This document shows, one piece after another, positions 1 to 64,000 of a stretch of 64,000 bases of DNA. The notes beneath the pieces were generated by a model that searched no databases, was not told where the DNA came from, and saw nothing but the letters and a program-made list of their open reading frames with translations. The stretch is from Escherichia phage vB_EcoS_HdH2. The position numbers were made by a program, and so were the translations under genes. Where the stretch lies: sequence record NC_048748.1. One strand, 5' to 3'. How positions within the stretch are numbered: the stretch's first letter is position 1; the number at the start of each line of letters is the position of its first letter.

Positions 1-49
1 CGACCCGAAGCATCCAAGGCTCCCACGCTACCAACTGCGCTACGCACTG
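1..49 (-). tRNA. tRNA-Pro (anticodon UGG), 5' portion only, truncated by window edge
   Basis: Reverse complement gives acceptor CAGTGCG, D-arm GCGC-AGTTGGTA-GCGT, anticodon stem-loop GGAGC-CTTGGAT-GCTTC (U33, UGG, A37); T-arm and 3' end lie beyond position 1. Confidence 0.45.
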
Positions 50-70
50 TTAATTTTTGTTAACTCACTT

Positions 71-120
71 TATAAAATATATTATACAGATAATTAAGCA
101 TAATAGCAAATGAATTTTTA
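71..120 (-). promoter_or_regulatory. T5-type early sigma70 promoter (AT-rich upstream, -35 TTTGCT, extended -10 TGTATAAT)
   Basis: Member of a conserved motif family seen about 17 times in the window; reverse complement carries -35 and TGTATAAT followed by a TATAAA-type downstream box. Confidence 0.55.
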
Positions 121-257
121 ATAAATTTACTTATTGTGTAGGCCACCTGGAGGCTACCAACCCCACGGCTGACAAAGAAGTTTGCGAGACTTCTCTTAAA
201 AGCCAGAATAGACCCGCCGATCTATCGGAACCTACATAATAAGTAAACTTTATAGTG

Positions 258-379
258 TCATTCTAGACAGGATTCGAACCTGTTATCCCTTGTGCGGACT
301 TACGAGAACCCTTCTTTCACTCGAATCGAACGAGCTTCTGCCCTCGCCAAGTTGGTTTCCCCATCAACCACGCTAGAAT
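258..379 (-). tRNA. tRNA-like element with about 50-nt internal insertion (atypical or degenerate tRNA)
   Basis: Perfect 7-bp acceptor pairing ATTCTAG/CTAGAAT, D-arm TGGT-loop-ACCA, canonical T-arm ACAGG-TTCGAAT-CCTGT next to the 3' acceptor strand; the two halves are about 120 nt apart; no encoded CCA. Confidence 0.3.
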
Positions 380-501
380 GTTTGGTTGTTTTCAGTGCAA
401 GAGTCCGAGTCTTGGACACGACCGCTTCGCAAGTACATAGGCAGCTTATCATGAGTCAGCACTTCCGAATTGCTAGCTCCGTGTTCTGCACTGAAATTTT
501 A

Positions 502-849
502 TTAGTTTAACCGTAAAGTATTATCTACTTCAACATTAATTGTTCGGCATTCCTCTGGGATTGCTGGGGTGGCCTTGTATTCCCACCACTCAGCACCGTC
601 ATACTCCCCACGTTCTAGCCAAGTTCCATCGGCAAACCATACATTACCATAAAGTAATTGTCCACCGTATCCAGAATCATATTCAAAGTCTAGGTTATTA
701 AGAAAATCCTCAATATCTTCTTCTGTATAGCCTAAAGGTAGTACCCAAATTTTTTTATCCCCATAATACCCGAATTCTATTTTAATACACTTAACTTTAG
801 AATTGGTATTTTTTAAGGCGAGTAACAGCTCTTCTTTAGCATTACGCAT
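502..849 (-). CDS. hypothetical protein (115 aa)
   Basis: ORF immediately downstream of tRNA-Asp in the same transcription direction; no recognisable motif. Confidence 0.5.
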   Translation of the reverse strand: MRNAKEELLLALKNTNSKVKCIKIEFGYYGDKKIWVLPLGYTEEDIEDFLNNLDFEYDSGYGGQLLYGNVWFADGTWLERGEYDGAEWWEYKATPAIPEECRTINVEVDNTLRLN

Positions 850-874
850 AGTATATTCTCATACTGAATTAATT

Positions 875-951
875 TGGCGCGACCGATGGGATTTGAACCC
901 ACATTCCCTCCCGTGACAGGGGAGTACCATTACCAAGCCAGCCCCGGTCGC
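875..951 (-). tRNA. tRNA-Asp (anticodon GUC)
   Basis: Reverse complement GCGACCG...CGGTCGC-G-CCA; anticodon loop CTGTCAC; T-loop GGTTCAAATCC; CCA encoded. Confidence 0.75.
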
Positions 952-960
952 ATAATTTAT

Positions 961-1146
961 TTACTCAGCTTTGAGTTTTTCAATAGCTGCATTAAGTTCT
1001 TTAAGAAACTCTTTTCGTACATTAAGACGATTGAGACTTACTAGTATATCATGTTTAAGTTCTTCGATGTATTTCTTCTCAACTTCAATATTGTTGATAG
1101 TGCTATCACGATGAACTTCTAGCTGCGCAATCACATTCTTGGACAT
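961..1146 (-). CDS. hypothetical protein (61 aa, coiled-coil-like)
   Basis: ORF between two tRNA genes; charged helical composition. Confidence 0.4.
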   Translation of the reverse strand: MSKNVIAQLEVHRDSTINNIEVEKKYIEELKHDILVSLNRLNVRKEFLKELNAAIEKLKAE

Positions 1147-1248
1147 GCTTGTTTCCTCAGTTATTAATGAAAATGGTATCTGTGGCTGAATTCGATGTCA
1201 GCAATGATAGCTGGTTGGCTACCGGTTTACTTAACTCTACACAGAATT

Positions 1249-1331
1249 TGGCGGGCCGTGTAGGATTCGAACCTACGTTGTCTTTCGACATGGATTAACA
1301 GTCCACCGCCAAACCGCTTGGCTAACGACCC
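1249..1331 (-). tRNA. tRNA with Asn anticodon GUU but a 13-nt variable arm
   Basis: Acceptor GGGTCGT/ACGGCCC, anticodon stem GTGGA/TCCAT with loop CTGTTAA, variable arm GTC-GAAA-GAC, T-arm GTAGG-TTCGAAT-CCTAC, G-CCA 3' end. Confidence 0.6.
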
Positions 1332-1483
1332 TAAATTTATATTGCTGACTAGGATTTTCACCTAGACGGAGTTAGCACCGTAGCGTGTAGCGGCATACCT
1401 CTCCAAACCGTGCCTCATCTTTCAATTACGGAGACAGTGTTCCTACGCGTGCCTGAATTGATTTAACAATTCTTTCAGCAAAT

Positions 1484-1559
1484 TGGACGACCGCATGAGA
1501 TTTGAACTCACATAAAAAGGATTTGCAATCCTTCGCCTAAGCCATTCAGCCAACGGTCG
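1484..1559 (-). tRNA. tRNA-Cys (anticodon GCA)
   Basis: Acceptor CGACCGT/GCGGTCG, anticodon loop TTGCAAA, T-loop GTTCAAATC, T-CCA end. Confidence 0.7.
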
Positions 1560-1595
1560 GTTTATCTTGTTCTGTTATGTTGCTTCTCCAGTTCA

Positions 1596-1650
1596 ATTTA
1601 TGTAATTATTATACAGAACTTTCGGAAACTAAGCAACTACATTTTTTAAG
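1596..1650 (-). promoter_or_regulatory. T5-type early promoter upstream of tRNA-Cys
   Basis: Reverse complement has TTGCTT -35 and TGTATAATAAT extended -10 followed by CATAAATTG box. Confidence 0.55.
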
Positions 1651-1901
1651 AATTTGATGCCTTTCTTTTTCTTCTTATATTTCCACGTTAATGGATTCTG
1701 TCGATTATGAACGCTTGAGATCTTCGTCTCGTCAAAGTTCTTCAATATCATGTAATCACAAGATAATTGTTCTAGTGGAATGTGATCACCGTCAAAAGCA
1801 TATACATAAGGCTGTTGACTAGCACGATAATGATAGACTTTATTAATTCTACGTTTCAGCGACTTATCCGCGCAGTAAATAAAGAAGTTTTCAGGATGCA
1901 T
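1629..1901 (-). CDS. hypothetical protein (90 aa)
   Basis: ORF in early-region orientation; no recognisable domain. Confidence 0.45.
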   Translation of the reverse strand: MHPENFFIYCADKSLKRRINKVYHYRASQQPYVYAFDGDHIPLEQLSCDYMILKNFDETKISSVHNRQNPLTWKYKKKKKGIKFLKNVVA

Positions 1902-1918
1902 CAGCAGCTCCTTTAATT

Positions 1919-1993
1919 TGGTGCACCCTGTTCGTATCGAACGAACCTCTCAAGCTCTTCAGGCAAGCGCTAATCCATCTCAGCTAAAGGTGC
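1919..1993 (-). tRNA. tRNA-Phe-like (anticodon GAA) with two U-U mismatches in the anticodon stem
   Basis: Acceptor GCACCTT/AGGGTGC, D-stem GCTG/TAGC, anticodon loop CTGAAGA, T-arm GTTCG-TTCGATA-CGAAC, A-CCA end; not in the ORF track. Confidence 0.55.
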
Positions 1994-1998
1994 AAATT

Positions 1999-2078
1999 TT
2001 GGCAAACCTACTAGGACTCGAACCTAGACCGTACGGTTTTGGAGACCGACATGCTGTCCAGTAACACTCTAGGAATGC
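1999..2078 (-). tRNA. tRNA-like (possible Trp, anticodon CCA) with non-canonical acceptor stem
   Basis: Canonical T-arm CTAGG-TTCGAGT-CCTAG and G-CCA end, candidate anticodon loop CTCCAAA, but no clean 7-bp acceptor pairing could be drawn. Confidence 0.3.
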
Positions 2079-2084
2079 AGAAAT

Positions 2085-2161
2085 TGGCGTCCTGTGCGGG
2101 GATCGAACCCGCAAATCCTACCTTGAAAGGGTAGTGACTTTACCAGTTTGTCTAACAGGAC
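2085..2161 (-). tRNA. tRNA-Glu (anticodon UUC)
   Basis: Acceptor GTCCTGT/ACAGGAC, anticodon stem-loop CTACC-CTTTCAA-GGTAG, T-loop GGTTCGATCC, G-CCA end. Confidence 0.75.
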
Positions 2162-2168
2162 TTAAATT

Positions 2169-2259
2169 TGGTGTTGGATGATGGAGTCGAACCACCCGAG
2201 ACCCTTCCGAGTCGGCAGATTTACAGTCTGCTTCGCTACCTCTACGATACTAATCCAAC
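2169..2259 (-). tRNA. tRNA-Tyr (anticodon GUA), type II with long variable arm
   Basis: Acceptor GTTGGAT/ATCCAAC, anticodon stem-loop GCAGA-CTGTAAA-TCTGC, long variable arm, T-loop GGTTCGACTCC, A-CCA end. Confidence 0.7.
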
Positions 2260-2314
2260 ATATTTAAAAGTATTCAAATACTAGTTTAAACACTTTTAAA
2301 TATGTTTCCGAATT

Positions 2315-2360
2315 AGATAACTATTATACCAAGTTTTAAGGCACTGAGCAAGTCAAATTT
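2315..2360 (-). promoter_or_regulatory. early promoter upstream of tRNA-Tyr, overlapping a 12-bp-stem hairpin
   Basis: Reverse complement has TTGACTTGCT -35 and TGGTATAATAG -10; inverted repeat GCACTGAGCAAG...CTTGCTCAGTGC at about 2341-2380 just after the stop of the 2388-2663 gene. Confidence 0.5.
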
Positions 2361-2387
2361 TAAAGAACTTGCTCAGTGCTGTATTAG

Positions 2388-2663
2388 TTAGTCGAACTTA
2401 GGAGTGACAGTTAAGGAGAACGGAAGTTCGAAAACTTCTTCGCCCTCATTACTAACGGTAACTACACGACCTTTAAGTTCAGACATTAAAATATCAATAT
2501 CAGCTTTTGCATCTGGAGCCATGCCAGCTTCAATACATTTAGCTTTAACTTCCGGTAAAAGCTCTACGTTATAGAGATAGAGCCACTCAATCTCACCTTC
2601 CCAGTCTTCCCAGGATTTGCAGATTGCACTTTCAATACCAGTTGCTACAACACGATTTTGCAT
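2388..2663 (-). CDS. hypothetical protein (91 aa)
   Basis: ORF with GAAGGAG RBS and upstream early promoter (2684-2730). Confidence 0.55.
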   Translation of the reverse strand: MQNRVVATGIESAICKSWEDWEGEIEWLYLYNVELLPEVKAKCIEAGMAPDAKADIDILMSELKGRVVTVSNEGEEVFELPFSLTVTPKFD

Positions 2664-2753
2664 TCGTTAACTCCTTCATCAATTTATACAACTATTATAT
2701 CAGAAATTTAAAGCAAAAGGCAAGTACATTTTTAAAAATTCTGTTTGGAGGAG

Positions 2754-2960
2754 CTAAACTCCAGATTCTTCAGCTAAGTCTAGACTAATAAGAGTTATAG
2801 CCATAATTGCTGCACCGTGTTCTTTTTCTCCGGTGTTTTTAGCAGAGTCTATAATATCCTTAATCTGTTCGTAATAACTTTTTACTTCTTGTTCAATGCC
2901 TGCCTCGGCTATCATGCCTTTAGCCATGAATCGTTGCATGGTAATTTCAGGATTAGCCAT
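2754..2960 (-). CDS. hypothetical protein (68 aa)
   Basis: ORF in operon orientation; start overlaps the stop of an upstream small ORF (ATGGCTAA). Confidence 0.45.
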   Translation of the reverse strand: MANPEITMQRFMAKGMIAEAGIEQEVKSYYEQIKDIIDSAKNTGEKEHGAAIMAITLISLDLAEESGV

Positions 2961-3120
2961 GTTGTTTCTCCAGTTTCATTTTTAATAGTTTACAGAGGAA
3001 ATCAACGTCTTCATCTGTGCCTAAGTCTCTATCCTCAAGGGTCGCCTTGAAGTTTTTCGTCAATTCCATGAGGATGACTTCCCTAGAACGACGTGTTAGC
3101 GGAGGTGGATGTCTATACAT
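2957..3120 (-). CDS. small hypothetical protein (about 54 aa), below the ORF-track threshold
   Basis: ATG at about 3118-3120 just downstream of the tRNA at 3136-3212; stop overlaps the next start. Confidence 0.35.
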
Positions 3121-3135
3121 CTTATTTCCTTAATT

Positions 3136-3212
3136 TGGTAGGGGTGGTGGGATTCGAACCCACAAAACCTGAATTTTAAGTCCAGTACCTATGCCAATTC
3201 GATTACACCCCC
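3136..3212 (-). tRNA. tRNA with anticodon UAA (Leu by anticodon) but a short 5-nt variable arm
   Basis: Acceptor GGGGGTG/CACCCCT, anticodon stem-loop CTGGA-CTTAAAA-TTCAG, T-arm GTGGG-TTCGAAT-CCCAC, A-CCA end. Confidence 0.55.
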
Positions 3213-3428
3213 GTGTAATTTAGTCAATTACTTTTGAAGCTTCAAGGTAGTCGATATAGTGTACGTTTTCTACCGTAATCATATAATCTGCCACTTTATC
3301 CATAGCTTGGGCTTCAGAGGTAGCTCTGGCTAACCTATATCCTTTTTTATATTCATCAGGGTATTCTCTATCTTGAATAAACACAACATAAACTATGTAT
3401 AATTCCACTTGTAATCCCCTAATTAAGT

Positions 3429-3506
3429 TGGTGGCTCCCCGAGGATTCGAACCTACGTACCTTCCGGTTATGAGCCGGGTGCTCATACCATATGAGCTTG
3501 AGAACC
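3429..3506 (-). tRNA. tRNA-Met/Ile-like (anticodon CAU) with imperfect T-stem
   Basis: Acceptor GGTTCTC/GGGAGCC, D-stem GCTC/GAGC, anticodon loop CTCATAA, T-loop TTCGAAT with two mismatches at the base of the T-stem, A-CCA end. Confidence 0.45.
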
Positions 3507-3512
3507 AGAATT

Positions 3513-3601
3513 TGGCGGAAGAAGTGGGAATCGAACCCACAAGGCTATATTTCAAACCGACAGATTAGCAATCTGCTGCAATACCGTTATGCTATTCTTC
3601 C
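3513..3601 (-). tRNA. tRNA-Ser (anticodon GCU), type II
   Basis: Acceptor GGAAGAA/TTCTTCC, anticodon stem-loop GCAGA-TTGCTAA-TCTGT, long variable arm, T-loop GGTTCGATTCC, G-CCA end; early promoter directly upstream (3603-3660). Confidence 0.7.
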
Positions 3602-3621
3602 GAATTTATAAATATATTATA

Positions 3622-4140
3622 TTAGAAATTTAACTTCATAGCAAGAAAATTTTTCAAGTTTTCGGTAGACATCTCATCCACATCTATAGGAGAAACAAAC
3701 CCATTTAATTGTCTAGCAAACTTTTCGCCAGCAGGATCATTATCCCCAACAGCTACCAATTTAAAAGGTAGTAATTTCAATTGCTTTAACAACGCTTTTC
3801 CGGGGGAAGAACCCAACATTGCTAGGGCAGGATAACCAGCGTTATGTAACGCAACTGCCTTAAATACAGATTCAGCAATCAATACTACTTTTTCATCTCC
3901 ATTGAGAGTTTCTAGTCCCCATACACACTGTGTAGTAGAATAAGTAAAATATTTAGCCTCAAAGGGACACTTACCATGACCTTTTGGAGCAGAAGGATTA
4001 TAAGTCTGATAGCCTCTCAACATCCCAGAGAAGTCATACAATGGGACTGTTAGCCAGCCTTCTGGGCTTAACCAGCAATGATATTTATCTGTATCAAACC
4101 CTCTAGATAAGAGATGTTCTGTTAGTTCATCAACAGTCAT
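3622..4140 (-). CDS. Toprim-domain protein (primase/topoisomerase-like fold)
   Basis: Acidic motif LIAESVFKAVAL ... VAVGDNDPAGEKFA typical of Toprim; start moved to the internal ATG (MTVDELTE) that sits behind RBS GAGAGG and the promoter at 4155-4205. Confidence 0.45.
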   Translation of the reverse strand: MTVDELTEHLLSRGFDTDKYHCWLSPEGWLTVPLYDFSGMLRGYQTYNPSAPKGHGKCPFEAKYFTYSTTQCVWGLETLNGDEKVVLIAESVFKAVALHNAGYPALAMLGSSPGKALLKQLKLLPFKLVAVGDNDPAGEKFARQLNGFVSPIDVDEMSTENLKNFLAMKLNF

Positions 4141-4313
4141 ATTAGATTCCTCTCTCAAATTTATAAATATATTATACAGAGAATTTAGCATTCAAGCAAT
4201 TGAATTTTTTAACTTTTTAGAGGAAAATCATAGGATGCTTAAGGGTAGCAGATAAGTGGTGAGTACCGAAATTTGTGACCCCACTAAAAATCTGGGGGCA
4301 ATTTTTAAAGACC

Positions 4314-4345
4314 CCTTGACATTTTCGCCGGGGTAGTGTAAAGTA
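4314..4345 (+). promoter_or_regulatory. consensus-like sigma70 promoter (TTGACA, 17-nt spacer, TAAAGT) driving the plus-strand cassette
   Basis: -35 TTGACA at 4316-4321 and -10 TAAAGT at 4339-4344; shares the 15-mer TTGACATTTTCGCCG with the promoter at 33382. Confidence 0.6.
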
Positions 4346-4406
4346 TATGTTATGGATGAGTGATCAAAGAGACACACATTTTCTATATACTAGGAGGTGT
4401 CAAAAA

Positions 4407-5396
4407 ATGACAGAAGAAGTAGCTAAGAGTCCTGAAACCGTCGCTAGCGTAGCAGCAGAACTGCATCGTCACGAGGAATCAGATAAGAAAAAGTGGGAGA
4501 AAGTCAAAGCCTACGAAGAAGAACATCGTGAACACGATGATAAAGATGAAGAAGATGACGATGATGAACATTGTCATAAATATGGAAAACATAAAATGCA
4601 AGAACCAGTAAACGTATTTACTAACGGCTTCCCTGGCATGGGTGCATTCCCAGCTAACGCAAGTGCTTTCGGTGGAGAAGGTATGGGCCTATTCGGAGCT
4701 ATCCTAATCGGTGCTCTATTAACAGGCGGATTTGGTGGTTTCGGTGGATTCGGTGGACGTGGTGTAGTTAGTGATGGTACCGCAGTTGATGCAGTACTTC
4801 AGAACCAAGATACCGCTAGTATTCTAGCAGCTATTAACACTACTCGTACAGAAGCTAATCAGGGTACTGGAGCTGTTTTAAGCGCAGTTAACAATGGTTT
4901 TAGCCAGACATCCCAAAACCAGAGCCGTGATACTCAGTCTGTACTAACTACGATCTATGGTACAGGTGCTAATCTGTCTAATCAGATCTGCCAGGAAACT
5001 CGCAACGTTATTCAGGGTCAGTTCGATCTTTCTCGCCAGATTGATCAATCTTTCGCAGCTAACCAGATAGCTCGTGCACAAGATAAGTTTGATTCTGCAC
5101 AGATCGCTTTCCAGCAGACTTTACAAACTAATAACCAGTTTGCCGCTGTTCAGGCTCAGATGTGTGCTAACCAGAACTCTCTGGAACGTCAGATCGCTGA
5201 ATGTTGCTGTGAACTTCAGACTGCGATCGCTGGTGTAACTACTGCGCGTATCCAGGATGAGTTAGACGCATGTCGCCTACGTGAAGCAATCGCTGCGGGT
5301 AGCGGTGCTAACGGTCAGGTAATTAATCAAATCGCTTTAAGTCTTGGTGCTATCACTCAGACTCTGGCTGGTCTGCAGGCTAAACTGCCGGCTTAA
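4407..5396 (+). CDS. hypothetical membrane-anchored protein: acidic His-rich N-terminus, Gly-rich TM helix, Q/N-rich C-terminal domain with CCC motif
   Basis: ORF with AGGAGGTG RBS before ATG 4407; hydrophobic segment GLFGAILIGALLTGGFGGFGGFGG; codon usage resembles highly expressed genes; opposite strand to its neighbours. Confidence 0.55.
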   Translation: MTEEVAKSPETVASVAAELHRHEESDKKKWEKVKAYEEEHREHDDKDEEDDDDEHCHKYGKHKMQEPVNVFTNGFPGMGAFPANASAFGGEGMGLFGAILIGALLTGGFGGFGGFGGRGVVSDGTAVDAVLQNQDTASILAAINTTRTEANQGTGAVLSAVNNGFSQTSQNQSRDTQSVLTTIYGTGANLSNQICQETRNVIQGQFDLSRQIDQSFAANQIARAQDKFDSAQIAFQQTLQTNNQFAAVQAQMCANQNSLERQIAECCCELQTAIAGVTTARIQDELDACRLREAIAAGSGANGQVINQIALSLGAITQTLAGLQAKLPA

Positions 5397-5417
5397 TATT
5401 AAGGGGAGGAGCCCATT

Positions 5418-5837
5418 ATGAGTAAATATGGTTTTGTAAATAACGGACTTAATCAAAGTATGGGCTCCCAGCAGCCCATTCCGGGTCTGGATAATCCCTA
5501 CTTACAACAGTTGCAACAGCGTTTAGCAGAAGCGCAACAGATGCAGCAACAACTCCAGCAAAACCCTGGAAGTGTGAGTCCTATGCAAATGATGCAGCAA
5601 ATGAGTGGGCAGTCGCAAATGCCTCAACAAATGCAGCAACAGATGCCGCAGCAGCAGCAAGTTCAGCAACAAACCCATCAACCGCAGGTTTCTGCGGAAG
5701 GACAGGCAGTACTAGCCCTTTTCGAAGACTTCGCAAAGACAGAGGATGGGAAGCAGCTTGTATCACTTATGGGTAAGTTTAATAGCTTCTGCCAAAGCCA
5801 AATTGCAAAAGCTCAAAATAGCGGTGATAACTCCTAA
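5418..5837 (+). CDS. hypothetical glutamine-rich low-complexity protein (139 aa)
   Basis: ORF with GGGGAGGAG RBS; extremely Q-rich (QQMQQQLQQ, MPQQMQQQMPQQQQVQQQ). Confidence 0.5.
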   Translation: MSKYGFVNNGLNQSMGSQQPIPGLDNPYLQQLQQRLAEAQQMQQQLQQNPGSVSPMQMMQQMSGQSQMPQQMQQQMPQQQQVQQQTHQPQVSAEGQAVLALFEDFAKTEDGKQLVSLMGKFNSFCQSQIAKAQNSGDNS

Positions 5838-5846
5838 GGAGGAATT

Positions 5847-6041
5847 ATGTGTTGCAGAAAATCTGTTTCGTGCTGCCCAATGCCTGTAGCACGTTGTTGC
5901 TCTCCAGCAATGTTTACGCAAATACCGGCGTTCAATCCGTTTGCCTTTAAGCCTACTCTTATCCTGCCCCCTAGAGTAGATTTTCAGTCAAGATTGGCCT
6001 CCCGTATGGGTGGTTGCTGTAACAAGAGTATATGGTTCTAA
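5847..6041 (+). CDS. hypothetical Cys-rich small protein (64 aa) with four CC doublets
   Basis: ORF with AGGAGG RBS directly after the previous gene; CC at residues 2-3, 9-10, 17-18 and 57-58; followed by terminators. Confidence 0.4.
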   Translation: MCCRKSVSCCPMPVARCCSPAMFTQIPAFNPFAFKPTLILPPRVDFQSRLASRMGGCCNKSIWF

Positions 6042-6056
6042 AGAACCAAACAATAA

Positions 6057-6090
6057 AGCCCCTAGTCGAAAGACTTAGGGGCTTTTTCTT
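6057..6090 (+). terminator. rho-independent terminator ending the plus-strand cassette
   Basis: Hairpin AGCCCCTAGTC-GAAA-GACTTAGGGGCT followed by TTTTT. Confidence 0.65.
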
Positions 6091-6107
6091 TTGCCTTAAA
6101 ATACAGA

Positions 6108-6140
6108 AAAGCCCGCGCTCTCGGAGAAAACGCGGGCTTA
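6108..6140 (-). terminator. rho-independent terminator after the SPFH gene (hairpin shared with the plus-strand cassette end)
   Basis: Inverted repeat AAGCCCGCG...CGCGGGCTT; on the minus strand it is followed by TTTTCTGTATTTT. Confidence 0.55.
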
Positions 6141-6162
6141 GTTCGAAGATTACGTGTAACTA

Positions 6163-7110
6163 TTACTTGTTACGCATATCCATGATCATTTGACCATCAT
6201 AGCCAGTGCCAACTACAGTCTGAGGTACACCACCTTGATATTTCTGAGCACGAATCATCTCAACTTCCAGTTGTTTCCAACGAATCATCTCAGGAGTAAT
6301 GGTACGTTGTAGTGCGGCGTTAGCTTCAGCTTCTTTCTTAGCTGCGTACAGTTTAGCATCTGCGTCACGTTCATTAGCAATAGCTTGGTTATTGCGAGCT
6401 TCACGATCTGCTTCTGCTTGTTTAACTTTTTGCTGTGCTTCCTGTTCAACGCGGGCAAGTTCAGCTTTCGCAGCGTTAACTTGCTCTTCACGAACTTTGG
6501 TATTCTGTACCTGTTCCATGATTACCGGTGGCAAAGTAATATCCTGAAGAAACACCTGCTTAACTGTGTAACCATATGGGCGTGCATACTCTTCAACTTC
6601 CTGTTGAATTGCAGTTTGCAATTGAGCCTGAATTTTAGCATCAAACAAATCTTGTGCTTTAGGTACAGACTTACCAAACTCACGAATAGTAGACAGTAAT
6701 TTTTCAGTTACATATTTGTCTAACGCTTGATCCTGAGTACCTGCATTAATACGGTTAATCGGTGCCTTAGAACCATCAAACTGCAACATAACAGTCAGGT
6801 CAACAGTGGATTTAAACTTATCCTGACTAGGGACCTGAAGTTTATCTAATTTTAGAGCAATATCTTTAGTACTAAAAGTATCGAAAGAAGCAAAAGGATT
6901 TACAATATGAAAGCCGGGTAATACTGGGCTAGGGTCAACCTTACCCAGGAAGGTCTGGGTTTTAACAGTACCGTCTTGAACAACAGTGTAAGAGTTAAGA
7001 GCCAGAACTAAACCTACCAAACCAACTGCAGCCCCAATACCCCAACGTTTGATATTACGCATTAATTTTTGCTCATAAGTCAGTTCTTTAGTGTTTTTAG
7101 TAGCAAACAT
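6163..7110 (-). CDS. SPFH/band-7 family membrane protein (HflC/stomatin-like)
   Basis: N-terminal TM helix (IGAAVGLVGLVLAL), SPFH-like core (YTVVQDGTVKTQTFLGKV), charged Ala/Glu/Gln-rich coiled-coil tail; RBS AAAGGAAAT; directly downstream of tRNA-Arg. Confidence 0.6.
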   Translation of the reverse strand: MFATKNTKELTYEQKLMRNIKRWGIGAAVGLVGLVLALNSYTVVQDGTVKTQTFLGKVDPSPVLPGFHIVNPFASFDTFSTKDIALKLDKLQVPSQDKFKSTVDLTVMLQFDGSKAPINRINAGTQDQALDKYVTEKLLSTIREFGKSVPKAQDLFDAKIQAQLQTAIQQEVEEYARPYGYTVKQVFLQDITLPPVIMEQVQNTKVREEQVNAAKAELARVEQEAQQKVKQAEADREARNNQAIANERDADAKLYAAKKEAEANAALQRTITPEMIRWKQLEVEMIRAQKYQGGVPQTVVGTGYDGQMIMDMRNK

Positions 7111-7144
7111 ATATTTCCTTTATTTTAGTTACAGTTAATAAAAT

Positions 7145-7219
7145 TGGCCGAGGTGACAGGATTCGAACCTGCATAAAGGAATTTAGAAGACTCCTGCCTC
7201 TCCCTTAGACTACACCCCG
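7145..7219 (-). tRNA. tRNA-Arg (anticodon UCU)
   Basis: Acceptor CGGGGTG/CACCTCG, anticodon stem-loop GGAGT-CTTCTAA-ATTCC, T-arm GCAGG-TTCGAAT-CCTGT, G-CCA end. Confidence 0.7.
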
Positions 7220-7229
7220 TTTAAGTATT

Positions 7230-8010
7230 TTTAAGAACTCTCGTAAAAACTCTTAAAAATACAGACGATACCGGGAGAGTCATAAGTCTCACTCATTAAG
7301 TATTTCAAGACAAAATACGGTAACGTCTATTATTTTCCAGTTTAAGTCAGGGTGACTTAGTGGTTATGTCCTGCGGTATATTGAGGACTCGGTTAGGCTT
7401 GGGGTCATGACTTCCCACCTTTTGCTGCTACTCAACAGGAGTTATCGCGAATTACCTGTGCTATTGTGCACCATTAGTGACATCTCTCATGTCAGCATTT
7501 CCCACTTTGTGGATAGCTTGAAAAACTACTCCGATATGGAGAAAGAACTTCACTACCCTAGAATACCTTCTAAAGTTCTTCTTTAGCCTGGACATAGTTA
7601 AATCGTAATAAAACTATTCAGCAGACTGGTTGGTTAGTCTGGAACCAACTACCGCGTGGTTTAGGCAGTGCGCAACTAACCTCGGAAGCTTTTACGTTAA
7701 AAGCATCAGTTATCCAGTTCTTACCGACCGTAGGATTCGAACCTACATCTTCCACCAGTTACGGCTTGATAATACCAATTATACTAGGACGGCAGTGTTA
7801 CTACATAAGTGATTTCCACACCCCACTATTTATAAATTAGAGAAGAGTTTAGGGGAGAGGTTTCAGACGCCTCATTTTACACGTTCTAGCCACTAACCGG
7901 GATTGCCGCCCCCTGTGTACTAGTTTTACAACTAACCCACCGACTCTATTCAACGAATCTTAGTGCTCGACGCATCTTACATTAAGACAAGTTCAGCGTA
8001 ATCGGCTCGC
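7230..8010 (-). ncRNA. promoter-driven non-coding transcript region; candidate stable RNA(s), includes a tRNA-like 3' domain at about 7720-7795
   Basis: About 780 nt without a credible ORF, lying between the early promoter at 8020-8070 and tRNA-Arg; contains canonical T-arm GTAGG-TTCGAAT-CCTAC with acceptor-like GCCGTCC/GGTCGGT but no anticodon stem, plus several local hairpins. Confidence 0.3.
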
Positions 8011-8019
8011 TGTTCCCTA

Positions 8020-8070
8020 ATTTATGAATATATTATACAGAATTTAAAGGCATTTAGCAAATAAATTTTT
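8020..8070 (-). promoter_or_regulatory. T5-type early promoter firing into the 7230-8010 non-coding region
   Basis: Reverse complement has TTTGCTA -35, TGTATAATATAT extended -10 and CATAAATT box. Confidence 0.55.
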
Positions 8071-8512
8071 AATTAAATTCGCCAGCAATCTGAGCAGCAG
8101 TACCACCATCATAACGCCCAGAAAATTCTTCCTTAATCGCTTTCATCAGCATACCTTTTGTAATTCCAGGGTTTAGCTTAACTAATTCTGCAAAGTATTT
8201 ACGAATCTCAGTATCAGATAACTGAGGAGGCAGATACTCCTGCAACCACTTAGTTAGAATGTATTCATACTGAGCAGACTGCAAGCTATAACTATCAAGA
8301 TCTTGACCATGAAGTTTAGCTTTCATCTGGTTAATGCTTTTTAGTTGAGCTTTGAGATAAGACACAAATTGTTCAGAAGTGATGAAATCTTTATCAATAC
8401 GCTGAAGATCCCCGATTATGGTCTGATAGCTTTTAGCGACTTCTTTATCAGAACCATTAAACTTAGAATCCTGCAAAGCTCTACGCAAAACATCTAAAAT
8501 ATTCTCTTCCAT
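8069..8512 (-). CDS. GatB/YqeY-domain protein
   Basis: YqeY-like signature (YLPPQLSD, GRYDGGTAAQI); start overlaps the stop of the upstream small ORF (TAATG). Confidence 0.55.
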   Translation of the reverse strand: MEENILDVLRRALQDSKFNGSDKEVAKSYQTIIGDLQRIDKDFITSEQFVSYLKAQLKSINQMKAKLHGQDLDSYSLQSAQYEYILTKWLQEYLPPQLSDTEIRKYFAELVKLNPGITKGMLMKAIKEEFSGRYDGGTAAQIAGEFN

Positions 8513-8680
8513 TATTTCATTCCTAACGCTTGGTTAAAAGATTGTTCTGTCATAACTGCTGAGACTTTGGCGAAATCAAACTTTTTAGGGTTCGTAGTGA
8601 TCTCAGCAACGTTAGAAGTTTTAACAGTTTTCGTAGTACGAATACCGCGAGTGTTAACGCCAATAATTACAACTGATTTC
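8510..8680 (-). CDS. small hypothetical protein (about 54 aa, MKSVVIIGVNTRGIR...), not in the ORF track
   Basis: ATG behind RBS GAGAGGAAG and the promoter at 8703-8755; stop overlaps the next start. Confidence 0.4.
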
Positions 8681-8750
8681 ATATTTCGCTTCCTCTCATT
8701 AATTTATGAAAGTATTATACAGAAATTTAAGTACTTAAGCAAGTAAATTT

Positions 8751-9200
8751 TTAAGTTTTAGTGACAACAGGTTTATAGAATGTATGTCCCTTAATCTTAG
8801 TTGTTTTCTTAAATTTCTTTGTCCAGTAAGGTTTATCTTTACCACTATGGAAGTATAGTGCTCCATGTGTAGGATCTTGTGGTAAATCAACGTAGTATAT
8901 CACTCTAGCTAAATTCTTAGCAGTTTGCCAAGCCTCATCAGTTTTATCAACTTTTGGTCTCTTAGATACCCAAGAGAACTGGTTAGACTGATATACTACT
9001 TTACAGTAGGAATCTGGGAATTTACCGGAGTTTACACGGTTTTTAGTAACATGTGCAATCGCTGTCATTCCCTTTATGCCCTCACCACGACTTTCGAAAT
9101 AGATATTTTTAGCAATGCAATCTATTTCTTTTGCATCGTGCGATGCCTGACTACTAAAGCTGAAGGTAAGGGCAGCTACTAAAAGCAAAGCTGCCTTCAT
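8751..9200 (-). CDS. secreted cell-wall hydrolase, SleB/CwlJ-like (Hydrolase_2 family); candidate lysis or entry enzyme
   Basis: Signal-peptide-like N-terminus (MKAALLLVAALTFSFSSQA) and family motif FESRGE...AIAHVTKNR; start set at second ATG behind GGCAGGAG RBS. Confidence 0.5.
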   Translation of the reverse strand: MKAALLLVAALTFSFSSQASHDAKEIDCIAKNIYFESRGEGIKGMTAIAHVTKNRVNSGKFPDSYCKVVYQSNQFSWVSKRPKVDKTDEAWQTAKNLARVIYYVDLPQDPTHGALYFHSGKDKPYWTKKFKKTTKIKGHTFYKPVVTKT

Positions 9201-9205
9201 TCTTT

Positions 9206-9523
9206 TTACTCCTGCCAATCATATTCAACACGATTGGGATTTTCTTTATACCCTAAGTCAAGCAAATCATTACGCATACTTTGCTTAGCTACTGGGTTCG
9301 AGGTTACTAGTACCACTTTCTTTGGTCTCTGCCCAAATTCTAAGAGTAAACGAAGAATTTGATAACCTTCCATACCATCTACAGCCAAGTCATTATCCAT
9401 ATAAACGAAATGGCCTGTGGTATCAGTTTTATTCAGAAACTCTACAGCGGCTTCTGGGGTTCGAATGATAATGTCCATTCCGTGAAGATTACGCACATCA
9501 TCAATCAAAATATGAAAAGTCAT
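9206..9523 (-). CDS. hypothetical protein (105 aa), possibly a CheY-like receiver fold
   Basis: ORF behind the promoter at 9541-9595; acidic pocket-like motif DNDLAVDGMEGY; assignment weak. Confidence 0.4.
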   Translation of the reverse strand: MTFHILIDDVRNLHGMDIIIRTPEAAVEFLNKTDTTGHFVYMDNDLAVDGMEGYQILRLLLEFGQRPKKVVLVTSNPVAKQSMRNDLLDLGYKENPNRVEYDWQE

Positions 9524-9965
9524 AATAGCCTCGTTTCATCAATTTAAAAATATATTATACATATAATTTAGTAGATTAGCAAATACATTTTTAAATTGTG
9601 AAACTAGTAAACCGATAAACAGCCTAGAGGCGCCACAGGCCCTATCTTATGAGCCATGTACCTTTGATCTAGGGTTTGAATCATCAACGAATACTTTGCA
9701 TCTTTTAGCTTTAGAAGTTTAGAAGTTTGAGTTCTTTAAACTTTTCAGCTTTCATACTTAAATGTTGATCTTTGAAGTTGTGTCGGTAATATCAACGACG
9801 CTTTGTTCTTACGTGTCAGCTTAAAAGGCTGGTGTAATAAACATAATCTCCAATAGATTATACTTTATAGTATGGTCAGCGGTCTTATTTAACCTCGTAT
9901 TTCAACCGCTGCTGCGAGGTAAGATGCTTGGGCTTTCGTCTACCGATTTACTAGCTTTTAAATTA

Positions 9966-10604
9966 TTACTCTACTTCAATGAAGGTAGAGGCATTAGACT
10001 CGGACAGAACAAAGTCAACATTTGTTGCAAAGTCCTGGTATTCCTCGTCATGCTGTTTAATCAGCTTCTCCAGTTCCAGCGGATCAATCAAGAATGGAGT
10101 ATTCTTGAGTTCCAGCAGGTTGAGCTGCATTTTAACTTCATCTTCGGAAGTTTTCTTATCGCGGGTAGCCATGCTATCCTGCAAACGCTCATATTTAGCA
10201 TCAAACTGTGCTTTCTGTGTATTAAACTTAACCGTAGCGGCATGGAACTGCTTACGCATGTTAGCCAGCAGCTGAGCTTTAAGCTCCATAGAACGCTTAG
10301 CTTCAATTGCTTCCGCAACAGTCATTTTACGAGAACCGATCTCAACGATTGTTTCTGCATTGCTCTTAATCAGAGCAGCTTTGATACGATCACGCTGGGA
10401 CATCATATCTAGGAGAGATTGGAAATCTGCCTTAATACGAGCAGATAGATCGTCTACTTCGATTGCAGCGCCAACTACAACCTTATTTTTATCCTTACCT
10501 TCACCAACAGCGATCAGAAGCTGTTGTTCAGTAGCTTTACGAATTTTAGCTTCCAGAGATTTGATAGTTGCCAGAGCGCGAGTTTTAGAAATACGAGTAG
10601 TCAT
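9966..10604 (-). CDS. hypothetical protein (212 aa), charged and helical
   Basis: Long ORF in operon orientation; no recognisable catalytic motif. Confidence 0.55.
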   Translation of the reverse strand: MTTRISKTRALATIKSLEAKIRKATEQQLLIAVGEGKDKNKVVVGAAIEVDDLSARIKADFQSLLDMMSQRDRIKAALIKSNAETIVEIGSRKMTVAEAIEAKRSMELKAQLLANMRKQFHAATVKFNTQKAQFDAKYERLQDSMATRDKKTSEDEVKMQLNLLELKNTPFLIDPLELEKLIKQHDEEYQDFATNVDFVLSESNASTFIEVE

Positions 10605-10657
10605 TATTTGCTTCCTTATATGAAGTTTGAGATTTGAATTTGTTTAAATTTGATCTA

Positions 10658-10840
10658 TTACAGACCAATTGCCAGCAGAGTGCGCAGAACAGTATCGTTA
10701 CTGTTATCAATTTTAGGATTAGCACGATTTAGCAGATCAAAGATTTTCTGGACACCTGATTGACGTTCAGCCATACGACGGATACCCAGATTACGAGTAG
10801 CTTTCTTACCATTTTTACGAACATTTTTAGATACTGGCAT
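10658..10840 (-). CDS. hypothetical small basic protein (60 aa)
   Basis: ATG preceded by RBS and the early promoter at 10861-10915. Confidence 0.5.
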   Translation of the reverse strand: MPVSKNVRKNGKKATRNLGIRRMAERQSGVQKIFDLLNRANPKIDNSNDTVLRTLLAIGL

Positions 10841-10910
10841 ATTTGTTTTCCTTTTATTGTTTTCTCAAATTTATGAATATATTATACAGAATTTTGGGGC
10901 CGGAAGCAAA

Positions 10911-11612
10911 TCAAATTTTCATTTTTTCGATCATAGCCGCAACACAATAGCTCTCAACTAAGGCATCGAATGCTGGGTCGTGCTTAACCGGATATATCCC
11001 ATAACGAATGGTGTCCATCTTCTCCATTTTAGCTATTGCCCAGCTAATACCTTCGGTCTCTAGAGCCTTATAACTGTATCCAGCTTGCATCCAGAGATTA
11101 CGAAGAGATCGAACATTACCCAAATTCCAGAATTTCCACGGAACTACCTCTTCATTGGTTCCAGCATGGAACGTGTTTGCAGAGTAGATAGTCATATCAA
11201 ACTCTGGGCCATTGCCATAATACAAAGCATTTTCTCCTAGAGCCAACTCCATAATATTTTGAGCCATAGAGAAGGCAGCATAGTTTGAGCCTAATTTATT
11301 AGTGCAATGATGTTTACCATTTTGGAAGGCAATCAGTTTTGGATTACGTTCCTTCATAGCTTCCATAATGTGAATAGCAGACGGGCTATTTTTAGCTTGA
11401 TCCATCCAGAATGCTAGAGTAGATGCTGTAACTTTGGCACCAGAATTAAGCTGATCCTGCACATCCAAAGTAACAAATACTAAGTCAGGGTCTTTATCAA
11501 TCCCATGCATAGCCACAAAAGCGAAAGAAGGCATTGCGATATGAGTAGTACCACAATCTCCTGGGGTTCCTAGAGATTCAATATCTAACATACCAAATGG
11601 TTTTACTTTCAT
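10911..11612 (-). CDS. DEDDh-family 3'-5' exonuclease (DnaQ/DexA-like)
   Basis: Exo I motif LDIESLG near the N-terminus and H-x4-D motif (KHDPAFDAL) near the C-terminus. Confidence 0.55.
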   Translation of the reverse strand: MKVKPFGMLDIESLGTPGDCGTTHIAMPSFAFVAMHGIDKDPDLVFVTLDVQDQLNSGAKVTASTLAFWMDQAKNSPSAIHIMEAMKERNPKLIAFQNGKHHCTNKLGSNYAAFSMAQNIMELALGENALYYGNGPEFDMTIYSANTFHAGTNEEVVPWKFWNLGNVRSLRNLWMQAGYSYKALETEGISWAIAKMEKMDTIRYGIYPVKHDPAFDALVESYCVAAMIEKMKI

Positions 11613-11640
11613 AACTTATCCTTTATTGTGTAGAAAACTA

Positions 11641-11877
11641 TTAAAGAGCTGTCTCTTTAATAGACTCCCACTTCTTGGGGTCTTTAAAACCAGGAAGCAT
11701 ATCCTCACTGACATCCCAGTTTTCTTCCATAGAAAAGTCTGGCCATTCATTCCAGTTATCTTCCAGCTCTTCATAACAGGTATCCATTACCTCATGACTA
11801 GAAAGTCGTGTATAATCTCTAGCGGACTTATGAGTGCTAGCACGGTTAAAATCATTCTTTGCTACAAAATTACGCAT
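11641..11877 (-). CDS. hypothetical acidic protein (78 aa)
   Basis: ORF in operon orientation; Trp/acidic-rich. Confidence 0.4.
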   Translation of the reverse strand: MRNFVAKNDFNRASTHKSARDYTRLSSHEVMDTCYEELEDNWNEWPDFSMEENWDVSEDMLPGFKDPKKWESIKETAL

Positions 11878-11919
11878 AGTTTCTCCAAACTAAGAGGGGC
11901 TTTCGCCCCCTAACTTAAA

Positions 11920-12135
11920 TTACTTGCCCAGCAGTTTAAGGATATTTTCCATAATAGTTTGGGCAGATTTTTCACTCTTAGTAGTTTCGGCCAGTTTCAG
12001 GGCAAGTTCTTCCTGTTGTTTCTGAATATCAGCAGCAATTTTCTGATCAGCCTCAATACGAGCTTGAAGTTCATCAGTAATAGTAGTAAAGGAAGCAACG
12101 ATTTCAGTAACGGAACGTGGTTTCTTAGAGAACAT
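11920..12135 (-). CDS. hypothetical protein (71 aa), flanked by two copies of a GGGGC-TTTCG-CCCC hairpin
   Basis: ORF between hairpins at about 11893-11912 and 12174-12192. Confidence 0.45.
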   Translation of the reverse strand: MFSKKPRSVTEIVASFTTITDELQARIEADQKIAADIQKQQEELALKLAETTKSEKSAQTIMENILKLLGK

Positions 12136-12194
12136 AAAAATATCCTTGATTGGTTAGAGAATTAGTTGACTGTAGGGGCTTTCGCCCCTATCTA

Positions 12195-12710
12195 TTACTT
12201 CACTTTACGTTTGCGAGCTGGTTTAGCAGATTTACGAGCAGAATCGCCTGTGAATTTAATACCCACACCGTAACACAGAGCACGAACATTATCCTTGCTA
12301 TATTCTACGCCAAAGATATTTGGCTTAACAGAACCAAACTGGCCACGAGTATCACGCAGTACATCTGCCGTTGGTTTGCGCTTCTGGTTAACTGCTTTTT
12401 CGTAATCTTTCATGGCCATGCCATTACGAGAGAACAATTCAGCTCCAGCATTGAAACTCAGTGTTACTGGAACAGATTTGTGACCATAACCCTGTACATA
12501 GGTCACAAGGCGGGCTACAGAACGAGTAGCATTCTTAGCCTTCGGCTTTTGACGAATCGGAGCCGGACGATTCAGTGCCTGTGCAGCTTGAGCATCAGTA
12601 GGATGCTTGCGCAGGTGGCGTTCCAGACGAGCTTTGCGGTTAGCCTCAGTCTGCGGGAAAGTTTTAACTGTAGTAGCTGCTTGAGTTTTTGCGTTTTTCT
12701 GCTTAGCCAT
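12195..12710 (-). CDS. hypothetical basic protein (171 aa), possibly nucleic-acid binding
   Basis: Lys/Arg-rich termini; behind the early promoter at 12736-12790. Confidence 0.5.
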   Translation of the reverse strand: MAKQKNAKTQAATTVKTFPQTEANRKARLERHLRKHPTDAQAAQALNRPAPIRQKPKAKNATRSVARLVTYVQGYGHKSVPVTLSFNAGAELFSRNGMAMKDYEKAVNQKRKPTADVLRDTRGQFGSVKPNIFGVEYSKDNVRALCYGVGIKFTGDSARKSAKPARKRKVK

Positions 12711-12785
12711 TATTTGTTTTCCTTTTTGTTTATCAATTTATGAAGTATATTATACGAGAATTTGAAGCGTTTAGCAAATGAATTT

Positions 12786-13235
12786 TTAATTTATTAACTG
12801 TAAGCTTCTTTTAATTTCAGACCTTACCTGCATCAAAAGAACTCCTAAAGTATTATCCCCGATGCCTCGGCAAACACCCCAATATGTATCTCCCCAGGTA
12901 TTTCCTTCAATCAAAGTTGCATTTTCTGTTGCTAACAGTTTGTCTCTCAAATCAGGGATTGCAAACTTTAACCGTAAAAGCTCTAGCATTACATCATCTT
13001 TTACCTTATCCCAGTCAGGGCGTATAATTAATTTACGTCCTCTACGTTTAGCAACTCCTGCATTTAGGGAACGTAATATATGAGCTACATCATCTTTTTG
13101 GTCGGATTTCATAGCCTGAAAAGCATGTTCTACAGTATCAGCATGCCATATTTCATTTAGGTATTCGAAAGTAATTGGTGATAAATAAAAGTTAGATAAG
13201 AAACTATAAGCACCTTTAAATTCAGTAATCTTCAT
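12786..13235 (-). CDS. NADAR / YbiA-like (DUF1768) family protein
   Basis: Family-typical motifs FLSNFY, EHAFQA, NTWGD...WG, LG.LLM. Confidence 0.6.
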   Translation of the reverse strand: MKITEFKGAYSFLSNFYLSPITFEYLNEIWHADTVEHAFQAMKSDQKDDVAHILRSLNAGVAKRRGRKLIIRPDWDKVKDDVMLELLRLKFAIPDLRDKLLATENATLIEGNTWGDTYWGVCRGIGDNTLGVLLMQVRSEIKRSLQLIN

Positions 13236-13516
13236 TTTTTACGCCCCGCATCTTTGGCCTCTTCGGCTGTATAGATATACTGATAAGCCCCTTTGGAGTA
13301 AGCTGGAGCAGTACACATTTTCTTACGCTCAATCTCTTCTTGAGCTTTTCTTTCGCGTTCAGCTAATTCTTCATCCAGATAAACTAAACGTTGTTCTGGA
13401 GGAGGTGGAAGACGTGTTTCTGGCTCACCAATATTAGCCTTTCTTATTTGACGAGGTGATTGTGCACGTTTTCTCAACGGTTTAAATCCTAATGAATTTG
13501 AGTTATAAATTCGCAT
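13232..13516 (-). CDS. hypothetical protein (94 aa)
   Basis: ATG behind AGGAGG RBS and the early promoter at 13530-13590. Confidence 0.5.
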   Translation of the reverse strand: MRIYNSNSLGFKPLRKRAQSPRQIRKANIGEPETRLPPPPEQRLVYLDEELAERERKAQEEIERKKMCTAPAYSKGAYQYIYTAEEAKDAGRKK

Positions 13517-13592
13517 AAAGCCCTCCTCACTTTCAATACGAATATTATACTAAATTAGAGGGCTTTAAGCAAGAAGATTTTTAATTTATTTA

Positions 13593-14069
13593 TCACATCT
13601 CGGCCATTTCAGCTTCAGTAATAACTGTGTTACACAATGCATCTACAGCTTCATTACCACTAATACCAGAATGTCCTTTAACCTTAATAAAGGTAGGATT
13701 AGTATTATGAAAGTTGATATACTGCTGTGTTAATTTAAATGCTTCCTGCCAAAGTTCTAGATTAAGAGGAACTTCACCATCTGCTTTCTTCCAGCCTTTC
13801 CTTTGCCAAGAAAACATCCAACTTTCCATACCATTTTTGCAATAAGCAGAATCAGTATAGATAACAATTGGTCTATTATCTTTTTTAACTGACCAACGTA
13901 GAGCCTCTACAATAGCCGTGAGTTCCATCTCATTATTTGTAGTTTTAGGACTATATCCAGATTTAGAACCTAAACGATCGTCGTTATCATCATAGACAAT
14001 AAAGCCCCAAGCACCTGGACCTGGGTTAGACTTACAAGCACCATCTGTGTAAATGTGGAAAACCGACAT
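13593..14069 (-). CDS. rnhA: ribonuclease H (RNase HI-like)
   Basis: RNase H motifs: YTDGAC, ELTAIVEAL, IYTDSAYC, KGHSGISGNE. Confidence 0.7.
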   Translation of the reverse strand: MSVFHIYTDGACKSNPGPGAWGFIVYDDNDDRLGSKSGYSPKTTNNEMELTAIVEALRWSVKKDNRPIVIYTDSAYCKNGMESWMFSWQRKGWKKADGEVPLNLELWQEAFKLTQQYINFHNTNPTFIKVKGHSGISGNEAVDALCNTVITEAEMAEM

Positions 14070-14338
14070 TATTTGCTCCAGTCAATTTCAAGCCAAAAAC
14101 CTTCACGCTGCTCATACTTAGCTTCTACGACATAGCCTAGTTTAGTGAGTCGTTGCATAACGCTGTTTCTGGCGTTTTCTGAATATTCAGTTAACCCCTG
14201 AATATGGCAGTTAAATTCTTTTTCTTTGATTGCTTTATCAATCTCTACGGCAATAAGTGACTCTAGATTAAGTACTTCCTGTTTAATAACAGCAATAGTA
14301 TTTTGTTTTGCTTCTAAAGCAGATAAAAGAATAGACAT
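14069..14338 (-). CDS. hypothetical protein (89 aa)
   Basis: ORF with start/stop overlap to neighbours in the same operon. Confidence 0.45.
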   Translation of the reverse strand: MSILLSALEAKQNTIAVIKQEVLNLESLIAVEIDKAIKEKEFNCHIQGLTEYSENARNSVMQRLTKLGYVVEAKYEQREGFWLEIDWSK

Positions 14339-14592
14339 TAGTTTTCGCCTTCTATAATTACCCTAGTCGCTGGAGGAATTGGCGGCATAGGAGGAATACA
14401 TGGATGACCTCTTTGTGCATCATTTGGTACTCTTGGCGGTTCAGGTCTAATTGCCTTTAATTCCTTTTCTAGGAATTGTTCTAACGCCCGTTCTACAAAA
14501 TGATCGAAAGGTAAGTGATAATACTGAGACAGAGCTAAGAACCTACGTTCTTGACTTTGTGTTAAATAAACTTTCTTTTTAAAGAGTCCCAT
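14338..14592 (-). CDS. hypothetical protein (about 84 aa)
   Basis: Start moved to the internal ATG (MGLFKKK) behind GGAGACAACT RBS because the upstream codons overlap the promoter at about 14598-14650. Confidence 0.45.
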   Translation of the reverse strand: MGLFKKKVYLTQSQERRFLALSQYYHLPFDHFVERALEQFLEKELKAIRPEPPRVPNDAQRGHPCIPPMPPIPPATRVIIEGEN

Positions 14593-14684
14593 AGTTGTCT
14601 CCGATTTATAAAATATATTATATCTAAATTTCACTCAGTAAGCAAATGAAATTTAAATATAATAGCCCCGAAGGGCTATTTGAG

Positions 14685-15524
14685 TTAGGAAGACATTTTA
14701 GCTTTAAGAGCTGGGTGAGGATCATACCCTTCCAAATGGAATGACCAAGCTGCCGTATTATTTTCTAGCAAGTCGTAAAGATCTACAAACTCTGGCATTA
14801 CTAGAGTTGGCAGAGGGCGTGGCTTGCGTTTTACCTGTTCTTCTACCTGTTCCATGTGGTCATTATAGATATGAGTATCCCCGCCACTAAAGATAAGATA
14901 ACGAGGTTTTAATCCTGTCAGTTTTGCTAATATATGCGTTAATAAAGCATAACTAGCAATATTGAAAGGTAAACCGAGGAAACAATCCACAGAGCGTTGT
15001 GTCCATTTAAGATCTAGGTATCCATCGTTACTTACATAGCACTGGAAGCCGTAGTGACAAGGTGGTAATGCCATTTTATCAAGTTCAGCTACGTTCCACG
15101 CAGAAACTAGATGTCTGCGGCCATGAGGATTATTCTTGAGTCCTTCAATAAGTTCTAGAATCTGATCTCGCCCACCAAAGTTACGCCACTGTTTACCATA
15201 TACTGGTCCTAGATTACCCTTATCATACCCCATACTTATAGCTTGGTCTTCATAATTTGGAGTCCAGATGGTCCACTGTCCTTCGTCACGACCAAATGTG
15301 AATACACGTAGATCATGAAGATTTGTGGAACCAGACAAGAACCATAAGAGTTCTCCTACTACGGATTTCCAAGCTAGACGTTTGGTAGTGACGGCAGGAA
15401 ACCCATCACGTAGATCGAATTTAGCGTAAGAATCAAAAATTGAAACTGTGCCTGTTCCTGTACGGTCATTACGGGGTTCACCTAGTAAAATTACATCTGT
15501 CAAAATTTTTAAGTATTGTTGCAT
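14685..15524 (-). CDS. thyA: thymidylate synthase
   Basis: Active-site motif ALPPCHYGFQCYV and overall ThyA-like sequence; terminator hairpin ATAGCCC-CGAA-GGGCTAT at about 14662-14680. Confidence 0.85.
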   Translation of the reverse strand: MQQYLKILTDVILLGEPRNDRTGTGTVSIFDSYAKFDLRDGFPAVTTKRLAWKSVVGELLWFLSGSTNLHDLRVFTFGRDEGQWTIWTPNYEDQAISMGYDKGNLGPVYGKQWRNFGGRDQILELIEGLKNNPHGRRHLVSAWNVAELDKMALPPCHYGFQCYVSNDGYLDLKWTQRSVDCFLGLPFNIASYALLTHILAKLTGLKPRYLIFSGGDTHIYNDHMEQVEEQVKRKPRPLPTLVMPEFVDLYDLLENNTAAWSFHLEGYDPHPALKAKMSS

Positions 15525-16057
15525 TAATAAGTAACCAATTCCTGTACAAATCGCAGGCTGTTATCACTGTTTGCGCCAACTGCATAGACTAATCGAGTGG
15601 ATTCATAGTTATAATCCAGTATCATACTATCTAGGTGTACATCTGACTCTAGCTTCTGCTCACTAAAGATTGTAGATACAAAAGCACTTTCTATATGCCC
15701 ATGCTGATACATTTCTAGGAGAAGATTAGCTCCGCCTAGAACTACTGTCTGTTGATCTTTTAAGAATGTAGGTAATGTATCCCCAATCTTTGAAATTGGG
15801 GTATAGATACCCTGTTTAATATCATCAGGCAGAGGACGATCCGCACGAATAAAGAGGTCGGATTCTCCAATCATACGTTGCCGAACAACTTCTGGAAGTG
15901 CTAAATAAGTACCCGCACCAATGATGATGTTATCTGGATTCAACACGTCCAGTTGAGAATAGAAAGCATCTAGCTCTTCTTTGAAGGAACCCCAGGGAAG
16001 TTTACCTCGGAGGCCGAACTCTCCATTCGGCCCAACTGCATACATTGCTGTAATCAT
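15524..16057 (-). CDS. frd: dihydrofolate reductase
   Basis: DHFR-like N-terminus (MITAMYAVGPNGEFGLRGKLPW), Gly-rich loop, size 177 aa, adjacent to thyA. Confidence 0.7.
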   Translation of the reverse strand: MITAMYAVGPNGEFGLRGKLPWGSFKEELDAFYSQLDVLNPDNIIIGAGTYLALPEVVRQRMIGESDLFIRADRPLPDDIKQGIYTPISKIGDTLPTFLKDQQTVVLGGANLLLEMYQHGHIESAFVSTIFSEQKLESDVHLDSMILDYNYESTRLVYAVGANSDNSLRFVQELVTY

Positions 16058-17199
16058 AAGAAATCTCCAAATTCATTACCCAGATCTTTCAGAGTATCAG
16101 TAGAGGTCTCAGTTACCTGACCTACACGGTAGGCTGCACCAATCTGGATTTCTTGCGGAGCAGGCTGTAGAGAAGTAGTATCCAACCAGTTCATGATCCA
16201 CGGAATAGGGTTTTTGGTGATTACCGGCAGATTACTTGGCCATTCTACACCGATGTGCATAAATGCATTACGCCCCACAAAGTACAAGTATTCTTCTAGA
16301 AGTTCTGCATTCAAACCGATTAGACTACGACCTTTGAAGATGAAATGACCCCATTCAATTTCAGTTTTCAGAGTTTTCAGGAGCTGTGCTGGTGCTTTAG
16401 CCACTGCTTCATCTACCAGATCTTTGTCAAACTGCTGGAACATAATCTGGATGATTGCTTTAGACATCTGGGTGTGCAGAGCCTCATCTTTAGCGATTAA
16501 TTGCAGGTTCTTAGCAATACCTTGCAGAATATCGTTCTCTGCTAGAGCAAAAGTACATGCAAAGGATGCGTAGAACTGCATTGCTTCCAGACCGTAGATT
16601 GCAAAATAAGCATCTAACAGTTTAGCCTGAGTTTCACGCTTAACTTCAGGGAACTCAGTTTCTGGATATGTATTGTCACCACGATGATCACGTACTGCGA
16701 TGAAATACTGACCTAACTGGTACAGTTCATCGAACAGTTCAACAGAATCTGCGATACGTGCAAATGCTTCTTGGTTTTTAGTTACAGAATCAATAAATTC
16801 TGCTGGATCAGTCAGCACATTACGAATAATATTGCTATAGGCACGACTATGCAGGTCTTCGAAGTAGCTCCACTGCTTTAGCATACCTTCCAATTCTGGA
16901 CGACTTACAAGTGGCATAATAGCTGCTTCAGGCGCTCGACTGATAAAGGAATCAGTTTGAGTCTGCCATGCTAAATTCAGAAGTGTAATTTCCTGAATTT
17001 CACGTGGGAGGTTAGGCCATTGTTTCTTATCGGCTTCTAAACTGATTTCTGTCTCAGTCCAAAATTGAGAGCGTTGCAGAAGTGCCAGACGTTCTAGTTC
17101 TGGATGTGCTACACGTACATAATCTGCGATACCTAGAGAATCGCCCAGGAAAAGATCAGCGTTAGTATGATCCCAATTCAGGTTTAGTAAAGTAGTCAT
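16054..17199 (-). CDS. nrdB: ribonucleotide reductase small subunit (class Ia R2)
   Basis: 381-aa ORF with iron-ligand and tyrosyl-radical region typical of NrdB; adjacent to nrdA. Confidence 0.8.
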   Translation of the reverse strand: MTTLLNLNWDHTNADLFLGDSLGIADYVRVAHPELERLALLQRSQFWTETEISLEADKKQWPNLPREIQEITLLNLAWQTQTDSFISRAPEAAIMPLVSRPELEGMLKQWSYFEDLHSRAYSNIIRNVLTDPAEFIDSVTKNQEAFARIADSVELFDELYQLGQYFIAVRDHRGDNTYPETEFPEVKRETQAKLLDAYFAIYGLEAMQFYASFACTFALAENDILQGIAKNLQLIAKDEALHTQMSKAIIQIMFQQFDKDLVDEAVAKAPAQLLKTLKTEIEWGHFIFKGRSLIGLNAELLEEYLYFVGRNAFMHIGVEWPSNLPVITKNPIPWIMNWLDTTSLQPAPQEIQIGAAYRVGQVTETSTDTLKDLGNEFGDFL

Positions 17200-17269
17200 T
17201 GATTTTCCTCTTTCTCACTATTTCAGGAATATTATAGCAAATCAGGTAGCGATTAGCAAGTAAAATTTC

Positions 17270-17298
17270 AAAGAAAAAGGAGACCCGAAGATCTCCTT
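17270..17298 (-). terminator. rho-independent terminator after nrdA, followed by the nrdB promoter
   Basis: Stem AGGAGA/TCTCCT with 8-nt loop, followed on the minus strand by TTTTTCTTT. Confidence 0.55.
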
Positions 17299-17306
17299 GT
17301 CTTTTA

Positions 17307-19637
17307 TTACAACTGGCAACCACCAGAAGCACAACCCGCTGCTTCTTCACCCGCTCCTCCACCATTCGCAGTGTTGAAGTTTGCGTAGTACCAAGTCTTC
17401 CAACCATATTTAACAGCAGTCATGAAATCACGAACTACTACTGGGCCAGGAATGATTTCATTCTCAAACTTGGTGTAGTCGTAGTACATATTAGTACTGA
17501 TAGACTGGCTGAAGAATTTCTGCATAGTTGCTACCCATTTGATCCATTCAATACGATCCACATCATAAGCCAGTTTATAGCTCATTAAAGTTTCCCAATC
17601 AGTTGCACCTGGGGCAATTGCAATTACTTTATTCACTGCACTACCCTTGATAGATACAATCTTACGAGGTGGTTCAATAGAGTTAGTAACGCCTAACAGA
17701 ACAGAAGAACTTTCTCCCGGCATCTGCGCAGTCAGAACAGAGTTACGCATACCGTACTTCAGAATATCTGCACGCAGAGACTCCCAATCCATTTCTAGAC
17801 CTACTGATACCAGTTCATCAACAGTTTTCTTGTACGTGTCGATTACTAGTATTCCTTTAGATGGTTTAGTACGATCGAACCACTCACATGCACCTTGCTC
17901 TTTGGCTAGACGTACAGAGGCTTTATGCAGGAAGTAAGACAGTTTTTCAGCTTCACGATGGATCCAGTTACGTGCTTCAACGCCTTCATAAGCCAGACCT
18001 TCTGCTGCCATTGCACCTGCTGCGTTCATAAGGCCAATACCAACGTTACGACGTTTCTTAGCTGTATATTCCATAGTTGGGAACGGATAGTCCTGAATTT
18101 CAATGATGGTATCAACGAATTTCAGAAGAATATAGCAAGTCTTTTCCCACTCAGCCAGAGATTCCATGCGTCCTAGTACAACACCACCTAAGTTACACAG
18201 AGATACTTCACCAATATCCTCCGGCTTCATTTGATCAAGTTGTTCTTTTGTTTTATACAGTTCCGTGATATGATGGAACGGACGTGTAGGCTGAGTAATT
18301 TCAACACAAAGGTTTGTCATACGGATCGGATCAAGGAAGTTACCGTGACGATTAGATTCCCCGATGTGGTGAGCATACATACGTCCTGTTTCCATTCGGA
18401 TACGTAGCCAAGTATCTAGGATTTCTTTTGCAGAGACTTTAGGAGCTGCTGGAACTGTTTTTCCTTCGTGGTCGATCTTTGTAAGAGATGCCACACGTTT
18501 CTCCGCTGCCACATAGATTTTTTCAAATTTAGCCTCGTCATCACTATAAAACGCTTCATGAACTTCTGGGGCATAGAAGTATGACATTAGCGTAATATCT
18601 TCATTTTTCAGATAACGTTTTAACAAAAGATTGTTGAAGCTCAGAGAATAATCCATCTTATCGATTTTATTCTCATCTGTAGCACGTTGTTGCTTAACCT
18701 GCATCAACTGAATGATTTCAGGGTCAAAGTAAGGATAAGACACTGTAGCAGAACCACCACGAGTTTGCTGAGTATTGGCCTTTACTGAGCGGTCAATGTG
18801 TCGATAATATGGCAGTTTTCCGGAATGCGGGAATGCCCCATTTCGCACCGGATCAGCAATTGATCGGCTTTCAAGATGATACCCGATTCCCGCTCTGGCT
18901 GCGACCATTTTGAAGACGATGTGCTCGGCTGTGTCGATTGAATCCAATGTGTCAGTGGAATCAACGAGGCAACAACTAGCAAATCCACGGTCACTAGAGC
19001 GCAAGCCAACCAATGGCGGCGTAGGAACGTTGATTTTGTGGAGCGACATTGCATTGTAGAGATCGATTGCATCTAGAATTGTCCAGTTAGGTTGAGATAG
19101 CATCGCCATTGCCATACCCATGTAGGCAAACTGCGGGGTTTCGTAAATTTCGCCAGTTGCGATATTACGACGGGAATACTTATCAAAGAATTGTTTCAAT
19201 CCTCCGCTAGTGAAAAGACGGTCGCGATCATGGTCGATAACCTGATTCAGAGCTTCAAATTGCTCATCGGTAATCCATGCACTCATGTCTTCCCATGCAC
19301 CTACACTAACCATATGATCGTGGAAAAAGCGTAGAGAAGGTGGTTCGAAGGAATCATAAAGGCGTTTACGCATCTGCGCAAGACGTAATTCCTTTGCTGG
19401 CACGTCGTATGCTGGATTATCTTTGATAAGACTTTCAGCAGCTTTAATTAAAGCATCCATCAGAGTGTCGGAATCTACAACCCCTTTAGGCAGAGTTTTT
19501 TGAGCAGCCATAGTAATGGCTGACCAACTTACATCAACTGTTTTGCAACCATACTCTGCCCAACCATTGAGTTTTTCAGGAGCAAAGTCTTCTACAGTAC
19601 CGTCACGTTTAATTACTTTTTCGATGCGATGGCTCAT
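17307..19637 (-). CDS. nrdA: ribonucleotide reductase large subunit (class Ia R1)
   Basis: ATP-cone N-terminus (MSHRIEKVIKRDGT), catalytic Cys regions, C-terminal CxxC tail; start moved to the ATG behind AAAGGAAAG RBS and the promoter at 19665-19720. Confidence 0.85.
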   Translation of the reverse strand: MSHRIEKVIKRDGTVEDFAPEKLNGWAEYGCKTVDVSWSAITMAAQKTLPKGVVDSDTLMDALIKAAESLIKDNPAYDVPAKELRLAQMRKRLYDSFEPPSLRFFHDHMVSVGAWEDMSAWITDEQFEALNQVIDHDRDRLFTSGGLKQFFDKYSRRNIATGEIYETPQFAYMGMAMAMLSQPNWTILDAIDLYNAMSLHKINVPTPPLVGLRSSDRGFASCCLVDSTDTLDSIDTAEHIVFKMVAARAGIGYHLESRSIADPVRNGAFPHSGKLPYYRHIDRSVKANTQQTRGGSATVSYPYFDPEIIQLMQVKQQRATDENKIDKMDYSLSFNNLLLKRYLKNEDITLMSYFYAPEVHEAFYSDDEAKFEKIYVAAEKRVASLTKIDHEGKTVPAAPKVSAKEILDTWLRIRMETGRMYAHHIGESNRHGNFLDPIRMTNLCVEITQPTRPFHHITELYKTKEQLDQMKPEDIGEVSLCNLGGVVLGRMESLAEWEKTCYILLKFVDTIIEIQDYPFPTMEYTAKKRRNVGIGLMNAAGAMAAEGLAYEGVEARNWIHREAEKLSYFLHKASVRLAKEQGACEWFDRTKPSKGILVIDTYKKTVDELVSVGLEMDWESLRADILKYGMRNSVLTAQMPGESSSVLLGVTNSIEPPRKIVSIKGSAVNKVIAIAPGATDWETLMSYKLAYDVDRIEWIKWVATMQKFFSQSISTNMYYDYTKFENEIIPGPVVVRDFMTAVKYGWKTWYYANFNTANGGGAGEEAAGCASGGCQL

Positions 19638-19779
19638 TTGGCTTTCCTTTTTATAGTTATCAGGATTTAAGGAATATTCTACTTTATTATTGGTCATTAG
19701 GCAAATAAAATTTTCTGATAGAAAAGGCCCGAGTATTTTCATACCCAGGCCCTGTATATTACCAGTCTAGCTTTTTAGC

Positions 19780-20070
19780 TTATTCAATTACTTTAGCTCT
19801 AGCTACTTCTTTTAATAGAATATCTATGGAGGTGCTCAGCTCGTTATAATTGAATGGTTTATTTGGATTTGAGGTTACAATTTTCCACGCTAGGGTTGTC
19901 TTAGGACTTTCTTCCCCTTCCTTACGTGTAATCATATTAGCAGCACTCAGTGAAGTACGATGTATTTTAGTTTTACGGCTCAGATGAACGACGTTTTCCA
20001 TATTACACCTTCCCCATGTCTTTAAAAATATCATAGAATGCTTTAGACTCAACAGAACGAACGTTATCAA
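19780..20070 (-). CDS. hypothetical protein (96 aa)
   Basis: ORF overlapping the phoH 3' end in another frame; weakly supported. Confidence 0.3.
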   Translation of the reverse strand: MITFVLLSLKHSMIFLKTWGRCNMENVVHLSRKTKIHRTSLSAANMITRKEGEESPKTTLAWKIVTSNPNKPFNYNELSTSIDILLKEVARAKVIE

Positions 20071-20755
20071 TCAATTCGATCATTGAGAATGGAGCATTTT
20101 CATATTTCTCATAAACTTCCATAAGAAGTGCTAGACCTGAGTCACCTTTAATGTCTTTCTGAGCTATATCCCCGCAGATAATTAAACGGCAGTCTTGTCC
20201 TACACGAGTTAGGAGACAAACCATTGCCTCAACGGAAATATTCTGAGCTTCATCGACAATTACATAGGAGTTGTTGAAAGTTCTGCCACGAGCATGTTCT
20301 ATAGCCAAAAATTTAATTTTCTGACGTTCGACATATCCCTTATAGGCATGATCACCGATGGCCCATTTCATACCATCAGCTATTGGCTCTAACCAAGGCT
20401 CTAGCTTTTCTGCTAGATCACCAGGAAGCATACCAAGAGACTTACCTAGAGGTTCATTAGGACGTACGAGGATCACTTGCTCAATATCTGAGTGAATGTC
20501 TATGAGTTCCTGAGCTGCAAGAACAGACGGGATAAAGGTTTTACCAGTACCTGGCTCACCAATACCCACAGTCACTGTGTTGTTCTTGATCATATTGATA
20601 TATGATTTTTGCTCGCGGTTTTTACCTACTAGGGATTTAGCAACTGGGTTAGCGTAATCATTAGAAAAATCAGCCTGAATTACGTTATTCTCATATTTGT
20701 TGCCACGCTTTCTTGAACCATTGCGGTTCTCTCTTTTTTGACGTGCTTTTCCCAT
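20003..20755 (-). CDS. phoH: PhoH-like ATPase
   Basis: Walker A GEPGTGKTF, Walker B VIVDEAQN; start at ATG (MGKARQ) behind AGGAG RBS and the promoter at 20815-20870. Confidence 0.75.
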   Translation of the reverse strand: MGKARQKRENRNGSRKRGNKYENNVIQADFSNDYANPVAKSLVGKNREQKSYINMIKNNTVTVGIGEPGTGKTFIPSVLAAQELIDIHSDIEQVILVRPNEPLGKSLGMLPGDLAEKLEPWLEPIADGMKWAIGDHAYKGYVERQKIKFLAIEHARGRTFNNSYVIVDEAQNISVEAMVCLLTRVGQDCRLIICGDIAQKDIKGDSGLALLMEVYEKYENAPFSMIELIDNVRSVESKAFYDIFKDMGKV

Positions 20756-21049
20756 AAATAACACTCCTATAGTGTACTTCGCTAACAGAGGATCAACAAA
20801 AAGATCTTGTTTATCAACTTACAAATATATTATACCAATATGTACAGTAAAAAGCAACTACAATTTTAAATAAGCCTATGATATTGCATTTAAATAAAAA
20901 ATTTGCTTGCTTTTAACGTGAGATGTGTGATACTAGATAATCATTTTATATCGCGTGCACGAGTGCGTGATTATACAATTTTTAATAGAGATTGGCAAAT
21001 AAAATTTTTTGACTCAGATCATGTTACAGAACTTTATAGTAAAATATTG

Positions 21050-21078
21050 TTGACATCCGCCCTCGAATGAGTTATAAT
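21050..21078 (+). promoter_or_regulatory. consensus sigma70 promoter (TTGACA, 17 nt, TATAAT) upstream of nrdD
   Basis: TTGACA at 21050-21055 and TATAAT at 21073-21078; RBS GAGAAGGAGAG precedes ATG 21108. Confidence 0.65.
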
Positions 21079-21107
21079 AGTAGTCTTAGTTAGAGAAGGA
21101 GAGTATA

Positions 21108-23079
21108 ATGAATCGCAATGAAGAACTAAAGTATAAAGAAATGCAGGCGTTAATTAGAAACTGCAAAGAGATTATCGAAGGGTCAGCAGATGAAGAGCTG
21201 CTGTTTAATAATGCCAATAAACCCTCAGAACGTTTCCCTACACAAAGGGATATGCTTGCAGGTGAATTGAGTAAGTATCTGATTCTAGAAGAAATGCCAA
21301 TTCAGATTCGAAATGCTCATATGATTGGGGATATTCATTTCCATGATGCTGATTATGCTGCATTAGGCATGACTAACTGTTGCCTGGTAGCTCTGGAAGA
21401 TATGTTGAAGAATGGTATGAAGGTTGGTAATGCTGAAATTAGCACTCCAAACTCTATCACTACTGCGGCGGCTATCACTGCTCAGATTATCACTCAAGTT
21501 AGCTCCCATCAGTATGGTGGTACTTCTGTAGACCGATTAGATGAAGTATTGGCTCCTTATGTTCGTAAGTCTTATGATAAGAATCATGCGTTTGCAAAAC
21601 GTTGGACTAAGGATGAAGCCAAAGCATCCGTAATGGCTACGGAGATGACTGAAAAAGAAGTCTATGATGCTTGTCAAGGTTTAGAATATGAAATCAATAC
21701 CATGTTCAACTCTAATGGTCAGAGCCCATTTATTACCTTTGGTTTTGGTCTAGGGACTTCTTGGGAAGCTCGTCTAGTACAGAAAGCAATACTGAAAGTA
21801 CGTATGGATGGTTTAGGTATCAATAAACGTACAGCTATCTTTCCGAAACTGGTGTTTGTTCTGCGTGATGGCGTAAATATGAAGCCAGGAGATGTTAATT
21901 ATGACATCAAGAAGTTAGCTATGAAATGTACTGCTGAACGTATGTATCCCGACTATATCAGCTACGATAAGGTTGTGGAAGTTACTGGTGACTATAAAGT
22001 TTCTATGGGCTGCCGTTCATTCCTAGCTGCTACAGAAGATGGTGAAACTGCAGGTCGTAATAACTTAGGTGTTGTTTCTGTAAACTTGCCTAGAATTGCT
22101 ATCGAAGCTGAAGGGAATATTGATCTATTCTTTGATTTGCTTGAGCTACGTGTGGATACAGCGTTAAAAGCATTGGAGTGGAGAGTTGATCGCTTAAAAT
22201 ACATTCAAGCTAAAGCCGCGCCCATCCTCTATATGTCAGGAGCCTTTGGGTTACGCTTGGGGCCTGATGAATATGTATTCGATCATTTCTATAACCGTGC
22301 TTTTATGCAGGTCTCGGACATTGTGTCTACATCTTTGCCAAACATGAACTGTAGCATTTCATGGCAACCAATATACCCTAGAGATACAGAAGCACCGTTC
22401 TGTATCTCTAGGGTATATTGGTTGCCATGAAATGCTACAGTTCATGTTTGGCAAAGATGTAGACACAATGTCCGAGACCTGCATAAAGTTTGTTCAGCGT
22501 GTATTGCAGTACATGCGAGATAGAGTCGATCAGAAGAAGGAAGAAACTAAGTTAGGTTATAGCCTGTATGCTACACCATCAGAATCCCTATGTGACCGTT
22601 TTTGTCGTCTAGACCGGGAATATTTCCCGGAGCATGAAGATATTCTGTCCAAAGGATACTACACTAACTCTCACCACCTTGATGTGGAACGTAAAGTTGC
22701 TCCTAACGTGAAATTTGATTATGAATCTAACTTTACTCCTATTGCTTCTGGTGGGTGTATTTCCTATGTAGAACTACCGGATATGAAACGATTCCCAGAT
22801 GCACTGGAATGGGTTATTAATTATGCTGCTAGTAAAGTTCATTACTTCGGTATTAATACTCCAGTGGATTCTTGTGGTAAATGTGGATTCTTAGGTGAAA
22901 CAATAGCATCCGAAGATGGGTTTAAGTGCCCTATCTGTGGTAATCATGACCCAGAAACTCTTGAAGTAACTCGTCGAGTTTGTGGATATCTTGGAAATCC
23001 AGGTGCTCGTCCATTTAACCCTGGCAAACAGCACGAGGTTATGGGCAGGGTGAAACACCAGGATATTCGAGCTAAATAA
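21108..23079 (+). pseudogene. nrdD: anaerobic ribonucleoside-triphosphate reductase gene, reading frame interrupted at 22391-22487 by an inverted duplication
   Basis: ORF 21108-22430 carries the NrdD N-terminal and core regions; ORF 22432-23079 carries the glycyl-radical motif RVCGYLG and a CxxC/CPICG zinc ribbon; deleting 22391-22487 (97 nt) joins the two in frame into about 624 codons. Confidence 0.75.
22302..22487. repeat. perfect inverted repeat: two 89-bp arms (22302-22390 and 22399-22487) around an 8-nt loop AGCACCGT
   Basis: Right arm is the exact reverse complement of the left arm as read base by base; left arm is in-frame nrdD coding sequence, right arm introduces a TGA. Confidence 0.9.
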
Positions 23080-23121
23080 GATAATCAGCCGGGTTGCTAG
23101 TCGACCTGGCTTTTATTTTAT

Positions 23122-23150
23122 TTGCTTTCAGCCAAAAATTTATATATAAT
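23122..23150 (+). promoter_or_regulatory. P-N25-like early promoter
   Basis: TTTGCTTTCAG...TATATAATAGATTTATAAATTTGAGAGG, near-identical architecture to the promoter at 29861-29915. Confidence 0.65.
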
Positions 23151-23177
23151 AGATTTATAAATTTGAGAGGAGAGTAT

Positions 23178-23537
23178 ATGGAACTAAAGCCATTTATTGT
23201 TGTATCTAAGTTAGGACATTATCACTTAGGAGTAGATACTATTCAGGAAGCTATTTTTGCTGCTACAGGTGATTACTCATTACTAGAAGGTATTGGATAT
23301 CCTACATTACTAGGTGACTTTGTAGAGCAAGAATTAGATATTACTGTTTATAATCCTATATATGAAGAACCTGAAGACTTAAAAGAGACCCTAGAATTTG
23401 TATATTGGAACCACCTGCAAGTGTTTAATGTTACCTCTAATGGCACAGAGGATTTCTCTTCTGTTATTAAACATCATATTAAGCAGGTTTACTACGATTA
23501 TTTCTATGAGGATATTGGAACGGAGCTAAAAGTATGA
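23178..23537 (+). CDS. hypothetical protein (about 119 aa)
   Basis: Start at ATG (MELKPF) behind GAGAGGAGAG RBS, downstream of the promoter at 23122. Confidence 0.55.
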   Translation: MELKPFIVVSKLGHYHLGVDTIQEAIFAATGDYSLLEGIGYPTLLGDFVEQELDITVYNPIYEEPEDLKETLEFVYWNHLQVFNVTSNGTEDFSSVIKHHIKQVYYDYFYEDIGTELKV

Positions 23538-23737
23538 AAAACGTAAAACATCTTAAATATCGCTTAATTTACAACGGACGTATGGAAACAGAAGACCTGG
23601 CCCAGTTAGCTATTAATTCTAATGAGGTTATAGTGCGTGCGCTGGCAATTGAAAAGTTGCGTGCTTCTTATGAAAATCGTGTTATGGAACTAGAGGAGAA
23701 ACTTTATGGCATTCTCGAAGCCGATGCTACCAGATAA
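23534..23737 (+). CDS. hypothetical protein (67 aa)
   Basis: Overlapping start/stop with neighbours in a compact operon. Confidence 0.45.
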   Translation: MKNVKHLKYRLIYNGRMETEDLAQLAINSNEVIVRALAIEKLRASYENRVMELEEKLYGILEADATR

Positions 23738-23927
23738 GGGTTTAAACTCCGTTTTGGAAAACGCATTAATGCAGCACTGGGAAACTGGCTATAAGGATGG
23801 TGTTGAATCCTGCGCTACTATGCTAGAAGTTATTGCTAATACCTTAATGGAGAAAGACAATAAAGAATTAGCTGAGCTATTAGACAGTATTGGGCAAAAC
23901 TTCAGAGAACAGGTGAAAAATGCGTAG
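23706..23927 (+). CDS. hypothetical protein (73 aa)
   Basis: ORF in operon; no recognisable domain. Confidence 0.4.
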   Translation: MAFSKPMLPDKGLNSVLENALMQHWETGYKDGVESCATMLEVIANTLMEKDNKELAELLDSIGQNFREQVKNA

Positions 23928-24744
23928 ATTAATTATTATTAGCGGTGCAGGTTTGAGTGTTGAAAGTGGCGTACGAGCTTTTCGTACTGATACTGCTAGT
24001 GGTAAAGCACTGTGGGATGATTATGATCTAGAAGAAGTATGTAATATTCATGCCTTTCGTGGTAATTTTTATCATAAAACCCATATGTTTTACAACAAGC
24101 GTCGTGAAGAGTTAGAAACTGTTGAACCTAATCTTGCACACTTGCGTATTGGTGAATGGTATAAGAAATATCCGGGTCAAGTAGTAAATTTGACTACTAA
24201 CGTTGATGACCTTATTGAGCGTGCTGGTGTTCCGCATAGTGACATTTTGCATATTCATGGATATTTAAAAGAGGTTGTTGTAGCTGACAGCTACAATAGT
24301 AGCAATAAACGAGTTATTGATGTTGGGTATAGCTCTATTGACCCAGATGATTATAAATGGGCTAAACCTAATGTAATCTTCTTTGGTGAGCATGCTCCAG
24401 CGTACGCAGAAATGTACAATATTTTTGATGGTATTACCAGTCAAGATATGATCGTTGTGGTTGGTTGCTCTAACCAAGTAATTAACTTCTACTGGGAATT
24501 ATTTCCTGTTCTTAATTTGACTGCTGCCAAATTAATGGTAGTTAACTACTATGATAGTGCCCTAGCGACAGAGCCAGGCTATCAAGGTATGACTCGTAGT
24601 GAGATGTACCAGCTGGAAGAACGCGGTATCCCTTACTGGAGTAAAGGGGCTGTAGATGCCTTCAGTGACCCTGATTTTATTGCTCGTGTAGAAGCTCATC
24701 TAGAGGGTAGACCTTATATGCCGGGGAAACAAATATGTCCATAA
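23920..24744 (+). CDS. SIR2/sirtuin-family protein lacking the zinc-ribbon cysteines
   Basis: Sirtuin motifs IIISGAGLSVESGVRAFR, NVDDLIERAG, HIHGYL; no CxxC pairs. Confidence 0.55.
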   Translation: MRRLIIISGAGLSVESGVRAFRTDTASGKALWDDYDLEEVCNIHAFRGNFYHKTHMFYNKRREELETVEPNLAHLRIGEWYKKYPGQVVNLTTNVDDLIERAGVPHSDILHIHGYLKEVVVADSYNSSNKRVIDVGYSSIDPDDYKWAKPNVIFFGEHAPAYAEMYNIFDGITSQDMIVVVGCSNQVINFYWELFPVLNLTAAKLMVVNYYDSALATEPGYQGMTRSEMYQLEERGIPYWSKGAVDAFSDPDFIARVEAHLEGRPYMPGKQICP

Positions 24745-24917
24745 TTAAATCTGTGTATACACACCCTGATGATATATTTGTATGGGCGGACGGTAGTTGG
24801 TGCTATCGCTGTGAGTTGTGGGAAATGGACTATAAATCCGATGACTATGGTGTTATATATGTGGATACGGTTGAGTATGATACGTTCTTAGAAAGGAACA
24901 AAAATGGAAATAAGTAA
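24735..24917 (+). CDS. hypothetical protein (60 aa)
   Basis: Short ORF overlapping neighbours. Confidence 0.35.
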   Translation: MSIIKSVYTHPDDIFVWADGSWCYRCELWEMDYKSDDYGVIYVDTVEYDTFLERNKNGNK

Positions 24918-25410
24918 TACTCCAATTATTTTTCTAGACATTGATGGGGTGCTCAATTCGAGCATCTCCCACCATCATGCACCTGATGATGAAAAGATTT
25001 TCTTTGGAAGTGACTGGGTTTTCAAACCGCTTCTCAAGGCTTTTCAGGACTTTATTCGTCCTTCTCCGATAATGATTGTTGGAGTATCCTCATGGTTCTC
25101 TGTCAGGAATGAGATGGAGAACGTTCAGATTATGACCGGATTAGGTCTTATCGATCGTTTTCTTGGTACAACGGATTTTACTGGTGGTGGGCTATCTAGG
25201 GGTAATTCTGTTCTTCGCTTCGTTGAAAAGCATAAGCTCAAACATTGGTGTGTGCTGGATGATGCCGGTGCTATGATGTATCAGTATCCAACGGTTATAG
25301 TCAATGGTAGAACAGGAATAAATCTTCAGGATTTAAAAGCTGTTAGCTATATGCTAGAATTTAGCCCAGATCTTGAAATGTGTAAATCCTTACAACAATT
25401 TAAGGTGTAA
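24904..25410 (+). CDS. HAD-superfamily hydrolase-like protein
   Basis: HAD motif I FLDIDGVLN near the N-terminus and acidic motif VLDDAG. Confidence 0.45.
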   Translation: MEISNTPIIFLDIDGVLNSSISHHHAPDDEKIFFGSDWVFKPLLKAFQDFIRPSPIMIVGVSSWFSVRNEMENVQIMTGLGLIDRFLGTTDFTGGGLSRGNSVLRFVEKHKLKHWCVLDDAGAMMYQYPTVIVNGRTGINLQDLKAVSYMLEFSPDLEMCKSLQQFKV

Positions 25411-25412
25411 AT

Positions 25413-25841
25413 ATGTTCAATAATGTATTCTCTAAAGAAGCTAACCCAATTTTGGTTAACTTTTGGCGTACTCTCCCGGCTAGCCTGTATAATGAGGCTA
25501 TTAACTCCTTGAAAATATGGTGTGAGAATAACGAAATCTCCTTTGCTTTTAAAGATGATATTGATGAGGCCCCCTGTATTGGTTTAATTGTTCAGGTAGA
25601 GGAGGGTCTTGAAGAAATTGTCGGCTGGAAAGAGTTAGATGAAATGGGCTTAGTTTTTGCGTTAAACTATAAGCTGTTTATGCCTGCTAAGCATCGCCTC
25701 GTTGTTAACTATAAAACCAGTGAATCTCCTGGCTTTCAAGTTAATGAACATTACGGTTGGTCTTACTCACCGGAAGAAGTAAATGAGGGGATTCAGAAAC
25801 TTCGACGTTTCGGGTATATGATCCCAGGTTTAACCGCCTAA
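25413..25841 (+). CDS. hypothetical protein, paralog 1 of a tandem pair
   Basis: Shares DDPCIG, GW(K/N)ELxxMGLxxALN and C-terminal GYxxPGL motifs with the next ORF. Confidence 0.5.
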   Translation: MFNNVFSKEANPILVNFWRTLPASLYNEAINSLKIWCENNEISFAFKDDIDEAPCIGLIVQVEEGLEEIVGWKELDEMGLVFALNYKLFMPAKHRLVVNYKTSESPGFQVNEHYGWSYSPEEVNEGIQKLRRFGYMIPGLTA

Positions 25842-25850
25842 GGGGGCACA

Positions 25851-26243
25851 ATGGAACAAGTATATTGGCGTCAGATTGATCCTAGTTTGGTGAAGCGTGC
25901 GGAGAAGCTGCTACAACGTTGGTTGGTGGTAAGACAAGCCTCCTTCACTTTTCCGGAGCAGCAAACGGATGATCCATGCATTGGCGTTTTCCTGTCTGGA
26001 TATGCCGGGGAGTGGGAATTGGATTGGAATGAATTGTCTGCTATGGGCTTGATTGTTGCCCTAAACTTCTCTATATTCCATCCACGTGGTTTGGCCATAT
26101 GTCGTGTGCCTGATGACGGTTGTTCGCCCCATCTTTTACAGGTGGAAGATGATATTTGGGAGTACACTCCAGGTATTCTCAAAGAAGCTAAAGAACAATT
26201 AAATCGTGTTGGGATCTATGTTCCGGGGCTAAATGATGAATGA
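25851..26243 (+). CDS. hypothetical protein, paralog 2 of a tandem pair
   Basis: Same motif set as 25413-25841. Confidence 0.5.
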   Translation: MEQVYWRQIDPSLVKRAEKLLQRWLVVRQASFTFPEQQTDDPCIGVFLSGYAGEWELDWNELSAMGLIVALNFSIFHPRGLAICRVPDDGCSPHLLQVEDDIWEYTPGILKEAKEQLNRVGIYVPGLNDE

Positions 26244-26265
26244 GTTTTATTAGCTGAACTCTGAT

Positions 26266-26292
26266 TACCGAGTCATTTTGGCTCGGTTTTAT
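26266..26292 (+). terminator. rho-independent terminator
   Basis: Hairpin CCGAG-TCATTTTGG-CTCGG followed by TTTT. Confidence 0.5.
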
Positions 26293-26334
26293 CCGTACTC
26301 AAGACCAGTGATAGCATCTTTGGAAAAAATTTAC

Positions 26335-26363
26335 TTGCATGATGCTCAAAATCTTGATATAAT
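26335..26363 (+). promoter_or_regulatory. sigma70 promoter (TTGCAT, 17 nt, TATAAT) with long leader to the 26861 gene
   Basis: TTGCAT at 26335-26340 and TATAAT at 26358-26363, followed by about 490 nt of non-coding sequence. Confidence 0.5.
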
Positions 26364-26860
26364 ATTTATATTGAATCGAGAGACATTAGTAAAAATTAAT
26401 TTTGCTAATTTTTCTTGTTTACAATCCGCGATACGGAACAGTTAGGCTGCCCCATTAAGGGTTGTTTTAACTATTACTAGTGTTTATATTGCATTAGTTA
26501 ATCTTCAATTAAGTGATCTGTGTACCCTGAATTCGGAAAGGTAAATCCAAACCGTGCATATTTAGCTCGTTATATAGGCAGAGTTTTATATGGGGGTGCG
26601 AACGAAAAGAGCAGCGAATGGCGGCACGTACAGTAGTCACCTACCAATAGGATAGTGAGGACAAATAGAATCGGCTTAGCGGCCAATGACCTAGGTTCTA
26701 TTCTGTATATGAGCGAAGAGAGCACAGCACTGAGATATGATAACTTATTCATATTGTTTGATGATAATTGATGTTTACGTAAATAGTAGTAATAGTTGTT
26801 CTATTCTTTCTGAATAGTCCTAAAGAAAAGATTTCGATTAACCAACACAGGAGTATTGTT

Positions 26861-29650
26861 GTGTTTTCTATCCTCCAAGGTCACGCTGGGTTTTCTCGTG
26901 ATTTAGCAACAGGTATTTGGCGAGAAATCAAAGCGGAAGATTATACCTTTGCCAAGCGATTCTCGAAAGAGCATCCAGAAGGTAAACCAGCTTCTATGCC
27001 CTTCAAATTTGATGTAATAGAAGAGCACGACCCTCAAAGCCTTGCCGAAATGTTACCACTTATGAGACGTTTAACGTCTGACCCTCATATCGTTGCGGTA
27101 CGAGGTCGGTGTCTTGCACCTAAAAATAACGTGCGACGTAAGAAAGGTAACTTTAATGTATCTAATCCTAGTAATATTATTGCTATGGACGTGGATGGTA
27201 TCCTAGATACCGGTGGGTATGACAAGTTTAACCTTGTTGGTATGGCCCGCCACATTATTAAGATGTTGAATAGTATTAGTGAGGACATGTTCCCTCTTGA
27301 TGCAGGCTTTATAGCTCATGCATCGTCTTCGGCTGGGCTAAAACCAGGTATCCGAATGCACTTAATGCTAGAATCTAACGTCAAGGTAACTCAGGGTCAG
27401 TTAAAGTTCTTATTTACATCTATCAACGATAGTAGTAAGCAAAAATTTGGTTTTGATATTGCCGACTTAGCTTATTATTCATCTGTCCAGCTCCACTATT
27501 TTGCCGACCCCTTATTTAGTGATGGTATTGTTGATCCGTTTAAAGCGGAGAGTAAGCCACGTCTGGTGTATGTTAAAGGTTCGAAAGTAAATTTGCCCAA
27601 TAATCTGGTTGACTATGAAACAACTAGAGGGGAGTTTAAGGAAGAGTTTTATTCTTTACTTGATCAAATTAAAGGCAAAAAGATCGCGTCTGATAAAGTA
27701 GAAGAAACCATCAGCGAATTGGAAGAAGCTGAGGATGGGGTGTACCTGCGTATTATCCCCAAACTCTACCATAGAGCATTAGAGGATGGTGTTGATTTTG
27801 CATGGCTAGAACGTGAGATTAAACCCGCTTTATCTGAATATATTGCAACTAAAGATAACAGTCGTAATATTCAAGATTACTTTAATAACGGTCGTAAGCA
27901 GGCTCTCAAAGCGTTTGTTAATAATTCTAAACGTGAGATTCCATTAAATCTGAAAGGTGTTCCGCTCAAGAAATTAGAAGTGGATTCTCCACCAGAAGTT
28001 CCGTACCTGAAGATTAACATTGTGCCTCCAAAAGGCCATATAACATTTGTTAAAGCAAGTCTTGGTACTGGTAAGACTACGGCAGTAACTAAATGGCTGG
28101 ACGCAGGTGTTCTTCCTGGCAACTTTTTAGCAGTTACAAATACTAGAGCACTGGTATCTTCAAACGCTAAGAAATTTAGCGCAGGACAATATGATAAGTC
28201 TGTAGATATGCTCAACTTTAAACGTGGAGCTATTGATCGTATGTCCACGACTATTCACTCTTTGCATAAGTTCAAAAGTTTTATTGGTCAAATAGATACC
28301 ATTTTTATTGATGAATGTGATGCTGTAATGAATGATCTATTATTCGCACCTGTTGTTAAGCAACGTCGCGAATGTATTCAAGTTCTACGTGACATCCTCA
28401 TGACAGCTAAAACTGTAATTCTATCAGATGGTGATATTAGTGCCGAAACTATTGAAGCATATGGTTCTCTAATTGATTTTGATAAACCAGTAGCATTTTA
28501 TAATCATCACCGTAAGATGCTGTCAAAAGCTCATGCTTATGAGTTCCCTGATGAATCCAGTATTTGGGTTGCACTTCAGACTTCCCTGGAGATGGGTGAG
28601 AAATCTATCCTAGTATCTGACTGTGGGCCAGATGAACTGAATGAGAAGGGCATGGCGTTGCGTCGTAATACGGGTGCGTTAGTTAAGGAAATCCACTCAA
28701 ACTCTACGTCTGATGTAGATATTAGACGTATTCTGGATTACACAACTAATGAACTAATTGATCAACAAATTGATTGCTTATTATGTAGTCCATCCGTAAC
28801 GAGTGGTGTTGACTTTAACTATTTTGATAACGTATTTGTTATTACTAGAACTAGTAATCAAGCGCCAAACATGCGCTTTCAAGCAATCAGGCGCGACCGT
28901 GGTGCTCAGAATATCTATTATTTTATTGATAAATCCACTAGTGGATTCTCCGCAGGTTCTGAACAGTATAATATTGATGAAGGTTGGCTGGAGTTAGCAC
29001 AGCAATTATACGCACGTCGCAGGGAGCTGGAATCTAGGAACTATACTAGTACTTTACGTTATTACTTGCTTGATCAAGGTGCAACTATTGATATTTTCAG
29101 CGAAAGCTGGGGAACTATTGAAGGTGCTGGTAAAGAATATACAGAAGAGCGAATCAAAGCCATTCTGCATTCAACTCCGGATTATTGTGCTCCACGTCAT
29201 GCGGATGCGTATGAAGCTAAACTACTTCTTGTTCGCTATTATCATCTTGAGTCTATTAAAGATGTAACAGTTGAGCATGTTGAACAATATATCAAAGATA
29301 AACCGAATGATCGAGCCGCCTTCTTCCATAAGATGCACGAGATGTTTTGGGAAGATATTAAGAAGTGTTCAAATGTAACCATTAAACCATTCATAGAAGC
29401 TCTGAAAGGTAAGAAAAAGGACTTCTTCCTTAAAACAGGTCAAAGTGCTAACCCAAAATATGCTAGAATGTATCTTGGTATGATGGGTATTGGTAAGGAT
29501 ATGAACACTGAAAATATCGTAGACTGGTATAGAACCTATTGTAAAATCGAGTGTATGCCAATCCCTTATAAGTTCATGACTGACGAGGAAAGACATATGC
29601 ACGATGAAGCAATGGCAGAGCTAGGTGCTAGAAATGACAGTGAAGAATAA
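26861..29650 (+). CDS. large P-loop helicase-like protein (929 aa), possible replication-origin-binding helicase
   Basis: Walker A ASLGTGKTTA, Walker B IFIDECD; GTG start behind ACAGGAG RBS. Confidence 0.5.
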   Translation: MFSILQGHAGFSRDLATGIWREIKAEDYTFAKRFSKEHPEGKPASMPFKFDVIEEHDPQSLAEMLPLMRRLTSDPHIVAVRGRCLAPKNNVRRKKGNFNVSNPSNIIAMDVDGILDTGGYDKFNLVGMARHIIKMLNSISEDMFPLDAGFIAHASSSAGLKPGIRMHLMLESNVKVTQGQLKFLFTSINDSSKQKFGFDIADLAYYSSVQLHYFADPLFSDGIVDPFKAESKPRLVYVKGSKVNLPNNLVDYETTRGEFKEEFYSLLDQIKGKKIASDKVEETISELEEAEDGVYLRIIPKLYHRALEDGVDFAWLEREIKPALSEYIATKDNSRNIQDYFNNGRKQALKAFVNNSKREIPLNLKGVPLKKLEVDSPPEVPYLKINIVPPKGHITFVKASLGTGKTTAVTKWLDAGVLPGNFLAVTNTRALVSSNAKKFSAGQYDKSVDMLNFKRGAIDRMSTTIHSLHKFKSFIGQIDTIFIDECDAVMNDLLFAPVVKQRRECIQVLRDILMTAKTVILSDGDISAETIEAYGSLIDFDKPVAFYNHHRKMLSKAHAYEFPDESSIWVALQTSLEMGEKSILVSDCGPDELNEKGMALRRNTGALVKEIHSNSTSDVDIRRILDYTTNELIDQQIDCLLCSPSVTSGVDFNYFDNVFVITRTSNQAPNMRFQAIRRDRGAQNIYYFIDKSTSGFSAGSEQYNIDEGWLELAQQLYARRRELESRNYTSTLRYYLLDQGATIDIFSESWGTIEGAGKEYTEERIKAILHSTPDYCAPRHADAYEAKLLLVRYYHLESIKDVTVEHVEQYIKDKPNDRAAFFHKMHEMFWEDIKKCSNVTIKPFIEALKGKKKDFFLKTGQSANPKYARMYLGMMGIGKDMNTENIVDWYRTYCKIECMPIPYKFMTDEERHMHDEAMAELGARNDSEE

Positions 29651-29867
29651 AAAATGGGAAACAAGGAAGTTTCCAGTAAAAGAACGTAAAGTTCCTGTTT
29701 ACGATACTTCGGAAAAGCTATGTAGGGTGGTACCGCACAGATTAGCTGGCATCCCTAACATATCCGAATGGTTACTTAAACAACGGAGGACTAACGTATC
29801 TCTTCGCATAGGGTTTGAGTTAGATAAAGTATATGCTGAACTTTCTTCTTTGCTCAAAGAATCATAA
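29634..29867 (+). CDS. hypothetical protein (about 77 aa)
   Basis: ORF overlapping the helicase 3' end in another frame; start uncertain. Confidence 0.35.
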   Translation: MTVKNKKWETRKFPVKERKVPVYDTSEKLCRVVPHRLAGIPNISEWLLKQRRTNVSLRIGFELDKVYAELSSLLKES

Positions 29868-29915
29868 AAAATTTATTTGCTTTCAGGAAAATTTTTCTGT
29901 ATAATAGATTCATAA
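29861..29915 (+). promoter_or_regulatory. phage T5 P-N25-type early promoter
   Basis: TCATAAAAAATTTATTTGCTTTCAGGAAAATTTTTCTGTATAATAGATTCATAAATTTGAGAG matches the T5 N25 promoter as I recall it; -35 TTGCTT at 29877-29882, -10 TATAAT at 29900-29905, 17-nt spacer. Confidence 0.8.
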
Positions 29916-29938
29916 ATTTGAGAGAGAGGAGTTTAAAT

Positions 29939-30643
29939 ATGGCTGGTTCTCGCAGAAAGAAACATATCCATGAAATCCCGGATGAAGTCTTTAAAAAAGT
30001 TATAGAGCATCTGGAGAACGGTGGTACTAAGAAAGCAGCATGTGAAATGCTCGGCGTATCATCCAACCCAACTATGGAAAGGATGATAGAAGAGTGGCAA
30101 GATCGCCAAATTCAAGTTGCCGAGATGAAGAAAAAGAAACGTGGCACACTCATTGAAGGCATTGAGTTAGCTAACGTTATTGAGCAGTATTTATCTGGTG
30201 ATTCTTTTGAAGAAATTGCCGATCGTAATTACCGCTCTGTAGCAATGGTTAAATCTGTTCTGGAACGATATGGTGCTCTACTTCGTTTGAACGATATTGT
30301 AGATCCATTGAATCCTCCAATTATTCCTGATGATGCTGTAGCAGAAGAATTTGCAGTTGGTGAGCTTGTTTGGGTTCCTGGGTACCAGTGTATCGGTGAA
30401 ATCAAAAAAGCAATGGATAATCCTGTTGGCTGTTATCGAGTCTGGTTACTATCGGAAGGCAAACAACAGAACGTTCATTATATGAATTACGAGCTGGCCT
30501 CTGTTAAACATCTGGAAAAGTTAGGGGTTGATGTAAAGTCTCTGGGGTATAAATGGACTCGGGAAGAAGTCATTACGTTGATTAACGAAGCTGTTAAGGC
30601 CGCCTTGAAACTTGATAAAGAAAAAGGAAAACGCCGTGAGTAG
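29939..30643 (+). CDS. helix-turn-helix DNA-binding protein (234 aa), possible early transcription regulator
   Basis: HTH-like segment GGTKKAACEMLGVSSNPTMERMI; ATG behind GAGAGAGGAG RBS directly downstream of the N25-type promoter. Confidence 0.5.
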   Translation: MAGSRRKKHIHEIPDEVFKKVIEHLENGGTKKAACEMLGVSSNPTMERMIEEWQDRQIQVAEMKKKKRGTLIEGIELANVIEQYLSGDSFEEIADRNYRSVAMVKSVLERYGALLRLNDIVDPLNPPIIPDDAVAEEFAVGELVWVPGYQCIGEIKKAMDNPVGCYRVWLLSEGKQQNVHYMNYELASVKHLEKLGVDVKSLGYKWTREEVITLINEAVKAALKLDKEKGKRRE

Positions 30644-30887
30644 ACTAACTGATTTACTTAAAGATGGGGAAGTAAAAACACTATATCGTAGAAGCTGGGA
30701 TAACGATAATAACGGCTTAGTGTTACTAACTTTAGATGCTGACTCGGATGTAGCTACTCAGCATACCTGGGTAGCCGGTAACTATCCATACAGCGAGGTT
30801 GTTTCATTAACAGTATGCGAAGCTATTGCAGACGATTGGGAGGTTGCCAGCATCGAGGATATGCTCGCTGTTGGCCTGGTGGAGTAA
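30612..30887 (+). CDS. hypothetical protein (84-91 aa, start uncertain: TTG 30612 or GTG 30636)
   Basis: ORF overlapping the stop of the previous gene. Confidence 0.35.
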   Translation: MIKKKENAVSRLTDLLKDGEVKTLYRRSWDNDNNGLVLLTLDADSDVATQHTWVAGNYPYSEVVSLTVCEAIADDWEVASIEDMLAVGLVE

Positions 30888-30904
30888 CTACTTAAAAATT
30901 TCAG

Positions 30905-30932
30905 TTGCTTAATCCTACAATTCTTGATATAA
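30905..30932 (+). promoter_or_regulatory. early sigma70 promoter (TTGCTT ... TGATATAAT)
   Basis: -35 and extended -10 with 17-nt spacing upstream of the 30991 gene. Confidence 0.55.
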
Positions 30933-30990
30933 TATTCTCATAGTTTGAAAGAACTATTCTGTTTAATTCTTAATTAAGGAAATATAAAAT

Positions 30991-31401
30991 ATGACTACTC
31001 CAACTCAGTGGACTGATGAACTGTTCGAAAAAATGTCTTCCGAATACGTTGCTCGTATGGAGCAATTCCCAGAGGATGAACGTCCGGGTGTTAGCATGGA
31101 AATTGTTAGCGAAATTGCCCAGGAAAACGGCGTAACTCCGAACGGTTTTCGTATGAAGCTGACTAAAGCAGGTTTGTATATCAAGAAAGCTGCTGGCTCT
31201 GCTTCTAAATCTAGCGCATCTACTGGAGAAAAAGCTTCCAGTGGTTCTCGTACCTCCAAAGCCCAGGCTCATGCCGACCTTCGTTCAGCATTCTCTGATG
31301 CTGGCCTAGCACCAGATTTTCTGGATGATGCAATTATCGACAAACTGACCGGCAAAGCGGCTGCTCATCTGGCAGAAGCAATCCGAGCTATCACTAAGTA
31401 A
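30991..31401 (+). CDS. hypothetical protein (136 aa) with Ser/Ala-rich linker
   Basis: ORF with AAGGAAAT RBS. Confidence 0.5.
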   Translation: MTTPTQWTDELFEKMSSEYVARMEQFPEDERPGVSMEIVSEIAQENGVTPNGFRMKLTKAGLYIKKAAGSASKSSASTGEKASSGSRTSKAQAHADLRSAFSDAGLAPDFLDDAIIDKLTGKAAAHLAEAIRAITK

Positions 31402-31437
31402 TTTTTAGATAAATCCACCAACAAAAGGAACACAGTT

Positions 31438-31734
31438 ATGACCAAAGCTGAAATTATTGCACAATGTGAAAAATTTGGTGAGTTTTATCTTCATTACGAG
31501 AAACTTCGTCAGAAAGGAACCACATACCTTCAGGGTACGATGGAATTTGATCCAGCCCAGGATAAATATCTGGCTGAGCGTATTAAACGTGAACGTATTC
31601 GTAAAGCGAAAGATGATGAAATCCTTGTCTTCTCTCGTACTAATGATAGTTTCCGTTTTATTCCTGTCGAGAAAGTCCGTCGTGTGACTAGCCTCCAATC
31701 AGAGTTAGATCGTGCCTCTCCAGTAGGCCGATAA
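31438..31734 (+). CDS. hypothetical protein (98 aa)
   Basis: ORF with AAGGAACAC RBS; followed by a terminator. Confidence 0.5.
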   Translation: MTKAEIIAQCEKFGEFYLHYEKLRQKGTTYLQGTMEFDPAQDKYLAERIKRERIRKAKDDEILVFSRTNDSFRFIPVEKVRRVTSLQSELDRASPVGR

Positions 31735-31744
31735 GAAACCAATT

Positions 31745-31767
31745 AGCCCCTATATGGGGCTTTTTGT
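31745..31767 (+). terminator. rho-independent terminator
   Basis: Hairpin AGCCCC-TATAT-GGGGCT followed by TTTTTGT. Confidence 0.65.
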
Positions 31768-31784
31768 GTATTTGGGATATGTAA

Positions 31785-32093
31785 ATGAGCGAACAGGTAA
31801 ATCAAAACTATGAAGGACACGTTGATGACCAGTCCATCATACTTTGGGAGAAGGAGGGAGAACAAGTAAGATTAACAGTATCTGAATTTCGTGGGAATCT
31901 ATACATGGGTATTCGTTACTGGCTTCTTGATATTAATGATGAATGGTTTCCAACGAAATCTGGCTTCTCTTTTCCTTACACTCTAGAAACAACATCACAG
32001 CTTTTCTATGCGTTTACACAGATTCTTAGCGAATCTGAGGTTTTACATGAAGTACAGAAACGAGCTGAAGAACTCAAAGCCAAGAATGCCTAG
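31785..32093 (+). CDS. PC4-like single-stranded DNA-binding protein
   Basis: PC4-fold-like core (SIILWEKEG, RLTVSEFRGNLYMGIRYW, WFPTKSGFSF); a PC4 homolog has been described in T5. Confidence 0.5.
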   Translation: MSEQVNQNYEGHVDDQSIILWEKEGEQVRLTVSEFRGNLYMGIRYWLLDINDEWFPTKSGFSFPYTLETTSQLFYAFTQILSESEVLHEVQKRAEELKAKNA

Positions 32094-32108
32094 TTCTTGG
32101 CTTTTTCT
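32078..32108 (+). terminator. rho-independent terminator
   Basis: Hairpin AGCCAAGAA-loop-TTCTTGGCT followed by TTTTTC. Confidence 0.55.
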
Positions 32109-32119
32109 TTATAAATGTA

Positions 32120-32150
32120 TTTGCTTTCAACTCAGTTTTGTTATATAATA
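32120..32150 (+). promoter_or_regulatory. early sigma70 promoter (TTGCTT ... TATATAAT)
   Basis: Same architecture as the N25-type promoters; precedes the 32179 gene. Confidence 0.55.
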
Positions 32151-32178
32151 TTTATATAAATTGATAAGAGGATCAATT

Positions 32179-32367
32179 ATGAAAGTAACACTTCCAAAAA
32201 TTCAAGCAAAGCTAAATCTAGTATCGAATGCTAGAAATAACTATCTAGATAACTTTGGTGGAATCAACGATAAAGCGTACAAAGATGCGTGGTTGAAAGA
32301 AGCGCAAGAGTTAGCCGATCTCATTGCTCAGTATAATAAAGAACTACGGGTAGAAATGAATGACTAA
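32179..32367 (+). CDS. hypothetical protein (62 aa)
   Basis: Start at ATG (MKVTLPK) behind AGAGGA RBS. Confidence 0.45.
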   Translation: MKVTLPKIQAKLNLVSNARNNYLDNFGGINDKAYKDAWLKEAQELADLIAQYNKELRVEMND

Positions 32368-33331
32368 TGTAAAAGACTTTATTAAACGCTGTCAAGAAGC
32401 ATATTATCAAGGCATGTCTTTAATCTCTGATGAAGAATATGATCGCCTGGTAAAACGCTTCCCATTAGAAGAAGAGATTGGGCCTAAGGGTGATATTCCA
32501 CATCTGTACCGTATGTATTCTTTACAGAAAGTTTATTATAATCGTGGAGATAAACCTCCGTTTAACCCATTAGGTCAGGTAGAAACTGATAAGTTAGATG
32601 GTTGTGCGATTTCTCTGCTATATATTAATGGCGAATTTGTTCAAGCACTAACTCGTGGTAATGGTATTCTAGGAAATGATGTCACAAGCAACGTAAGATT
32701 GCTGAACATCCCCAAAAAGATTTCCCAAAAAGTACCTACTCAAATCACTGGTGAAGTTCTAATTACAAAAGAAGTAGAAAATAAACGTAACTTTGCCTCT
32801 GGTGCTATTAACCTCAAAGATAGCGATGATTTCGTACAACGTATCGGGGAAGGTGGTTTAATCTTCGTTGCATATGGTATCCAGTGTTCTGCTGAATCTG
32901 TAGGTATTACAGAAGCGTATTTAAAAGATATGCTTTGGCTGGAGAATGAGAACTTCTTAACAGTTGTTAATGTGCGTTCCTTCTTTAAATGGATTCCTAC
33001 TGATGGTAAAGTTGTTCGTATTAATGACAACAACAAATTCTTCCGAGAAGGCTGGACTAATAAATTCCCTCGTGGAGCATTCGCTATTAAAGAGGATGAA
33101 GAAGGCGAGATTACAACTCTTACTAAAGTTGAGTGGCAGGTAGGGGCTTCTGGTAAAGTAACTCCAGTTGGTTATTTCGAACCGGTAATTATTGATGATG
33201 CTACGATTGTTAAAGCGACTCTCAATAACGTTGATTATATTAACTCTCTCGATCTAGAGATCGGTTGCCAGATTCGAGTGATTCGTGCTGGTGGTGTAAT
33301 CCCGTGCATAGTAGAGCGAGTATACGATTAA
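32360..33331 (+). CDS. ligA: NAD-dependent DNA ligase, N-terminal adenylation/OB part (separate ORF)
   Basis: LigA-like Ia region and KxDG adenylation motif (TDKLDGCAISLLY); ends at a stop at 33331. Confidence 0.7.
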   Translation: MTNVKDFIKRCQEAYYQGMSLISDEEYDRLVKRFPLEEEIGPKGDIPHLYRMYSLQKVYYNRGDKPPFNPLGQVETDKLDGCAISLLYINGEFVQALTRGNGILGNDVTSNVRLLNIPKKISQKVPTQITGEVLITKEVENKRNFASGAINLKDSDDFVQRIGEGGLIFVAYGIQCSAESVGITEAYLKDMLWLENENFLTVVNVRSFFKWIPTDGKVVRINDNNKFFREGWTNKFPRGAFAIKEDEEGEITTLTKVEWQVGASGKVTPVGYFEPVIIDDATIVKATLNNVDYINSLDLEIGCQIRVIRAGGVIPCIVERVYD

Positions 33332-33381
33332 TACATAACCCTTTGCTACCCATCTACCATATCGGAATTATAAAGTGGTTA

Positions 33382-33410
33382 TTGACATTTTCGCCGCTTA
33401 GGTATATACT
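33382..33410 (+). promoter_or_regulatory. sigma70 promoter (TTGACA, 17 nt, TATACT) between the two ligase ORFs
   Basis: TTGACATTTTCGCCG 15-mer shared with the promoter at 4316; a second TGCTATAAT-type promoter lies at about 33480-33505. Confidence 0.55.
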
Positions 33411-33533
33411 ATTATCATTCAGTTGAGGGATAGAAAGTTATGGCGAGGGTAAGCAAAGTTAATTAAAATTGTAGTTGCTAAATGCTTAAATACTTGCTAT
33501 AATATTTATATAAATTGATAAGGAAGAAATTTG

Positions 33534-34310
33534 ATGAAAATCGAAATTCCAACACAATGTCCCTCTTGTGGTTCTAAGCTAGATCTTGTCAACGGACAAT
33601 TATTCTGTCGTAATAAGTCCAACTGTCCAGCGCAATCAAGTAAGTTAATTGAGAACTTCTGTACAAAAATGAAGTTAAAGGGCTTTGGCCCGAAAACTAT
33701 TGAGAAGCTGGAGCTGACGAAGATTTCAGAACTATTTTACCTAACCGAAGAAGATTTGGTTAGAGCCGTGGGTAGCAAGGTTGCCGCTAAGTTAATTAGC
33801 GAATTAAATACTAAAGTTCGCGGAGACATTGACTTTGGTTCAGTTCTCGGTTCTTTAGGAATCCCTCTAATTGGAGAGGTTGCAGCAAAGAAATTATCCC
33901 AAAATTGCACTAGCTTTCAAGATGTGAGAGCTGACGGCAAGGCTGGAGAAAACTATAAAGCCTGGCTAAATTCCCCACAAGGCAAGGATGTTATCGAATT
34001 ACCGTGGAAATTCTCAAATGGTATTAAGGGTGCTAAAGCTGAGGTCATCACTGATGGTCTAGTAGCCCAACCAAACGGAATAACGGTATGTATTACCGGA
34101 TCTTTGCAAGATTTTGCAAATCGAACGGATGCAACAAACTATTTAGAAGGTCTAGGATATACGGTTAAGAAATCCGTTACTAAAGACGTCAAATACCTAA
34201 TCTGTGAGGATGAATCGAAGCGTTCTTCCTCATCTTATAAGAAAGCCGAAACGAATGGGATAGAAATCCTGTCGATTAAAGAACTATTGGAGAAAAATAA
34301 TAATGTCTAA
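33534..34310 (+). CDS. ligA: NAD-dependent DNA ligase, C-terminal Zn-finger/HhH/BRCT part (separate ORF)
   Basis: Zinc-finger cysteines CPSCGSKL...CRNKSNC, HhH-like region, BRCT-like C-terminus. Confidence 0.7.
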   Translation: MKIEIPTQCPSCGSKLDLVNGQLFCRNKSNCPAQSSKLIENFCTKMKLKGFGPKTIEKLELTKISELFYLTEEDLVRAVGSKVAAKLISELNTKVRGDIDFGSVLGSLGIPLIGEVAAKKLSQNCTSFQDVRADGKAGENYKAWLNSPQGKDVIELPWKFSNGIKGAKAEVITDGLVAQPNGITVCITGSLQDFANRTDATNYLEGLGYTVKKSVTKDVKYLICEDESKRSSSSYKKAETNGIEILSIKELLEKNNNV

Positions 34311-35070
34311 ACTGAACTGGAACGTAGAAGGTGTAACCGAGTCTCTGAAAGCAAAAGCCACTGCTCTGGGTGTTGATGTAATCTCTCAAGAACAAGTAGC
34401 TGCTATCGCCGCTGAACTGGCTGCTGAAACTGGCAAAGACGTTACCGCTCGCTCTGTTGGCTCTAAGCTGCGTAAAGAAGGTTTCGAAGTACAGAAAGCT
34501 AACGAAGTACAGAAATCCCCGTGGACTCCTGAGCAGGAAGCTGAACTGGTTGATTTCCTGAACGCTCATGCTGGTCAGTATACTTATGCTGAAATCGCTG
34601 CTGCTGTAGCTGGTGGTCAGTTCGGTGCTAAACAGGTACAGGGTAAGATCCTGAGTCTGGAAATGACCGCTTCTGTTAAACCAACTGAAAAAGCTGCTGC
34701 TGTTCGTTCCTTCACTCCTGATGAAGAAACTGATTTTGTTAATCAGGTTGTTGCTGGGGCTACTATTGAAGCTATCGCTGCTCACTTCGGTCGTAATATC
34801 AAACAGATCCGTGGTAAAGCTCTGAGTCTGCTCCGTGAAGGTCGTATCGCTGCTATGCCGGTACAGGAAACTTCAAGTGCTAAAACTCGTGAAGATCTGC
34901 TAGAAGGTCTGGATCTGGTTAACATGACCGTTGCTGAGATCGCTGAGAAAACTGGTAAGTCTGAGCGTGGTGTTAAATCTATGCTGTCTCGTCGTGGTCT
35001 GGTTGCTAAGGACTATGATGGTGCCGCTAAGCGTGCTAAACTGGATGCAAAAGCTGCGGCTGCTGAATAA
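34303..35070 (+). CDS. hypothetical protein with internally repeated Ala-rich domains; codon usage suggests high expression
   Basis: Repeats around ...EIAAAVAGG... / ...EAIAAHFG... / ...EIAEKTG...; strongly biased codons; followed by a strong terminator. Confidence 0.5.
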   Translation: MSKLNWNVEGVTESLKAKATALGVDVISQEQVAAIAAELAAETGKDVTARSVGSKLRKEGFEVQKANEVQKSPWTPEQEAELVDFLNAHAGQYTYAEIAAAVAGGQFGAKQVQGKILSLEMTASVKPTEKAAAVRSFTPDEETDFVNQVVAGATIEAIAAHFGRNIKQIRGKALSLLREGRIAAMPVQETSSAKTREDLLEGLDLVNMTVAEIAEKTGKSERGVKSMLSRRGLVAKDYDGAAKRAKLDAKAAAAE

Positions 35071-35085
35071 TCTGGTAAATTAAAC

Positions 35086-35120
35086 CTAAGGGGAGGGGGC
35101 TATGCTCCTTCCCCTTTTTG
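35086..35120 (+). terminator. rho-independent terminator
   Basis: Hairpin AAGGGGAGGG-loop-CCTTCCCCTT followed by TTTTG. Confidence 0.65.
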
Positions 35121-35152
35121 CATTTAGAAGGCACGAAAGCGTGCAAAGGAGA

Positions 35153-36625
35153 ATGACCTTGTTTAACGTGCAAGCTGTAGTGTTGAAGATGCTTCTAGCT
35201 TCCGAACAGAAGCAAATAGCATTGGAAACATTCTCAAAACTGCATAAAGATCATTTTAATGACGCTTTCTCCTCAATTTACCAAGCCGTCCAGAATTATT
35301 ATAAAAAATATAACACAATGCCGTCCATTGACGCACTTATGCTTGAAGCTAATAGGAACGCCCGCCTTTCTCAAGCTCTAGTCGTCTTAGCTAACACTCA
35401 AATTCCAGAAGTGAGCATGGAACAGGCACTTGAAGTCCTAGAAGCCGAATATACACAGGATTTATTCCTGAAGCTTCTAGAAACAGACGTGCTTCAAGAT
35501 TTAACAATGCTGGATCAGGGAGAAATTCTCAACCGAGTTGCCTCCCTTCACTTAAAATTAGAAGAGAAAGTAACGAATACTGGAAAAGTATTCAACGCAG
35601 ATAACATGCGTATTTTCCAGAGAGAAGAAGATACCAAACTGAACTTAATCGCTCTTGGTATTTGTAATGAGTTCGACGCTCAAATCGGTTTAGCTCGCAC
35701 AGAAACGTTACTGCTTGGTGGTTGGCGTGGTACTGGTAAATCCATTATCTGTTCAAACATACAGGTTCAGCAATATTTGAATGGGGATATTGCTCCATAC
35801 TTCTCAATTGAGATGAAAGAACATGAAGTATTTAGACGTAATCTAGCCATGTTAGCTGGTGTATCAGCATTAGCAATGCGTAATAATACTCTAGAAGGTG
35901 CACCTCTATTGAGATTAGCCAGAACTAGAGCTAGAATGTTTAATGGGGGTGAAGAGCTTTTCGACAACTTCGTTAAACAGTACACAATGGCTAAGATGAG
36001 TGATTTCTACGATATGGAAAGTAAGCTAATAGAAGGGTATGAGCTACATACTCCTATGATTATTGTTTATGATCCTGAGCTGTCTATTACAACAGTTGAC
36101 GTAGAATTAAATAAATTAGTTGCTAGATATGGGGATAAAGTTACAGTAGCTTTATTGGACTATATTAACCAAACCCGACTTCCAGATTCTAAAACCATTG
36201 ATATGTATGACTGGAAAGAACAGATGGTTGTTAGCTCGTCTTTCAAATCTATCTGTCAGAAACATAACGTGGCTGGTGTAGCTCCTTACCAGATCGATCA
36301 AGATGGTAGAACACGTATGTCAAAAGGGATTCTTGATTCCGCAGACATGGCTGCTAATCTTAATGCTGCAAAAGCTGATAATGGTCAAGGTGCTATTATG
36401 TTTGACTTCGTTAAGACCCGTTCTTCTGATAGCGTGAAGTTTATGCCTAAAATGAACTGGGAAACCCTGCGGATGGATAACACTACCAACCTAGCAATGG
36501 AAGATATATCTCAAATGGAAGCTGAGTTCGTTATCCCTATTGAGAAGGATAAGCCAGCTCAATCTAAACGTGCTAAGAAAGACAAAGCTGAAAATTCAAC
36601 AGGTGAACAGGCCAGCGATATATGA
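35153..36625 (+). CDS. P-loop replicative-helicase-like protein (DnaB/RecA-fold)
   Basis: Walker A GGWRGTGKS and Walker B-like IIVYDPE; start at ATG (MTLFNV) behind AAAGGAGA RBS, because the upstream ORF-track codons overlap the terminator. Confidence 0.5.
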   Translation: MTLFNVQAVVLKMLLASEQKQIALETFSKLHKDHFNDAFSSIYQAVQNYYKKYNTMPSIDALMLEANRNARLSQALVVLANTQIPEVSMEQALEVLEAEYTQDLFLKLLETDVLQDLTMLDQGEILNRVASLHLKLEEKVTNTGKVFNADNMRIFQREEDTKLNLIALGICNEFDAQIGLARTETLLLGGWRGTGKSIICSNIQVQQYLNGDIAPYFSIEMKEHEVFRRNLAMLAGVSALAMRNNTLEGAPLLRLARTRARMFNGGEELFDNFVKQYTMAKMSDFYDMESKLIEGYELHTPMIIVYDPELSITTVDVELNKLVARYGDKVTVALLDYINQTRLPDSKTIDMYDWKEQMVVSSSFKSICQKHNVAGVAPYQIDQDGRTRMSKGILDSADMAANLNAAKADNGQGAIMFDFVKTRSSDSVKFMPKMNWETLRMDNTTNLAMEDISQMEAEFVIPIEKDKPAQSKRAKKDKAENSTGEQASDI

Positions 36626-37155
36626 TAACACAGGAACGACTAAAAGAACTGTTTGACTACTCCCCAGAGACTGGGGAGTTTATTAGAAAAGTATCTAGAG
36701 GCAGCCAGAAAGCCGGGAGTATAGTAACTAGAAAGGATTCAAACGGTTATATAATTATCGGTATAGATGGTAGGGATTATAAAGCCCATCGTATGGCCTT
36801 CCTATTTATGGAAAACACGTTACCTGAAAAAGTAGACCATGTAAATAGAATACCCTTTGATAACCGATGGTGTAATCTAAGAGACGCCACAGCCCAGGAA
36901 AATAGTAGAAATAAAACCGCATGTAGTAAGTCTGGATATTTGGGAGTTGCTTGGGATATAGAAAAACAAAGATGGAGAGTTCAAGTAAGAGACTCTAATA
37001 GCACTCTTAAAAATGGTGGCAGATTTAAGTATGAAGAGCTAGAGCTAGCTGTAAATTCAGCAAATATATTAAGGGCTAAGTTACATGGAGAACGTGCTGT
37101 TATAGAAATTTTTGATACATCTAATTATCCTTCGCTGGAGGAGTTAAATTCATGA
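36622..37155 (+). mobile_element. HNH homing endonuclease with AP2-like DNA-binding domain
   Basis: HNH motif (AHRMAFL...VDHVNRIPFDNRWCNLR) and AP2-like segment YLGVAWDIEKQRWRVQV; AT-rich codon usage; inserted between helicase and primase. Confidence 0.65.
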
Positions 37156-38042
37156 GTAGAATAACAGAGTTACTTGATCTAAAAGGAATTGAGTACAAGG
37201 ATACAGGCGGGGATATTCTTATATGCTGTCTCAATCCAGATCATGACGATAAACACCCGAGTTTGCGTATTGACCCTGAAACAGGTATTATGCACTGCTT
37301 GAGTTGTGGCTTCGGTAAAGGTATACCGAGCATTTACCATTATTTTAATGAGACTCAGTACAGACAGTCCCCAAGGCTATCGCAAGTACGTAAAAAGATT
37401 TCAGAGATTAGGAATGGATCAACGAATCTTGCAATTCCTGAATCTGCTTACCTTTTCGAAGGTGATTTCCGAGGTATAAGTTCTAAGACCTTGAAGAAAT
37501 ATTTTGCTTTCCAACATCAAGCAGACTGGGAAGGCAGAATTGTATTCCCAATCACAGATGCTGTTGGACGCAATATCCTATTTTTGGGTCGTTCTATAAA
37601 CAGTTCTGCCCCTCCTAAATACTTAGTAAAACCAAAACAAGTTTCACCACCAATTTTTCCTGTACGATATAATACTCCAGTTCTTATTCTAGTTGAAGGC
37701 ATCTTTGATATGCTGAACCTAGAGGATAATGGTATAGACTATGCTTCTTGCTGCTTTGGTACACATCAGTTTACTTCGGATAACATTGCAGATAAGTTCA
37801 GTCCTTACATTATTGCCGGTGTAAAAGTTGTTGTTATCTTACTAGATAATGATGCTTCTGGTAATAAAGCTGCACAAGCACTGGCCAAGCTAATTCGTAC
37901 AAAAACGCGTTTAACACCTGTAGTTGCTAACTTTCTTCTGCCTGAAGGTAAGGACCCTGGTGACTTAAATAAAGAAGAGATTGATATGTTAGCAAAACGT
38001 ATTGAAATTTTAGTTGCTGAATCGCTTAAAGATTTGGTATAA
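37152..38042 (+). CDS. DNA primase (DnaG-like zinc finger plus Toprim)
   Basis: CHC2 zinc finger (CCLNPDHDDKHPSLRI...HCLSCG) and Toprim acidic motifs (LVEGIFDM, LLDNDASG). Confidence 0.7.
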   Translation: MSRITELLDLKGIEYKDTGGDILICCLNPDHDDKHPSLRIDPETGIMHCLSCGFGKGIPSIYHYFNETQYRQSPRLSQVRKKISEIRNGSTNLAIPESAYLFEGDFRGISSKTLKKYFAFQHQADWEGRIVFPITDAVGRNILFLGRSINSSAPPKYLVKPKQVSPPIFPVRYNTPVLILVEGIFDMLNLEDNGIDYASCCFGTHQFTSDNIADKFSPYIIAGVKVVVILLDNDASGNKAAQALAKLIRTKTRLTPVVANFLLPEGKDPGDLNKEEIDMLAKRIEILVAESLKDLV

Positions 38043-38104
38043 TATATTGGTAAGTTAGAGAAGAAACACTGAAGTTATACTTACTTACCAAGAGGAGATT
38101 AAAT

Positions 38105-40672
38105 TTGAAAATCGCAGTAGTTGATAAAGCTCTAAATAATACTCGTTATGATAAACATTTCCAGCTATACGGCGAGGAAGTTGATGTATTCCATATGTGT
38201 AACGAGAAGTTATCTGGTCGTTTGCTTAAAAAGCACATTACTATTGGAACACCAGAAAACCCATTTGATCCGAATGATTATGATTTTGTTATACTAGTAG
38301 GTGCTGAACCTTTCCTGTACTTTGCAGGTAAGAAAGGTATTGGTGATTATACCGGTAAACGTGTAGAGTATAATGGATATGCTAACTGGATTGCGAGTAT
38401 CAGCCCAGCCCAGTTACACTTTAAACCTGAAATGAAACCAGTTTTTGATGCAACAGTAGAGAATATCCACGATATTATCAATGGTCGTGAGAAGATTGCA
38501 AAAGCTGGTGATTACCGTCCTATTACTGACCCTGATGAGGCAGAAGAATATATCAAGATGGTGTATAATATGGTTATCGGACCTGTCGCATTCGACTCCG
38601 AAACCTCAGCACTATACTGTCGAGATGGTTATCTGCTTGGTGTTTCTATGTCTCACCAAGAGTATCAGGGTGTATATATCGATTCTGATTGTCTCACAGA
38701 GGTTGCAGTATATTATCTCCAGAAAATTCTAGATAGTGAAAACCACACTATTGTTTTTCACAACTTGAAGTTTGATATGCACTTTTATAAGTACCATCTG
38801 GGACTTACTTTTGATAAAGCACATAAAGAACGCAGGCTCCATGATACCATGTTGCAGCACTATGTTCTAGATGAACGTCGTGGTACTCATGGCTTGAAAT
38901 CTCTAGCAATGAAGTATACCGATATGGGTGACTACGACTTCGAACTAGATAAGTTCAAAGATGATTACTGCAAAGCACATAAAATCAAGAAAGAAGATTT
39001 CACCTATGATTTAATTCCATTTGATATTATGTGGCCGTATGCTGCGAAAGATACAGATGCTACCCTACGTTTACACAACTTCTTTTTACCAAAAATTGAG
39101 AAGAATGAAAAACTTTGCAGTCTGTATTACGATGTTCTAATGCCTGGTTGTGTATTCCTACAGCGTGTCGAAGATCGTGGAGTACCTATATCTATTGATC
39201 GTTTGAAAGAAGCTCAGTATCAGTTAACTCATAACCTGAATAAAGCCCGTGAGAAACTGTATACTTATCCAGAAGTTAAACAGCTAGAACAAGATCAGAA
39301 TGAAGCATTTAACCCGAATTCTGTTAAGCAACTTCGTGTTCTTCTGTTCGATTATGTTGGTTTGACTCCAACTGGTAAGTTAACGGATACTGGTGCAGAT
39401 TCTACAAACGCAGAAGCTCTGAATGAACTGGCTACGCAGCATCCGATTGCTAAAACTCTTCTAGAGATTCGTAAACTGACTAAGCTGATCTCTACTTATG
39501 TTGAGAAGATTCTACTGAGTATTGATGCAGATGGTTGCATTCGTACTGGTTTCCATGAACATATGACTACTTCTGGTCGTCTAAGTTCTTCTGGTAAACT
39601 GAACCTGCAACAGTTACCTCGTGATGAATCTATCATTAAGGGTTGTGTAGTTGCACCACCTGGATACCGTGTAATCGCATGGGACTTAACAACTGCGGAA
39701 GTTTATTATGCTGCTGTTCTATCTGGTGATAGAAATATGCAACAAGTATTTATCAACATGAGAAATGAACCTGATAAATACCCTGACTTCCACTCTAACA
39801 TCGCCCACATGGTATTTAAATTGCAATGTGAACCCCGTGATGTTAAAAAGTTGTTCCCAGCTCTGCGTCAGGCTGCTAAGGCAATTACCTTCGGTATTCT
39901 GTATGGCTCTGGCCCGGCTAAAGTAGCTCATTCTGTTAATGAAGCTCTTCTGGAACAGGCTGCTAAGACAGGAGAACCGTTTGTTGAATGTACTGTTGCG
40001 GATGCGAAGGACTATATCGAAACTTACTTCGGTCAGTTCCCACAGCTTAAGCGTTGGATTGATAAGTGCCACGATCAAATCAAGAATCATGGGTTTATCT
40101 ATAGTCACTTTGGTCGTAAACGTCGTCTGCATAATATCCATTCCGAAGACCGTGGCGTTCAGGGTGAAGAAATTCGTTCTGGATTTAACGCAATCATTCA
40201 GTCTGCTTCTTCTGATAGTCTCCTTTTAGGTGCTGTAGATGCAGATAATGAAATCATTTCTCTTGGTTTAGAACAAGAGATGAAGATTGTTATGCTGGTT
40301 CATGACTCCGTAGTTGCTATTGTTCGTGAGGATTTGATCGACCAATACAATGAAATCCTGATTCGTAATATTCAGAAAGACCGTGGTATCAGTATTCCTG
40401 GCTGTCCGATTGGTATTGATTCAGATTCTGAAGCTGGAGGTTCTCGTGACTATTCTTGTGGTAAGATGAAGAAACAGCACCCATCAATCGCTTGTATTGA
40501 TGATGATGAATATACTCGTTATGTCAAGGGTGTATTACTTGATGCAGATTTCGAGTATAAGAAATTAGCTGCAATGGATAAAGAGCATCCAGACCACAGC
40601 AAGTACAAGGATGATAAGTTTATTGCTGTATGCAAAGATCTGGATAACGTGAAAAGGATTCTCGGTGCTTAA
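38105..40672 (+). CDS. pol: family-A DNA polymerase with 3'-5' exonuclease domain (T5 polymerase-like, 855 aa)
   Basis: Exo motifs (FDSETS, YAAKD) and Pol A motifs (DLTTAEVY, RQAAKAITFGILYG, HDS); TTG start behind AAGAGGAG RBS; size and sequence match recalled T5 polymerase. Confidence 0.9.
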   Translation: MKIAVVDKALNNTRYDKHFQLYGEEVDVFHMCNEKLSGRLLKKHITIGTPENPFDPNDYDFVILVGAEPFLYFAGKKGIGDYTGKRVEYNGYANWIASISPAQLHFKPEMKPVFDATVENIHDIINGREKIAKAGDYRPITDPDEAEEYIKMVYNMVIGPVAFDSETSALYCRDGYLLGVSMSHQEYQGVYIDSDCLTEVAVYYLQKILDSENHTIVFHNLKFDMHFYKYHLGLTFDKAHKERRLHDTMLQHYVLDERRGTHGLKSLAMKYTDMGDYDFELDKFKDDYCKAHKIKKEDFTYDLIPFDIMWPYAAKDTDATLRLHNFFLPKIEKNEKLCSLYYDVLMPGCVFLQRVEDRGVPISIDRLKEAQYQLTHNLNKAREKLYTYPEVKQLEQDQNEAFNPNSVKQLRVLLFDYVGLTPTGKLTDTGADSTNAEALNELATQHPIAKTLLEIRKLTKLISTYVEKILLSIDADGCIRTGFHEHMTTSGRLSSSGKLNLQQLPRDESIIKGCVVAPPGYRVIAWDLTTAEVYYAAVLSGDRNMQQVFINMRNEPDKYPDFHSNIAHMVFKLQCEPRDVKKLFPALRQAAKAITFGILYGSGPAKVAHSVNEALLEQAAKTGEPFVECTVADAKDYIETYFGQFPQLKRWIDKCHDQIKNHGFIYSHFGRKRRLHNIHSEDRGVQGEEIRSGFNAIIQSASSDSLLLGAVDADNEIISLGLEQEMKIVMLVHDSVVAIVREDLIDQYNEILIRNIQKDRGISIPGCPIGIDSDSEAGGSRDYSCGKMKKQHPSIACIDDDEYTRYVKGVLLDADFEYKKLAAMDKEHPDHSKYKDDKFIAVCKDLDNVKRILGA

Positions 40673-41162
40673 TTTCAAATTGCCCGTCTATGCGTTACGG
40701 GCGTTTGTATCAATTGAGCAAGAAGGTGATTATTCCGTAATTACAACAAGATATAATAAATATGTGCTAGATAACAGGAAGTTGCCTGGCACGTTTTCTC
40801 AACGTAGGCTTATTCTATTTGAGAAACGGAAAGAATTACCATACAAGCTCTATCCTATTAGGGGTAGAATATCAATGTTGTCTCAATTAGTTGGGTCAAA
40901 GCGTAACCAATTTATAGATTCTGATGGAAATCTTATTAATTGGAAGAAAACTACGTTCTATGATGTTGTCACCTCTAAAGTTTTGCATTCAGCTAGAATT
41001 TATAATGGAAAATACCAATGCTATGTGGCTAAAGTCCCTTATCCGTTTGTATTATCCTATGTTCCAGCTTATATAAGCTATATTCTGGTAAATAATAGCC
41101 CTGTTATTTATCAAGTCCATCAAGAGGAGCCTGAAATTCCTAGACTTAGAATAAAATTATGA
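40665..41162 (+). CDS. hypothetical protein (165 aa), AT-rich codon usage
   Basis: ORF between polymerase and helicase with composition unlike its neighbours; possible inserted gene. Confidence 0.4.
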   Translation: MLNFKLPVYALRAFVSIEQEGDYSVITTRYNKYVLDNRKLPGTFSQRRLILFEKRKELPYKLYPIRGRISMLSQLVGSKRNQFIDSDGNLINWKKTTFYDVVTSKVLHSARIYNGKYQCYVAKVPYPFVLSYVPAYISYILVNNSPVIYQVHQEEPEIPRLRIKL

Positions 41163-42511
41163 AGGTTGTTATATCTAATAAAGCCTATTTCAAGCCCGAT
41201 GATGAACTTTGGGATTATTGTAGTAAGCAAACCACTTATCACATAGAGACAATGACTAGTAAATACCCTATTATGTATAAGAATAGTGGTGTTGTTGCCA
41301 AAGAGATTAAGTGGATTCCTATTACGCGTCTGGACTTACTAGATGCTAAAGGAGTAAAATACGAATTAGTCGATAAACGCACATTAGCTCCGGTAGATAT
41401 ACCAAAACCTAAGTTCAAACTGCGTGAAGAAGATCAGCTTCCAATATACGAAGAATGCGATGATACTTGTATTATTAATGGTAAGCCTGGATTTGGTAAA
41501 ACTATCCTAGCCCTTGCACTTGCGTATAAATTTGGCCAGAAAACTCTGGTAATTTGTACGAATACATCCATTCGTGAAATGTGGGCGGCAGAAGTTCGTA
41601 AATGGTTTGGGTTTGAACCAGGCATCATAGGTTCTGGGAAATACAATATCGATCCACCAATTGTAGTCAGTAATATTCAAACAGTGAATAAACATGCGAA
41701 TAATCTTTCTAAAGTATTCGGTACTGTTATAGTTGATGAAGTTCACCATTGTGTGGCTACAACTTTCACTAACTTCCTAGAAATATCATGTGCTCGCTAT
41801 AAAATTGGACTATCCGGTACACTAAAACGAAAAGATGGTTTGCAAGTTATGTTCAAAGATTTCTTTGGGTATAAAATCTTTAGTCCTCCAGTTAATAATA
41901 CTGTTGCTCCTACAATCCACAGGTACTCAGTACCAGTTGAATTGTCTGGAAACCAAAACGTACCGTGGGCATTACGTGCTAACGATGTGTATAATCATCC
42001 TGAATATCGAGAGACTATTATAAACCTAGCACATTTATATGTGAATATGGGACATAAAGTACTCATTGTAAGTGATAGAACAGAGTTAATCCAAACAGTA
42101 CTAGAAGCACTATCTCAGAGAGGAATCACAACCTATGAAATTATAGGAGCAACCCACTTAGATGACCGATTAAAAATTCAGGAAGATATAGCAAAAGGTG
42201 GGCCTTGTGTACTTGCAGCAGCTCAAAGTATCTTCTCTGAAGGTATTTCCCTTAATGAGCTGTCTTGTTTAATAATGGGAAGCCTCATTAATAATGAATC
42301 TCTCATTGAACAGCTTGCAGGCCGTGTTCAACGTATTGTCGAGGGCAAACTCGACCCTATTGTTGTAGATCTAATTATGAAAGGTGGTACTGGTCTAAGA
42401 CAGGCTTCTGGACGTATGGCAGTATATCGTAACAACGGGTGGAAAACTATTACCATGACTCCTGAGAAAGCAGTTCAATTAGCTAAAATTGCATTTGGCA
42501 ACAGCTCATAA
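41159..42511 (+). CDS. SF2 DExH-box helicase (T5 D10-like)
   Basis: Walker A GKPGFGKT, DExH VDEVHH, helicase C-terminal motifs (QLAGRVQR). Confidence 0.65.
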   Translation: MKVVISNKAYFKPDDELWDYCSKQTTYHIETMTSKYPIMYKNSGVVAKEIKWIPITRLDLLDAKGVKYELVDKRTLAPVDIPKPKFKLREEDQLPIYEECDDTCIINGKPGFGKTILALALAYKFGQKTLVICTNTSIREMWAAEVRKWFGFEPGIIGSGKYNIDPPIVVSNIQTVNKHANNLSKVFGTVIVDEVHHCVATTFTNFLEISCARYKIGLSGTLKRKDGLQVMFKDFFGYKIFSPPVNNTVAPTIHRYSVPVELSGNQNVPWALRANDVYNHPEYRETIINLAHLYVNMGHKVLIVSDRTELIQTVLEALSQRGITTYEIIGATHLDDRLKIQEDIAKGGPCVLAAAQSIFSEGISLNELSCLIMGSLINNESLIEQLAGRVQRIVEGKLDPIVVDLIMKGGTGLRQASGRMAVYRNNGWKTITMTPEKAVQLAKIAFGNSS

Positions 42512-42735
42512 ATGATGTATAATATATACATAAATTTGAGAGAGAAAGTTTCGGATTGATAAGAAAGTCCGAAGCAGAAAAATAAAAATTTTAGTTGCTA
42601 AATTCTCTCGAAATCTAGTATAATATATATATACATAAATTCGAGGAGAAAACAAAAATTAAATTCTTCGATTATGAAAAGCTATACTTACTAGCTAGAG
42701 GAAATTCCGACCTAATTATTAAGCTCTTCAAAAGA

Positions 42736-43020
42736 ATGCTTACAGAGCCTGATGCTCACCAATTATTGGTCGGTTCCTCATTCATTTTAAATGAATCAAC
42801 AATAGTTAATAATCCAAATAAATTGTCTAATAGACAACTGGCAGAATATCTAGGAATTTTAAGTCTACGAAATTATGCCGAATACAAGTTTACAAACGAT
42901 CCTAGTTTGGACATGCAATATGTTCCAGTATGGATACCACGTTTAGTAATCGACACTAACCCACTAATCGCAATTAACAAATCGAAATTAATCTTTAAAG
43001 AGGAAATAAAATATGGCTAA
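42736..43020 (+). CDS. hypothetical protein (94 aa), weakly supported
   Basis: ORF overlapping the RBS of the next gene; weak RBS; AT-rich. Confidence 0.3.
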   Translation: MLTEPDAHQLLVGSSFILNESTIVNNPNKLSNRQLAEYLGILSLRNYAEYKFTNDPSLDMQYVPVWIPRLVIDTNPLIAINKSKLIFKEEIKYG

Positions 43021-43786
43021 GTCTTGGGGCGAAACTACTGGCGGTTCTAACGATAAAATCGAATTCCTGAAGTTCAACAACGGTATCACTCGTGTCCGTA
43101 TCGTTTCTGGTGTTCTTCCACGTTATGTCTATTGGCTGACTAATAAAGAGGGTAGCGTAGCTCCTTTCGAATGTCTTCGTTTCAACCGTGACAAAGAGAG
43201 CTTTGTTCGTGGTAAAGCTGATCCGGTTCATGAGATGGGTTTCTTCGAGAAAGAGCTGGATAAAGATGGTAATCGTGTTCCGCTGAAACCGAAGAAAAAC
43301 TATATCGCTTTTGTTATCGACCGTTCTGATAACAAACTGAAAGTAATGGAAGTCAAAGCTACTATTCTGAAAGGCATCCAGTCTATCATGAAGCAGTTGA
43401 ATCTGGCAACTCCGTTTGATATTGATATTTCTATCGAGAAAAAAGGCAAAGGTTTCGATACTGAGTATGATGTACAGCAGATTGCTGCTATGCAGTTCCA
43501 GATTAAGCTGCAAGATCCTAACAGTGCAGAATCTAAGCAATATGCTGCGGATGTAGATCTGATTGGTGAAGCTATGTGTGATGAAGATGGCGACATCATT
43601 AAGTTCGAAAAAGTTCCTTCTCTGGAACAAACCTATCCGGTTCCTACCTATGAAGAGCAGAAAGAAGCAATTCTAGCCTTCATGGAGGGTCGCGAGAATA
43701 AAGATGATGATGCCAAATCTGGTAATAGCAATGCAGGCTCCCAGAAAGGTATTGACTCAGAAGCTGCAAGCGATCTGGATGACTAA
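43013..43786 (+). CDS. putative single-stranded DNA-binding protein with acidic C-terminal tail
   Basis: AAAGAGGAAAT RBS, codon usage typical of highly expressed genes, acidic tail ...SEAASDLDD; followed by terminator. Confidence 0.45.
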   Translation: MAKSWGETTGGSNDKIEFLKFNNGITRVRIVSGVLPRYVYWLTNKEGSVAPFECLRFNRDKESFVRGKADPVHEMGFFEKELDKDGNRVPLKPKKNYIAFVIDRSDNKLKVMEVKATILKGIQSIMKQLNLATPFDIDISIEKKGKGFDTEYDVQQIAAMQFQIKLQDPNSAESKQYAADVDLIGEAMCDEDGDIIKFEKVPSLEQTYPVPTYEEQKEAILAFMEGRENKDDDAKSGNSNAGSQKGIDSEAASDLDD

Positions 43787-43792
43787 TAGATA

Positions 43793-43818
43793 GAGGGGCT
43801 TCGGCCCCTTTCTTTTTA
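43793..43818 (+). terminator. rho-independent terminator
   Basis: Hairpin GAGGGGC-TTCG-GCCCCTT followed by TCTTTTT. Confidence 0.65.
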
Positions 43819-43822
43819 ACTT

Positions 43823-44800
43823 ATGAGAATATTATTTAGTGCTGATCATCATATCAAACTAGGACAAGATAAAGTTCCAAAGGAATGGCAGAAGCGTCGC
43901 TTCCTGATGCTAGGAGAACGGTTAAATGATATATTCCATAATCATAACTGTGATCTTCATATTGCTGGTGGTGATATACTTGACGTTGCCGACCCGTCGT
44001 CAGAAGAAATAGAACTGCTTGAACAGTTCATGTCAAGACTCGACCATCCAGGCAAAATCTTTACTGGAAATCATGAAATGTTAACTAAAACCATTTCATG
44101 TCTATATCATTATGCAGGAGTTATTAATAAAGTAACGAGTGGTAAGTGGGAAGTAATTACTAAACCATATCGTTCCCCTGAATTTGATATTGTTCCATAT
44201 GACGAAATCCATAAATCTAAGTGGAAACCATCTGAATCAAAACTATGTTTCACACATGTTCGTGGTGAAATCCCTCCACATGTAAAACCAGAAATTGATC
44301 TAACTAAGTATAACTGTTATGATACTGTAATTGCTGGCGATTTACATTCTTATACTAATAGCCAGACTATCGGATCTACTAGACTTCTCTACCCAGGGTC
44401 TCCATTAACTACATCGTTCCATAGAGAACGCACAAAAGGTACAAATGGTTGCTTTATCATTGATACCGACACATTAAAAGTAGAATGGATTGAACTAGGG
44501 GATTTACCACAACTGATTCGTAAAACAATCGGAGCTGGTGAAGAGATGGAACCTAGTGATTATGATCGTGTAGTCTATGAAGTTACTGGTGACGTTGTTC
44601 AATTAAAGTCTATTAAAGACTCTGATTTATTAGATAAGAAGATTAACCATCGAGTTACTAAAGATGCTAAGTTAAATCTTGTTGATCTTGATATGTTAGG
44701 TGAACTTGAACTTTACTTCCGTGAAGTCGAGAAGCTATCTCAAGGCGACATTGATAGAATCTTGGCTAGAGCTGCGAAATATGTCAAAGATTACAATTAA
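43823..44800 (+). CDS. Mre11/SbcD-like nuclease (calcineurin-like phosphoesterase)
   Basis: Phosphoesterase motifs SADHH, GGDILD, GNHE. Confidence 0.7.
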   Translation: MRILFSADHHIKLGQDKVPKEWQKRRFLMLGERLNDIFHNHNCDLHIAGGDILDVADPSSEEIELLEQFMSRLDHPGKIFTGNHEMLTKTISCLYHYAGVINKVTSGKWEVITKPYRSPEFDIVPYDEIHKSKWKPSESKLCFTHVRGEIPPHVKPEIDLTKYNCYDTVIAGDLHSYTNSQTIGSTRLLYPGSPLTTSFHRERTKGTNGCFIIDTDTLKVEWIELGDLPQLIRKTIGAGEEMEPSDYDRVVYEVTGDVVQLKSIKDSDLLDKKINHRVTKDAKLNLVDLDMLGELELYFREVEKLSQGDIDRILARAAKYVKDYN

Positions 44801-46619
44801 GACACTAAAATTTAGTAACGTTATGTCTTACGGTAAGGACATCGTAATTCATTTCGATAAGAATCCAGTTACTCAACTAATTGGTGGCAATGGGCTAGGG
44901 AAATCCACCATCGCTACGGTTATCGAGGAATTGTTTTATAACAAGAACTCACGTGGTATTAAGAAAGATGCTCTGTTCTCTTGGAATGCCCCTAAGAAAG
45001 AATACGATATGCACGCTTACTTTTCAAAAGATGATGATGAGTATGAGCTGCATAAAGTAGTTAAGTCAACTGCTAAAGTAACGTTGATTAAGAATGGGGA
45101 AGATATTAGTGGACATACGGCAACCCAAACATACAAGATAATTGAAGAGATTATGGGTGGTGACTTTCAAACATTCACCAAACTGATTTATCAATCAGTG
45201 GGTTCCAACCTAGATTTTCTAAAAGCAACAGATGCAACACGTAAGGCTTTTCTTGTTAACTTGTTCAATCAAGAGCAATACAAAGAAATGTCGGAAACTG
45301 TTAAGGCTGACCGTAAAGAAATAGCAAATACCTTAAATAATTTGCAGGGCCAGATGGCTGTAATTACGAAAATCCTTAATGGGAAAAATAATCTCGGGAG
45401 TTTACAGGAACCGGTTGAAGTTCCTGAGTTTGATGAAGAACCATTAGCACAAGAACTTACTGAATCGAAAATTAAGGCGGCATTAGCCAAGTCTCAAGAG
45501 GCTAATATTACTAAATTGCGTAATTTGGACAAAGCTGTACAAGTTGCCGAACAATCTTTCGAGCCTTTCAAAAATTTGCCCGCGCCCACTGACCAAAACG
45601 AAGAGATCTCAAGTGTTACGCGTGACCTAACGATTGTGACCTCACGTGCGGGCGAAGTTAAGAAACGTTATCAGAAGTTCAAGCAAGAAGCTTCAAATAC
45701 TGAATGCCCTACTTGTGGTACTCATCTGGATACAACTGCTGCTCAAAAAGCAATGGATATGGCTAGAATAGAATATGATCCTCTGTTCAAAGAGAAGCAA
45801 TCTCTTGAAGCTAAGCTAGAACAGTTGAAGAAAGAACAACTTGAGTACGTTGCGTATACTAGAGCAAAGGATGCTTTGGATAAAGCGGTGGTAGCTAGAG
45901 ACGAGTTCAAAAATTCAATGAGTGATGCTTCTTTTGAAGAACTCAATGTGCAAATCCTACAGGTGCAAATCCGACAATTAGAACAGGCAATCGCTGATGG
46001 ACGTTCTAAGGTTGCAATTGCCAAAGAGCATAATGCAAATGTCGAATTAGCTAATGCAAAATATAAAGCGAAAATAGAACAGATTGAGAAAGCTGAAGCA
46101 GAAATGTCTGAGATTACTTCCAAACTGAATGGAGTATCAGAAGCTGTAGCTGATCTTGATATTCTAATTGCTGCTTTGAAAAATCTGGTGGGATATAAAT
46201 TAGAGCATAGTGTGAAAGTATTTGAAGAACTAATTAATAAATACCTTTCCATTATGACTGGAGGTAAATTCGCACTTGGATTTGAACTTGATGAAACAAA
46301 ATTACAAGTAGTAATCTTCAATGATGGAAACCGTACCAGTATGGAGAACTGCTCTACTGGTCAGCAAAGTCGAATTAATCTAGCAACATTGTTAGCGATT
46401 CGTATGCTGTTAACATCTATTAGTAAAGTTAATATTAATCTTCTATTCCTTGATGAAGTAATTAGCTTTATTGATACGAAAGGACTTGATACTCTCGTTG
46501 AACTATTAAATGAGGAAGAAAGTCTAAATTCTATCATTGTTTCTCATGGGCATACGCATCCATTAGCTCATAAGATTACTGTCAAAAAAGATGCAGAAGG
46601 ATTTTCCTACTTAGAATAA
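44781..46619 (+). CDS. Rad50/SbcC-like ATPase with zinc-hook coiled coil
   Basis: Walker A GGNGLGKST, CPTCG hook inside a long coiled coil, signature STGQQSR, Walker B LLFLDEV; start at ATG (MSKITIK) overlapping the Mre11-like gene. Confidence 0.75.
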   Translation: MSKITIKTLKFSNVMSYGKDIVIHFDKNPVTQLIGGNGLGKSTIATVIEELFYNKNSRGIKKDALFSWNAPKKEYDMHAYFSKDDDEYELHKVVKSTAKVTLIKNGEDISGHTATQTYKIIEEIMGGDFQTFTKLIYQSVGSNLDFLKATDATRKAFLVNLFNQEQYKEMSETVKADRKEIANTLNNLQGQMAVITKILNGKNNLGSLQEPVEVPEFDEEPLAQELTESKIKAALAKSQEANITKLRNLDKAVQVAEQSFEPFKNLPAPTDQNEEISSVTRDLTIVTSRAGEVKKRYQKFKQEASNTECPTCGTHLDTTAAQKAMDMARIEYDPLFKEKQSLEAKLEQLKKEQLEYVAYTRAKDALDKAVVARDEFKNSMSDASFEELNVQILQVQIRQLEQAIADGRSKVAIAKEHNANVELANAKYKAKIEQIEKAEAEMSEITSKLNGVSEAVADLDILIAALKNLVGYKLEHSVKVFEELINKYLSIMTGGKFALGFELDETKLQVVIFNDGNRTSMENCSTGQQSRINLATLLAIRMLLTSISKVNINLLFLDEVISFIDTKGLDTLVELLNEEESLNSIIVSHGHTHPLAHKITVKKDAEGFSYLE

Positions 46620-46622
46620 AAC

Positions 46623-47105
46623 ATGGCTGTAGATAGTAGAGAGAAAGGTAAACGTGGTGAATATCAGGTAAGAGATATTCTACGTGAGCGTACAGGTCTT
46701 GAGTGGGAACGTGTTCCTGGCTCTGGTGCTTTTGGCCAGAGCCACGGACTGAAGGGTGACATCTACCTTCCACCACAAAGCGGACACATTAGTAAATACT
46801 GCTTCGAGGTTAAGTGGTATAAAGATGATAATATATCAAGTAATTTATTTAATGTTGGTGAATCCACTCTAGAGAAGTGGTGGCAGCAGTGCTCACGTGA
46901 AGGTGAGCAGATGAACTCCAAACCTGCATTAATATTCAAGAAAGACAGAGGACAGTGGTTAATAGCTTTGGATAGCTCAGACCCGATGGTTGACAACTTA
47001 ATGAGTCGTACCCATATGGTGTTAAATAAGAAAGACATGGAAATCGTAATTGGTTTATTTGAGCCATGGCTACATCATGCATCTGTTGAGGACTTAATTA
47101 AATAA
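46623..47105 (+). CDS. PD-(D/E)xK nuclease-fold protein, possible Hjc-like Holliday-junction resolvase
   Basis: Pattern KGKRGEYQVRDIL...GSGAFGQ...GDIYL...CFEVKW resembles the Hjc catalytic core. Confidence 0.45.
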   Translation: MAVDSREKGKRGEYQVRDILRERTGLEWERVPGSGAFGQSHGLKGDIYLPPQSGHISKYCFEVKWYKDDNISSNLFNVGESTLEKWWQQCSREGEQMNSKPALIFKKDRGQWLIALDSSDPMVDNLMSRTHMVLNKKDMEIVIGLFEPWLHHASVEDLIK

Positions 47106-47980
47106 TGAGTAAATCCTGGGGAAAATTTATTGAAGAAGAGGAAGCTGAAATGGCTTCCCGTCGTAACCTAATGATTGTCGATGGAACTAACTTAGGCTTT
47201 CGCTTCAAACATAACAACAGTAAAAAACCATTTGCCTCAAGTTATGTTTCCACTATTCAGTCTCTAGCAAAATCTTATTCTGCTAGAACTACAATAGTTT
47301 TAGGGGATAAAGGGAAGTCTGCATTCCGCTTAGAGCATCTCCCCGAGTATAAGGGAAATCGAGATGAGAAATACTCACAGCGTACGGAAGAGGAGAAAGC
47401 GCTAGATGAGCAGTTCTTTGAGTATTTAAAGGATGCTTTCGAATTATGTGAAACTACATTCCCAACTTTCACTATTCGTGGTGTAGAAGCAGACGACATG
47501 GCAGCTTATATTGTTAAGCTCATCGGGCATCTATATGATCACGTTTGGTTGATTTCTACTGACGGTGACTGGGATACCTTATTAACTGATAAAGTTTCTC
47601 GCTTCTCTTTCACAACACGTCGTGAATATCATCTTCGTGATATGTACGAGCATCATAATGTTGACGATGTAGAGCAGTTTATCTCTCTGAAAGCAATTAT
47701 GGGTGATTTAGGGGATAATATCCGAGGTGTTGAAGGTATTGGGGCAAAACGCGGTTATAACATTATTCGTGAATTCGGTAACGTTCTGGATATTATTGAT
47801 CAGCTCCCATTGCCTGGAAAACAGAAATATATACAAAATTTAAATGCTTCGGAAGAGTTGCTTTATCGAAACCTAATTCTGGTTGATTTACCTACCTACT
47901 GTGTGGATGCTATTGCTGCTGTAGGTCAAGATGTATTAGATAAGTTTACAAAAGATATTTTGGAGATTGCAGAACAATGA
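47105..47980 (+). CDS. D15: flap endonuclease / 5'-3' exonuclease (T5 D15-like, 291 aa)
   Basis: FEN motifs (MIVDGTNLGFR, GVEADD, ISTDGDWD, GIGAKRG); length and N-terminus match recalled T5 5'-exonuclease. Confidence 0.85.
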   Translation: MSKSWGKFIEEEEAEMASRRNLMIVDGTNLGFRFKHNNSKKPFASSYVSTIQSLAKSYSARTTIVLGDKGKSAFRLEHLPEYKGNRDEKYSQRTEEEKALDEQFFEYLKDAFELCETTFPTFTIRGVEADDMAAYIVKLIGHLYDHVWLISTDGDWDTLLTDKVSRFSFTTRREYHLRDMYEHHNVDDVEQFISLKAIMGDLGDNIRGVEGIGAKRGYNIIREFGNVLDIIDQLPLPGKQKYIQNLNASEELLYRNLILVDLPTYCVDAIAAVGQDVLDKFTKDILEIAEQ

Positions 47981-48423
47981 TTAAAATTAAATTAACTCAT
48001 CCAGATTGTATGCCTAAGATTGGTTCCGAGGATGCCGCAGGTATGGATCTGCGAGCATTCTTTGGTACTAACCCTGCTGCAGATTTACGAGCTATTGCAC
48101 CAGGTAAATCTCTAATGATTGACACCGGTGTCGCGGTGGAAATTCCGCGAGGTTGGTTCGGTTTGGTAGTTCCACGTAGTTCTTTAGGTAAACGCCATCT
48201 GATAATTGCAAATACCGCAGGGGTGATCGACTCAGATTATCGTGGAACTATTAAGATGAACCTGTTTAACTACGGTTCTGAAATTCAAACATTAGAAAAT
48301 TTCGAGAGACTTTGTCAACTAGTAGTAGTACCACACTACTCAACTCATAATTTTGAAATCGTTGATAAACTAGAGGAGACTGATCGTGGAGAAGGTGGAT
48401 TTGGAAGCTCAGGAAGTAAGTAA
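47977..48423 (+). CDS. dut: dUTPase
   Basis: dUTPase motifs (AGMDLRA, PRSSLG, GVIDSDYRG, GGFGSSG). Confidence 0.8.
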   Translation: MIKIKLTHPDCMPKIGSEDAAGMDLRAFFGTNPAADLRAIAPGKSLMIDTGVAVEIPRGWFGLVVPRSSLGKRHLIIANTAGVIDSDYRGTIKMNLFNYGSEIQTLENFERLCQLVVVPHYSTHNFEIVDKLEETDRGEGGFGSSGSK

Positions 48424-48658
48424 TTTTACTGATCCTAATGGAGTAGGCCTAGACTTAGCTGAACCTACTAATTTCTATCATGTGGCTGTTGCTCAGCCTG
48501 ATCTTAACAAAATTGTACTTAAAGTCGATATGTTTGGTAATGTGGAACAGTGGGATGAGGAAGGATTCTTGAACCTATGTAATGAGTCTCAAGATCCAAC
48601 TCTCAAAGCCATGTTAGCCGTGTATAACTTAGGTATTATCAAAGGAAGTAAAGATTAA
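48386..48658 (+). CDS. hypothetical protein (about 90 aa)
   Basis: ORF overlapping the dut 3' end, last gene before the bidirectional terminator. Confidence 0.4.
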   Translation: MEKVDLEAQEVSNFTDPNGVGLDLAEPTNFYHVAVAQPDLNKIVLKVDMFGNVEQWDEEGFLNLCNESQDPTLKAMLAVYNLGIIKGSKD

Positions 48659-48662
48659 TAAA

Positions 48663-48695
48663 AACCCCAGTGGATTGTCCACTGGGGTTTTCTTT
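48663..48695. terminator. bidirectional rho-independent terminator between the convergent replication and tail modules
   Basis: Hairpin CCCCAGTGGA-TTG-TCCACTGGGG flanked by AAAAA on one side and TTTTCTTTT on the other. Confidence 0.7.
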
Positions 48696-50938
48696 TACTT
48701 AGCCTTTAACTCAGCTATCTGAAGTTTTAGCTCCTCTATCTGATTGCTTAGATTTTGAATTGCCGCTAGAGCATCTAATAGAAGCACATTCTCATCTAGG
48801 GCCAGAGAAGTAGAACCGTCGGAAGATTCGTATTTTCTTACATATTGACTATCAATCTCCTCTAGTTGTTGCGCGATAAAACCTCTACGTACCTGATTCC
48901 CTTTATCATATATGTACTTAAATGAGGTATACTCCATCTGCTTAATATTCTCCAGAGCAATGGAAGTACTTAAGGATTCAATATCCTTTTTCTTATTACG
49001 ATCTGAAACTGGGGACTTACTAAATATATAGTTAACAGTACCTGCATTATCACCAAAAGTAATATCATAACTAGTACCATTAAAGATAGTATTTCTAACA
49101 GCGTTACCACTAGGGGATTCCCCCGTACTAAGATCGTAATCCCAGCATTGCGTAAGCATTGCATTTGGGTGGGCGTTAATATCACTCCCCATAGTAAGTG
49201 TACCTAGAGCCGTATAGCTTCTCCAAGCGCCTCCAGGCCCTCCTGTACCTCCACCAACAATAGGGACAAAAGCTCCATAGAGGGAAGTATTCCACCAATC
49301 TTGTGCTCTAAAAGGAGTGTACCCATAAGCTAAAGGAGTTGCAGAACCCCCTGTAGCTCTTCCCAGTCTAATTGCACCGTCTAACCCGAAATTAAAGTGG
49401 GCCACATCTATCTCACTTACTAATTGGTTTTCTACAGCTATAACACCCACTAAGTTTCGTGCATAGGCACCTTGAGCATACATACGCATCCTATAGGCAT
49501 CTGTTGTACCCACTCTGTATTGAGAGGTTAGTTTACCACCTAATACAGTTGTACTAACTGCAGGAGCCGAGGCATCAGCATTAATAGAAGAAAAGTCTGT
49601 ATTAGCAGCATTAAAAGAACCATTAGCACGGATAATCCAAATACCTGTTGCATGGTTAGGGTATAGGTCACCAATAGGGCCAGTACCGCCGGGGTCTGAT
49701 TGGTAAGCAGGACCACGTCCATATGTCTTGTTACTTCTAGAGGCCGAAAATCCTAAGTGGTCTCCCTTATCTGAACCTCCTACAGTAAAGGAACTACCTG
49801 TATCTTGAGCATTTAAATAAAAAGCCCCCATGGCATCTGCAGCATCAGCGTTACTACCATGAGTATAGAAAGTACCAGTAATATTGGGGGCAGTCTGATT
49901 CCACACCTGATTAGCAGACGGTTCATTAGTGGCTCCAGAACTACCAGATAAGAATAGATGCTTAATACTATTTAACTGTGTACCATTAAGATCAGGAACT
50001 CGGAAAGTAGTAGAACCATCACCAGTAGAGTAGGAAGCTCTCCAAGCGCTAGGTCTATTAGGATCCCCACTATTAATCCATAAAGCGTCGGAAACAGCGT
50101 AAAATAGACCACTAGATACCGCAGACCATAGATCTGCTGTTTTAGCATCAGTACGGCTAACTAACTGACCATCTGCTGGTATATAGCCGGCTGGCAGGTT
50201 AGTACGGTTACCATTGAACCATTCAACAGCACCAATACGGTTATTCATAACTCCACTCATGCTAGCACCACCTCCTCCTGAGATATTAGCTAGCTGACGA
50301 ACAGTAACAGCATCATAAGGTGCTTGACCATCGGCGGCTAATGCTAGAGGTTTACCATCTAGCAGCTTAGTTAAGGCCTCCGCAGGAGTACTAGCACCGG
50401 TACCACCAGATTGAATAGGTAAAGGTATAAATGTACCAGAAGCTGTGCTATAAACTCCCCATGTAGTACCTTCACCAACAGTAAGATAGTTTGTCGCATA
50501 AGGACTATATACTAGAGTTTCACCGGGGAACTGCTTAAACCTATTAAGCTCTAAGTTAGCTCTAGCATTTTCCGCAGTGCTAGCCCCTGTACCACCCTGA
50601 GCAACCGTAATAGCCTTAGTAAGTGCGTTTAGTTCAGTAATATCGTTATTAGCACCTTTAGCAGCTTTAGTGTTAAGAGTACTATTAATACTACCAATTG
50701 CAGTATTAATATTCCCAATAGCATCAGTGTTACTTTTGATAGAGCTATCAATACCAGTTAAACGCGTATTAAGTTCTTGCTGATCTAAGTTATATTTAGA
50801 AATTTGTAGATATTTGGATGTTAGTACGACAGCACCAGCTTCTCCATCAACAGAGAAAACGCCGGCAACTGCGGCGTCTCTATTAACTACAACATAGGGG
50901 GCCATAGCCCCACTTTTTGGCATTAAATTACGTGACAT
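48695..50938 (-). CDS. ltfB: L-shaped tail fibre protein, second gene (LtfB-like) with C-terminal intramolecular chaperone domain
   Basis: Gly/Thr/Ser-rich fibre repeats; C-terminus has a chaperone-domain-like segment paralogous to that of the upstream gene. Confidence 0.6.
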   Translation of the reverse strand: MSRNLMPKSGAMAPYVVVNRDAAVAGVFSVDGEAGAVVLTSKYLQISKYNLDQQELNTRLTGIDSSIKSNTDAIGNINTAIGSINSTLNTKAAKGANNDITELNALTKAITVAQGGTGASTAENARANLELNRFKQFPGETLVYSPYATNYLTVGEGTTWGVYSTASGTFIPLPIQSGGTGASTPAEALTKLLDGKPLALAADGQAPYDAVTVRQLANISGGGGASMSGVMNNRIGAVEWFNGNRTNLPAGYIPADGQLVSRTDAKTADLWSAVSSGLFYAVSDALWINSGDPNRPSAWRASYSTGDGSTTFRVPDLNGTQLNSIKHLFLSGSSGATNEPSANQVWNQTAPNITGTFYTHGSNADAADAMGAFYLNAQDTGSSFTVGGSDKGDHLGFSASRSNKTYGRGPAYQSDPGGTGPIGDLYPNHATGIWIIRANGSFNAANTDFSSINADASAPAVSTTVLGGKLTSQYRVGTTDAYRMRMYAQGAYARNLVGVIAVENQLVSEIDVAHFNFGLDGAIRLGRATGGSATPLAYGYTPFRAQDWWNTSLYGAFVPIVGGGTGGPGGAWRSYTALGTLTMGSDINAHPNAMLTQCWDYDLSTGESPSGNAVRNTIFNGTSYDITFGDNAGTVNYIFSKSPVSDRNKKKDIESLSTSIALENIKQMEYTSFKYIYDKGNQVRRGFIAQQLEEIDSQYVRKYESSDGSTSLALDENVLLLDALAAIQNLSNQIEELKLQIAELKAK

Positions 50939-53900
50939 TAACTAGTACCTTTCATTTTGTCTAACTCTGCTTCTATATTTGATAATCTAGTCATCAAATC
51001 AAGCTTTTCGTTAATGTTGTCAATAACAGTGGACATCTCCTGTAATTTAGTCTCAAGAGACTTATTTCTTTCAGATAATACTTTAATAGCAGCTAAAGCA
51101 TCCATTAATAATGGGTTGGTATCTAGAGTTAAAGTAATATCGTCAGTTTCAGGGTTGCCAACAGATTTAACATATTGAGGATCAATCAACTCTAATTGTT
51201 GTGCAATAACACCACGTCTAATATTCTTTTTCTTATCAAACTTATATGTGAATTTCTTGAACTCCATTTTTTCAATATTTTCAAGAGATTCTTCACCCGA
51301 TACGTCCTGAATATTATCTTTTAAATTGATATCAGATACCGCATTTTTAGTATAAGTAAAGTTAAAGACAACGTTATCATAGTCTGATCCCCATCCGTTA
51401 ATATCCCCTGACATGTGGAACTGGTAGGTGCATGCCCAATTAGAGTCCCCGCGCAGTCTAAATACATAGGCAGGCCAAGCAGTAGGGCCACTGGCTATTA
51501 ATCCAGTAGTAGCCCTCATCGGGTAACCACCTGTAGATTGAGTTCTGGCACTAATAATAGGCACAAACCCGTGATCATTATCTACTACATCAGAAGCTTG
51601 AAAAGGAGCGAAGAAACCAAATGAATCCCCATCCCAGGGTTTCTGGTATCCTTGAGTATGCATGCGCTCTGCATTCCAAGCCCCGGAATCCATATACAGA
51701 TTAGCATATTTAGTAGCAGTAAAGGAACCGTCTGCAGTACGTCTATAGGCAGCTATCGTAGCTCTTTCAGTAAGAGATTGGCCATAATTACCTTCTGAGT
51801 AAAATAGCGCTTCTAAACGAGGTGTGTCTGGATCCACCGAGTTATCCAACTGGACTTGTGCAGAAAAAACCTCCGATCCTATGTAAGATCCCGCCGAAGG
51901 AACCGCGTGGTATTTACGGGAAATAACACCACCATTCTTAATATTAATAGGCCAACCTTCCAGATTACGTAGCTGAGTAATATCGAAGTTAATACCAGCA
52001 CTTGCAGCCTCTAGGTTTTTTCTAGCTTGAGCTGGCTCAGTAGCTCCAGTACCCCCATGCTCAACAGGTAAAGATACCCACTTGTTCTCAGAATGGTCGT
52101 ATACTCCCCAGTTTTTAGTGTCTTGGACCATAAACACTATATTTTGATCCTGAGAGGTTATATGTGTTCCTCCTTCTAGCTGCTTTACTCTATCCACTTC
52201 TAGGTTAGTTTTGGCGGAACTAACTGTAGAAGCTCCTGTCCCTCCTTTAGCTAGACTTAAGACACCTTGAGTATCACCATTTAGATCTGGCTTGTTAACA
52301 GTACCATAAAGAATATTAGTATGAACAATAGGGTTTTCACTATCTAAACCAGCATCATTGATTGCAGCTACAAATACTGCGGCACTACCATACCCAGCAC
52401 AGATAAATGAATTAGTATCTGCTACCCTAGAGTAGAAACCTGCAGAATACGAGGGCAAGCCCTCAACTCCAGTATCATTGCGATAATATCCAGAACCAAA
52501 AGCTCTCATAGCTTTAAAGAAGGATACTAGATCTGGCTCATTTAACGTAATACCAGCACCACCTAAGCCAAAAGCACCGCGAAGTAGAACTTCCCCATCA
52601 GTACCATTCCAAGCATTCTTAGTAACAACGTTACCTAGTGCTAGGTTACCATTCTCGTCTGGTATAATAGTTCCATTAACCATAGCCACGTAAGGGAGCT
52701 TAATAGCTCCAGTATCGTCAGCAGGACTAATCCCATTCACAGTGGTAATATAAGGAATTTGTTCTTTGATAGCACCAGCATCTTCTTCACCCTTAGTTGG
52801 TGCACGGAATGCCTGTCCCTGCATCATATCTGGTAGACGGAAAGTAGTAGTACCATTACCAGTGGAGAAATAGAGAGTTGCACCTGCTTGCCATTGTTCT
52901 TCGGTAACAGAAGGGATTAAGCCAGCCTCAATAGCTTCCCAAGTATCTGGGTAGTCTACACGAAGAACTTCACGACCATCAGCAGGAAGAACACCAGGGT
53001 AGCCAACACCTGAATCTTTATCATAAGGGAACCAAGTAACTTCACCCAGCCATAAAGAGGGGTTACCACCAGGAAGAGTAATCTGTACGTTACCTGCGTC
53101 ATCTGCACGAACGTTGTTAATAGAAACTAGCTTTTGCTCTGTCTCTACTAACTCTAATACTGGAGTCTCAGCAGTTCCAGCTACTTTGTACCAACCGTAC
53201 TTTGAATCAGTTTGATTCCATACTAAAATCTTTTCACCTAATACACGACTAGATACATCTGCATCAGCTTCAGCTTTAGTTTTATATACTTTGATAAATC
53301 CAGAAATATCTTCTTTATCAAGTTTAGTGTCTACTATTTGAGCAGCACGATCAGCTTCTGCTTTAGCGCGATTAGCCTCAGTAGTTGCATTTCCTGCCTG
53401 ATTAGTGGCTTCACCCTCAGATGCAGCAGCATTAATCTCAGACGTTTTAGCATTTAATTCCGATTGCTTAGCAGCAGCAGCATGTTCTCCAGCAGTTGTA
53501 GCAGAATTAGCAGCTTTTATTTCGGAAGAGGCGGTTCTTTTCTCAGCAGCTTCTGCACCAGTTTGGGCTGTCTGTGCAGCTATTTTAGCCTGTTCAGCTA
53601 ATAAACGACTTTGTTCAGCATTCTGCGCTGCCAATTCGGCAGAGTCTCTAAATCCCTTTGATTCTTGCGCAGAAGCTGCAGAATTATCTGCACTGCTTTG
53701 GGCTAATCCCGCCTGTTTTTCTGACTCAGTAGCAGAGGCAGCAGATTGAGTTGCTGAAGCTTCGGAAGCACCAGCATGAATACCTGCCTGAATCTCTGAA
53801 TCTTTAGCTTTATTTTCAGAGTCTTTAGCTGCTATTTCAGAACCTTTAGCAGCAGCAGCGGATCCTGCAGCGGCCTCTACAGCAGCAGTTAATTCACCAG

Positions 53901-54021
53901 CAGTAATAGAACTAATAGAATTACCTAAAACTACTGTATATTTAGGATACTTACTAGCAGTAGTTGTAGTATCATCTATGTTCAGAATCTGCTGTACAAT
54001 AATTTTAGTTTTAAGTGCCAT
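50938..54021 (-). CDS. ltfA: L-shaped tail fibre protein, first gene (LtfA/pb1-like) with C-terminal intramolecular chaperone domain
   Basis: N-terminus [41 protein letters not shown] matches recalled T5 pb1; Ala-rich coiled coil; C-terminal chaperone-like segment. Confidence 0.7.
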   Translation of the reverse strand: MALKTKIIVQQILNIDDTTTTASKYPKYTVVLGNSISSITAGELTAAVEAAAGSAAAAKGSEIAAKDSENKAKDSEIQAGIHAGASEASATQSAASATESEKQAGLAQSSADNSAASAQESKGFRDSAELAAQNAEQSRLLAEQAKIAAQTAQTGAEAAEKRTASSEIKAANSATTAGEHAAAAKQSELNAKTSEINAAASEGEATNQAGNATTEANRAKAEADRAAQIVDTKLDKEDISGFIKVYKTKAEADADVSSRVLGEKILVWNQTDSKYGWYKVAGTAETPVLELVETEQKLVSINNVRADDAGNVQITLPGGNPSLWLGEVTWFPYDKDSGVGYPGVLPADGREVLRVDYPDTWEAIEAGLIPSVTEEQWQAGATLYFSTGNGTTTFRLPDMMQGQAFRAPTKGEEDAGAIKEQIPYITTVNGISPADDTGAIKLPYVAMVNGTIIPDENGNLALGNVVTKNAWNGTDGEVLLRGAFGLGGAGITLNEPDLVSFFKAMRAFGSGYYRNDTGVEGLPSYSAGFYSRVADTNSFICAGYGSAAVFVAAINDAGLDSENPIVHTNILYGTVNKPDLNGDTQGVLSLAKGGTGASTVSSAKTNLEVDRVKQLEGGTHITSQDQNIVFMVQDTKNWGVYDHSENKWVSLPVEHGGTGATEPAQARKNLEAASAGINFDITQLRNLEGWPINIKNGGVISRKYHAVPSAGSYIGSEVFSAQVQLDNSVDPDTPRLEALFYSEGNYGQSLTERATIAAYRRTADGSFTATKYANLYMDSGAWNAERMHTQGYQKPWDGDSFGFFAPFQASDVVDNDHGFVPIISARTQSTGGYPMRATTGLIASGPTAWPAYVFRLRGDSNWACTYQFHMSGDINGWGSDYDNVVFNFTYTKNAVSDINLKDNIQDVSGEESLENIEKMEFKKFTYKFDKKKNIRRGVIAQQLELIDPQYVKSVGNPETDDITLTLDTNPLLMDALAAIKVLSERNKSLETKLQEMSTVIDNINEKLDLMTRLSNIEAELDKMKGTS

Positions 54022-54443
54022 TATTGAGTTACTCCATCGCTGATGTATACTTTACCTTCCATAATACGGAAAGAACTGACTTCAGAGCCAATTACATCAC
54101 GAGTCATTAGGATATCATAATAACCAGCAAAGCGTTGTCTTGGGTTATACTTATCACGTTCTTTAGATGCTTTTTCACCAATATTAGTAACGTCTGCAAC
54201 GGAAAGACTAATTGCAGCAGCACCTTGAGCAGCATCAATAACGCGAGTTTTAAAGTTAGCTAGAACTTCGGCGTTCTCGTCTAAGCTAGACTTAATAGTT
54301 CCTCGGAGTGAATATCCGGTTAAGTTAACAGGAACTTCTGTTGGTGGATACACACTATCATCAACATCCATAAATTGCATGATAAGACCATAAGGTACTT
54401 TTTCATCAATAACAATATCAATAACTCTATTTTCAGTACTCAT
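54021..54443 (-). CDS. hypothetical tail-module protein (140 aa)
   Basis: ORF between the pb4-like and ltfA genes in the late operon. Confidence 0.5.
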
Positions 54444-54449
54444 TATTTA

Positions 54450-56507
54450 TTACCTTATATGAATATACCCGCTATTTAGGTCTATCTTCATCTTGTAGTA
54501 TGCCTCAGGGTTTCCTGATAACGCAGCGTTCCTATCATAAATGATGTTAACACCGATCTGAGATAAGAAAGCATTTCCTGCTACAATTTTATCTGCCGTC
54601 ACCGTCCCATTAACAATCATGTTTCCGTGGAGAACCATTGCAGGGTTAACCCAACCAGACCCATTCCATTGTCTTGTAAATGCTGATTGTGGAGCATTAC
54701 TATTAAATTCGGTTAATACATCATATCTAACAGGAGGACTACCAAAGTTATTCTGGAAGAAGGCATTAGCCTGCCCATCATCCCAACCCCCAAGACCAGG
54801 AATACCTAAGGAGTACATTCCAGGACCACGTTGTCCATCATGTCCTATAGTACCTTCAGTACCACTCCACTGAACTACATCAGACCAGCTAGTACCTTCA
54901 AGAAGTTTGTTAGTAACGGGATCAAGCGTACCTGTAGTGGCATAGATATTTTGTGTCATATCTGTACGGTTAGGTGGAGTTTTTGACCAACCAGGAGGCG
55001 GATAATCTTGTTCTAGTGGTTTAGCAGGTAGAGATGTTGCTAACTTATAAACAAATACTGTTTGCTTACCTTGCATACCAGTACCTAGATCTACATCGCC
55101 ATTAGGAGTTCCAATAACTACTCCACTAGAAATACGTAGCACATCACCATCATAACGAATCCACTGTGTGGCATTACCAATGTCTAGTTTTGCTTTGGCT
55201 GAAGTATTATCCATACCCATCCAAATACCAGAGTTATTATCCCCCCAGGATTTACCTTGTGTGTAGATTGCTGGATTATCTTTACCAGATAAGTTAGTCA
55301 TGATAAAGTTAGCAGCATTGATATCTCTAGTAATTACTTTACCATCAACGTTAACAACACGGTTTATAGGGTCAAAAGAAATGGGTGCTTTCCCTTCTTC
55401 ATCTAGTAGACCAATGTTAATAGCACCAGTAGCTGCGTCGATTAAGAATGTCTGTCTCCAGATTTCTCCATCTTTCATACTACCCTTAATAAAGGCATAG
55501 TTAACATCAATACCCGTCTCATTGACAAAGCTGTTGTCTAGAGGAGTATCTTCATTCAATATAAATGTTACAGGAGCTGATTCTGTTATATCCTGTTTAT
55601 TTGGTCCCCAGGCAATTGACGAAACCTTAAAGGTATGTTCAACTTTCCACGGGAATGATATAATCGTTGCAGCTCTAGCAGCCCCAACGTTTATCTTTTG
55701 AGCTTTAGCCCAGCCAGTCTTAGCGTATTCTTCAGAGTTTATATAAGTAACCAGAAATTCACGGACATTAGCACCCGCACCACGTTCCCAGTCCCACTCT
55801 ATTCTAACATCATATCGTTCCTTACCATCTGCGATTCGTGCAGCTTTAAAGGCAATATTAGTAGGTGCGGTAGGTGGTACGAAATTATAAGCTACAGTGA
55901 AAACGCTAGGATATTCATAATAACCAGATGAGTCAACTGTAACACCATCTGGCATCGTAATTTGACCAGATATTCTGATCTTATAGTCGCCAACAGGAAC
56001 ACCACCAAATTTGATAGTAGGTCCCAGTGCGCCTATATAATATTTAACCCATTCACTATCTTCTGATGCAGTACTTTTTAATTCAATAGTGCAGTAACTA
56101 GCTTCACCAGCCGTCTCTACAACAACTATTGGAGCACCAACACCAACGTCAACGGGTTCTGATTCAGATCTTGCTGCAGTAATTATTGGCTTTTCCTTTG
56201 TTCTAAAGTTAGTTTCATTAGAGAGGTTGATACCAATCTTAGCTTCCAGTAACTCTGAGTCAATAATTGAGTCATAGAAAGCCCCCTGGATCTCATAGGA
56301 GGTAGAGGGGGTTAGATTATTAATCATTACGAAGAAAGTATCTATACCGGTGTAATCACGTCTATCTATACTTTCTCCTATTTTTAACCAAAAAGATCTA
56401 CCAATAACATCATAATCAGTATAAATGGAGTGCTGGACATAAGCCAAAGTATATCCAGTCATTATACTATTTAAGACCATTTTGGCTGGTGCATTATTTG
56501 AAATCAT
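54450..56507 (-). CDS. pb4: baseplate / straight-fibre protein (T5 pb4-like)
   Basis: Size and position as T5 pb4; start taken as ATG (MISNNAPAKMV) overlapping the pb3 stop (TAATG) rather than the upstream GTG. Confidence 0.55.
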   Translation of the reverse strand: MISNNAPAKMVLNSIMTGYTLAYVQHSIYTDYDVIGRSFWLKIGESIDRRDYTGIDTFFVMINNLTPSTSYEIQGAFYDSIIDSELLEAKIGINLSNETNFRTKEKPIITAARSESEPVDVGVGAPIVVVETAGEASYCTIELKSTASEDSEWVKYYIGALGPTIKFGGVPVGDYKIRISGQITMPDGVTVDSSGYYEYPSVFTVAYNFVPPTAPTNIAFKAARIADGKERYDVRIEWDWERGAGANVREFLVTYINSEEYAKTGWAKAQKINVGAARAATIISFPWKVEHTFKVSSIAWGPNKQDITESAPVTFILNEDTPLDNSFVNETGIDVNYAFIKGSMKDGEIWRQTFLIDAATGAINIGLLDEEGKAPISFDPINRVVNVDGKVITRDINAANFIMTNLSGKDNPAIYTQGKSWGDNNSGIWMGMDNTSAKAKLDIGNATQWIRYDGDVLRISSGVVIGTPNGDVDLGTGMQGKQTVFVYKLATSLPAKPLEQDYPPPGWSKTPPNRTDMTQNIYATTGTLDPVTNKLLEGTSWSDVVQWSGTEGTIGHDGQRGPGMYSLGIPGLGGWDDGQANAFFQNNFGSPPVRYDVLTEFNSNAPQSAFTRQWNGSGWVNPAMVLHGNMIVNGTVTADKIVAGNAFLSQIGVNIIYDRNAALSGNPEAYYKMKIDLNSGYIHIR

Positions 56508-59356
56508 TAAATGGATGCCCACTCCACAGACTGTTCTCCATCATCCCCTTCTGCCCTAATACGAAAATACAATTTTCTATTTATACCTAGAGCACCGCTG
56601 TTCTGGAGAGCAAAGTCTGCCTTATTATATGTTAATAAATAGTCATAAGTATACTGATTTTCAATACGTACACTTCTTAACATCCTATTTTGCGAATCGT
56701 GTATTTCAAGGGTATAAAATATACTCTCTATTATATCTTCTTCAGGTATTCTATCCCAGGCTAGTTTCACATCTGGGCCAACAAACTCAGTTACATCTCC
56801 AGAGGCAGTATTAGTTACCCTAAAATTAGATACTACGCTTAGGTTTTTAGCAGAGTTAAGTTCTATAGATAATGTTACTGGAGAACTTCTTCTACCATTA
56901 ATATCTACTGCCCTTATTTCAAATATTGCTAAACCTGCAGGCTCTCCAATTATCTCTTGGATCATGCGTTCATTGGGATTTGTTTCTAGTTGCTGCACAA
57001 TATAAGGTTCAGCATGACCGGAATGCACAATAGAGTAGTAAACTACATTATTGGTTAGACTCGGAAGCCAGGATAACTCACCATTTTTACCTATAGAGCC
57101 TACTAAACCGCTAGGAGTAGGAGTATATTTAAAGTCTCTAGGAGGAAGGACATTGTTACTAATATCAGGAATATCATTACCGCTATTATCAACCTGCTCA
57201 GAGTTGATGAATACATCCTCTCCATACTCCTGTAAGGTAACATTTATCTTTCCTTCTCTAGAGTTTTCCACTTCGTCTACTAGGAAATACTTTTTGTCCC
57301 ATCCATAACGATCATATGTGAATGCAATAGCATCATTAGGCTCAATACCAATGAATTGATATGGCAATGAGAAAGAAAGTGTTCTTGAGTATCTGGATTT
57401 CTTAAGTTCTCTATCCGCAAAACTTCTTGCAGTATAGTAATTAGTAATATTAGCAAAAGATAGTTGTAATTTTTTATCTAGGTTCTTGTCCTGTTCCTTA
57501 TACTTAGAGTTATAGAATGTAATGGAATTAGTTTTCCAGCTAAGGGCTGGATCTACGATAGATGCTTGAACTGAGTTGAATTTATTTCTACCAGTAGTAT
57601 CTGATAGCTCCAAATCACCGTAAGTATCTAGAAAATTAATCTCTAATGGAGTATTAGAGTATTTTTCTACAGTAACCCTGTACTGGCCAGATAAGTTGTT
57701 AATAGCCCCACCGTAGGACTCTAATAAACCTTGCACATTTTTAAATACTGATTCAGATGTATCCAGAATAGTATTCATTTGTACTATTTGTCTATTTTCT
57801 GCTAGTGGATCAGTCCACCCAACGTATCTCCAATATGGCTGCCAAGATACCTGATAGGATTCATCTATAATATCTAAAATAGCTGCTTCCTGTATTAATT
57901 GCTGAAGGGGGAACTGATCAATGGTAATATTAGCGCCGTATCTATCAGAGGTTAAGTAATCAAGTGTTTGCCAAATACCATTTAAACTAGTACTATTAGC
58001 AGTTACTCTACCATCAGAATGGTAAATTTTTATCTTCTTACCCTGAATCTCAGCACTAACTTCAGGAATCTCAGTCCTATTTTCATTAATAGTGAAGCGC
58101 ACCACTGCGTATGCAGTATCTAGTAGTTTATACCTAGCATCCCAGTACTCCGGTCCATTGCCATTCATATTCTGAAGGTAGAACCCACGTTCTTTAGCTA
58201 TATCTACTAGTACTTCAGAAGCCGTTTGGTCAGGTTTTCCATGATACGTCCAAATTCTTATGTCACCATTACCATCATTATACTTATACTCCTGCCCATG
58301 CACGGAAGGGCTACTAGAGGAGGTTCCGGATGCTATCCTCTGCATTGTATCTCCTGCTATTTTTTTAGTACCAAAGCAGGTTCTAGCAGAGCTATCATTA
58401 GCATCTACACAAATCATAGGGTTATCACCAAAGGAGAAATCAAGAAAACCATCAATCTCTCCCTCAGCAAAAGCGTATACGACATAAACTATATTGGGAT
58501 TGTGTAGTTCTGTATCAGCAAAAATGGGTATTCCAGGAATTTTTTGAACTCCATAAACCACCGGTATGTATTTAGCAGCAAGGTTAAAATCTATATCCAC
58601 TTCTTTAGTGACAGTTTCATAGTATTTTTTAAGGCTGTAGCTTCTAGATAAACCGAATAATTTTTTCTTTGATTTTAGCTTGTATCTTTCTTCCTGAACC
58701 TGATATTTTGCTAGGATAGAGATACTTTTATTAGAGTGGAAGAAGCCGTAGTCTTCTTGATACTCTGGTCTTTTAGCACCATTAGATGGTACTAACTGTC
58801 CAGCTACAACTTCAAGCCCCCTATGGGAAGCGTCATCAGTATATCTACCATTAACTCTATCAAAGTCATAGAATTGGTTAGAACAATTCCAGGTAATTGT
58901 AGAGGTTCCCACTCCAGAGGTACTAATGTTATCTTTAATACCCCCTCCAGTAATCCTCCCCCTAAAATATAGTAAAGGACCATTTGTATCTGGGTCTACT
59001 GGCAGAATAGAACCATCTTCAGTAATAATTGCTTGATGAATTGATACGGTTCTATCTAAGAAGGACACACCATTTTGTACTAGTTTTAGTACTTCATCCT
59101 GTGCTGTACCAGTAATAGTAAAAGATAGACTACCAATAGATAAATCTCTATTTTGTTTGTGTGAGCTAATAGACTTAACTTTACCCGCCTGGTATAAGAT
59201 GCCATTATATAGTACATCCCTAAAATAATCAGTTAAATAAATAAAAGCAGTACTAGTACCAGTAGAGCCAGGTAACTCTAGAGAAATTAGACTAGCAGTT
59301 TTTATTCTGCTATTATTTTTTAAGTAGTTTCTAGCACTATCTAGTATTTTTTTCAT
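56507..59356 (-). CDS. pb3: baseplate hub protein (T5 pb3-like, 949 aa)
   Basis: 949-aa ORF directly downstream of the Dit-like gene, same length as T5 pb3. Confidence 0.6.
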   Translation of the reverse strand: MKKILDSARNYLKNNSRIKTASLISLELPGSTGTSTAFIYLTDYFRDVLYNGILYQAGKVKSISSHKQNRDLSIGSLSFTITGTAQDEVLKLVQNGVSFLDRTVSIHQAIITEDGSILPVDPDTNGPLLYFRGRITGGGIKDNISTSGVGTSTITWNCSNQFYDFDRVNGRYTDDASHRGLEVVAGQLVPSNGAKRPEYQEDYGFFHSNKSISILAKYQVQEERYKLKSKKKLFGLSRSYSLKKYYETVTKEVDIDFNLAAKYIPVVYGVQKIPGIPIFADTELHNPNIVYVVYAFAEGEIDGFLDFSFGDNPMICVDANDSSARTCFGTKKIAGDTMQRIASGTSSSSPSVHGQEYKYNDGNGDIRIWTYHGKPDQTASEVLVDIAKERGFYLQNMNGNGPEYWDARYKLLDTAYAVVRFTINENRTEIPEVSAEIQGKKIKIYHSDGRVTANSTSLNGIWQTLDYLTSDRYGANITIDQFPLQQLIQEAAILDIIDESYQVSWQPYWRYVGWTDPLAENRQIVQMNTILDTSESVFKNVQGLLESYGGAINNLSGQYRVTVEKYSNTPLEINFLDTYGDLELSDTTGRNKFNSVQASIVDPALSWKTNSITFYNSKYKEQDKNLDKKLQLSFANITNYYTARSFADRELKKSRYSRTLSFSLPYQFIGIEPNDAIAFTYDRYGWDKKYFLVDEVENSREGKINVTLQEYGEDVFINSEQVDNSGNDIPDISNNVLPPRDFKYTPTPSGLVGSIGKNGELSWLPSLTNNVVYYSIVHSGHAEPYIVQQLETNPNERMIQEIIGEPAGLAIFEIRAVDINGRRSSPVTLSIELNSAKNLSVVSNFRVTNTASGDVTEFVGPDVKLAWDRIPEEDIIESIFYTLEIHDSQNRMLRSVRIENQYTYDYLLTYNKADFALQNSGALGINRKLYFRIRAEGDDGEQSVEWASI

Positions 59357-59967
59357 AAACTTTCCCGTAAATTTAATGAGATGCCGGAATATGTTCCGTT
59401 ATTATTTAATGTAGATCCGAAAGCATCACCATTCATGAGTTTTGTTCTAAATAGTATCCCATTAAATACTGGTTTTTCAGCTCCAGTAGTAGTTACAAAT
59501 AAATCAGGATATATGTTAATAGACCATGAATTACCAGATCTATTAAATGATGTTATTTTATAAACTTTTGGGTGATTGGATAATTTAAATAAATCACCTG
59601 GTTTAGGGATACCGGTAAGAACACCTTTTGTATCCATAGTAATATTGGAACCTTTTTGTCCTGCTGGTATATTTACTAAGTTAGTATTACCCCTAACCCT
59701 AAAAGCCTCATACTGAGGTAATATAACATCAATGTAACCTCCTGTCCTCTTATACTCTAGAATAAAGGAATCTAGAACACTATATTCATCAGGAAACAAT
59801 TCTGGGTAAGAAATATTTATACCCCAGTACTGAGCAGATACCTTAACTTCGTTAACTTTACCATTAGGTAACTCATCACGAATTACTGGGTCATTATCAA
59901 TCAGGTTAACACTTTCGAATCCTAATCCTGAAAGTTCTGGATTCGTGTATGGGTCTGGTAATCTCAT
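59353..59967 (-). CDS. pb9: distal tail protein (Dit, T5 pb9-like, 204 aa)
   Basis: 204-aa ORF directly downstream of the tape measure gene, same length and position as T5 pb9. Confidence 0.55.
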   Translation of the reverse strand: MRLPDPYTNPELSGLGFESVNLIDNDPVIRDELPNGKVNEVKVSAQYWGINISYPELFPDEYSVLDSFILEYKRTGGYIDVILPQYEAFRVRGNTNLVNIPAGQKGSNITMDTKGVLTGIPKPGDLFKLSNHPKVYKITSFNRSGNSWSINIYPDLFVTTTGAEKPVFNGILFRTKLMNGDAFGSTLNNNGTYSGISLNLRESL

Positions 59968-60039
59968 AGTTAATTTCTCCTCTTAGATACAATTATTATA
60001 ATAGTATTAGAAAATTTTATCAAGAAATTTTTATTTTTC

Positions 60040-60072
60040 CATAAAGAAAAGGAGGACTCAAAGTCCTCCTCC
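60040..60072 (-). terminator. rho-independent terminator after the tape measure gene, followed by a sigma70-like promoter
   Basis: Minus-strand hairpin GGAGGACTT-TGA-GTCCTCC followed by TTTTCTTT; downstream TTGATA, 17 nt, TATAAT and RBS TAAGAGGAG before the Dit start. Confidence 0.5.
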
Positions 60073-60076
60073 AGTT

Positions 60077-63000
60077 TTAAGAATTTCCTAGTGTTTTTAG
60101 GCTAGCACCGTTCTCATTCAGAGCTAATTCTACTGCGTCTCTTAGAGCACCACTATTACTAGAAGCAAACTCTCTAAAACTTGCAGCATCCATAGCACTA
60201 ATATTCAAGATGATAGGTCTTCCTGAAGTTGAGTTAGATGAGGTTTTTAGCTCATCATTAGGCGTAGCTTTCATAGGAACCATAGGGGTAACTACTTCTG
60301 TACCATGCTCACCCATTTGATAGCTAACCCCAGGGTACATATTACCACCCTCAGCACGAGGAACGAAAGAGTTAGCACTACCTATACCTTGATCGCCACG
60401 AATATAAGATAGTTCACCTGCATTAGCAGACATGGACACATCTATATTCTTTTGACGCTCTCCTAAGGTTAAGTAACTAGTTGTATCCGCTCCAGAATCT
60501 GCAATAGAAGACATACCAGATGCAGAAGATGCTTGAGCAAGAGCTAAGGCACCTGCCAAACCTGCTGCCACCATCAAAGGAATAGAGAATGGGTACGGTA
60601 CAGCTGTCGCCGCCTGCATTACAGCTACTGCAGTTTGGATGATGATCTGCTTCTTAGCTGCGTCTTGTTGAATCTTCAACTTTTCAGCTTCCAACTTCTT
60701 CAACTTAGCTTTAGATGCTTCTGATTTACCATCACGTTTCTGTTCTGCTGCAATAGCCTGATCAATTGCACTAACCTGTTGACTAGTACTATATTGAATC
60801 ATAGAGGCTACGGTCTGCATACCGGAAGCAATCATAGATGTAGTATCTAAAGATCCCTGAGAGAATTGAATCATAGCATTAGTTAGGTTACCCATGCTTT
60901 GAGCTACAGCGGTTGCTTCAGAGTTTAGCTCAGATAGTTTAGAGATTGCCTGATCATAGGAGGCCATTCTATTTTGCATATCAGCAAAATCTTTATCCTC
61001 CCCAGATAGTCCAGTTGTAGGAGTATATACAGCACCTACAGAAGATCCCACCTGTTGCTGCATCTGGGTATCTCTCTGTTTTCTAAGCTGCTCTAAGGCC
61101 GCCGAAGTTTTATAAATCTCATTACGATATTTAATTTCTTCCTCAGTATTGCCCTTAGACAGCTCCAGCTGTTGCTGCAGAATGGATAATCTTTCAGTAA
61201 GAATTTGAGATTGACCAGTAACATTCCTCTGCGTTTGGCTGACCTCTAGCGCATCCATGAGAGCTGATACATGTGAGGCAGTTGCCTGTTTCTCCGCTTC
61301 CCATATTTCTCTACTTATTTGTGCTTGAGCACGTCTAGACTGTTCTGCCTCTTTCTGTTTGTCCGCTTGTTTTGTATACCATTCGTACTTCTCTTTCTCT
61401 ATAGTTAGTTCTAGTTTTAGCTGAGCTAATCTATATTGAGTAGTAGTCATAGTGCGGTCATTCAGAAGAGCTATCTCACGATCTACACCAAGAATTTTAT
61501 CTGTGTAATCTTTAACCTTCTTCTGGGCTTCCATACCCTGATTAGTAAGTTTAAGCTTCTCCAGCTGAATTTTTTCAATTTCTTTTTCAACAGCTTTATT
61601 TCCCTGGTTTGTTTGAAGAACACGGCGTAAAGCAGCTTCTTGCTCTTCTAACTGTTGCAACTCTAAACGTCTACCAGCTTCCTGAGCCTTTTCCTTATCC
61701 TTAGTTTGATTATACACATCGGCTATTTTCTGTTGAACTGCTAACTGATTTTTAGTTTCATTACCAGTTAGTTTAACATACTCGGACAAGGCCTGAGAAG
61801 CAGTTTTCATCTCAGATAACGTATTATAGCCTAAATTAAGATTTTTAACATACTCATCTGCACTTTTACCAGTACCTAGAGATAGAGATTCTATGTTTTT
61901 TATAGCATCTGCTAAAGTAGCACTAGTTTTAGCAGCAGTATCTGTATTCTGAGCAACGTTCTGTATATCATTAGCTAAGTCACTAGCAGTTTTCTTAGTC
62001 TGATTGTACGCTTTCTGCTGCTCGGTTAGTCCTTTTAATACAGTAGAGTTAAAATCGTATACAGCACCAGGATCAGTAGTATCTCTCTGTAGATTAATTT
62101 GCTTCTGAAACTCGGGGTTAGCTTTTGCAGCAGCAGCTCCAGCAGCTTGATACGCTGATTTCCAGGCATTAAGGTTTTCAGTAGAATCCTCTACTTCCTT
62201 ACCAAGTCTAGTTACTTGTAGACCCATAGCTGCAGTTTCTGCTACAAATTGCTTATTGGCCTCCGAAGCACCTGCTGCTGCAAGACCAACAGGAATACCT
62301 TCACCAACTTGACGTATAGCTAGTTTTGTATAGAAATCTGCTTGTTCCATTCGTTTATCGAACTCAGATTTTAGCTTATTACGCTTATCAAGAGATTCCT
62401 TATACATATCTAGAGCTTTATTATAGCCTTCTTCAGAAGCAGCTAAACTTAAAGCAACAGCACCAACGTTGGTAGGGTCTATCTGTCTATTGGTTTTTTC
62501 TTGAGCTCTAGCTGCCTCCGCAGATACAGAAGCCTGAGAAGTATAAAATACTGTGTTGATAGCATCAATTACTGGCCCTAAGTACTTAGCAGCAGCCTGC
62601 TGAATCTTTCTCAGTGCGGCATCAGCATTAGCGGCAAACTGCTCCCACGGAGTAGCACGTAAAACTTCATCTAAGTAACCAAAACGTTTAGTAGACTCTG
62701 CTATAACAGCATTAGCATACGCTTGCTGTTTCTGGAAGGTAGTAAGGCTATTAATATTATATGTTATACCTGTGTTTGCAGCATTTAACTGTTTAACGTA
62801 ATCAGCATAAGCATCGTTAAGACGAATAGTAACACCAAGCTCATCCAGAAGTTCGATTTCCTGTTTAGATACACCCTTAATTACACGGTTAAGTGCATCG
62901 GTCATATCAACGCCAAGAACAGCAGCAGCACGACGAGCTACTAGACCAAATTTATTAAGTTGTTCAGCATCAAATCCGTACGCAGAAGCTGAGGATGCTT

Positions 63001-63757
63001 GTCTCATTGCTTCTTCAAAGGAGATTGCATAGCCAGCTGCCTCTTGTAGTGATCTAGCAAGGGACTGAACAGGAGTACCTGTCTGAGTACCCACTATAAC
63101 ACCAAATTTTTCTAGACGATTTAGCTGATCACCTAGTTTGAGTTGTTCGAATGCAGATTGCAAAACGAAGATGTTAGAAGCAATAGCAGCGTATAATAAT
63201 GGTAAACCACCACCAACTTTAGCCATTGCAGCAAAATCACGGGTAGCACCACGAGCTGAACCAGAAGTATTACCAATGGCTCTAGACGCTCTGCCAGCGG
63301 CACCAGCAGTATCATTAAAGCCTCTAGTTGTACCGCCTAAAACTCTATTGGTGTCATACAATCTATCTTGAACTTTCTCTGTTGCAGCTGCAACATCATT
63401 ACCCATTGCTTTAACAGATCTAGAAACTCCATCGAATCCAATTTCTAGTTTATCTGTTACTTCAATAAGTTGGATAGCCAGGTAATCTAGCTTATCACCA
63501 ATACCATCAATGGATTTAGTGATGCCAGCCATACCCCTACTAGCTTGCATTTTAGTAAGACTTTTTGCTGCTCTGTCTGCTGCCCTCTCAATGGAATATA
63601 GAGTTTTGGGCATTTTACCTAACTGTTCATTTGTCAGTTCGGAAGCAGCAGCAGCATTTTCTAATGCATCAGATACGTTTTCAATAGACTTTGCAGTACG
63701 GGTTGCCCCCTTCTGTTTAACGTCTATTAGTAATTCTCGTATTAGCTTATCAGTCAT
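60077..63757 (-). CDS. pb2: tail tape measure protein (T5 pb2-like, 1226 aa)
   Basis: Very long Ala/Gln-rich coiled-coil protein with hydrophobic segment near the C-terminus; in T5 position and about the T5 pb2 size. Confidence 0.8.
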   Translation of the reverse strand: MTDKLIRELLIDVKQKGATRTAKSIENVSDALENAAAASELTNEQLGKMPKTLYSIERAADRAAKSLTKMQASRGMAGITKSIDGIGDKLDYLAIQLIEVTDKLEIGFDGVSRSVKAMGNDVAAATEKVQDRLYDTNRVLGGTTRGFNDTAGAAGRASRAIGNTSGSARGATRDFAAMAKVGGGLPLLYAAIASNIFVLQSAFEQLKLGDQLNRLEKFGVIVGTQTGTPVQSLARSLQEAAGYAISFEEAMRQASSASAYGFDAEQLNKFGLVARRAAAVLGVDMTDALNRVIKGVSKQEIELLDELGVTIRLNDAYADYVKQLNAANTGITYNINSLTTFQKQQAYANAVIAESTKRFGYLDEVLRATPWEQFAANADAALRKIQQAAAKYLGPVIDAINTVFYTSQASVSAEAARAQEKTNRQIDPTNVGAVALSLAASEEGYNKALDMYKESLDKRNKLKSEFDKRMEQADFYTKLAIRQVGEGIPVGLAAAGASEANKQFVAETAAMGLQVTRLGKEVEDSTENLNAWKSAYQAAGAAAAKANPEFQKQINLQRDTTDPGAVYDFNSTVLKGLTEQQKAYNQTKKTASDLANDIQNVAQNTDTAAKTSATLADAIKNIESLSLGTGKSADEYVKNLNLGYNTLSEMKTASQALSEYVKLTGNETKNQLAVQQKIADVYNQTKDKEKAQEAGRRLELQQLEEQEAALRRVLQTNQGNKAVEKEIEKIQLEKLKLTNQGMEAQKKVKDYTDKILGVDREIALLNDRTMTTTQYRLAQLKLELTIEKEKYEWYTKQADKQKEAEQSRRAQAQISREIWEAEKQATASHVSALMDALEVSQTQRNVTGQSQILTERLSILQQQLELSKGNTEEEIKYRNEIYKTSAALEQLRKQRDTQMQQQVGSSVGAVYTPTTGLSGEDKDFADMQNRMASYDQAISKLSELNSEATAVAQSMGNLTNAMIQFSQGSLDTTSMIASGMQTVASMIQYSTSQQVSAIDQAIAAEQKRDGKSEASKAKLKKLEAEKLKIQQDAAKKQIIIQTAVAVMQAATAVPYPFSIPLMVAAGLAGALALAQASSASGMSSIADSGADTTSYLTLGERQKNIDVSMSANAGELSYIRGDQGIGSANSFVPRAEGGNMYPGVSYQMGEHGTEVVTPMVPMKATPNDELKTSSNSTSGRPIILNISAMDAASFREFASSNSGALRDAVELALNENGASLKTLGNS

Positions 63758-63772
63758 ATTTTATTTTTCCCA

Positions 63773-63806
63773 ATAAAAAAGGCTCTGGGCAAATCACCCA
63801 GAGCCA
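63773..63806 (-). terminator. rho-independent terminator upstream of the tape measure gene
   Basis: Minus-strand hairpin GGCTCTGGG-TGATTTG-CCCAGAGCC followed by TTTTTTATTGGG. Confidence 0.55.
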
Positions 63807-63840
63807 AGCCTCATCGTGGAACGCCCATTGGAGGAAACTT

Positions 63841-64000
63841 TTACCGTGCTCGAGATTTGGCGTGCGGCTTAACGTTAGGTATTCTACCGTTTTGCGGCTT
63901 ATGCTTCTCAGCACGTTTACGTGCAGCGTCTACAGCTTTAGCATCAAATATATTGATAATGTGTAGAACAAATTCTTTTTCTATAGGATCAGTAATCCCA
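63841..64000 (-). CDS. 3' end of an upstream tail gene (partial, start beyond window), possibly a tail assembly chaperone
   Basis: Open minus-strand frame from the window edge to TAA at 63841-63843 (…AKAVDAARKRAEKHKPQNGRIPNVKPHAKSRAR). Confidence 0.4.
   Translation of the reverse strand, partial: GITDPIEKEFVLHIINIFDAKAVDAARKRAEKHKPQNGRIPNVKPHAKSRAR

What the first reader, a model, noticed from the sequence alone, without database searches (positions are those of the whole stretch)
7230..8010. Promoter-driven 780-nt region without ORFs: candidate stable non-coding RNAs with a tRNA-like 3' domain
An early promoter at 8020-8070 fires into about 780 nt that contain no credible ORF and end at tRNA-Arg. 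Inside is a canonical T-arm (GTAGG-TTCGAAT-CCTAC) with an acceptor-like pairing but no anticodon stem (about 7720-7795), plus local hairpins (for example around 7621-7650) and an internal TAGTATAAT -10-like box. Older T5 literature, as I recall it, describes small stable RNAs of unknown function in the tRNA region; this may be their locus or a new one.
Basis: partly seen in the sequence, partly recalled or inferred. Interest (0 to 1): 0.55.

Follow-up and report, generated by a model that had tools for sequence, protein, structure and literature searches.

The report
T5 "RNAX" non-coding RNA locus
This gene-free stretch is the already-annotated "RNAX" stable-RNA locus of T5-like phages, a promoter-driven, modular structured RNA containing a tRNA look-alike that cannot decode, and its function is still unknown.

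Summary
A strong sigma-70 promoter (8060-8032, minus strand) reads into about 800 nt with no conserved ORF, ending at tRNA-Arg (7219-7145). The locus is not new. The T5 reference genome and the BF23 tRNA-region record annotate the same interval as misc_RNA "rnaX / RNAX, stable RNA with unknown functions", downstream of "promoter P16-17". The BF23 copy is about 95-98% identical to the window.

Comparison across Demerecviridae adds detail:
- **Modular and mosaic.** RNAX has a 5' leader domain closed by a 13-bp helix, a stem-enclosed tRNA-like module, a multi-hairpin domain and an AU-rich hairpin just before tRNA-Arg.
- **tRNA mimic.** The tRNA-like element (7793-7722) keeps every universal tRNA core/elbow nucleotide and covarying D, T and acceptor stems. 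Its anticodon arm is only 3 bp with a 6-nt loop.
- **Enclosing helix.** Its flanks form a 12-bp helix that pairs in all 33 variants, with 6 compensatory pairs. Eps7-like phages swap out the tRNA-like core but keep this helix.

Viable T5st0 and a BF23 lab stock lack the locus, so it is accessory. No Rfam family except tRNA matches. My best reading is a processed multi-domain ncRNA carrying a non-decoding tRNA mimic. Its function is not shown.

The parts
8032..8060 (-). Sigma-70-type early promoter (TTGCTA-17-TATAAT), the equivalent of T5/BF23 'promoter P16-17'. The inferred transcription start is about 8025-8018.
   Evidence: 10 of 12 consensus positions; annotated promoter; conserved in 18 of 18 relatives.
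7831..8025 (-). Leader domain. The 5' end AUAAAUUAGGGAA (8025-8013) pairs with UUCUCUAAUUUAU (7844-7832). It contains the conserved hairpin CAGCG..CGCUG (8012-7994) and a variable interior.
   Evidence: RNAfold. RNAalifold on 9 diverse leaders, shows the helices conserved but no compensatory changes. T5 retains only the closing hairpin, and some Epseptimaviruses carry an HNH ORF here instead. The first 95 nt are 89% identical in a Klebsiella phage.
7684..7825 (-). Stem-enclosed tRNA-mimic module (C-module). It comprises an invariant GGGGUG motif, tentative P1 (7817-7814 with 7687-7684), P2 (7813-7805 with 7713-7705), P3 (7803-7800 with 7718-7715), the tRNA-like core and the 3' hairpin H.
   Evidence: P2+P3 are paired in 100% of 33 distinct sequences, with 6 of 12 pairs compensatory. 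RNAalifold and single-sequence RNAfold predict the same helices. P1 is paired in only 68% of cells. Model R1 finds one copy per phage at 135-181 bits, or 90 bits where the core is swapped.
7722..7793 (-). tRNA-like core. It has an acceptor stem (U.U at 5-68), a D arm, a degenerate 'anticodon' arm of 3 bp with the 6-nt loop GUAACU, a T arm and A73. No CCA is encoded.
   Evidence: Rfam tRNA 35.5 bits. Not called by ARAGORN. U8, A14, G18, G19, A21, G53, U54, U55, C56, A58 and C61 are invariant or nearly so among 31 variants, and A15:U48 holds in 29 of 31. The D, T and acceptor stems covary. Annotated 'tRNA-OTHER' in several records.
7688..7704 (-). Hairpin H (GCUUUUA-ACG-UAAAAGC), placed directly between the 3' strands of P2 and P1.
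   Evidence: 90% of cells paired, 2 compensatory pairs..
7516..7683 (-). Variable linker holding local hairpins, for example GUUGGUU/AACCAAC at 7649-7629. It is present in only part of the family.
   Evidence: 'mid' segment absent or diverged in several relatives.
7344..7505 (-). M-domain. Five helices are closed by GUGG (7505-7502) pairing with CCAC (7363-7360), followed by hairpin GUCACCCUGAC (7358-7344).
   Evidence: RNAalifold on 12 sequences: 40 pairs, 8 with compensatory changes. RNAfold z-score is -2.4 for 7515-7220.
7225..7262 (-). AU-rich 17-bp hairpin F, 5 nt upstream of tRNA-Arg. It is 90-92% identical in Klebsiella phages, where it precedes ORFs rather than the tRNA.
7145..7219 (-). 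tRNA-Arg(UCU), the 3' end of the RNAX interval, co-transcribed with it.
   Evidence: 49.3 bits.
6109..7110 (-). Rest of the inferred transcription unit: the SPFH/Band-7 protein gene (7110-6163) and the first terminator-like hairpin on this strand (6139-6109).
   Evidence: An annotated bidirectional terminator sits at the equivalent place in T5 and BF23.

Best explanation
The region is the ortholog of T5/BF23 'RNAX'. It is an early, host-RNA-polymerase-transcribed, non-coding RNA of about 800 nt. It is made together with tRNA-Arg, and probably with the downstream SPFH gene, from promoter P16-17.

It is a string of separately folded modules rather than one fold: a leader domain whose 5' end is buried in a 13-bp helix, a tRNA mimic enclosed by a helix formed from its own flanks, a multi-hairpin domain, and an AU-rich hairpin just before tRNA-Arg.

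The tRNA mimic is kept for its L-shaped core and elbow, not for decoding. My inference is as follows:
- Host tRNA-maturation enzymes (RNase P at 7794/7793, and perhaps RNase III or RNase E at the helices) recognise the mimic and cut the precursor into stable structured pieces.
- The released, stem-anchored mimic acts by binding a protein that recognises the tRNA elbow or acceptor, as a decoy or tether.
- It gives an accessory benefit that is host- or condition-specific.

Shown here: identity with RNAX, the promoter, absence of coding, the covarying structures, family-wide conservation, and dispensability in the laboratory. Inferred: processing, stability and the binding role.
For: - **Same locus as annotated RNAX.**
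- **Promoter, and no terminator until 6139-6109.**
- **No conserved ORF or Shine-Dalgarno sequence.**. The annotated 'CDS' in homologous Klebsiella regions look spurious, and one record has 1.3 kb free of gene calls.
- **C-module structure.** 89.4% of cells pair against 81.8% in shuffles (0 of 500 shuffles reach it). 18 pairs change on both sides. Slid controls pair in 33-41% of cells. P2+P3 pair in 100% of cells, with 6 compensatory pairs that include G.U wobbles, which assigns the structure to the minus-strand RNA. RNAalifold and RNAfold find the same helices independently.
- **tRNA core.** All universal tRNA tertiary nucleotides are invariant in 31 variants. The anticodon arm varies freely: 6-nt loops GUAACU or UUCACC, an 8-nt loop, a 20-nt loop carrying a covarying hairpin, and a canonical tRNA-Pro(UGG) arm only in Erwinia phage KEY.
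- **Core swap.** Eps7-like phages replace the tRNA core with an unrelated element of about 45 nt but keep the enclosing helix.
- **M-domain.** 8 compensatory pairs.
- **Cross-genus conservation above the neighbouring gene.** The C-module is 87%, hairpin F 92% and the leader 89% identical, against 68% for the endolysin gene.
- **Accessory.** The locus is deleted in viable T5st0 and in a sequenced BF23 stock.
Against: - No transcript data were available. 'Stable RNA' rests on the depositors' annotation, whose boundaries simply fill the gap from promoter to tRNA.
- The leader shows no compensatory changes, and P1 is weak at 68% paired.
- The C-module and the leader fold no better than their shuffles (z = -0.05 and -1.3).
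- Modules are lost, swapped or interrupted in viable relatives: T5 lacks most of the leader, HNH ORFs replace it elsewhere, and Eps7 lacks the tRNA core. No single module is therefore indispensable.
- High cross-genus identity could partly reflect recent horizontal exchange in a region rich in homing endonucleases.
- No binding partner is identified. Pairing of the leader with the trailer next to the acceptor stem could hinder RNase P.
Confidence: 0.6

Rival explanations
1. Decaying spacer. The interval is a non-functional 5' leader of tRNA-Arg, littered with a tRNA pseudogene and remnants of insertions and deletions left by homing endonucleases. The apparent conservation reflects recent recombination among T5-like phages.
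For: - The region is a mosaic with large indels, from 768 to 1958 nt between the promoter and tRNA-Arg.
- HNH ORFs are inserted in some relatives.
- T5 carries an 87-nt duplication-flanked insertion.
- Recombinant flank and core combinations occur (L074, L079).
- Some isolates carry pair-breaking point mutations or a D-arm deletion (L046, L078, L080).
- The locus is dispensable.
Against: - Compensatory changes appear in many helices of two modules.
- The tRNA tertiary nucleotides are invariant in 31 variants.
- The enclosing helix is kept even when the core is swapped.
- RNA modules are 19-24 percentage points more conserved than the adjacent endolysin gene across genera.
Confidence: 0.15
2. 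Y-RNA-like tether. The stem-enclosed tRNA mimic works like bacterial Y RNAs (YrlA, Yrn1). The helix formed by the flanks binds a Ro60/Rsr-type or other protein, and the tRNA-like head recruits a second factor.
For: - The architecture is parallel: a stem made from the 5' and 3' flanks plus a tRNA-like domain.
- D. radiodurans Yrn1 has the same D-'anticodon'-T order with a 6-nt loop, and YrlA RNAs also occur in phages (PMC4201824).
- The 5' flank reads GUCGAA or GCCGAA in Epseptimavirus, Klebsiella and Erwinia phage versions, resembling the GNCGAA part of the proposed Rsr motif.
- An invariant non-Watson-Crick core in P2 (C.C and G.G flanked by ACUUAUG/GAUAACU) looks like a protein-binding site.
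Against: - No Rfam family other than tRNA matches.
- In the window and in T5 the motif is GUGGAA, and the trailing N0-1G is not met. That C/G position also covaries as a base pair.
- YrlA is circularly permuted (T, acceptor-like stem, D), and this element is not.
- Y RNAs are encoded within 4 kb of a Ro60 gene, but the neighbours here are YqeY-like, DUF7616, endolysin and SPFH proteins.
- From my own knowledge, E. coli K-12, a host of T5, lacks rsr.
Confidence: 0.1
3. GOLLD/ROOL-type large phage RNA. RNAX is a further class of large ornate phage RNA tied to tRNA islands, and may self-assemble or encapsulate tRNAs.
For: Size is about 800 nt. It is encoded in a phage tRNA island and carries a tRNA(-like) element internally. 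[quoted passage not shown] Several domains covary.
Against: - There is no match to the Rfam GOLLD or ROOL models at E<=10.
- Modules are independently lost or swapped, which argues against a single integrated fold.
- No inter-domain pairings were detected.
- Thermodynamic z-scores are modest.
Confidence: 0.07
4. A working, unusual tRNA. The tRNA-like element decodes, for example as a suppressor or frameshift tRNA, and the rest is its precursor.
For: It scores above the Rfam tRNA gathering threshold. ARAGORN calls the homologs tRNA-Ser(ACU) in T5, tRNA-SeC(UCA) in 26175II and tRNA-Pro(UGG) in Erwinia phage KEY. The KEY version has a canonical 5-bp stem and 7-nt loop.
Against: - In the window the arm is 3 bp with a 6-nt loop.
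- Loop sequence and length differ among close relatives, and the whole core is replaced in Eps7-like phages.
- The 1-72 and 5-68 acceptor pairs are mostly mismatched.
- No CCA is encoded.
- The annotated 'anticodons' disagree among relatives.
Confidence: 0.05
5. Small-protein genes. One or more short ORFs annotated in some records (for example 7953-7849, or 7755-7618) are real.
For: Some automated annotations-60 aa 'hypothetical proteins' here.
Against: - There is no Shine-Dalgarno sequence.
- ORFs are interrupted by stops, truncated or absent in relatives.
- One ORF overlaps the tRNA-like core.
- Indels are not multiples of three.
- Curated T5 and BF23 records and several other annotations call no CDS here.
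Confidence: 0.03

Closest known systems
RNAX (rnaX) of bacteriophages T5 (NC_005859, 40848-41566) and BF23 (NC_042564, 13651-14434)
   Same: Same position, from promoter P16-17 to tRNA-Arg, and same strand. It is 92-98% identical over the shared parts and is annotated 'stable RNA with unknown functions'.
   Different: T5 lacks about 165 nt of the leader and has an extra 87-nt repeat-flanked insertion. The window's leader has a different variable hairpin from BF23's. The records give no structure or function.
Bacterial and phage Y RNAs (YrlA; D. radiodurans Yrn1)
   Same: A non-decoding tRNA mimic with conserved D and T arms and tertiary nucleotides, attached to a helix formed by the flanking 5' and 3' sequences. 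Yrn1 also has a 6-nt 'anticodon' loop (PMC4201824).
   Different: It is not permuted like YrlA. It is not next to a Ro60 gene. The proposed Rsr motif is only partly present, and absent in the window. There is no covariance-model match. It is embedded in an 800-nt transcript rather than being an 80-130-nt RNA.
GOLLD and ROOL large phage/prophage RNAs
   Same: Large (about 600-800 nt) structured non-coding RNAs of unknown function, encoded by phages next to tRNA islands. GOLLD sometimes carries tRNAs in a linker and has a variable 5' half (PMC12286853).
   Different: There is no sequence or structure homology in the Rfam scan. RNAX modules are separable and individually dispensable. No evidence of multimerisation.
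Other T5/BF23 'tRNA-like' and stable RNAs (RNA1, RNA2, RNA3, RNAI, RNAIII, RNAIV, RNA2H), and, from memory, T4 species 1 and 2 RNAs
   Same: Small RNAs of unknown function interspersed among phage tRNA genes. Orthologs of RNA2, RNA3 and RNAIV are also in this window.
   Different: They are 74-172 nt. The RNAX model R1 does not match them beyond ordinary tRNA-core similarity.
Processing stalks of rRNA/tRNA precursors and RNase III sites of T7 early RNA (from established knowledge)
   Same: Flanking sequences pair to enclose a structured RNA. Helices carry internal mismatches and sit between functional units of a polycistronic transcript.
   Different: Cleavage was not tested here. The P2 core is invariant in sequence, which is more than a generic double-stranded RNA site needs.

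Membership tests
T5/BF23 RNAX locus | Lies between early promoter P16-17 (downstream of the YqeY-like gene) and tRNA-Arg, on the same strand | tested here: met
T5/BF23 RNAX locus | Nucleotide homology along its length to the annotated rnaX | tested here: met
   BF23 is 94.8% identical over 851 nt (H46), and 98-100% over RNAX positions 1-26 and 52-784. T5 is 92-98% identical over the shared parts.
T5/BF23 RNAX locus | Accumulates as a stable RNA in infected cells | not testable with these tools
   Only the depositors' note says so. No paper on RNAX was found in the searchable library.
tRNA (Rfam RF00005) | Cloverleaf with acceptor, D and T arms and the universal tertiary nucleotides | tested here: met
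   35.5 bits against a gathering score of 29. U8, A14, G18, G19, A21, G53, U54, U55, C56, A58 and C61 are conserved.
tRNA (Rfam RF00005) | A 5-bp anticodon stem with a 7-nt loop presenting a conserved anticodon | tested here: not met
   The window has 3 bp plus the 6-nt loop GUAACU. The arm is unaligned by the model and not called by ARAGORN. The loop varies or is replaced among relatives.
tRNA (Rfam RF00005) | Fully paired 7-bp acceptor stem with a mature 3' CCA, and aminoacylation | tested here: inconclusive
   Pair 5-68 is U.U in 23 of 31 variants, and 1-72 is G.U or G.A. No CCA is encoded. Charging cannot be tested here.
Bacterial Y RNA (YrlA type) | tRNA-like domain in permuted order (T arm, acceptor-like stem-loop, D arm) | tested here: not met
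   The order here is acceptor-D-'anticodon'-T-acceptor, as in a normal tRNA. YrlA features are taken from PMC4201824.
Bacterial Y RNA (YrlA type) | GNCGAAN0-1G motif near the 5' end (the proposed Rsr/Ro60 site) | tested here: not met
   The window has GUGGAA. Relatives have GUCGAA or GCCGAA, but the following G lies 2-3 nt away.
Bacterial Y RNA (YrlA type) | Encoded within about 4 kb of, and on the same strand as, a Ro60/TROVE gene | tested here: not met
   The neighbours are YqeY-like, DUF7616, endolysin and SPFH/Band-7 genes. The whole phage genome was not scanned for TROVE domains.
Bacterial Y RNA (YrlA type) | Long helix formed by the sequences flanking the tRNA-like domain | tested here: met
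   P2+P3 form 12 bp, paired in 100% of cells, with 6 compensatory pairs.
GOLLD / ROOL RNAs | Match to the family covariance model | tested here: not met
   No hit at E<=10 in 6000-9500. The models are in Rfam according to PMC12286853.
GOLLD / ROOL RNAs | Large phage-encoded non-coding RNA adjacent to a tRNA island | tested here: met
   About 800 nt, inside the T5-type tRNA region.
GOLLD / ROOL RNAs | Homo-oligomeric nanocage assembly | not testable with these tools
   Needs biophysics or cryo-EM.
tmRNA | tRNA-like domain formed by the 5' and 3' ends, plus a tag reading frame | tested here: not met
   ARAGORN finds no tmRNA. There is no tmRNA-clan hit apart from tRNA.

The most novel reading that the evidence does not exclude
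RNAX is a previously uncharacterised class of large, modular phage non-coding RNA specific to Demerecviridae tRNA islands. Its conserved core is a 'platform' helix (P2/P3 with an invariant C.C/G.G-containing motif) that displays an exchangeable head, usually a non-decoding tRNA mimic. The platform-plus-mimic would work in trans like a Y RNA or decoy, capturing a host or phage protein that recognises the tRNA elbow. Candidates are a tRNA-targeting defence nuclease, RNase P, or the adjacent YqeY-like protein. This would give a host-range or anti-defence benefit that is invisible in laboratory K-12 strains.
Probability: 0.2. Interest if true: 0.7.

Novelty: already known. Interest (0 to 1): 0.4.

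Why it matters
T5 is a classic model phage, yet its tRNA region still holds eight annotated 'stable RNAs with unknown functions'. RNAX is by far the largest.

This work shows that RNAX is conserved across genera of Demerecviridae, more strongly than a neighbouring protein gene. It also shows covarying domains, including a tRNA mimic selected for shape rather than decoding. That turns a blank annotation into specific, testable objects: defined helices to mutate, a predicted RNase P site, and natural deletion and swap variants to compare.

This matters now because phage tRNAs have recently been tied to evasion of tRNA-targeting defences, and because other large phage RNAs near tRNA islands (GOLLD, ROOL) remain unexplained. 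If the module proves to be only a processing scaffold or a relic, the locus is ordinary.

Tried and rejected
- **Rfam.** Scans at E<=10 of 6000-9500 and of 7660-7860 gave only tRNA. There was no Y RNA, tmRNA, GOLLD, ROOL, 6S, RNase P or intron hit.
- **Host similarity.** Search of 5,426 E. coli genomes found none, so no host-derived decoy is evident at the sequence level.
- **Bacterial genomes.** A pattern scan of 185,579 species genomes gave 0 hits, so the module appears phage-only.
- **More relatives.** Pattern scans of viral and metagenome contigs returned only T5-like phages. A protein-anchored locus search with the YqeY-like protein returned only close relatives.
- **Coding.** Seven small ORFs were tested and rejected. 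tblastn with 'CDS' annotated in homologous regions gave only hits explained by nucleotide similarity.
- **Extra copies.** No second copy of the module or paralogy with RNA1, RNA2 or RNA3 was found.
- **P1 helix** (GGAA/UUCC) is paired in only 68% of cells with no compensatory change, so I keep it as tentative.
- **Leader domain.** Helices are conserved but show no compensatory change, so the structure is unproven.
- **Internal '-10' box** TAGTATAAT is rejected. It is the D arm, and the scan lists no promoter there.
- **Kink-turn or sarcin-ricin reading** of the junction loop was considered by eye and rejected, because the candidate bases covary as Watson-Crick pairs.
- **Literature.** Searches for RNAX and T5 stable RNAs found nothing usable in the searchable library.
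Full report
**What the window is.** The window is a T5-like phage (Tequintavirus). Positions 7100-8200 are 99.5% identical to Salmonella phage oldekolle and Escherichia phage VEc33, and 444 phage records match. All features below lie on the minus strand.

**Checking the observation.**
- A TTGCTA-17-TATAAT promoter lies at 8060-8032, matching 10 of 12 consensus positions. As a bare consensus match it is not above chance: 4 sites were found and 5.1 expected.
- The site is conserved in all 18 relatives compared. It corresponds to 'promoter P16-17' in the curated T5 and BF23 records.
- No terminator-like site follows on this strand until 6139-6109.
- Between the promoter and tRNA-Arg(UCU) at 7219-7145, the longest ORFs are 45 aa on the minus strand and 60 aa on the plus strand.
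It scores 35.5 bits against a gathering score of 29, and its anticodon arm does not align. ARAGORN does not call it a tRNA. Several GenBank records label it 'tRNA-OTHER'.
- The 'TAGTATAAT' box is positions 8-16 of this tRNA-like element, that is U8, A9, the D stem and the D loop. It is not a promoter.

**It is an annotated locus.**
- The BF23 tRNA-region record NC_042564 carries misc_RNA 'rnaX, RNAX, stable RNA with unknown functions' at 13651-14434, directly between promoter P16-17 and tRNA-Arg.
- The T5 reference genome NC_005859 carries the same feature at 40848-41566.
- BF23 RNAX aligns to window 8018-7993 (100%) and 7952-7220 (98%).
The classic RNAs I and III, however, lie next to tRNA-His, outside this interval.
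- I found no paper on RNAX in the searchable library. 'Stable' therefore rests on the depositors' note, and the annotated ends simply fill the gap from promoter to tRNA.

**Not coding.** Seven small ORFs on both strands were compared with 15 diverged relatives. Each is interrupted by stop codons, truncated or absent in some of them, and none has a Shine-Dalgarno sequence. Alignments contain indels that are not multiples of three. One Klebsiella phage record combining four gene callers leaves 1.3 kb of the homologous region empty.

**A mosaic of conserved blocks.**
- The distance from promoter to tRNA-Arg ranges from 768 to 1958 nt among relatives.
- Conserved blocks lie in the same order in Tequintavirus, Epseptimavirus, Klebsiella Sugarlandvirus and Erwinia phage KEY.
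- T5 lacks window 8013-7850.
- Some Epseptimaviruses have a 483-nt HNH endonuclease ORF in place of 8020-7831.
- Others have a 510-nt ORF inserted before tRNA-Arg.

**The tRNA-mimic module (7825-7684).**
- *The enclosing helix.* Aligning 33 distinct versions shows that the flanks of the tRNA-like element pair with each other. P2 is AUCAcUUAU pairing with AUAAcUGAU, with a conserved C.C mismatch. P3 is UAGU pairing with ACUG. Hairpin H follows directly.
- *Counts for the structure I specified.* 89.4% of cells pair, against 81.8% in shuffles (0 of 500 reach it). 18 pairs change on both sides. Sliding the partners drops pairing to 33-41%. The 12 pairs of P2+P3 are formed in every sequence, and 6 of them are compensatory.
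- *Independent predictions.* RNAalifold finds the same helices, and so does single-sequence folding. The energy is no better than shuffles (z = -0.05).
- *Strand.* The G.U wobbles place the structure in the minus-strand RNA, not the DNA or the opposite strand.
- *P1.* The outer helix P1 (GGAA/UUCC) pairs in only 68% of cells and stays tentative.
- *The tRNA core.* The D, T and acceptor stems covary. U8, A14, G18, G19, A21, G53, U54, U55, C56, A58 and C61 are invariant or nearly so in 31 versions, and the A15:U48 pair holds in 29 of 31.
- *The anticodon arm is not conserved.* It is 3-4 bp with a 6-nt loop (GUAACU or UUCACC), or an 8-nt loop, or a 5-bp stem with a 20-nt loop carrying its own covarying hairpin in Klebsiella phages. 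A canonical tRNA-Pro(UGG) arm occurs only in Erwinia phage KEY.
- *Core swap.* In Eps7-like phages the whole tRNA core is replaced by an unrelated element of about 45 nt, while P2, P3 and H stay.
- *Copy number and distribution.* A covariance model built from the alignment finds exactly one copy per phage, at 135-181 bits, or 90 bits for the swapped form. Ordinary tRNAs match only the core at under 32 bits. The motif is absent from 185,579 bacterial and archaeal species genomes, and the interval has no similarity to E. coli genomes.

**Other modules.**
- *Leader (8025-7831).* It folds so that the transcript's first 13 nt pair with 7844-7832. That helix and a CAGCG/CGCUG hairpin are conserved in nine diverse leaders, including Klebsiella and Erwinia phages, but without compensatory changes. 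T5 keeps only the closing hairpin.
- *M-domain (7505-7344).* RNAalifold predicts 40 pairs on 12 sequences, 8 of them compensatory. The domain is closed by GUGG pairing with CCAC. The 3' part (7515-7220) folds better than shuffles (z = -2.4).
- *Hairpin F (7262-7225).* This 17-bp AU-rich hairpin lies 5 nt before tRNA-Arg. It is 90-92% identical in Klebsiella phages, where it precedes ORFs instead of the tRNA.

**Strength of constraint.** Between the window and Klebsiella phage K30lambda2.2, the endolysin gene is 68% identical at the nucleotide level. The leader start is 89%, the tRNA-mimic module 87% and hairpin F 92%. This indicates purifying selection. Recent exchange in this region rich in homing endonucleases could contribute.

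**Dispensability.** The heat-stable deletion mutant T5st0 lacks everything from just after tRNA-Asp to within the YqeY-like gene, including RNAX. A recently sequenced BF23 stock jumps from the start of the tRNA-mimic module to hegA, losing the rest of RNAX and tRNA-Arg. That stock's paper also reports no tRNA-Arg (PMC10644984). RNAX is therefore accessory in laboratory hosts.

**How it most likely works.**
- *Shown:* an early promoter; a non-coding transcript continuous with tRNA-Arg; independently folded, covarying modules; and a tRNA mimic selected for its elbow and core but not for decoding.
- *Inferred:* host RNase P should recognise the mimic and tRNA-Arg and cut the precursor. The terminal helices of each module, and the buried 5' end, should stabilise the pieces. 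The platform helix, with its invariant non-Watson-Crick core, plus the tRNA-shaped head would then bind some protein that recognises tRNA.
- I put about 0.6 on this general picture and much less on any particular partner.
- The adjacent upstream protein is only a borderline YqeY/GatB-tail match (26.3 bits against a cutoff of 27). It is missing at that position in Klebsiella phages, so it is a lead and no more.

**Comparison with known families.**
- *tRNA.* The element fails the test on the anticodon arm.
- *Bacterial Y RNAs.* The resemblance is architectural: a helix from the flanks plus a tRNA mimic, and a 6-nt 'anticodon' loop as in Yrn1 (PMC4201824). It fails on permutation, on the Rsr motif in this window, on linkage to a Ro60 gene, and on any model match.
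- *GOLLD and ROOL.* It shares their ecology, as a large phage RNA beside tRNA islands that sometimes carries tRNAs (PMC12286853). It does not match their models, and its modules are separable.

**Verdict.** The locus is already known as RNAX. What is new here is its anatomy and its family-wide conservation. Its function remains open.

Noticed in passing
window 135-237, 257-380, 1174-1246 (minus strand): Orthologs of three other BF23/T5 annotated RNAs of unknown function lie at the start of the window: RNAIV (98% identical), the tRNA-like RNA2 (95%) and the tRNA-like RNA3 (99%). ARAGORN's tRNA-Asn call (1249-1331) abuts RNA3.
   Followed up: partly
L007 (T5, NC_005859), RNAX positions 495-604: T5 carries an insertion in the 3' part of RNAX bounded by two copies, 87 nt apart, of AGTCACCTTGAC(N)TAAACTGGAA. 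The window has this sequence once. It looks like a duplication or recombination scar.
   Followed up: partly
L035, L036 (1246-1728) and L038 (1846-2328); window equivalent 8020-7831: In Salmonella phages 2-3, falkor and vaffelhjerte, a 160-aa HNH endonuclease ORF starts 6 nt after the -10 box and replaces the RNAX leader. A related HNH protein is encoded elsewhere in the window (about 36628-37092, 33% amino-acid identity by tblastn).
   Followed up: partly
L024, L025, L030 (Eps7-like phages); window equivalent 7793-7722: The tRNA-like core is swapped for an unrelated element of about 45 nt, closed by CCAGA/UCUGG, while the enclosing helix and hairpin H are kept.
   Followed up: partly
L031, L040, L060, L062, L074, L076 (Klebsiella-type variants): The 'anticodon loop' holds a 14-15-nt hairpin that itself covaries (GGGGAGCCAUCCCC against GGAGAUUAUAUCUCC), rather like a small intron or extra arm. 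L074 combines this head with Tequintavirus-type flanks, so heads and platforms recombine.
   Followed up: no
L032 1555-1629 (Erwinia phage KEY): Here the homologous element is a canonical-looking tRNA-Pro(UGG) scoring 50 bits, yet it sits inside the same enclosing helix. This may be the ancestral state, or a functional tRNA with a processing stalk.
   Followed up: no
L081 (BF23 complete genome OR083247) 2300-2657: This BF23 stock has a deletion from inside the tRNA-mimic module to the hegA (F-TflIV) gene. It removes tRNA-Arg, the SPFH gene and several others that are present in the older BF23 tRNA-region record.
   Followed up: partly
L039 2279-2450 (Klebsiella phage K30lambda2.2): About 170 extra non-coding nt lie between the leader and the tRNA-mimic module. 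They begin with AUGGUGGAAUCUCACUUUAAC, which resembles a degenerate second copy of the module's 5' flank.
   Followed up: no
window 6050-6139: Two back-to-back GC-rich hairpins, with weak Rfam matches to terminator-containing families, correspond to the 'efficient bidirectional rho-independent terminator' annotated in T5. T5 and BF23 also annotate a major single-strand DNA nick nearby.
   Followed up: no
window 8515-8682 (minus strand): A 56-aa protein just upstream of the YqeY-like gene is a full-length, strong match to Pfam DUF7616 (113 bits).
   Followed up: no
L039 3815-3970 and L031 3303-3458: In Klebsiella phages, tRNA-Arg with its flanks matches the whole 152-position RNAX-module model weakly (about 30 bits). 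This hints that this tRNA may also have paired flanks.
   Followed up: no

What the first reader, a model, noticed from the sequence alone, without database searches (positions are those of the whole stretch)
8751..9523. Signal-peptide-bearing SleB-like cell-wall hydrolase paired with a small CheY-like protein in the early region
The 8751-9200 product has a cleavable-looking signal peptide and SleB/CwlJ-type motifs (FESRGE, AIAHVTKNR), unlike the cytoplasmic peptidase-type endolysin I associate with T5. Its start overlaps the stop of a 105-aa protein with a receiver-like acidic motif. It might be a secreted endolysin or an early-acting muralytic factor.
Basis: partly seen in the sequence, partly recalled or inferred. 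Interest (0 to 1): 0.4.

Follow-up and report, generated by a model that had tools for sequence, protein, structure and literature searches.

The report
Exported SleB-like wall hydrolase of T5-like phage
The two genes are the long-annotated T5.084/T5.083 pair of T5-like phages: an exported SleB-fold cell-wall enzyme kept in addition to the normal lysis genes, beside a cytoplasmic receiver-like protein that is probably only a neighbour.

Summary
Both genes lie on the minus strand. With the ATG start at 9200 the hydrolase gene does not overlap the upstream stop; a 5-nt spacer separates them.

The window is a Tequintavirus, 98.7% identical to Salmonella phage MET_P1_179_112. The pair is orthologous to T5.084/T5.083.

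- **8751-9200** encodes a 149-aa Pfam Hydrolase_2 protein. It has an SleB-catalytic-domain fold, an invariant catalytic Glu36, a conserved Cys pair and a Sec-type signal peptide. The signal peptide is a feature of the whole clade.
- **9206-9523** encodes a cREC_REC receiver-fold protein with no signal peptide. This family is predicted in the literature to process cyclic phosphates in RNA-repair or NAD contexts.

The two genes form one early, bicistronic unit between two sigma-70 promoters.

The pairing is synteny specific to one lineage. In My1 the genes are 2.7 kb apart, and no cREC lies next to the hydrolase in Klebsiella and Providencia relatives.

A canonical holin, M15 endolysin and spanin cassette exists in close relatives, outside this window. 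The protein is therefore an accessory exported muralytic enzyme, not the endolysin. It is already annotated but not functionally characterised.

In passing, I found an unannotated, covarying structured RNA just upstream.

The parts
9554..9582 (-). Sigma-70 promoter of the two-gene unit: -35 TTGCTA (9582-9577), 17-nt spacer, -10 TATAAT (9559-9554)
   Evidence: Promoter scan, 10 of 12 matches. A promoter is annotated at the homologous place in T5 NC_005859, 43067-43141.
9206..9523 (-). Gene for a 105-aa cREC_REC receiver-fold protein, orthologue of T5.084. It has no signal peptide, so it is cytoplasmic.
   Evidence: Pfam PF20274, 55.3 bits against a cut-off of 27. phrog_1479. D8, D43, D45 and T74 invariant, D9 nearly so. 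AF2 model pLDDT 91.7 with alternating strands and helices. Top PDB matches are REC domains. dN/dS 0.09.
9209..9212 (-). GGAG Shine-Dalgarno for the hydrolase gene. It lies inside the last codons of the cREC gene, 8 nt before the ATG.
   Evidence: Read from the sequence...TGG CAG GAG TAA AAAGA ATG.
8751..9200 (-). Gene for a 149-aa SleB/CwlJ-fold (Hydrolase_2) cell-wall hydrolase precursor, orthologue of T5.083. Catalytic Glu36; conserved Cys28 and Cys66.
   Evidence: Pfam PF07486, E 2.2e-25. phrog_938. PDB 4F55/4FET by profile, E about 1e-21, and by fold. Conserved columns. dN/dS 0.07-0.14. 100% identical proteins are annotated in several phages.
9141..9200 (-). Part of the gene coding the predicted Sec signal peptide, residues 1-20 (MKAALLLVAALTFSFSSQA|S)
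   Evidence: Hydrophobic core with KD9 2.96 and a small-X-small site. The same feature occurs in about 76 of 82 homologues despite sequence divergence. No dedicated predictor was available.
8714..8742 (-). Next promoter, 8 nt after the hydrolase stop: -35 TTGCTT (8742-8737), 17-nt spacer, -10 TATAAT (8719-8714). It marks the 3' border of the two-gene unit.
   Evidence: Read from the sequence. It falls below the scanner's threshold because TTGCTT matches only 3 of 6 positions. T5 annotates 'promoter P-D/E 33' at the homologous place. No terminator-like site in 7900-10900.

Best explanation
**Identity.** The locus is the T5.084-T5.083 transcription unit of a T5-like phage. A sigma-70 promoter drives a bicistronic mRNA.

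**First product (cREC).** It is a cytoplasmic receiver-fold protein. Its family is predicted, not shown, to open 2',3'-cyclic or ADP-ribose-cyclic phosphates in RNA-repair and NAD-linked conflict systems.

**Second product (SleB-like).**
- It is made with a cleavable Sec signal peptide and exported to the periplasm.
- It matures to a basic protein of about 14.9 kDa (pI 9.7) with a single domain.
- It probably forms a Cys28-Cys66 disulfide (inferred).
- It cleaves the glycan strands of the host's peptidoglycan using Glu36, most likely as a lytic transglycosylase like SleB (inferred from homology).

**Role.** It is not the phage's endolysin. T5-like phages keep a canonical holin/M15 L-alanoyl-D-glutamate peptidase/spanin cassette elsewhere. 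The most likely role is an accessory, holin-independent glycan-cleaving enzyme. It would already be in the periplasm when the holin fires, and would complement the peptide-cutting endolysin. Until then it would be harmless through a low dose or an unknown restraint (inferred).

**The pairing.** The adjacency of the two genes reflects shared descent and co-transcription. There is no evidence for a joint mechanism.
For: **Identity and anatomy**
-.

**Domain, fold and active site**
-.

**Export signal conserved across the clade**
-.
- It is also present where the homologue directly follows a holin, in Chaseviridae Bp10 and SSEM1.

**Purifying selection**
- dN/dS is 0.07-0.14 for both genes.

**Canonical cassette elsewhere, with near one-to-one co-occurrence**
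-.
- PMC11180984 and PMC3326045 agree.

**An SleB-fold enzyme can act on ordinary Gram-negative walls from the periplasm**
- A T6SS effector with this fold is toxic in the periplasm; it rounds and bursts E. coli, and E108Q abolishes the effect (PMC11148199).
- The signal-peptide homologue CB7_83 is reported toxic on expression in E. coli, data not shown by the authors (PMC7344957).
- Zymomonas mobilis has a chromosomal SleB homologue that matters for cell-wall fitness.

**cREC identity and predicted role**
-; PMC7824862 and PMC9503650.

**Pairing is lineage-specific**
- Adjacent in Markadamsvirinae.
- A Sequestin gene is inserted between the two in L009, and a 473-nt insert in L036.
- 2.7 kb and five genes apart in My1.
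- No cREC beside the hydrolase in the Klebsiella and Providencia relatives or in rV5.
- cREC of KVP40-like phages sits by tRNA genes with no hydrolase nearby.
- 1376 phage records hold a Hydrolase_2 relative against 492 with a cREC relative.
Against: - No enzymatic or genetic data for T5.083 were found.
- The signal peptide rests on a heuristic, not a trained predictor.
- Bacillus SleB needs muramic delta-lactam, which E. coli lacks, so the substrate and bond cleaved are inferred.
- An enzyme exported from an early promoter should threaten premature lysis, and I found no inhibitor gene. The small downstream DUF7616 protein has no export signal.
- Timing is inferred from promoter type and map position, not from expression data.
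Confidence: 0.6

Rival explanations
1. Non-lytic early factor. The exported enzyme remodels or locally opens the host wall during the latent period and plays no part in final lysis. Possible purposes are accommodating envelope changes, assembling a trans-envelope structure, or changing the surface against superinfection.
For: - It is transcribed from its own sigma-70 early-type promoter, far from the holin.
- In other large virulent phages the signal-peptide homologue also sits among nucleotide-metabolism or early genes, not by a holin.
- The cell evidently survives export for most of the cycle.
Against: - In Chaseviridae the same kind of protein directly follows the holin, so the family does serve lysis.
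- T5's canonical lysis genes are also described as lying in the early region, so map position says little.
- No partner structure is encoded nearby.
Confidence: 0.25
2. Functional two-gene module. The receiver-like protein regulates or activates the hydrolase, as the first reader's 'paired with a CheY-like protein' suggests.
For: - The two genes are co-transcribed. The hydrolase's Shine-Dalgarno lies inside the cREC gene's 3' end and only 5 nt separate the ORFs.
- The adjacency holds in all Markadamsvirinae loci examined, 26 of 29 IMG/VR loci directly adjacent or nearly so.
Against: - cREC has no signal peptide and the hydrolase is exported, so the mature proteins are in different compartments.
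- The genes are 2.7 kb apart in My1. cREC is absent beside the hydrolase in the Klebsiella, Providencia and rV5 loci.
- Other genes are inserted between them in L009 and L036.
- A cREC allele only 52% identical, fused to an HNH-like domain, sits beside an almost unchanged hydrolase gene.
- The published contexts of cREC are RNA ligases and NAD-processing enzymes.
- There is no Response_reg hit and no kinase.
Confidence: 0.07
3. It is the phage's real, secreted endolysin, and the M15 peptidase is secondary.
For: - Many records label it 'endolysin'.
- Related proteins occupy the endolysin position in Chaseviridae.
Against: - The holin-adjacent M15 lys is present in essentially every T5-like record. 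From my own knowledge, it is the biochemically characterised T5 endolysin; PMC7344957 cites its PDB entry 2MXZ.
- The 'endolysin' labels come from PHROG-based automatic naming.
Confidence: 0.04
4. It is a catalytically inert wall-binding protein or a decaying gene.
For: No activity has been shown for any T5-like member.
Against: - The catalytic Glu and 9 other columns are invariant over 34 sequences down to 30% identity.
- dN/dS is 0.07-0.14.
- The full-length domain matches SleB.
Confidence: 0.03

Closest known systems
T5.083 ('cell wall hydrolase SleB' / 'endolysin') and T5.084 of phage T5 and other Tequintavirus/Epseptimavirus genomes
   Same: Same genes. Proteins 100% (hydrolase) and 99% (cREC) identical are deposited. 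Gene order, spacing and flanking promoters match T5 NC_005859.
   Different: Nothing of substance. The window is another isolate of the same gene pair.
Bacillus SleB, spore cortex-lytic transglycosylase (PDB 4F55, 4FET)
   Same: Catalytic-domain fold: Foldseek probability 1.0, TM 0.62-0.79, rmsd 2.4-2.9. Profile match over the whole domain with the Y-x-E-S-R-G-E motif aligned.
   Different: - Only 28-31% identity.
- No N-terminal peptidoglycan-binding domain.
- Scores 50 bits against the 236.5-bit cut-off of the SleB equivalog model.
- No YpeB-like neighbour.
- The host wall lacks muramic delta-lactam.
- It has a clade-specific Cys pair that SleB lacks.
Signal-peptide SleB-like hydrolases of Vequintavirinae/Certrevirus (rV5 ORF2, CB7_83, CR3_087, P7_95)
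   Same: A small Hydrolase_2 protein with a signal peptide, present as a second muralytic gene away from a classic cassette. In some of these phages it accompanies an M15-type peptidase.
   Different: About 40% identity. Different neighbours: rIIA in rV5, and a small two-TM protein overlapping the gene in CB7.
Holin-adjacent Hydrolase_2 endolysins of Chaseviridae (Bp10 gp35, SSEM1 gp95)
   Same: Same catalytic domain with an N-terminal signal-like segment.
   Different: They sit directly after the holin and carry an extra segment of about 40 aa. There they appear to be the endolysin; in T5-like phages that place is taken by the M15 peptidase.
T6SS effector T6EC3 (SleB-fold periplasmic toxin)
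   Same: An SleB-like fold acting on Gram-negative peptidoglycan from the periplasm, dependent on the equivalent Glu (PMC11148199).
   Different: It is delivered by T6SS as the C-terminal domain of a larger effector, and it has a periplasmic immunity protein. No immunity-like gene is seen here.
Sec-exported and SAR endolysins (Oenococcus phage fOg44 Lys44; P1 Lyz, from my own knowledge)
   Same: Holin-independent export of a muralytic enzyme before lysis. This raises the same question of how activity is restrained.
   Different: Those enzymes are the phage's only endolysin. The N-terminus here looks like a short cleavable signal (13-residue core plus SQA|S), not a roughly 20-residue SAR anchor.
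cREC (cyclic-phosphate-processing receiver) domain, Pfam PF20274
   Same: Above the Pfam cut-off, with the acidic residues conserved. It is phage-borne, standalone, without a kinase, and near tRNA genes.
   Different: The family's activity is only predicted (PMC9503650 says it is experimentally uncharacterised). No RNA ligase, sirtuin or Nudix gene is adjacent here.

Membership tests
Pfam Hydrolase_2 (PF07486; SleB/CwlJ catalytic-domain superfamily) | Score above the curated Pfam cut-off over the whole domain | tested here: met
   89.7 bits against 27, profile positions 1-100 of 100.
Pfam Hydrolase_2 (PF07486; SleB/CwlJ catalytic-domain superfamily) | SleB catalytic-domain fold | tested here: met
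   AF2 model with pLDDT 91.6. The only PDB matches with E below 0.001 are 4F55 and 4FET, TM 0.62-0.79.
Pfam Hydrolase_2 (PF07486; SleB/CwlJ catalytic-domain superfamily) | Catalytic glutamate in the Y-x-E-[AS]-R-G motif | tested here: met
   E36 is invariant in 34 sequences and aligns with the E of YGESRGE in 4F55/4FET.
Pfam Hydrolase_2 (PF07486; SleB/CwlJ catalytic-domain superfamily) | Lytic transglycosylase chemistry (1,6-anhydroMurNAc products) | not testable with these tools
   Needs muropeptide analysis.
SleB proper (spore cortex-lytic enzyme, NCBIfam TIGR02869 equivalog) | Score above the equivalog cut-off | tested here: not met
   50.3 bits against 236.5. Only profile positions 79-201 match.
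SleB proper (spore cortex-lytic enzyme, NCBIfam TIGR02869 equivalog) | N-terminal peptidoglycan-binding domain and a YpeB partner gene | tested here: not met
   The mature protein is one 129-aa domain with no second Pfam hit. Its neighbours are cREC, DUF7616 and a YqeY-like protein.
Canonical holin-dependent phage endolysin | Encoded in a lysis cassette next to the holin or spanin | tested here: not met
   In the closest relative the holin/lys/Rz-like genes lie about 22 kb away. There is no holin, lys or spanin homologue in the window.
Canonical holin-dependent phage endolysin | Cytoplasmic accumulation (no export signal) | tested here: not met
   An N-terminal signal-like segment is conserved in the clade.
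SAR (signal-arrest-release) endolysin | An N-terminal weakly hydrophobic transmembrane segment of about 20 residues, without a signal-peptidase site | tested here: not met
   The hydrophobic core is 13 residues and is followed by SQA|S. Small-X-small sites recur in homologues: SHA|T, SYA|S, AIA|S, VQA|Q. This is a heuristic only.
Sec-exported (signal-peptide) muralytic enzyme | Cleavable type I signal peptide; export and cleavage in vivo | tested here: inconclusive
   The sequence features fit and are conserved. No trained predictor and no experiment were available.
cREC_REC (PF20274) | Score above the curated cut-off, with the receiver-type acidic residues | tested here: met
   55.3 bits against 27. 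D8, D43, D45 and T74 are invariant, and D9 is at 90% or more.
cREC_REC (PF20274) | Receiver (flavodoxin-like) fold | tested here: met
   AF2 model with pLDDT 91.7 and alternating strands and helices. The best PDB matches are REC domains (DesR, GacS D1, NarL, RcsB) at E 1.5e-3 to 1e-1, TM about 0.55.
cREC_REC (PF20274) | Context of RNA-repair or NAD/ADP-ribose-processing genes; cyclic-phosphate esterase activity | tested here: inconclusive
   tRNA genes lie 2 kb away and Sequestin genes flank cREC in one relative. No ligase, sirtuin or Nudix gene is adjacent. The activity is untested anywhere.
Two-component response regulator (CheY-like, PF00072) | Response_reg profile match and a cognate histidine kinase | tested here: not met
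   No PF00072 hit at E up to 0.1. No kinase is annotated in the T5 region.

The most novel reading that the evidence does not exclude
T5-like phages, and several unrelated groups of large virulent phages, deliberately send an SleB-fold lytic transglycosylase through Sec into the periplasm long before lysis. It would be kept latent by an unknown mechanism, or used for a job other than lysis such as wall remodelling or superinfection control. That would make it a distinct, holin-independent class of phage muralytic factor.
Probability: 0.2. Interest if true: 0.5.

Novelty: already known. Interest (0 to 1): 0.22.

Why it matters
For annotators, the lesson is that 'endolysin' on T5.083-type genes is an automatic label. 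The phage's lysis cassette is elsewhere, and the neighbouring 'CheY-like' gene belongs to a different predicted system for RNA or NAD conflict.

For phage biology, there is a modest open question. Roughly 500 T5-like genomes, and several unrelated lineages of large phages, maintain under purifying selection a second muralytic enzyme that bypasses the holin. Why they do so, and how the cell survives it until lysis, is not known.

A knockout and an export assay would settle it quickly.

Tried and rejected
- **Literature.** I looked for experimental work on T5.083/T5.084 by locus tag and by 'T5 + SleB / cell wall hydrolase'. Only genome descriptions turned up. The SleB structure paper (PMC3415495) is not held. 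PMC13575424 proved irrelevant.\n- **Widening the cREC context.** A scan of IMG/VR with alignment A2 returned almost only T5-likes. I redid it with A3.\n- **Virion proteomics.** Four gel bands of AKFV33 say nothing about the hydrolase.\n- **Lipoprotein reading.** Rejected, because there is no Cys at the cleavage site.\n- **Alternative TTG start at 9218.** Considered less likely than the ATG, which has GGAG 8 nt upstream.\n- **Upstream RNA.** MAFFT could not put stem 2 of the pseudoknot in register, so that stem was tested with my own script. The stem parts had been chosen by a pairing-maximising search, so the P-values are optimistic.\n- **The 212-aa protein.** PDB and Pfam searches gave nothing.

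Full report
**What is there**

The window is a T5-like phage. The stretch 8000-10700 is 98.7% identical over its full length to Salmonella phage MET_P1_179_112, and 445 phage records match, nearly all Tequintavirus and relatives.

The two ORFs of the finding lie on the minus strand:
- 9523..9206 encodes 105 aa.
- 9200..8751 encodes 149 aa from the ATG.

They correspond to T5.084 and T5.083 of the T5 reference.

The upstream stop (TAA, 9208-9206) is followed by 5 nt and then the ATG. A GGAG lies 8 nt before the ATG, inside the last codons of the upstream gene. The ORFs therefore abut but do not overlap, unless the less likely TTG at 9218 is used.

**Transcription unit**

- A TTGCTA-17-TATAAT promoter lies at 9582-9554.
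- A TTGCTT-17-TATAAT promoter lies at 8742-8714, 8 nt after the hydrolase stop.
- T5 annotates promoters at both homologous places, the second as 'P-D/E 33'.
- No terminator-like site is found.

The pair is thus a bicistronic unit with its own promoter, in the region that T5 papers call early.

**The hydrolase: domain and fold**

- The protein matches Pfam Hydrolase_2 end to end: E 2.2e-25, 89.7 bits against a cut-off of 27. It also matches PHROG 938.
- A profile of 34 homologues hits only the SleB catalytic domains 4F55 and 4FET in the PDB, at E about 1e-21. The Y-x-E-S-R-G-E motifs align.
- An AlphaFold model (pLDDT 91.6) has those same entries as its only significant structural matches, with TM 0.62-0.79.
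- Glu36 is invariant down to 30% identity.
- Cys28 and Cys66 are conserved in this clade but absent from Bacillus SleB. This fits a periplasmic disulfide, which is an inference.

It is not SleB proper. It scores 50 bits against the 236.5-bit equivalog cut-off, lacks the N-terminal wall-binding domain, and has no YpeB-like neighbour.

**The hydrolase: export signal**

- The N-terminus MKAALLLVAALTFSFSSQA|S has the layout of a type I signal peptide.
- About 76 of 82 homologues have an equivalent hydrophobic segment and small-X-small site, although the N-terminal sequences differ. Most of the exceptions are shorter or 5'-truncated ORFs.
- No trained predictor was available, so this remains a strong inference.
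- The mature protein is basic, with pI 9.7.
- dN/dS against Epseptimavirus-type orthologues is 0.10-0.14.

**The neighbour**

- The 105-aa protein matches Pfam cREC_REC at 55 bits against a cut-off of 27.
- D8, D43, D45 and T74 are invariant, and D9 nearly so.
- It models confidently as an alternating strand-helix fold. Its best PDB matches are response-regulator receiver domains, with modest scores.
- It does not hit the ordinary Response_reg profile, and no kinase is nearby.
- The family was named by Aravind's group. They predict that it opens cyclic phosphates in RNA repair and NAD/ADP-ribose conflict systems, and they note that it is experimentally uncharacterised (PMC7824862, PMC9503650).
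- It starts directly with strand 1 and has no signal peptide, so it is cytoplasmic.

**Is the pair a pair?**

Adjacency holds throughout Markadamsvirinae but is not preserved elsewhere:
- One metagenomic relative has a Sequestin gene between the two genes. Phage NR01-type L036 has a 473-nt insert.
- In Pectobacterium phage My1 they are 2.7 kb and five genes apart.
- Klebsiella T5-like phages and Providencia PR1 have the hydrolase with no detectable cREC beside it.
- The locus fetched around rV5's SleB gene holds no cREC. A published survey places V5's cREC in a sirtuin/tRNA-ligase neighbourhood.
- KVP40-like phages have cREC next to tRNA genes with no hydrolase nearby.
- In some T5-likes a cREC allele only 52% identical, fused to an HNH-like N-terminal part, sits beside an almost unchanged hydrolase gene.
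- Hydrolase_2 relatives occur in 1376 phage records and cREC relatives in 492.

Taken with the different compartments of the two products, this argues for co-transcribed neighbours rather than a mechanism-sharing pair.

**Is it the endolysin?**

- The closest relative encodes holin + lys (M15 peptidase) + an Rz-like spanin about 22 kb from the SleB-like gene.
- tblastn finds none of them in the window. The window's left end maps about 10-13 kb short of that cassette.
- M15 lys at 60% identity or more occurs in 524 phage records, and the SleB-like protein at 60% or more in 519. T5-like phages therefore essentially always carry both.
- Others have already noted 'multiple endolysin ORFs', with the SleB-type one far from the holin, in the very phage closest to this window (PMC11180984) and earlier in AKFV33.

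**How it probably works**

Exported SleB-fold enzymes can attack ordinary Gram-negative walls:
- A T6SS effector with this fold is toxic in the periplasm; it rounds and bursts E. coli, in a way that depends on the equivalent Glu.
- The signal-peptide homologue CB7_83 is reported as toxic on expression.
- In Chaseviridae, signal-bearing Hydrolase_2 proteins directly follow the holin.

I therefore favour an accessory, holin-independent glycan-cleaving enzyme. It would wait in the periplasm and complement the peptide-cutting M15 endolysin. How it is kept harmless until then is unknown.

A non-lytic wall-remodelling role is the main rival. In rV5, Pakpunavirus and several uncultured large phages the homologue also sits among early or nucleotide-metabolism genes.

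**Novelty**

The genes are annotated in hundreds of genomes, including proteins 100% and 99% identical. The signal peptide has been described for homologues. Only the function remains untested. This is an ordinary, already known feature with a modest open question.

**Noticed in passing: a structured RNA upstream**

This may be more interesting than the finding itself. The 440-nt 'empty' stretch just upstream (window 9963-9589, minus strand) follows a 212-aa gene (10604-9966) that is annotated implausibly as 'tail fiber protein'. The stretch is a conserved structured RNA with three parts:
- **5' pseudoknot.** An H-type pseudoknot at 9920-9877. Stem 1 is 100% paired on the alignment, against 32-64% when partners are slid. 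Stem 2 exists in 17 different complementary versions.
- **Middle.** A run of UUCAAAG-like repeats.
- **3' domain.** At 9679-9600, with 90.9% of cells paired against 29-56% when slid, and 0 of 500 shuffles reaching the observed covariation.

A covariance model of the 3' domain hits 47 of 54 diverse IMG/VR loci whose 212-aa protein is only 33-42% identical. The hits are always on the same strand, always 200-430 nt after the gene, and occur nowhere else in 380 kb.

In many of these loci a tRNA gene starts 2-3 nt after the element, and same-strand tRNA genes surround the module. This suggests that the RNA is cut out of a tRNA precursor.

No Rfam 15 family matches. T5's record does not annotate it.

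In My1-like phages the SleB-like gene starts right after this RNA. In T5-likes the promoter, cREC and the hydrolase follow.

Noticed in passing
window 9589-9963 (minus strand); pseudoknot 9877-9920, 3' domain 9600-9679: An unannotated, conserved structured RNA lies between the 212-aa gene and the cREC promoter. It has a 5' H-type pseudoknot with many compensatory versions, a middle run of UUCAAAG/GUUAAAG-like repeats, and a covarying 3' domain. A covariance model of the 3' domain finds it after the 212-aa gene in 47 of 54 very diverse phage loci and nowhere else. Often a tRNA gene starts 2-3 nt after it. No Rfam 15 match, and not annotated in T5.
   Followed up: partly
window 9966-10604 (minus strand): This 212-aa protein (phrog_1491, T5.085) is labelled 'tail fiber protein' in many records. 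It lies in the early region. It has no Pfam or PDB relative. At least 339 IMG/VR stretches encode a relative; in most of the diverse loci examined it is followed by the structured RNA above, and in many it lies inside a tRNA gene cluster. The label looks wrong, and a partnership with that RNA is a possibility.
   Followed up: partly
window 7722-7793 and 3432-3506 (minus strand): Rfam's tRNA model finds two tRNA-like elements (35.5 and 40.3 bits) that ARAGORN did not report. The first lies inside the stretch that the T5 record annotates as rnaX, a 'stable RNA with unknown functions'.
   Followed up: no
L041 5485-6306 and L042 (IMG/VR T5-like contigs; also Kenya-K44 and S.Inf 5-2): In some T5-like phages the cREC domain (52% identical to the window's) is the C-terminal part of a 273-aa ORF. 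Its N-terminal part has HNH-type homing-endonuclease motifs. The downstream SleB-like gene is almost unchanged, so there is a sharp mosaic boundary between the two genes.
   Followed up: partly
L009 4763-5546 (metagenomic T5-like contig): Two small genes with the Pfam Sequestin domain flank the cREC gene, one of them inserted between cREC and the hydrolase gene. This fits a nucleotide-signal or anti-defence setting for cREC better than a cell-wall one.
   Followed up: no
window 8069-8682 (minus strand): The genes after the hydrolase are a 56-aa DUF7616 protein and a YqeY-like protein (labelled 'tRNA amidotransferase' by PHROG). The hydrolase/YqeY-like adjacency is kept in Providencia PR1 (YqeY confirmed by Pfam), where cREC is not beside the hydrolase. 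My1 also has a gene directly after the hydrolase, but only its first 64 aa were in the locus and they gave no Pfam hit. The exported hydrolase is thus embedded in an otherwise RNA/tRNA-centred neighbourhood.
   Followed up: partly

Follow-up and report, generated by a model that had tools for sequence, protein, structure and literature searches.

A NADAR gene of the AdfN-Bas32 type, encoding a predicted guanine-ADP-ribose DNA glycohydrolase, in a T5-like Escherichia phage

The NADAR gene and its place in the T5-like genome

We analysed a stretch of 64,000 nucleotides of Escherichia phage vB_EcoS_HdH2 (NC_048748.1), hereafter the window, and focused on the gene at 12786..13235 on the minus strand. 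This interval is filled exactly by an intact ORF of 149 amino acids plus stop codon, running from ATG to TAA. The YbiA/NADAR motifs that the initial annotation had read in it are all present, with FLSNFY at residues 12-17, EHAFQA at residues 36-41, NTWGD at residues 112-116 and WG at residues 119-120. We annotate it as an adfN-type NADAR gene, based on the ORF itself, a Pfam match, orthology to AdfN-Bas32 and an AlphaFold2 model.

Both the 3.2 kb around the gene and the first 25 kb of the window share 94-98% nucleotide identity with T5-like phages (Demerecviridae, Markadamsvirinae, Tequintavirus); examples are vB_EcoS_EASG3/HASG4, vB_EcoD-Elw, SP15 and OSYSP. The neighbouring genes also lie on the minus strand. 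Upstream of the NADAR gene are those for thymidylate synthase (14685-15524) and RNase H (13593-14069), with two small ORFs between them, followed by a 94-aa ORF of unknown function (13232..13516), which is the homologue of T5.090 (PHROG 4593, E 1.8e-54). Downstream are a gene for a DUF7022 protein, the homologue of T5.089 (12195-12710), several small ORFs, and a gene for an Rv2179c-like exonuclease (10911-11612). The NADAR gene sits among the homologues of rnh, thy, frd and nrdAB of the T5 early region. We detected no DarT/ART domain or gene among its neighbours by inspection of the ORFs and by Pfam and PHROG searches, and no riboflavin gene nearby among the ORFs and Pfam matches.

The comparison with T5 defines how the gene is inserted. 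The T5 order is rnh, a promoter, T5.090, the promoter P-H207 and T5.089, and the alignment places the absence of a NADAR gene in T5 at exactly the insertion junction. Our phage, like Bas32 and EASG3, has the NADAR gene precisely at this junction, with the T5.090 homologue on one side and P-H207 on the other. On its downstream side, identity with T5 restarts at the first base past the NADAR stop codon and continues through P-H207 into the DUF7022 gene. On its upstream side, the T5.090 homologue is 91% identical to T5.090, and the last ~20 codons, where the NADAR gene joins, have diverged. The homologue of P-H207 (12749..12777, minus strand; -35 TTGCTA, 17-nt spacer, -10 TATAAT) was identified by a promoter scan and by alignment to T5, in which P-H 207 is annotated at 45985-46059. 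It starts a few bases past the NADAR stop codon and the next gene downstream is that of the DUF7022 protein; judged from this arrangement, it is the predicted promoter of the DUF7022 gene and marks the downstream edge of the insertion.

A search with the 450-bp gene matched 94 phage records at 95-99% identity, every one of a T5-like phage, whereas the 3.2-kb neighbourhood matches 445 records. The NADAR gene is an accessory gene of T5-like phages. To count the NADARs of the window and to see whether T5 has any, we ran tblastn with four different NADAR sequences and searched six-frame ORFs with an HMM derived from 46 homologues. There is exactly one in the 64-kb window (HMM E 2.9e-66) and none in the unique DNA of T5 (nt 1-112000), where the best values were E 0.66 with tblastn and E 1.5 with the HMM.

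The wider homologue set comprises 796 proteins, whose non-T5-like members reach up to 60% identity. Most of the 796 are metagenomic and some carry the label 'ribA/ribD-fused uncharacterized protein'. The orthologues themselves appear in databases as 'hypothetical', 'swarming motility protein YbiA', 'GTP cyclohydrolase II' or 'riboflavin biosynthesis protein', and the one in Salmonella phage WP85 (GenBank, 2025) is already labelled 'antitoxin-like enzyme, NADAR superfamily'.

Concerning expression, a second promoter lies ahead of the 94-aa ORF (13544..13572, minus strand; -35 TTGCTT, 17-nt spacer, -10 TATAAT). It is 100% identical to the T5 promoter annotated before T5.090 (NC_005859, 46337-46411) and, going by that annotation, likely drives a two-gene unit made up of the 94-aa ORF and the NADAR gene. 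A simple sigma-70 consensus scan did not report it, its -35 box having 3 matches out of 6 and so remaining below the threshold. The TGA stop codon of the 94-aa ORF overlaps the NADAR start codon as ATGA, which suggests that the two may be translationally coupled. Given this overlap, the conserved upstream promoter, and a site scan that found no terminator-like site between the NADAR stop codon and the P-H207 homologue, the NADAR gene is most simply read as the distal gene of a two-gene unit.

Three temporal classes are known in T5, all read by the host sigma-70 RNA polymerase, and the T5 promoters that flank this locus, P15A (37.8 kb) and Ppol (71 kb), behave as early (PMC7472727). The gene had initially been placed in an early operon. 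Synteny with T5 and the conserved promoters support that placement, and from them early timing of expression can reasonably be inferred. As an accessory cassette inserted in the early region between the T5.090 homologue and P-H207, the gene would be expected to be transcribed by the host sigma-70 RNA polymerase along with the genes for replication and nucleotide metabolism, and its product would thus be present at the onset of phage DNA replication.

Family, fold and active site of the protein

The 149-aa protein is clearly a member of the NADAR superfamily, as first proposed. The Pfam NADAR profile (PF08719, DUF1768) matches it with 77.5 bits (E 1.9e-21), where the gathering cut-off is 35.1 bits, and almost the full profile is covered (positions 9-163 of 163). 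The protein also matches PHROG 1017, a family listed under 'unknown function' (E 6e-45). When solved structures were searched by sequence, the only significant matches were E. coli YbiA (2b3w, E 1.5e-14) and the Phytophthora nicotianae NADAR, PnNADAR (8bau, E 1e-6). The AlphaFold2 model, computed from 46 homologues, has a mean pLDDT of 97.3 and a pTM of 0.91, with uniform confidence along the chain. A Foldseek search of the PDB with this model retrieved, at E<=0.001, the same two structures and nothing else, YbiA being the best match (TM 0.83) ahead of ADP-ribose-bound PnNADAR (TM 0.78). The predicted fold is a YbiA-like alpha-helical core.

In both sequence and fold, the closest characterised relative is YbiA (~40% identity over 136 residues, E 6e-17). 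Both proteins consist of a minimal NADAR core that lacks any extension at the N-terminus, and they share an E-x6-K motif and a YbiA-type glutamate; the phage protein begins straight at the core, its residue 10 aligning with YbiA residue 26. They differ in that YbiA is a chromosomal housekeeping enzyme, encoded beside dinG and ybiB, and has an alanine where the phage protein has K63. YbiA hydrolyses G-ADPr in vitro and does not rescue cells from DarT1 (PMC11125620), and it is described as a riboflavin-pathway N-glycosidase (cited in PMC11543638). Because YbiA fails in DarT1 rescue and has a riboflavin-related role, membership of the NADAR family is by itself weak evidence of function and would not have foretold the DarT1 phenotype.

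The active site of these enzymes has been defined by a co-crystal of PnNADAR with ADP-ribose and by mutagenesis of E. coli C7 (EcC7) DarG1 (Schuller et al., 2023; PMC11543638). In PnNADAR, E43 and E125 coordinate the distal ribose, and the pyrophosphate is bound directly by K50, R79, W89, R93 and W133 and via water by D130. In EcC7 DarG1, K115 (PnNADAR K75) is unneeded in vitro and essential for rescue in vivo (PMC11543638). We transferred these positions to the phage protein, in the numbering of its 149 residues, by counting along the 8bau sequence and by motif alignment. PnNADAR E43, K50, K75, R79, W89, E125, D130 and W133 correspond to E36, K43, K63, R67, W75, E110, D116 and W119, and K79 is also among the active-site positions mapped by the motif alignment to 8bau. 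By homology, E36 and E110 would hold the distal ribose and K43, R67, W75, D116 and W119 the pyrophosphate, while K63 would be the counterpart of the DarG1 lysine that is needed for cell rescue and not for catalysis.

We then examined conservation in an alignment of 46 homologues with 47-96% identity to the phage protein. E36, Q40, K43, K63, E110, W114, D116, W119 and G120 are invariant, W75 is kept in 45 of the 46 sequences, and position 67 is Arg in 34, Lys in seven and Gln in five. The catalytic residues E36, K43 and E110, whose absence would have spoken against the first interpretation of the gene, are thus all present. E36 and K43 form the E-x6-K motif within TVEHAFQAMK; both are conserved in YbiA and in T4 gp30.3, and their equivalents are E43/K50 in PnNADAR, E88/K95 in EcC7 DarG1 and E36/K43 in AdfN-T4, where these two residues are the ones mutated in published work. 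E110, within LIEGNTWGD, aligns with the Glu of VEHTEND in YbiA. A Glu at the position of PnNADAR E125 assigns the protein to the YbiA-type group (the subfamily sensu de Souza and Aravind, as used by Schuller et al., 2023), in contrast to DarG1/BC4488, which have Asp, and to the T4-like phage NADARs, which have His. By motif alignment, all residues known to matter for guanine-ADP-ribose hydrolysis are conserved in the phage NADAR.

Two other NADAR groups were considered. With DarG1 (BC4488; represented by E. coli C7 and by G. lovleyi, 8bat), the phage protein would share hydrolysis of guanine-N2-ADP-ribose on DNA and neutralisation of DarT1 without binding the toxin, and it has the equivalents of DarG1 E88, K95 and K115 (E36, K43 and K63). 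However, it has no adjacent darT and no N-terminal beta1-beta2-alpha1 extension, its third catalytic residue is Glu and not Asp (D171 in EcC7), and the Foldseek match to the DarT1-associated NADAR of G. lovleyi is poor (8bat, E 0.85, TM 0.45), which together rule out membership of DarG1. The NADAR of phage T4, AdfN-T4 (gp30.3), is likewise a phage-encoded orphan, which counters DarTG1 by guanine-specific removal of ADP-ribose from DNA. Membership of this T4-like clade is also ruled out, since identity is only 20-24%, the conserved Glu that is replaced by His in the T4-like clade is retained, and tblastn with gp30.3 against the 64-kb window gave no match at E<=10. AdfN-T4 is fully effective only in T-even infection and gives no stand-alone rescue from DarT1, unlike AdfN-Bas32 (PMC11825919). 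The AdfN-T4 and AdfN-Bas32 types look like independent acquisitions; Johannesman et al. concluded that phages acquired NADARs several times (PMC11825919), with which the low similarity to gp30.3 agrees. The same authors placed AdfN-Bas32 near two archaeal NADARs (PMC11825919).

Orthology to AdfN-Bas32 and proposed function

The phage protein and bas32_0066 (QXV80247.1) of phage IrisVonRoten have equal length and are identical at 145 of 149 positions (97%), with no gaps, and the NADAR gene DNA is 98.2% identical to that in the IrisVonRoten genome (Escherichia phage IrisVonRoten, MZ501075.1). IrisVonRoten is Bas32, as seen from its bas32_xxxx locus tags and from the BASEL paper. Tblastn gave a single NADAR-like place in Bas32 (471 places in 470 records, the extra place coming from a Vibrio phage), and bas32_0066 is therefore AdfN-Bas32. 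The gene order rnh, T5.090 homologue, NADAR and DUF7022 is common to both genomes. The two genes also share the slot, the ATGA overlap with the upstream ORF, the downstream promoter and the genus, Tequintavirus; they differ by I53V, I70T, I71L and P73S (from our allele to AdfN-Bas32), all in variable columns. We consider our gene an orthologue of AdfN-Bas32 and, from its sequence, a predicted guanine-ADP-ribose DNA glycohydrolase.

AdfN-Bas32 has been studied by Johannesman et al. (2025; PMC11825919), who named it for the identical NADARs of Bas32 and Bas33, 'Markadamsvirinae closely related to T5'. Expressed from a plasmid, it neutralises DarT1 in uninfected E. coli (PMC11825919), and it brings three DarTG1-sensitive phages, RB69, T5 and Bas25, back to full titre on DarTG1 hosts (PMC11825919); it has no effect on DarTG2 (PMC11825919). 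This evidence comes from ectopic expression (PMC11825919). Removal of G-ADPr in vitro has been demonstrated for AdfN-T4, YbiA, DarG1 and other NADARs. The suggestion with which the gene was first singled out, that it removes ADP-ribose from guanine and counters DarT-type defence toxins, finds support in the activity of a 97%-identical protein. On the AdfN-Bas32 data it holds for the guanine-modifying DarT1/DarTG1 and fails for the thymidine-modifying DarTG2 (PMC11825919). The counter-defence idea is right but not new, AdfN-Bas32 having been published in February 2025 (Johannesman et al., Nat Commun 16:1598); the feature is already known as the orthologue of that protein, and its interpretation as anti-defence is supported.

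T5 offers a near-isogenic natural comparison. It is 'strongly restricted by DarTG1', AdfN-Bas32 in trans rescues it (PMC11825919), and the absence of a NADAR from its genome, together with this sensitivity and rescue, agrees with the function assigned to the gene. We consider it highly probable that the gene encodes an orphan antitoxin-like NADAR of the AdfN-Bas32 type, which would reverse the marks left by DarT1 on phage DNA. DarT1, the toxin of host DarTG1, would place ADP-ribose on guanine N2 in the phage DNA, thereby blocking replication; the phage NADAR would then cut the N-glycosidic bond between ribose and guanine, restoring normal DNA and allowing the phage to replicate.

DarT1 may also not be the main natural target. 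T5-like phages may encounter other ADP-ribosylations in Salmonella or E. coli, and the principal task of the enzyme may be to reverse these; candidates are ADP-ribose marks on guanine or cytidine, in DNA or RNA, made by toxins resembling pierisin, ScARP or YarT or by undescribed defence transferases. The YbiA-type glutamate E110 makes the active site compatible with such substrates. [quoted passage not shown] This possibility overlaps with the explanation through DarT1, as anti-DarT1 activity would be one facet of it. However, the sole phenotype recorded in vivo is directed against DarT1/DarTG1 (PMC11825919), and we regard a mainly different target as improbable.

The relationship to YbiA raises a further possibility, that of a metabolic N-glycosidase acting on riboflavin-pathway intermediates or another small ribosylamine and tuning host metabolism. 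YbiA is the best match in sequence (~40%, E 6e-17) and in structure (TM 0.83), it has a role in riboflavin metabolism (PMC11543638), and public labels of the riboflavin or YbiA type are attached to the phage orthologues. Yet these names are automatic transfers, no riboflavin gene lies nearby, and for a protein 97% identical to ours a direct anti-DarT1 phenotype is on record (PMC11825919). The presence or absence of the gene among otherwise collinear phages is also what would be expected of a counter-defence accessory gene. A metabolic role of this kind thus seems very improbable.

Reversal of DarT1 marks being the preferred function, the gene can be annotated with confidence as the anti-DarTG1 counter-defence gene adfN, and likewise its ~94 near-identical copies in records of T5-like Escherichia and Salmonella phages, which are mostly called 'hypothetical', 'swarming motility protein' or 'GTP cyclohydrolase II'. 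This annotation would predict which T5-like phages escape DarTG1 hosts, and is relevant to the choice of phages for therapy or biocontrol. What is new here beyond Johannesman et al. (2025) is limited to the exact anatomy of the insertion and a hint concerning one lysine.

Lysine 63 and the differences of this allele

The K63 column separates the NADARs discussed above. Lysine is present in DarG1 (K115), PnNADAR (K75), AdfN-Bas32, the AdfN-Bas60 type (represented by bas61_0107 of Bas61/EmilieFrey) and our phage protein, whereas the residue is Ala in E. coli YbiA and Gln in AdfN-T4, the T4 alignment being weak. Stand-alone rescue from DarT1 is known for DarG1, AdfN-Bas32 and AdfN-Bas60, and not for YbiA and AdfN-T4 (PMC11825919, PMC11125620, PMC11543638). 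The lysine therefore tracks with stand-alone rescue, as a correlation across five NADARs. A tentative reading, which we hold to be possible and rather doubtful, is that this single residue (K63/K115/K75) decides whether a NADAR alone can protect cells from DarT1. If true, the lysine would serve as a sequence marker: among the many phage and bacterial NADARs that lack an assigned role, it would set those directed against DarT1 apart from housekeeping or context-dependent enzymes.

Compared with seven other T5-like orthologues, three residues of our allele (I53, I71 and P73) are private. They could mean that this allele is inactive or decaying: none of the three is shared by any of the seven orthologues, P73 adjoins D74 and W75, and decay is known in the clade (protein P0002). 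However, the ORF is full-length, all invariant columns of the family are intact and the AlphaFold2 model is uniformly confident. I53 (28 of 46 homologues) and P73 (19 of 46) are the commonest residues at their positions in the family, and I71, a conservative change, occurs in six of the 46; columns 53, 70, 71 and 73 are all variable in this wider set. We consider loss of activity extremely unlikely, and reject pseudogenisation on these column statistics, with no sign of decay. We infer that our allele would behave like AdfN-Bas32.

None of the eight T5-like alleles compared has a disrupted ORF, and synonymous codon differences among them are about as frequent as non-synonymous ones. Protein P0002 of the same clade has lost residues 51-82, a segment that includes K63, R67 and W75.

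NADAR copies in other T5-like phages

The NADAR gene of Salmonella phage vB_SenS_UTK0009 (NC_111487.1), an Epseptimavirus, lies at positions 2489-2938 and encodes a protein with only 60% identity to the window NADAR. The gene order in this genome is rnh (RNase H), NADAR and the T5.090 homologue, so that NADAR occupies a slot neighbouring that of the window: it precedes the T5.090 homologue, whereas the window gene follows it. This low identity and the neighbouring slot suggest that this array of early genes in T5-like phages received a NADAR gene a second time, independently.

A further T5-like NADAR allele, P0002, is only 117 aa long, and the longest contig recorded for it spans 109387 bases. 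An internal deletion removes residues 51-82, and with them K63, R67 and W75 (ADP-ribose-site residues by homology, numbered on the window protein). P0002 thus has the appearance of a related phage's version of the gene that has undergone decay.

Labels of the window NADAR orthologues are inconsistent among the matched phage records, and include hypothetical protein, swarming motility protein YbiA, GTP cyclohydrolase II, DUF1768 protein and NADAR family protein; one record uses "antitoxin-like enzyme". Small ORFs near the orthologues bear implausible names, for example "tail length tape-measure protein" and "metallopeptidase". Two "Listeria phage" records of 2-3.5 kb carry the T5-like NADAR gene at 97% identity, and both are probably mislabelled contigs.

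Accessory slots of the early region

Besides the NADAR slot, this early region contains several accessory slots. Two ORFs of 89 and 98 aa (14069-14634, minus strand) lie between rnh and thy (thymidylate synthase), and one of 71 aa (11920-12135, minus strand) lies between the T5.088 and T5.089 homologues; none has a Pfam match. All three are absent from T5, where merely a 134-bp promoter gap separates rnh from thy. Bas32 (Escherichia phage IrisVonRoten) has no CDS annotated in the rnh-thy interval, but does have one that corresponds to the 71-aa ORF in size and position.

Possible further NAD-related genes and nrdD

About 11 kb away from the window NADAR gene, we found a Sir2-family gene (23920-24744, plus strand; E 1e-23; T5.102 homologue) and a gene for a HAD_SAK_2 "Swiss Army Knife RNA repair" HAD-domain protein (24904-25410, plus strand; E 4e-20; T5.105 homologue). 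These are predicted to be further phage genes of NAD/ADP-ribose-related or RNA-repair type. The phi92-like phage EmilieFrey/Bas61 (MZ501063.1; 6976-8542 and 27185-27736) has its own NADAR, bas61_0107, as well as two genes that adjoin each other, bas61_0068 and bas61_0069, whose annotated products are a putative macrodomain protein and a putative phosphoribosyltransferase. The adjoining pair may act in counter-defence as well, with a link to ADP-ribose or NAD.

The anaerobic ribonucleotide reductase NrdD, annotated in T5 as one 574-aa gene product, is instead spread over two adjacent plus-strand ORFs in the window, through a frameshift, a sequencing error or a true division of the gene: the first (21108-22430, 440 aa) covers Pfam NRDD positions 2-354, and the second (22432-23079, 215 aa) covers positions 367-562 and contains the glycyl-radical domain.
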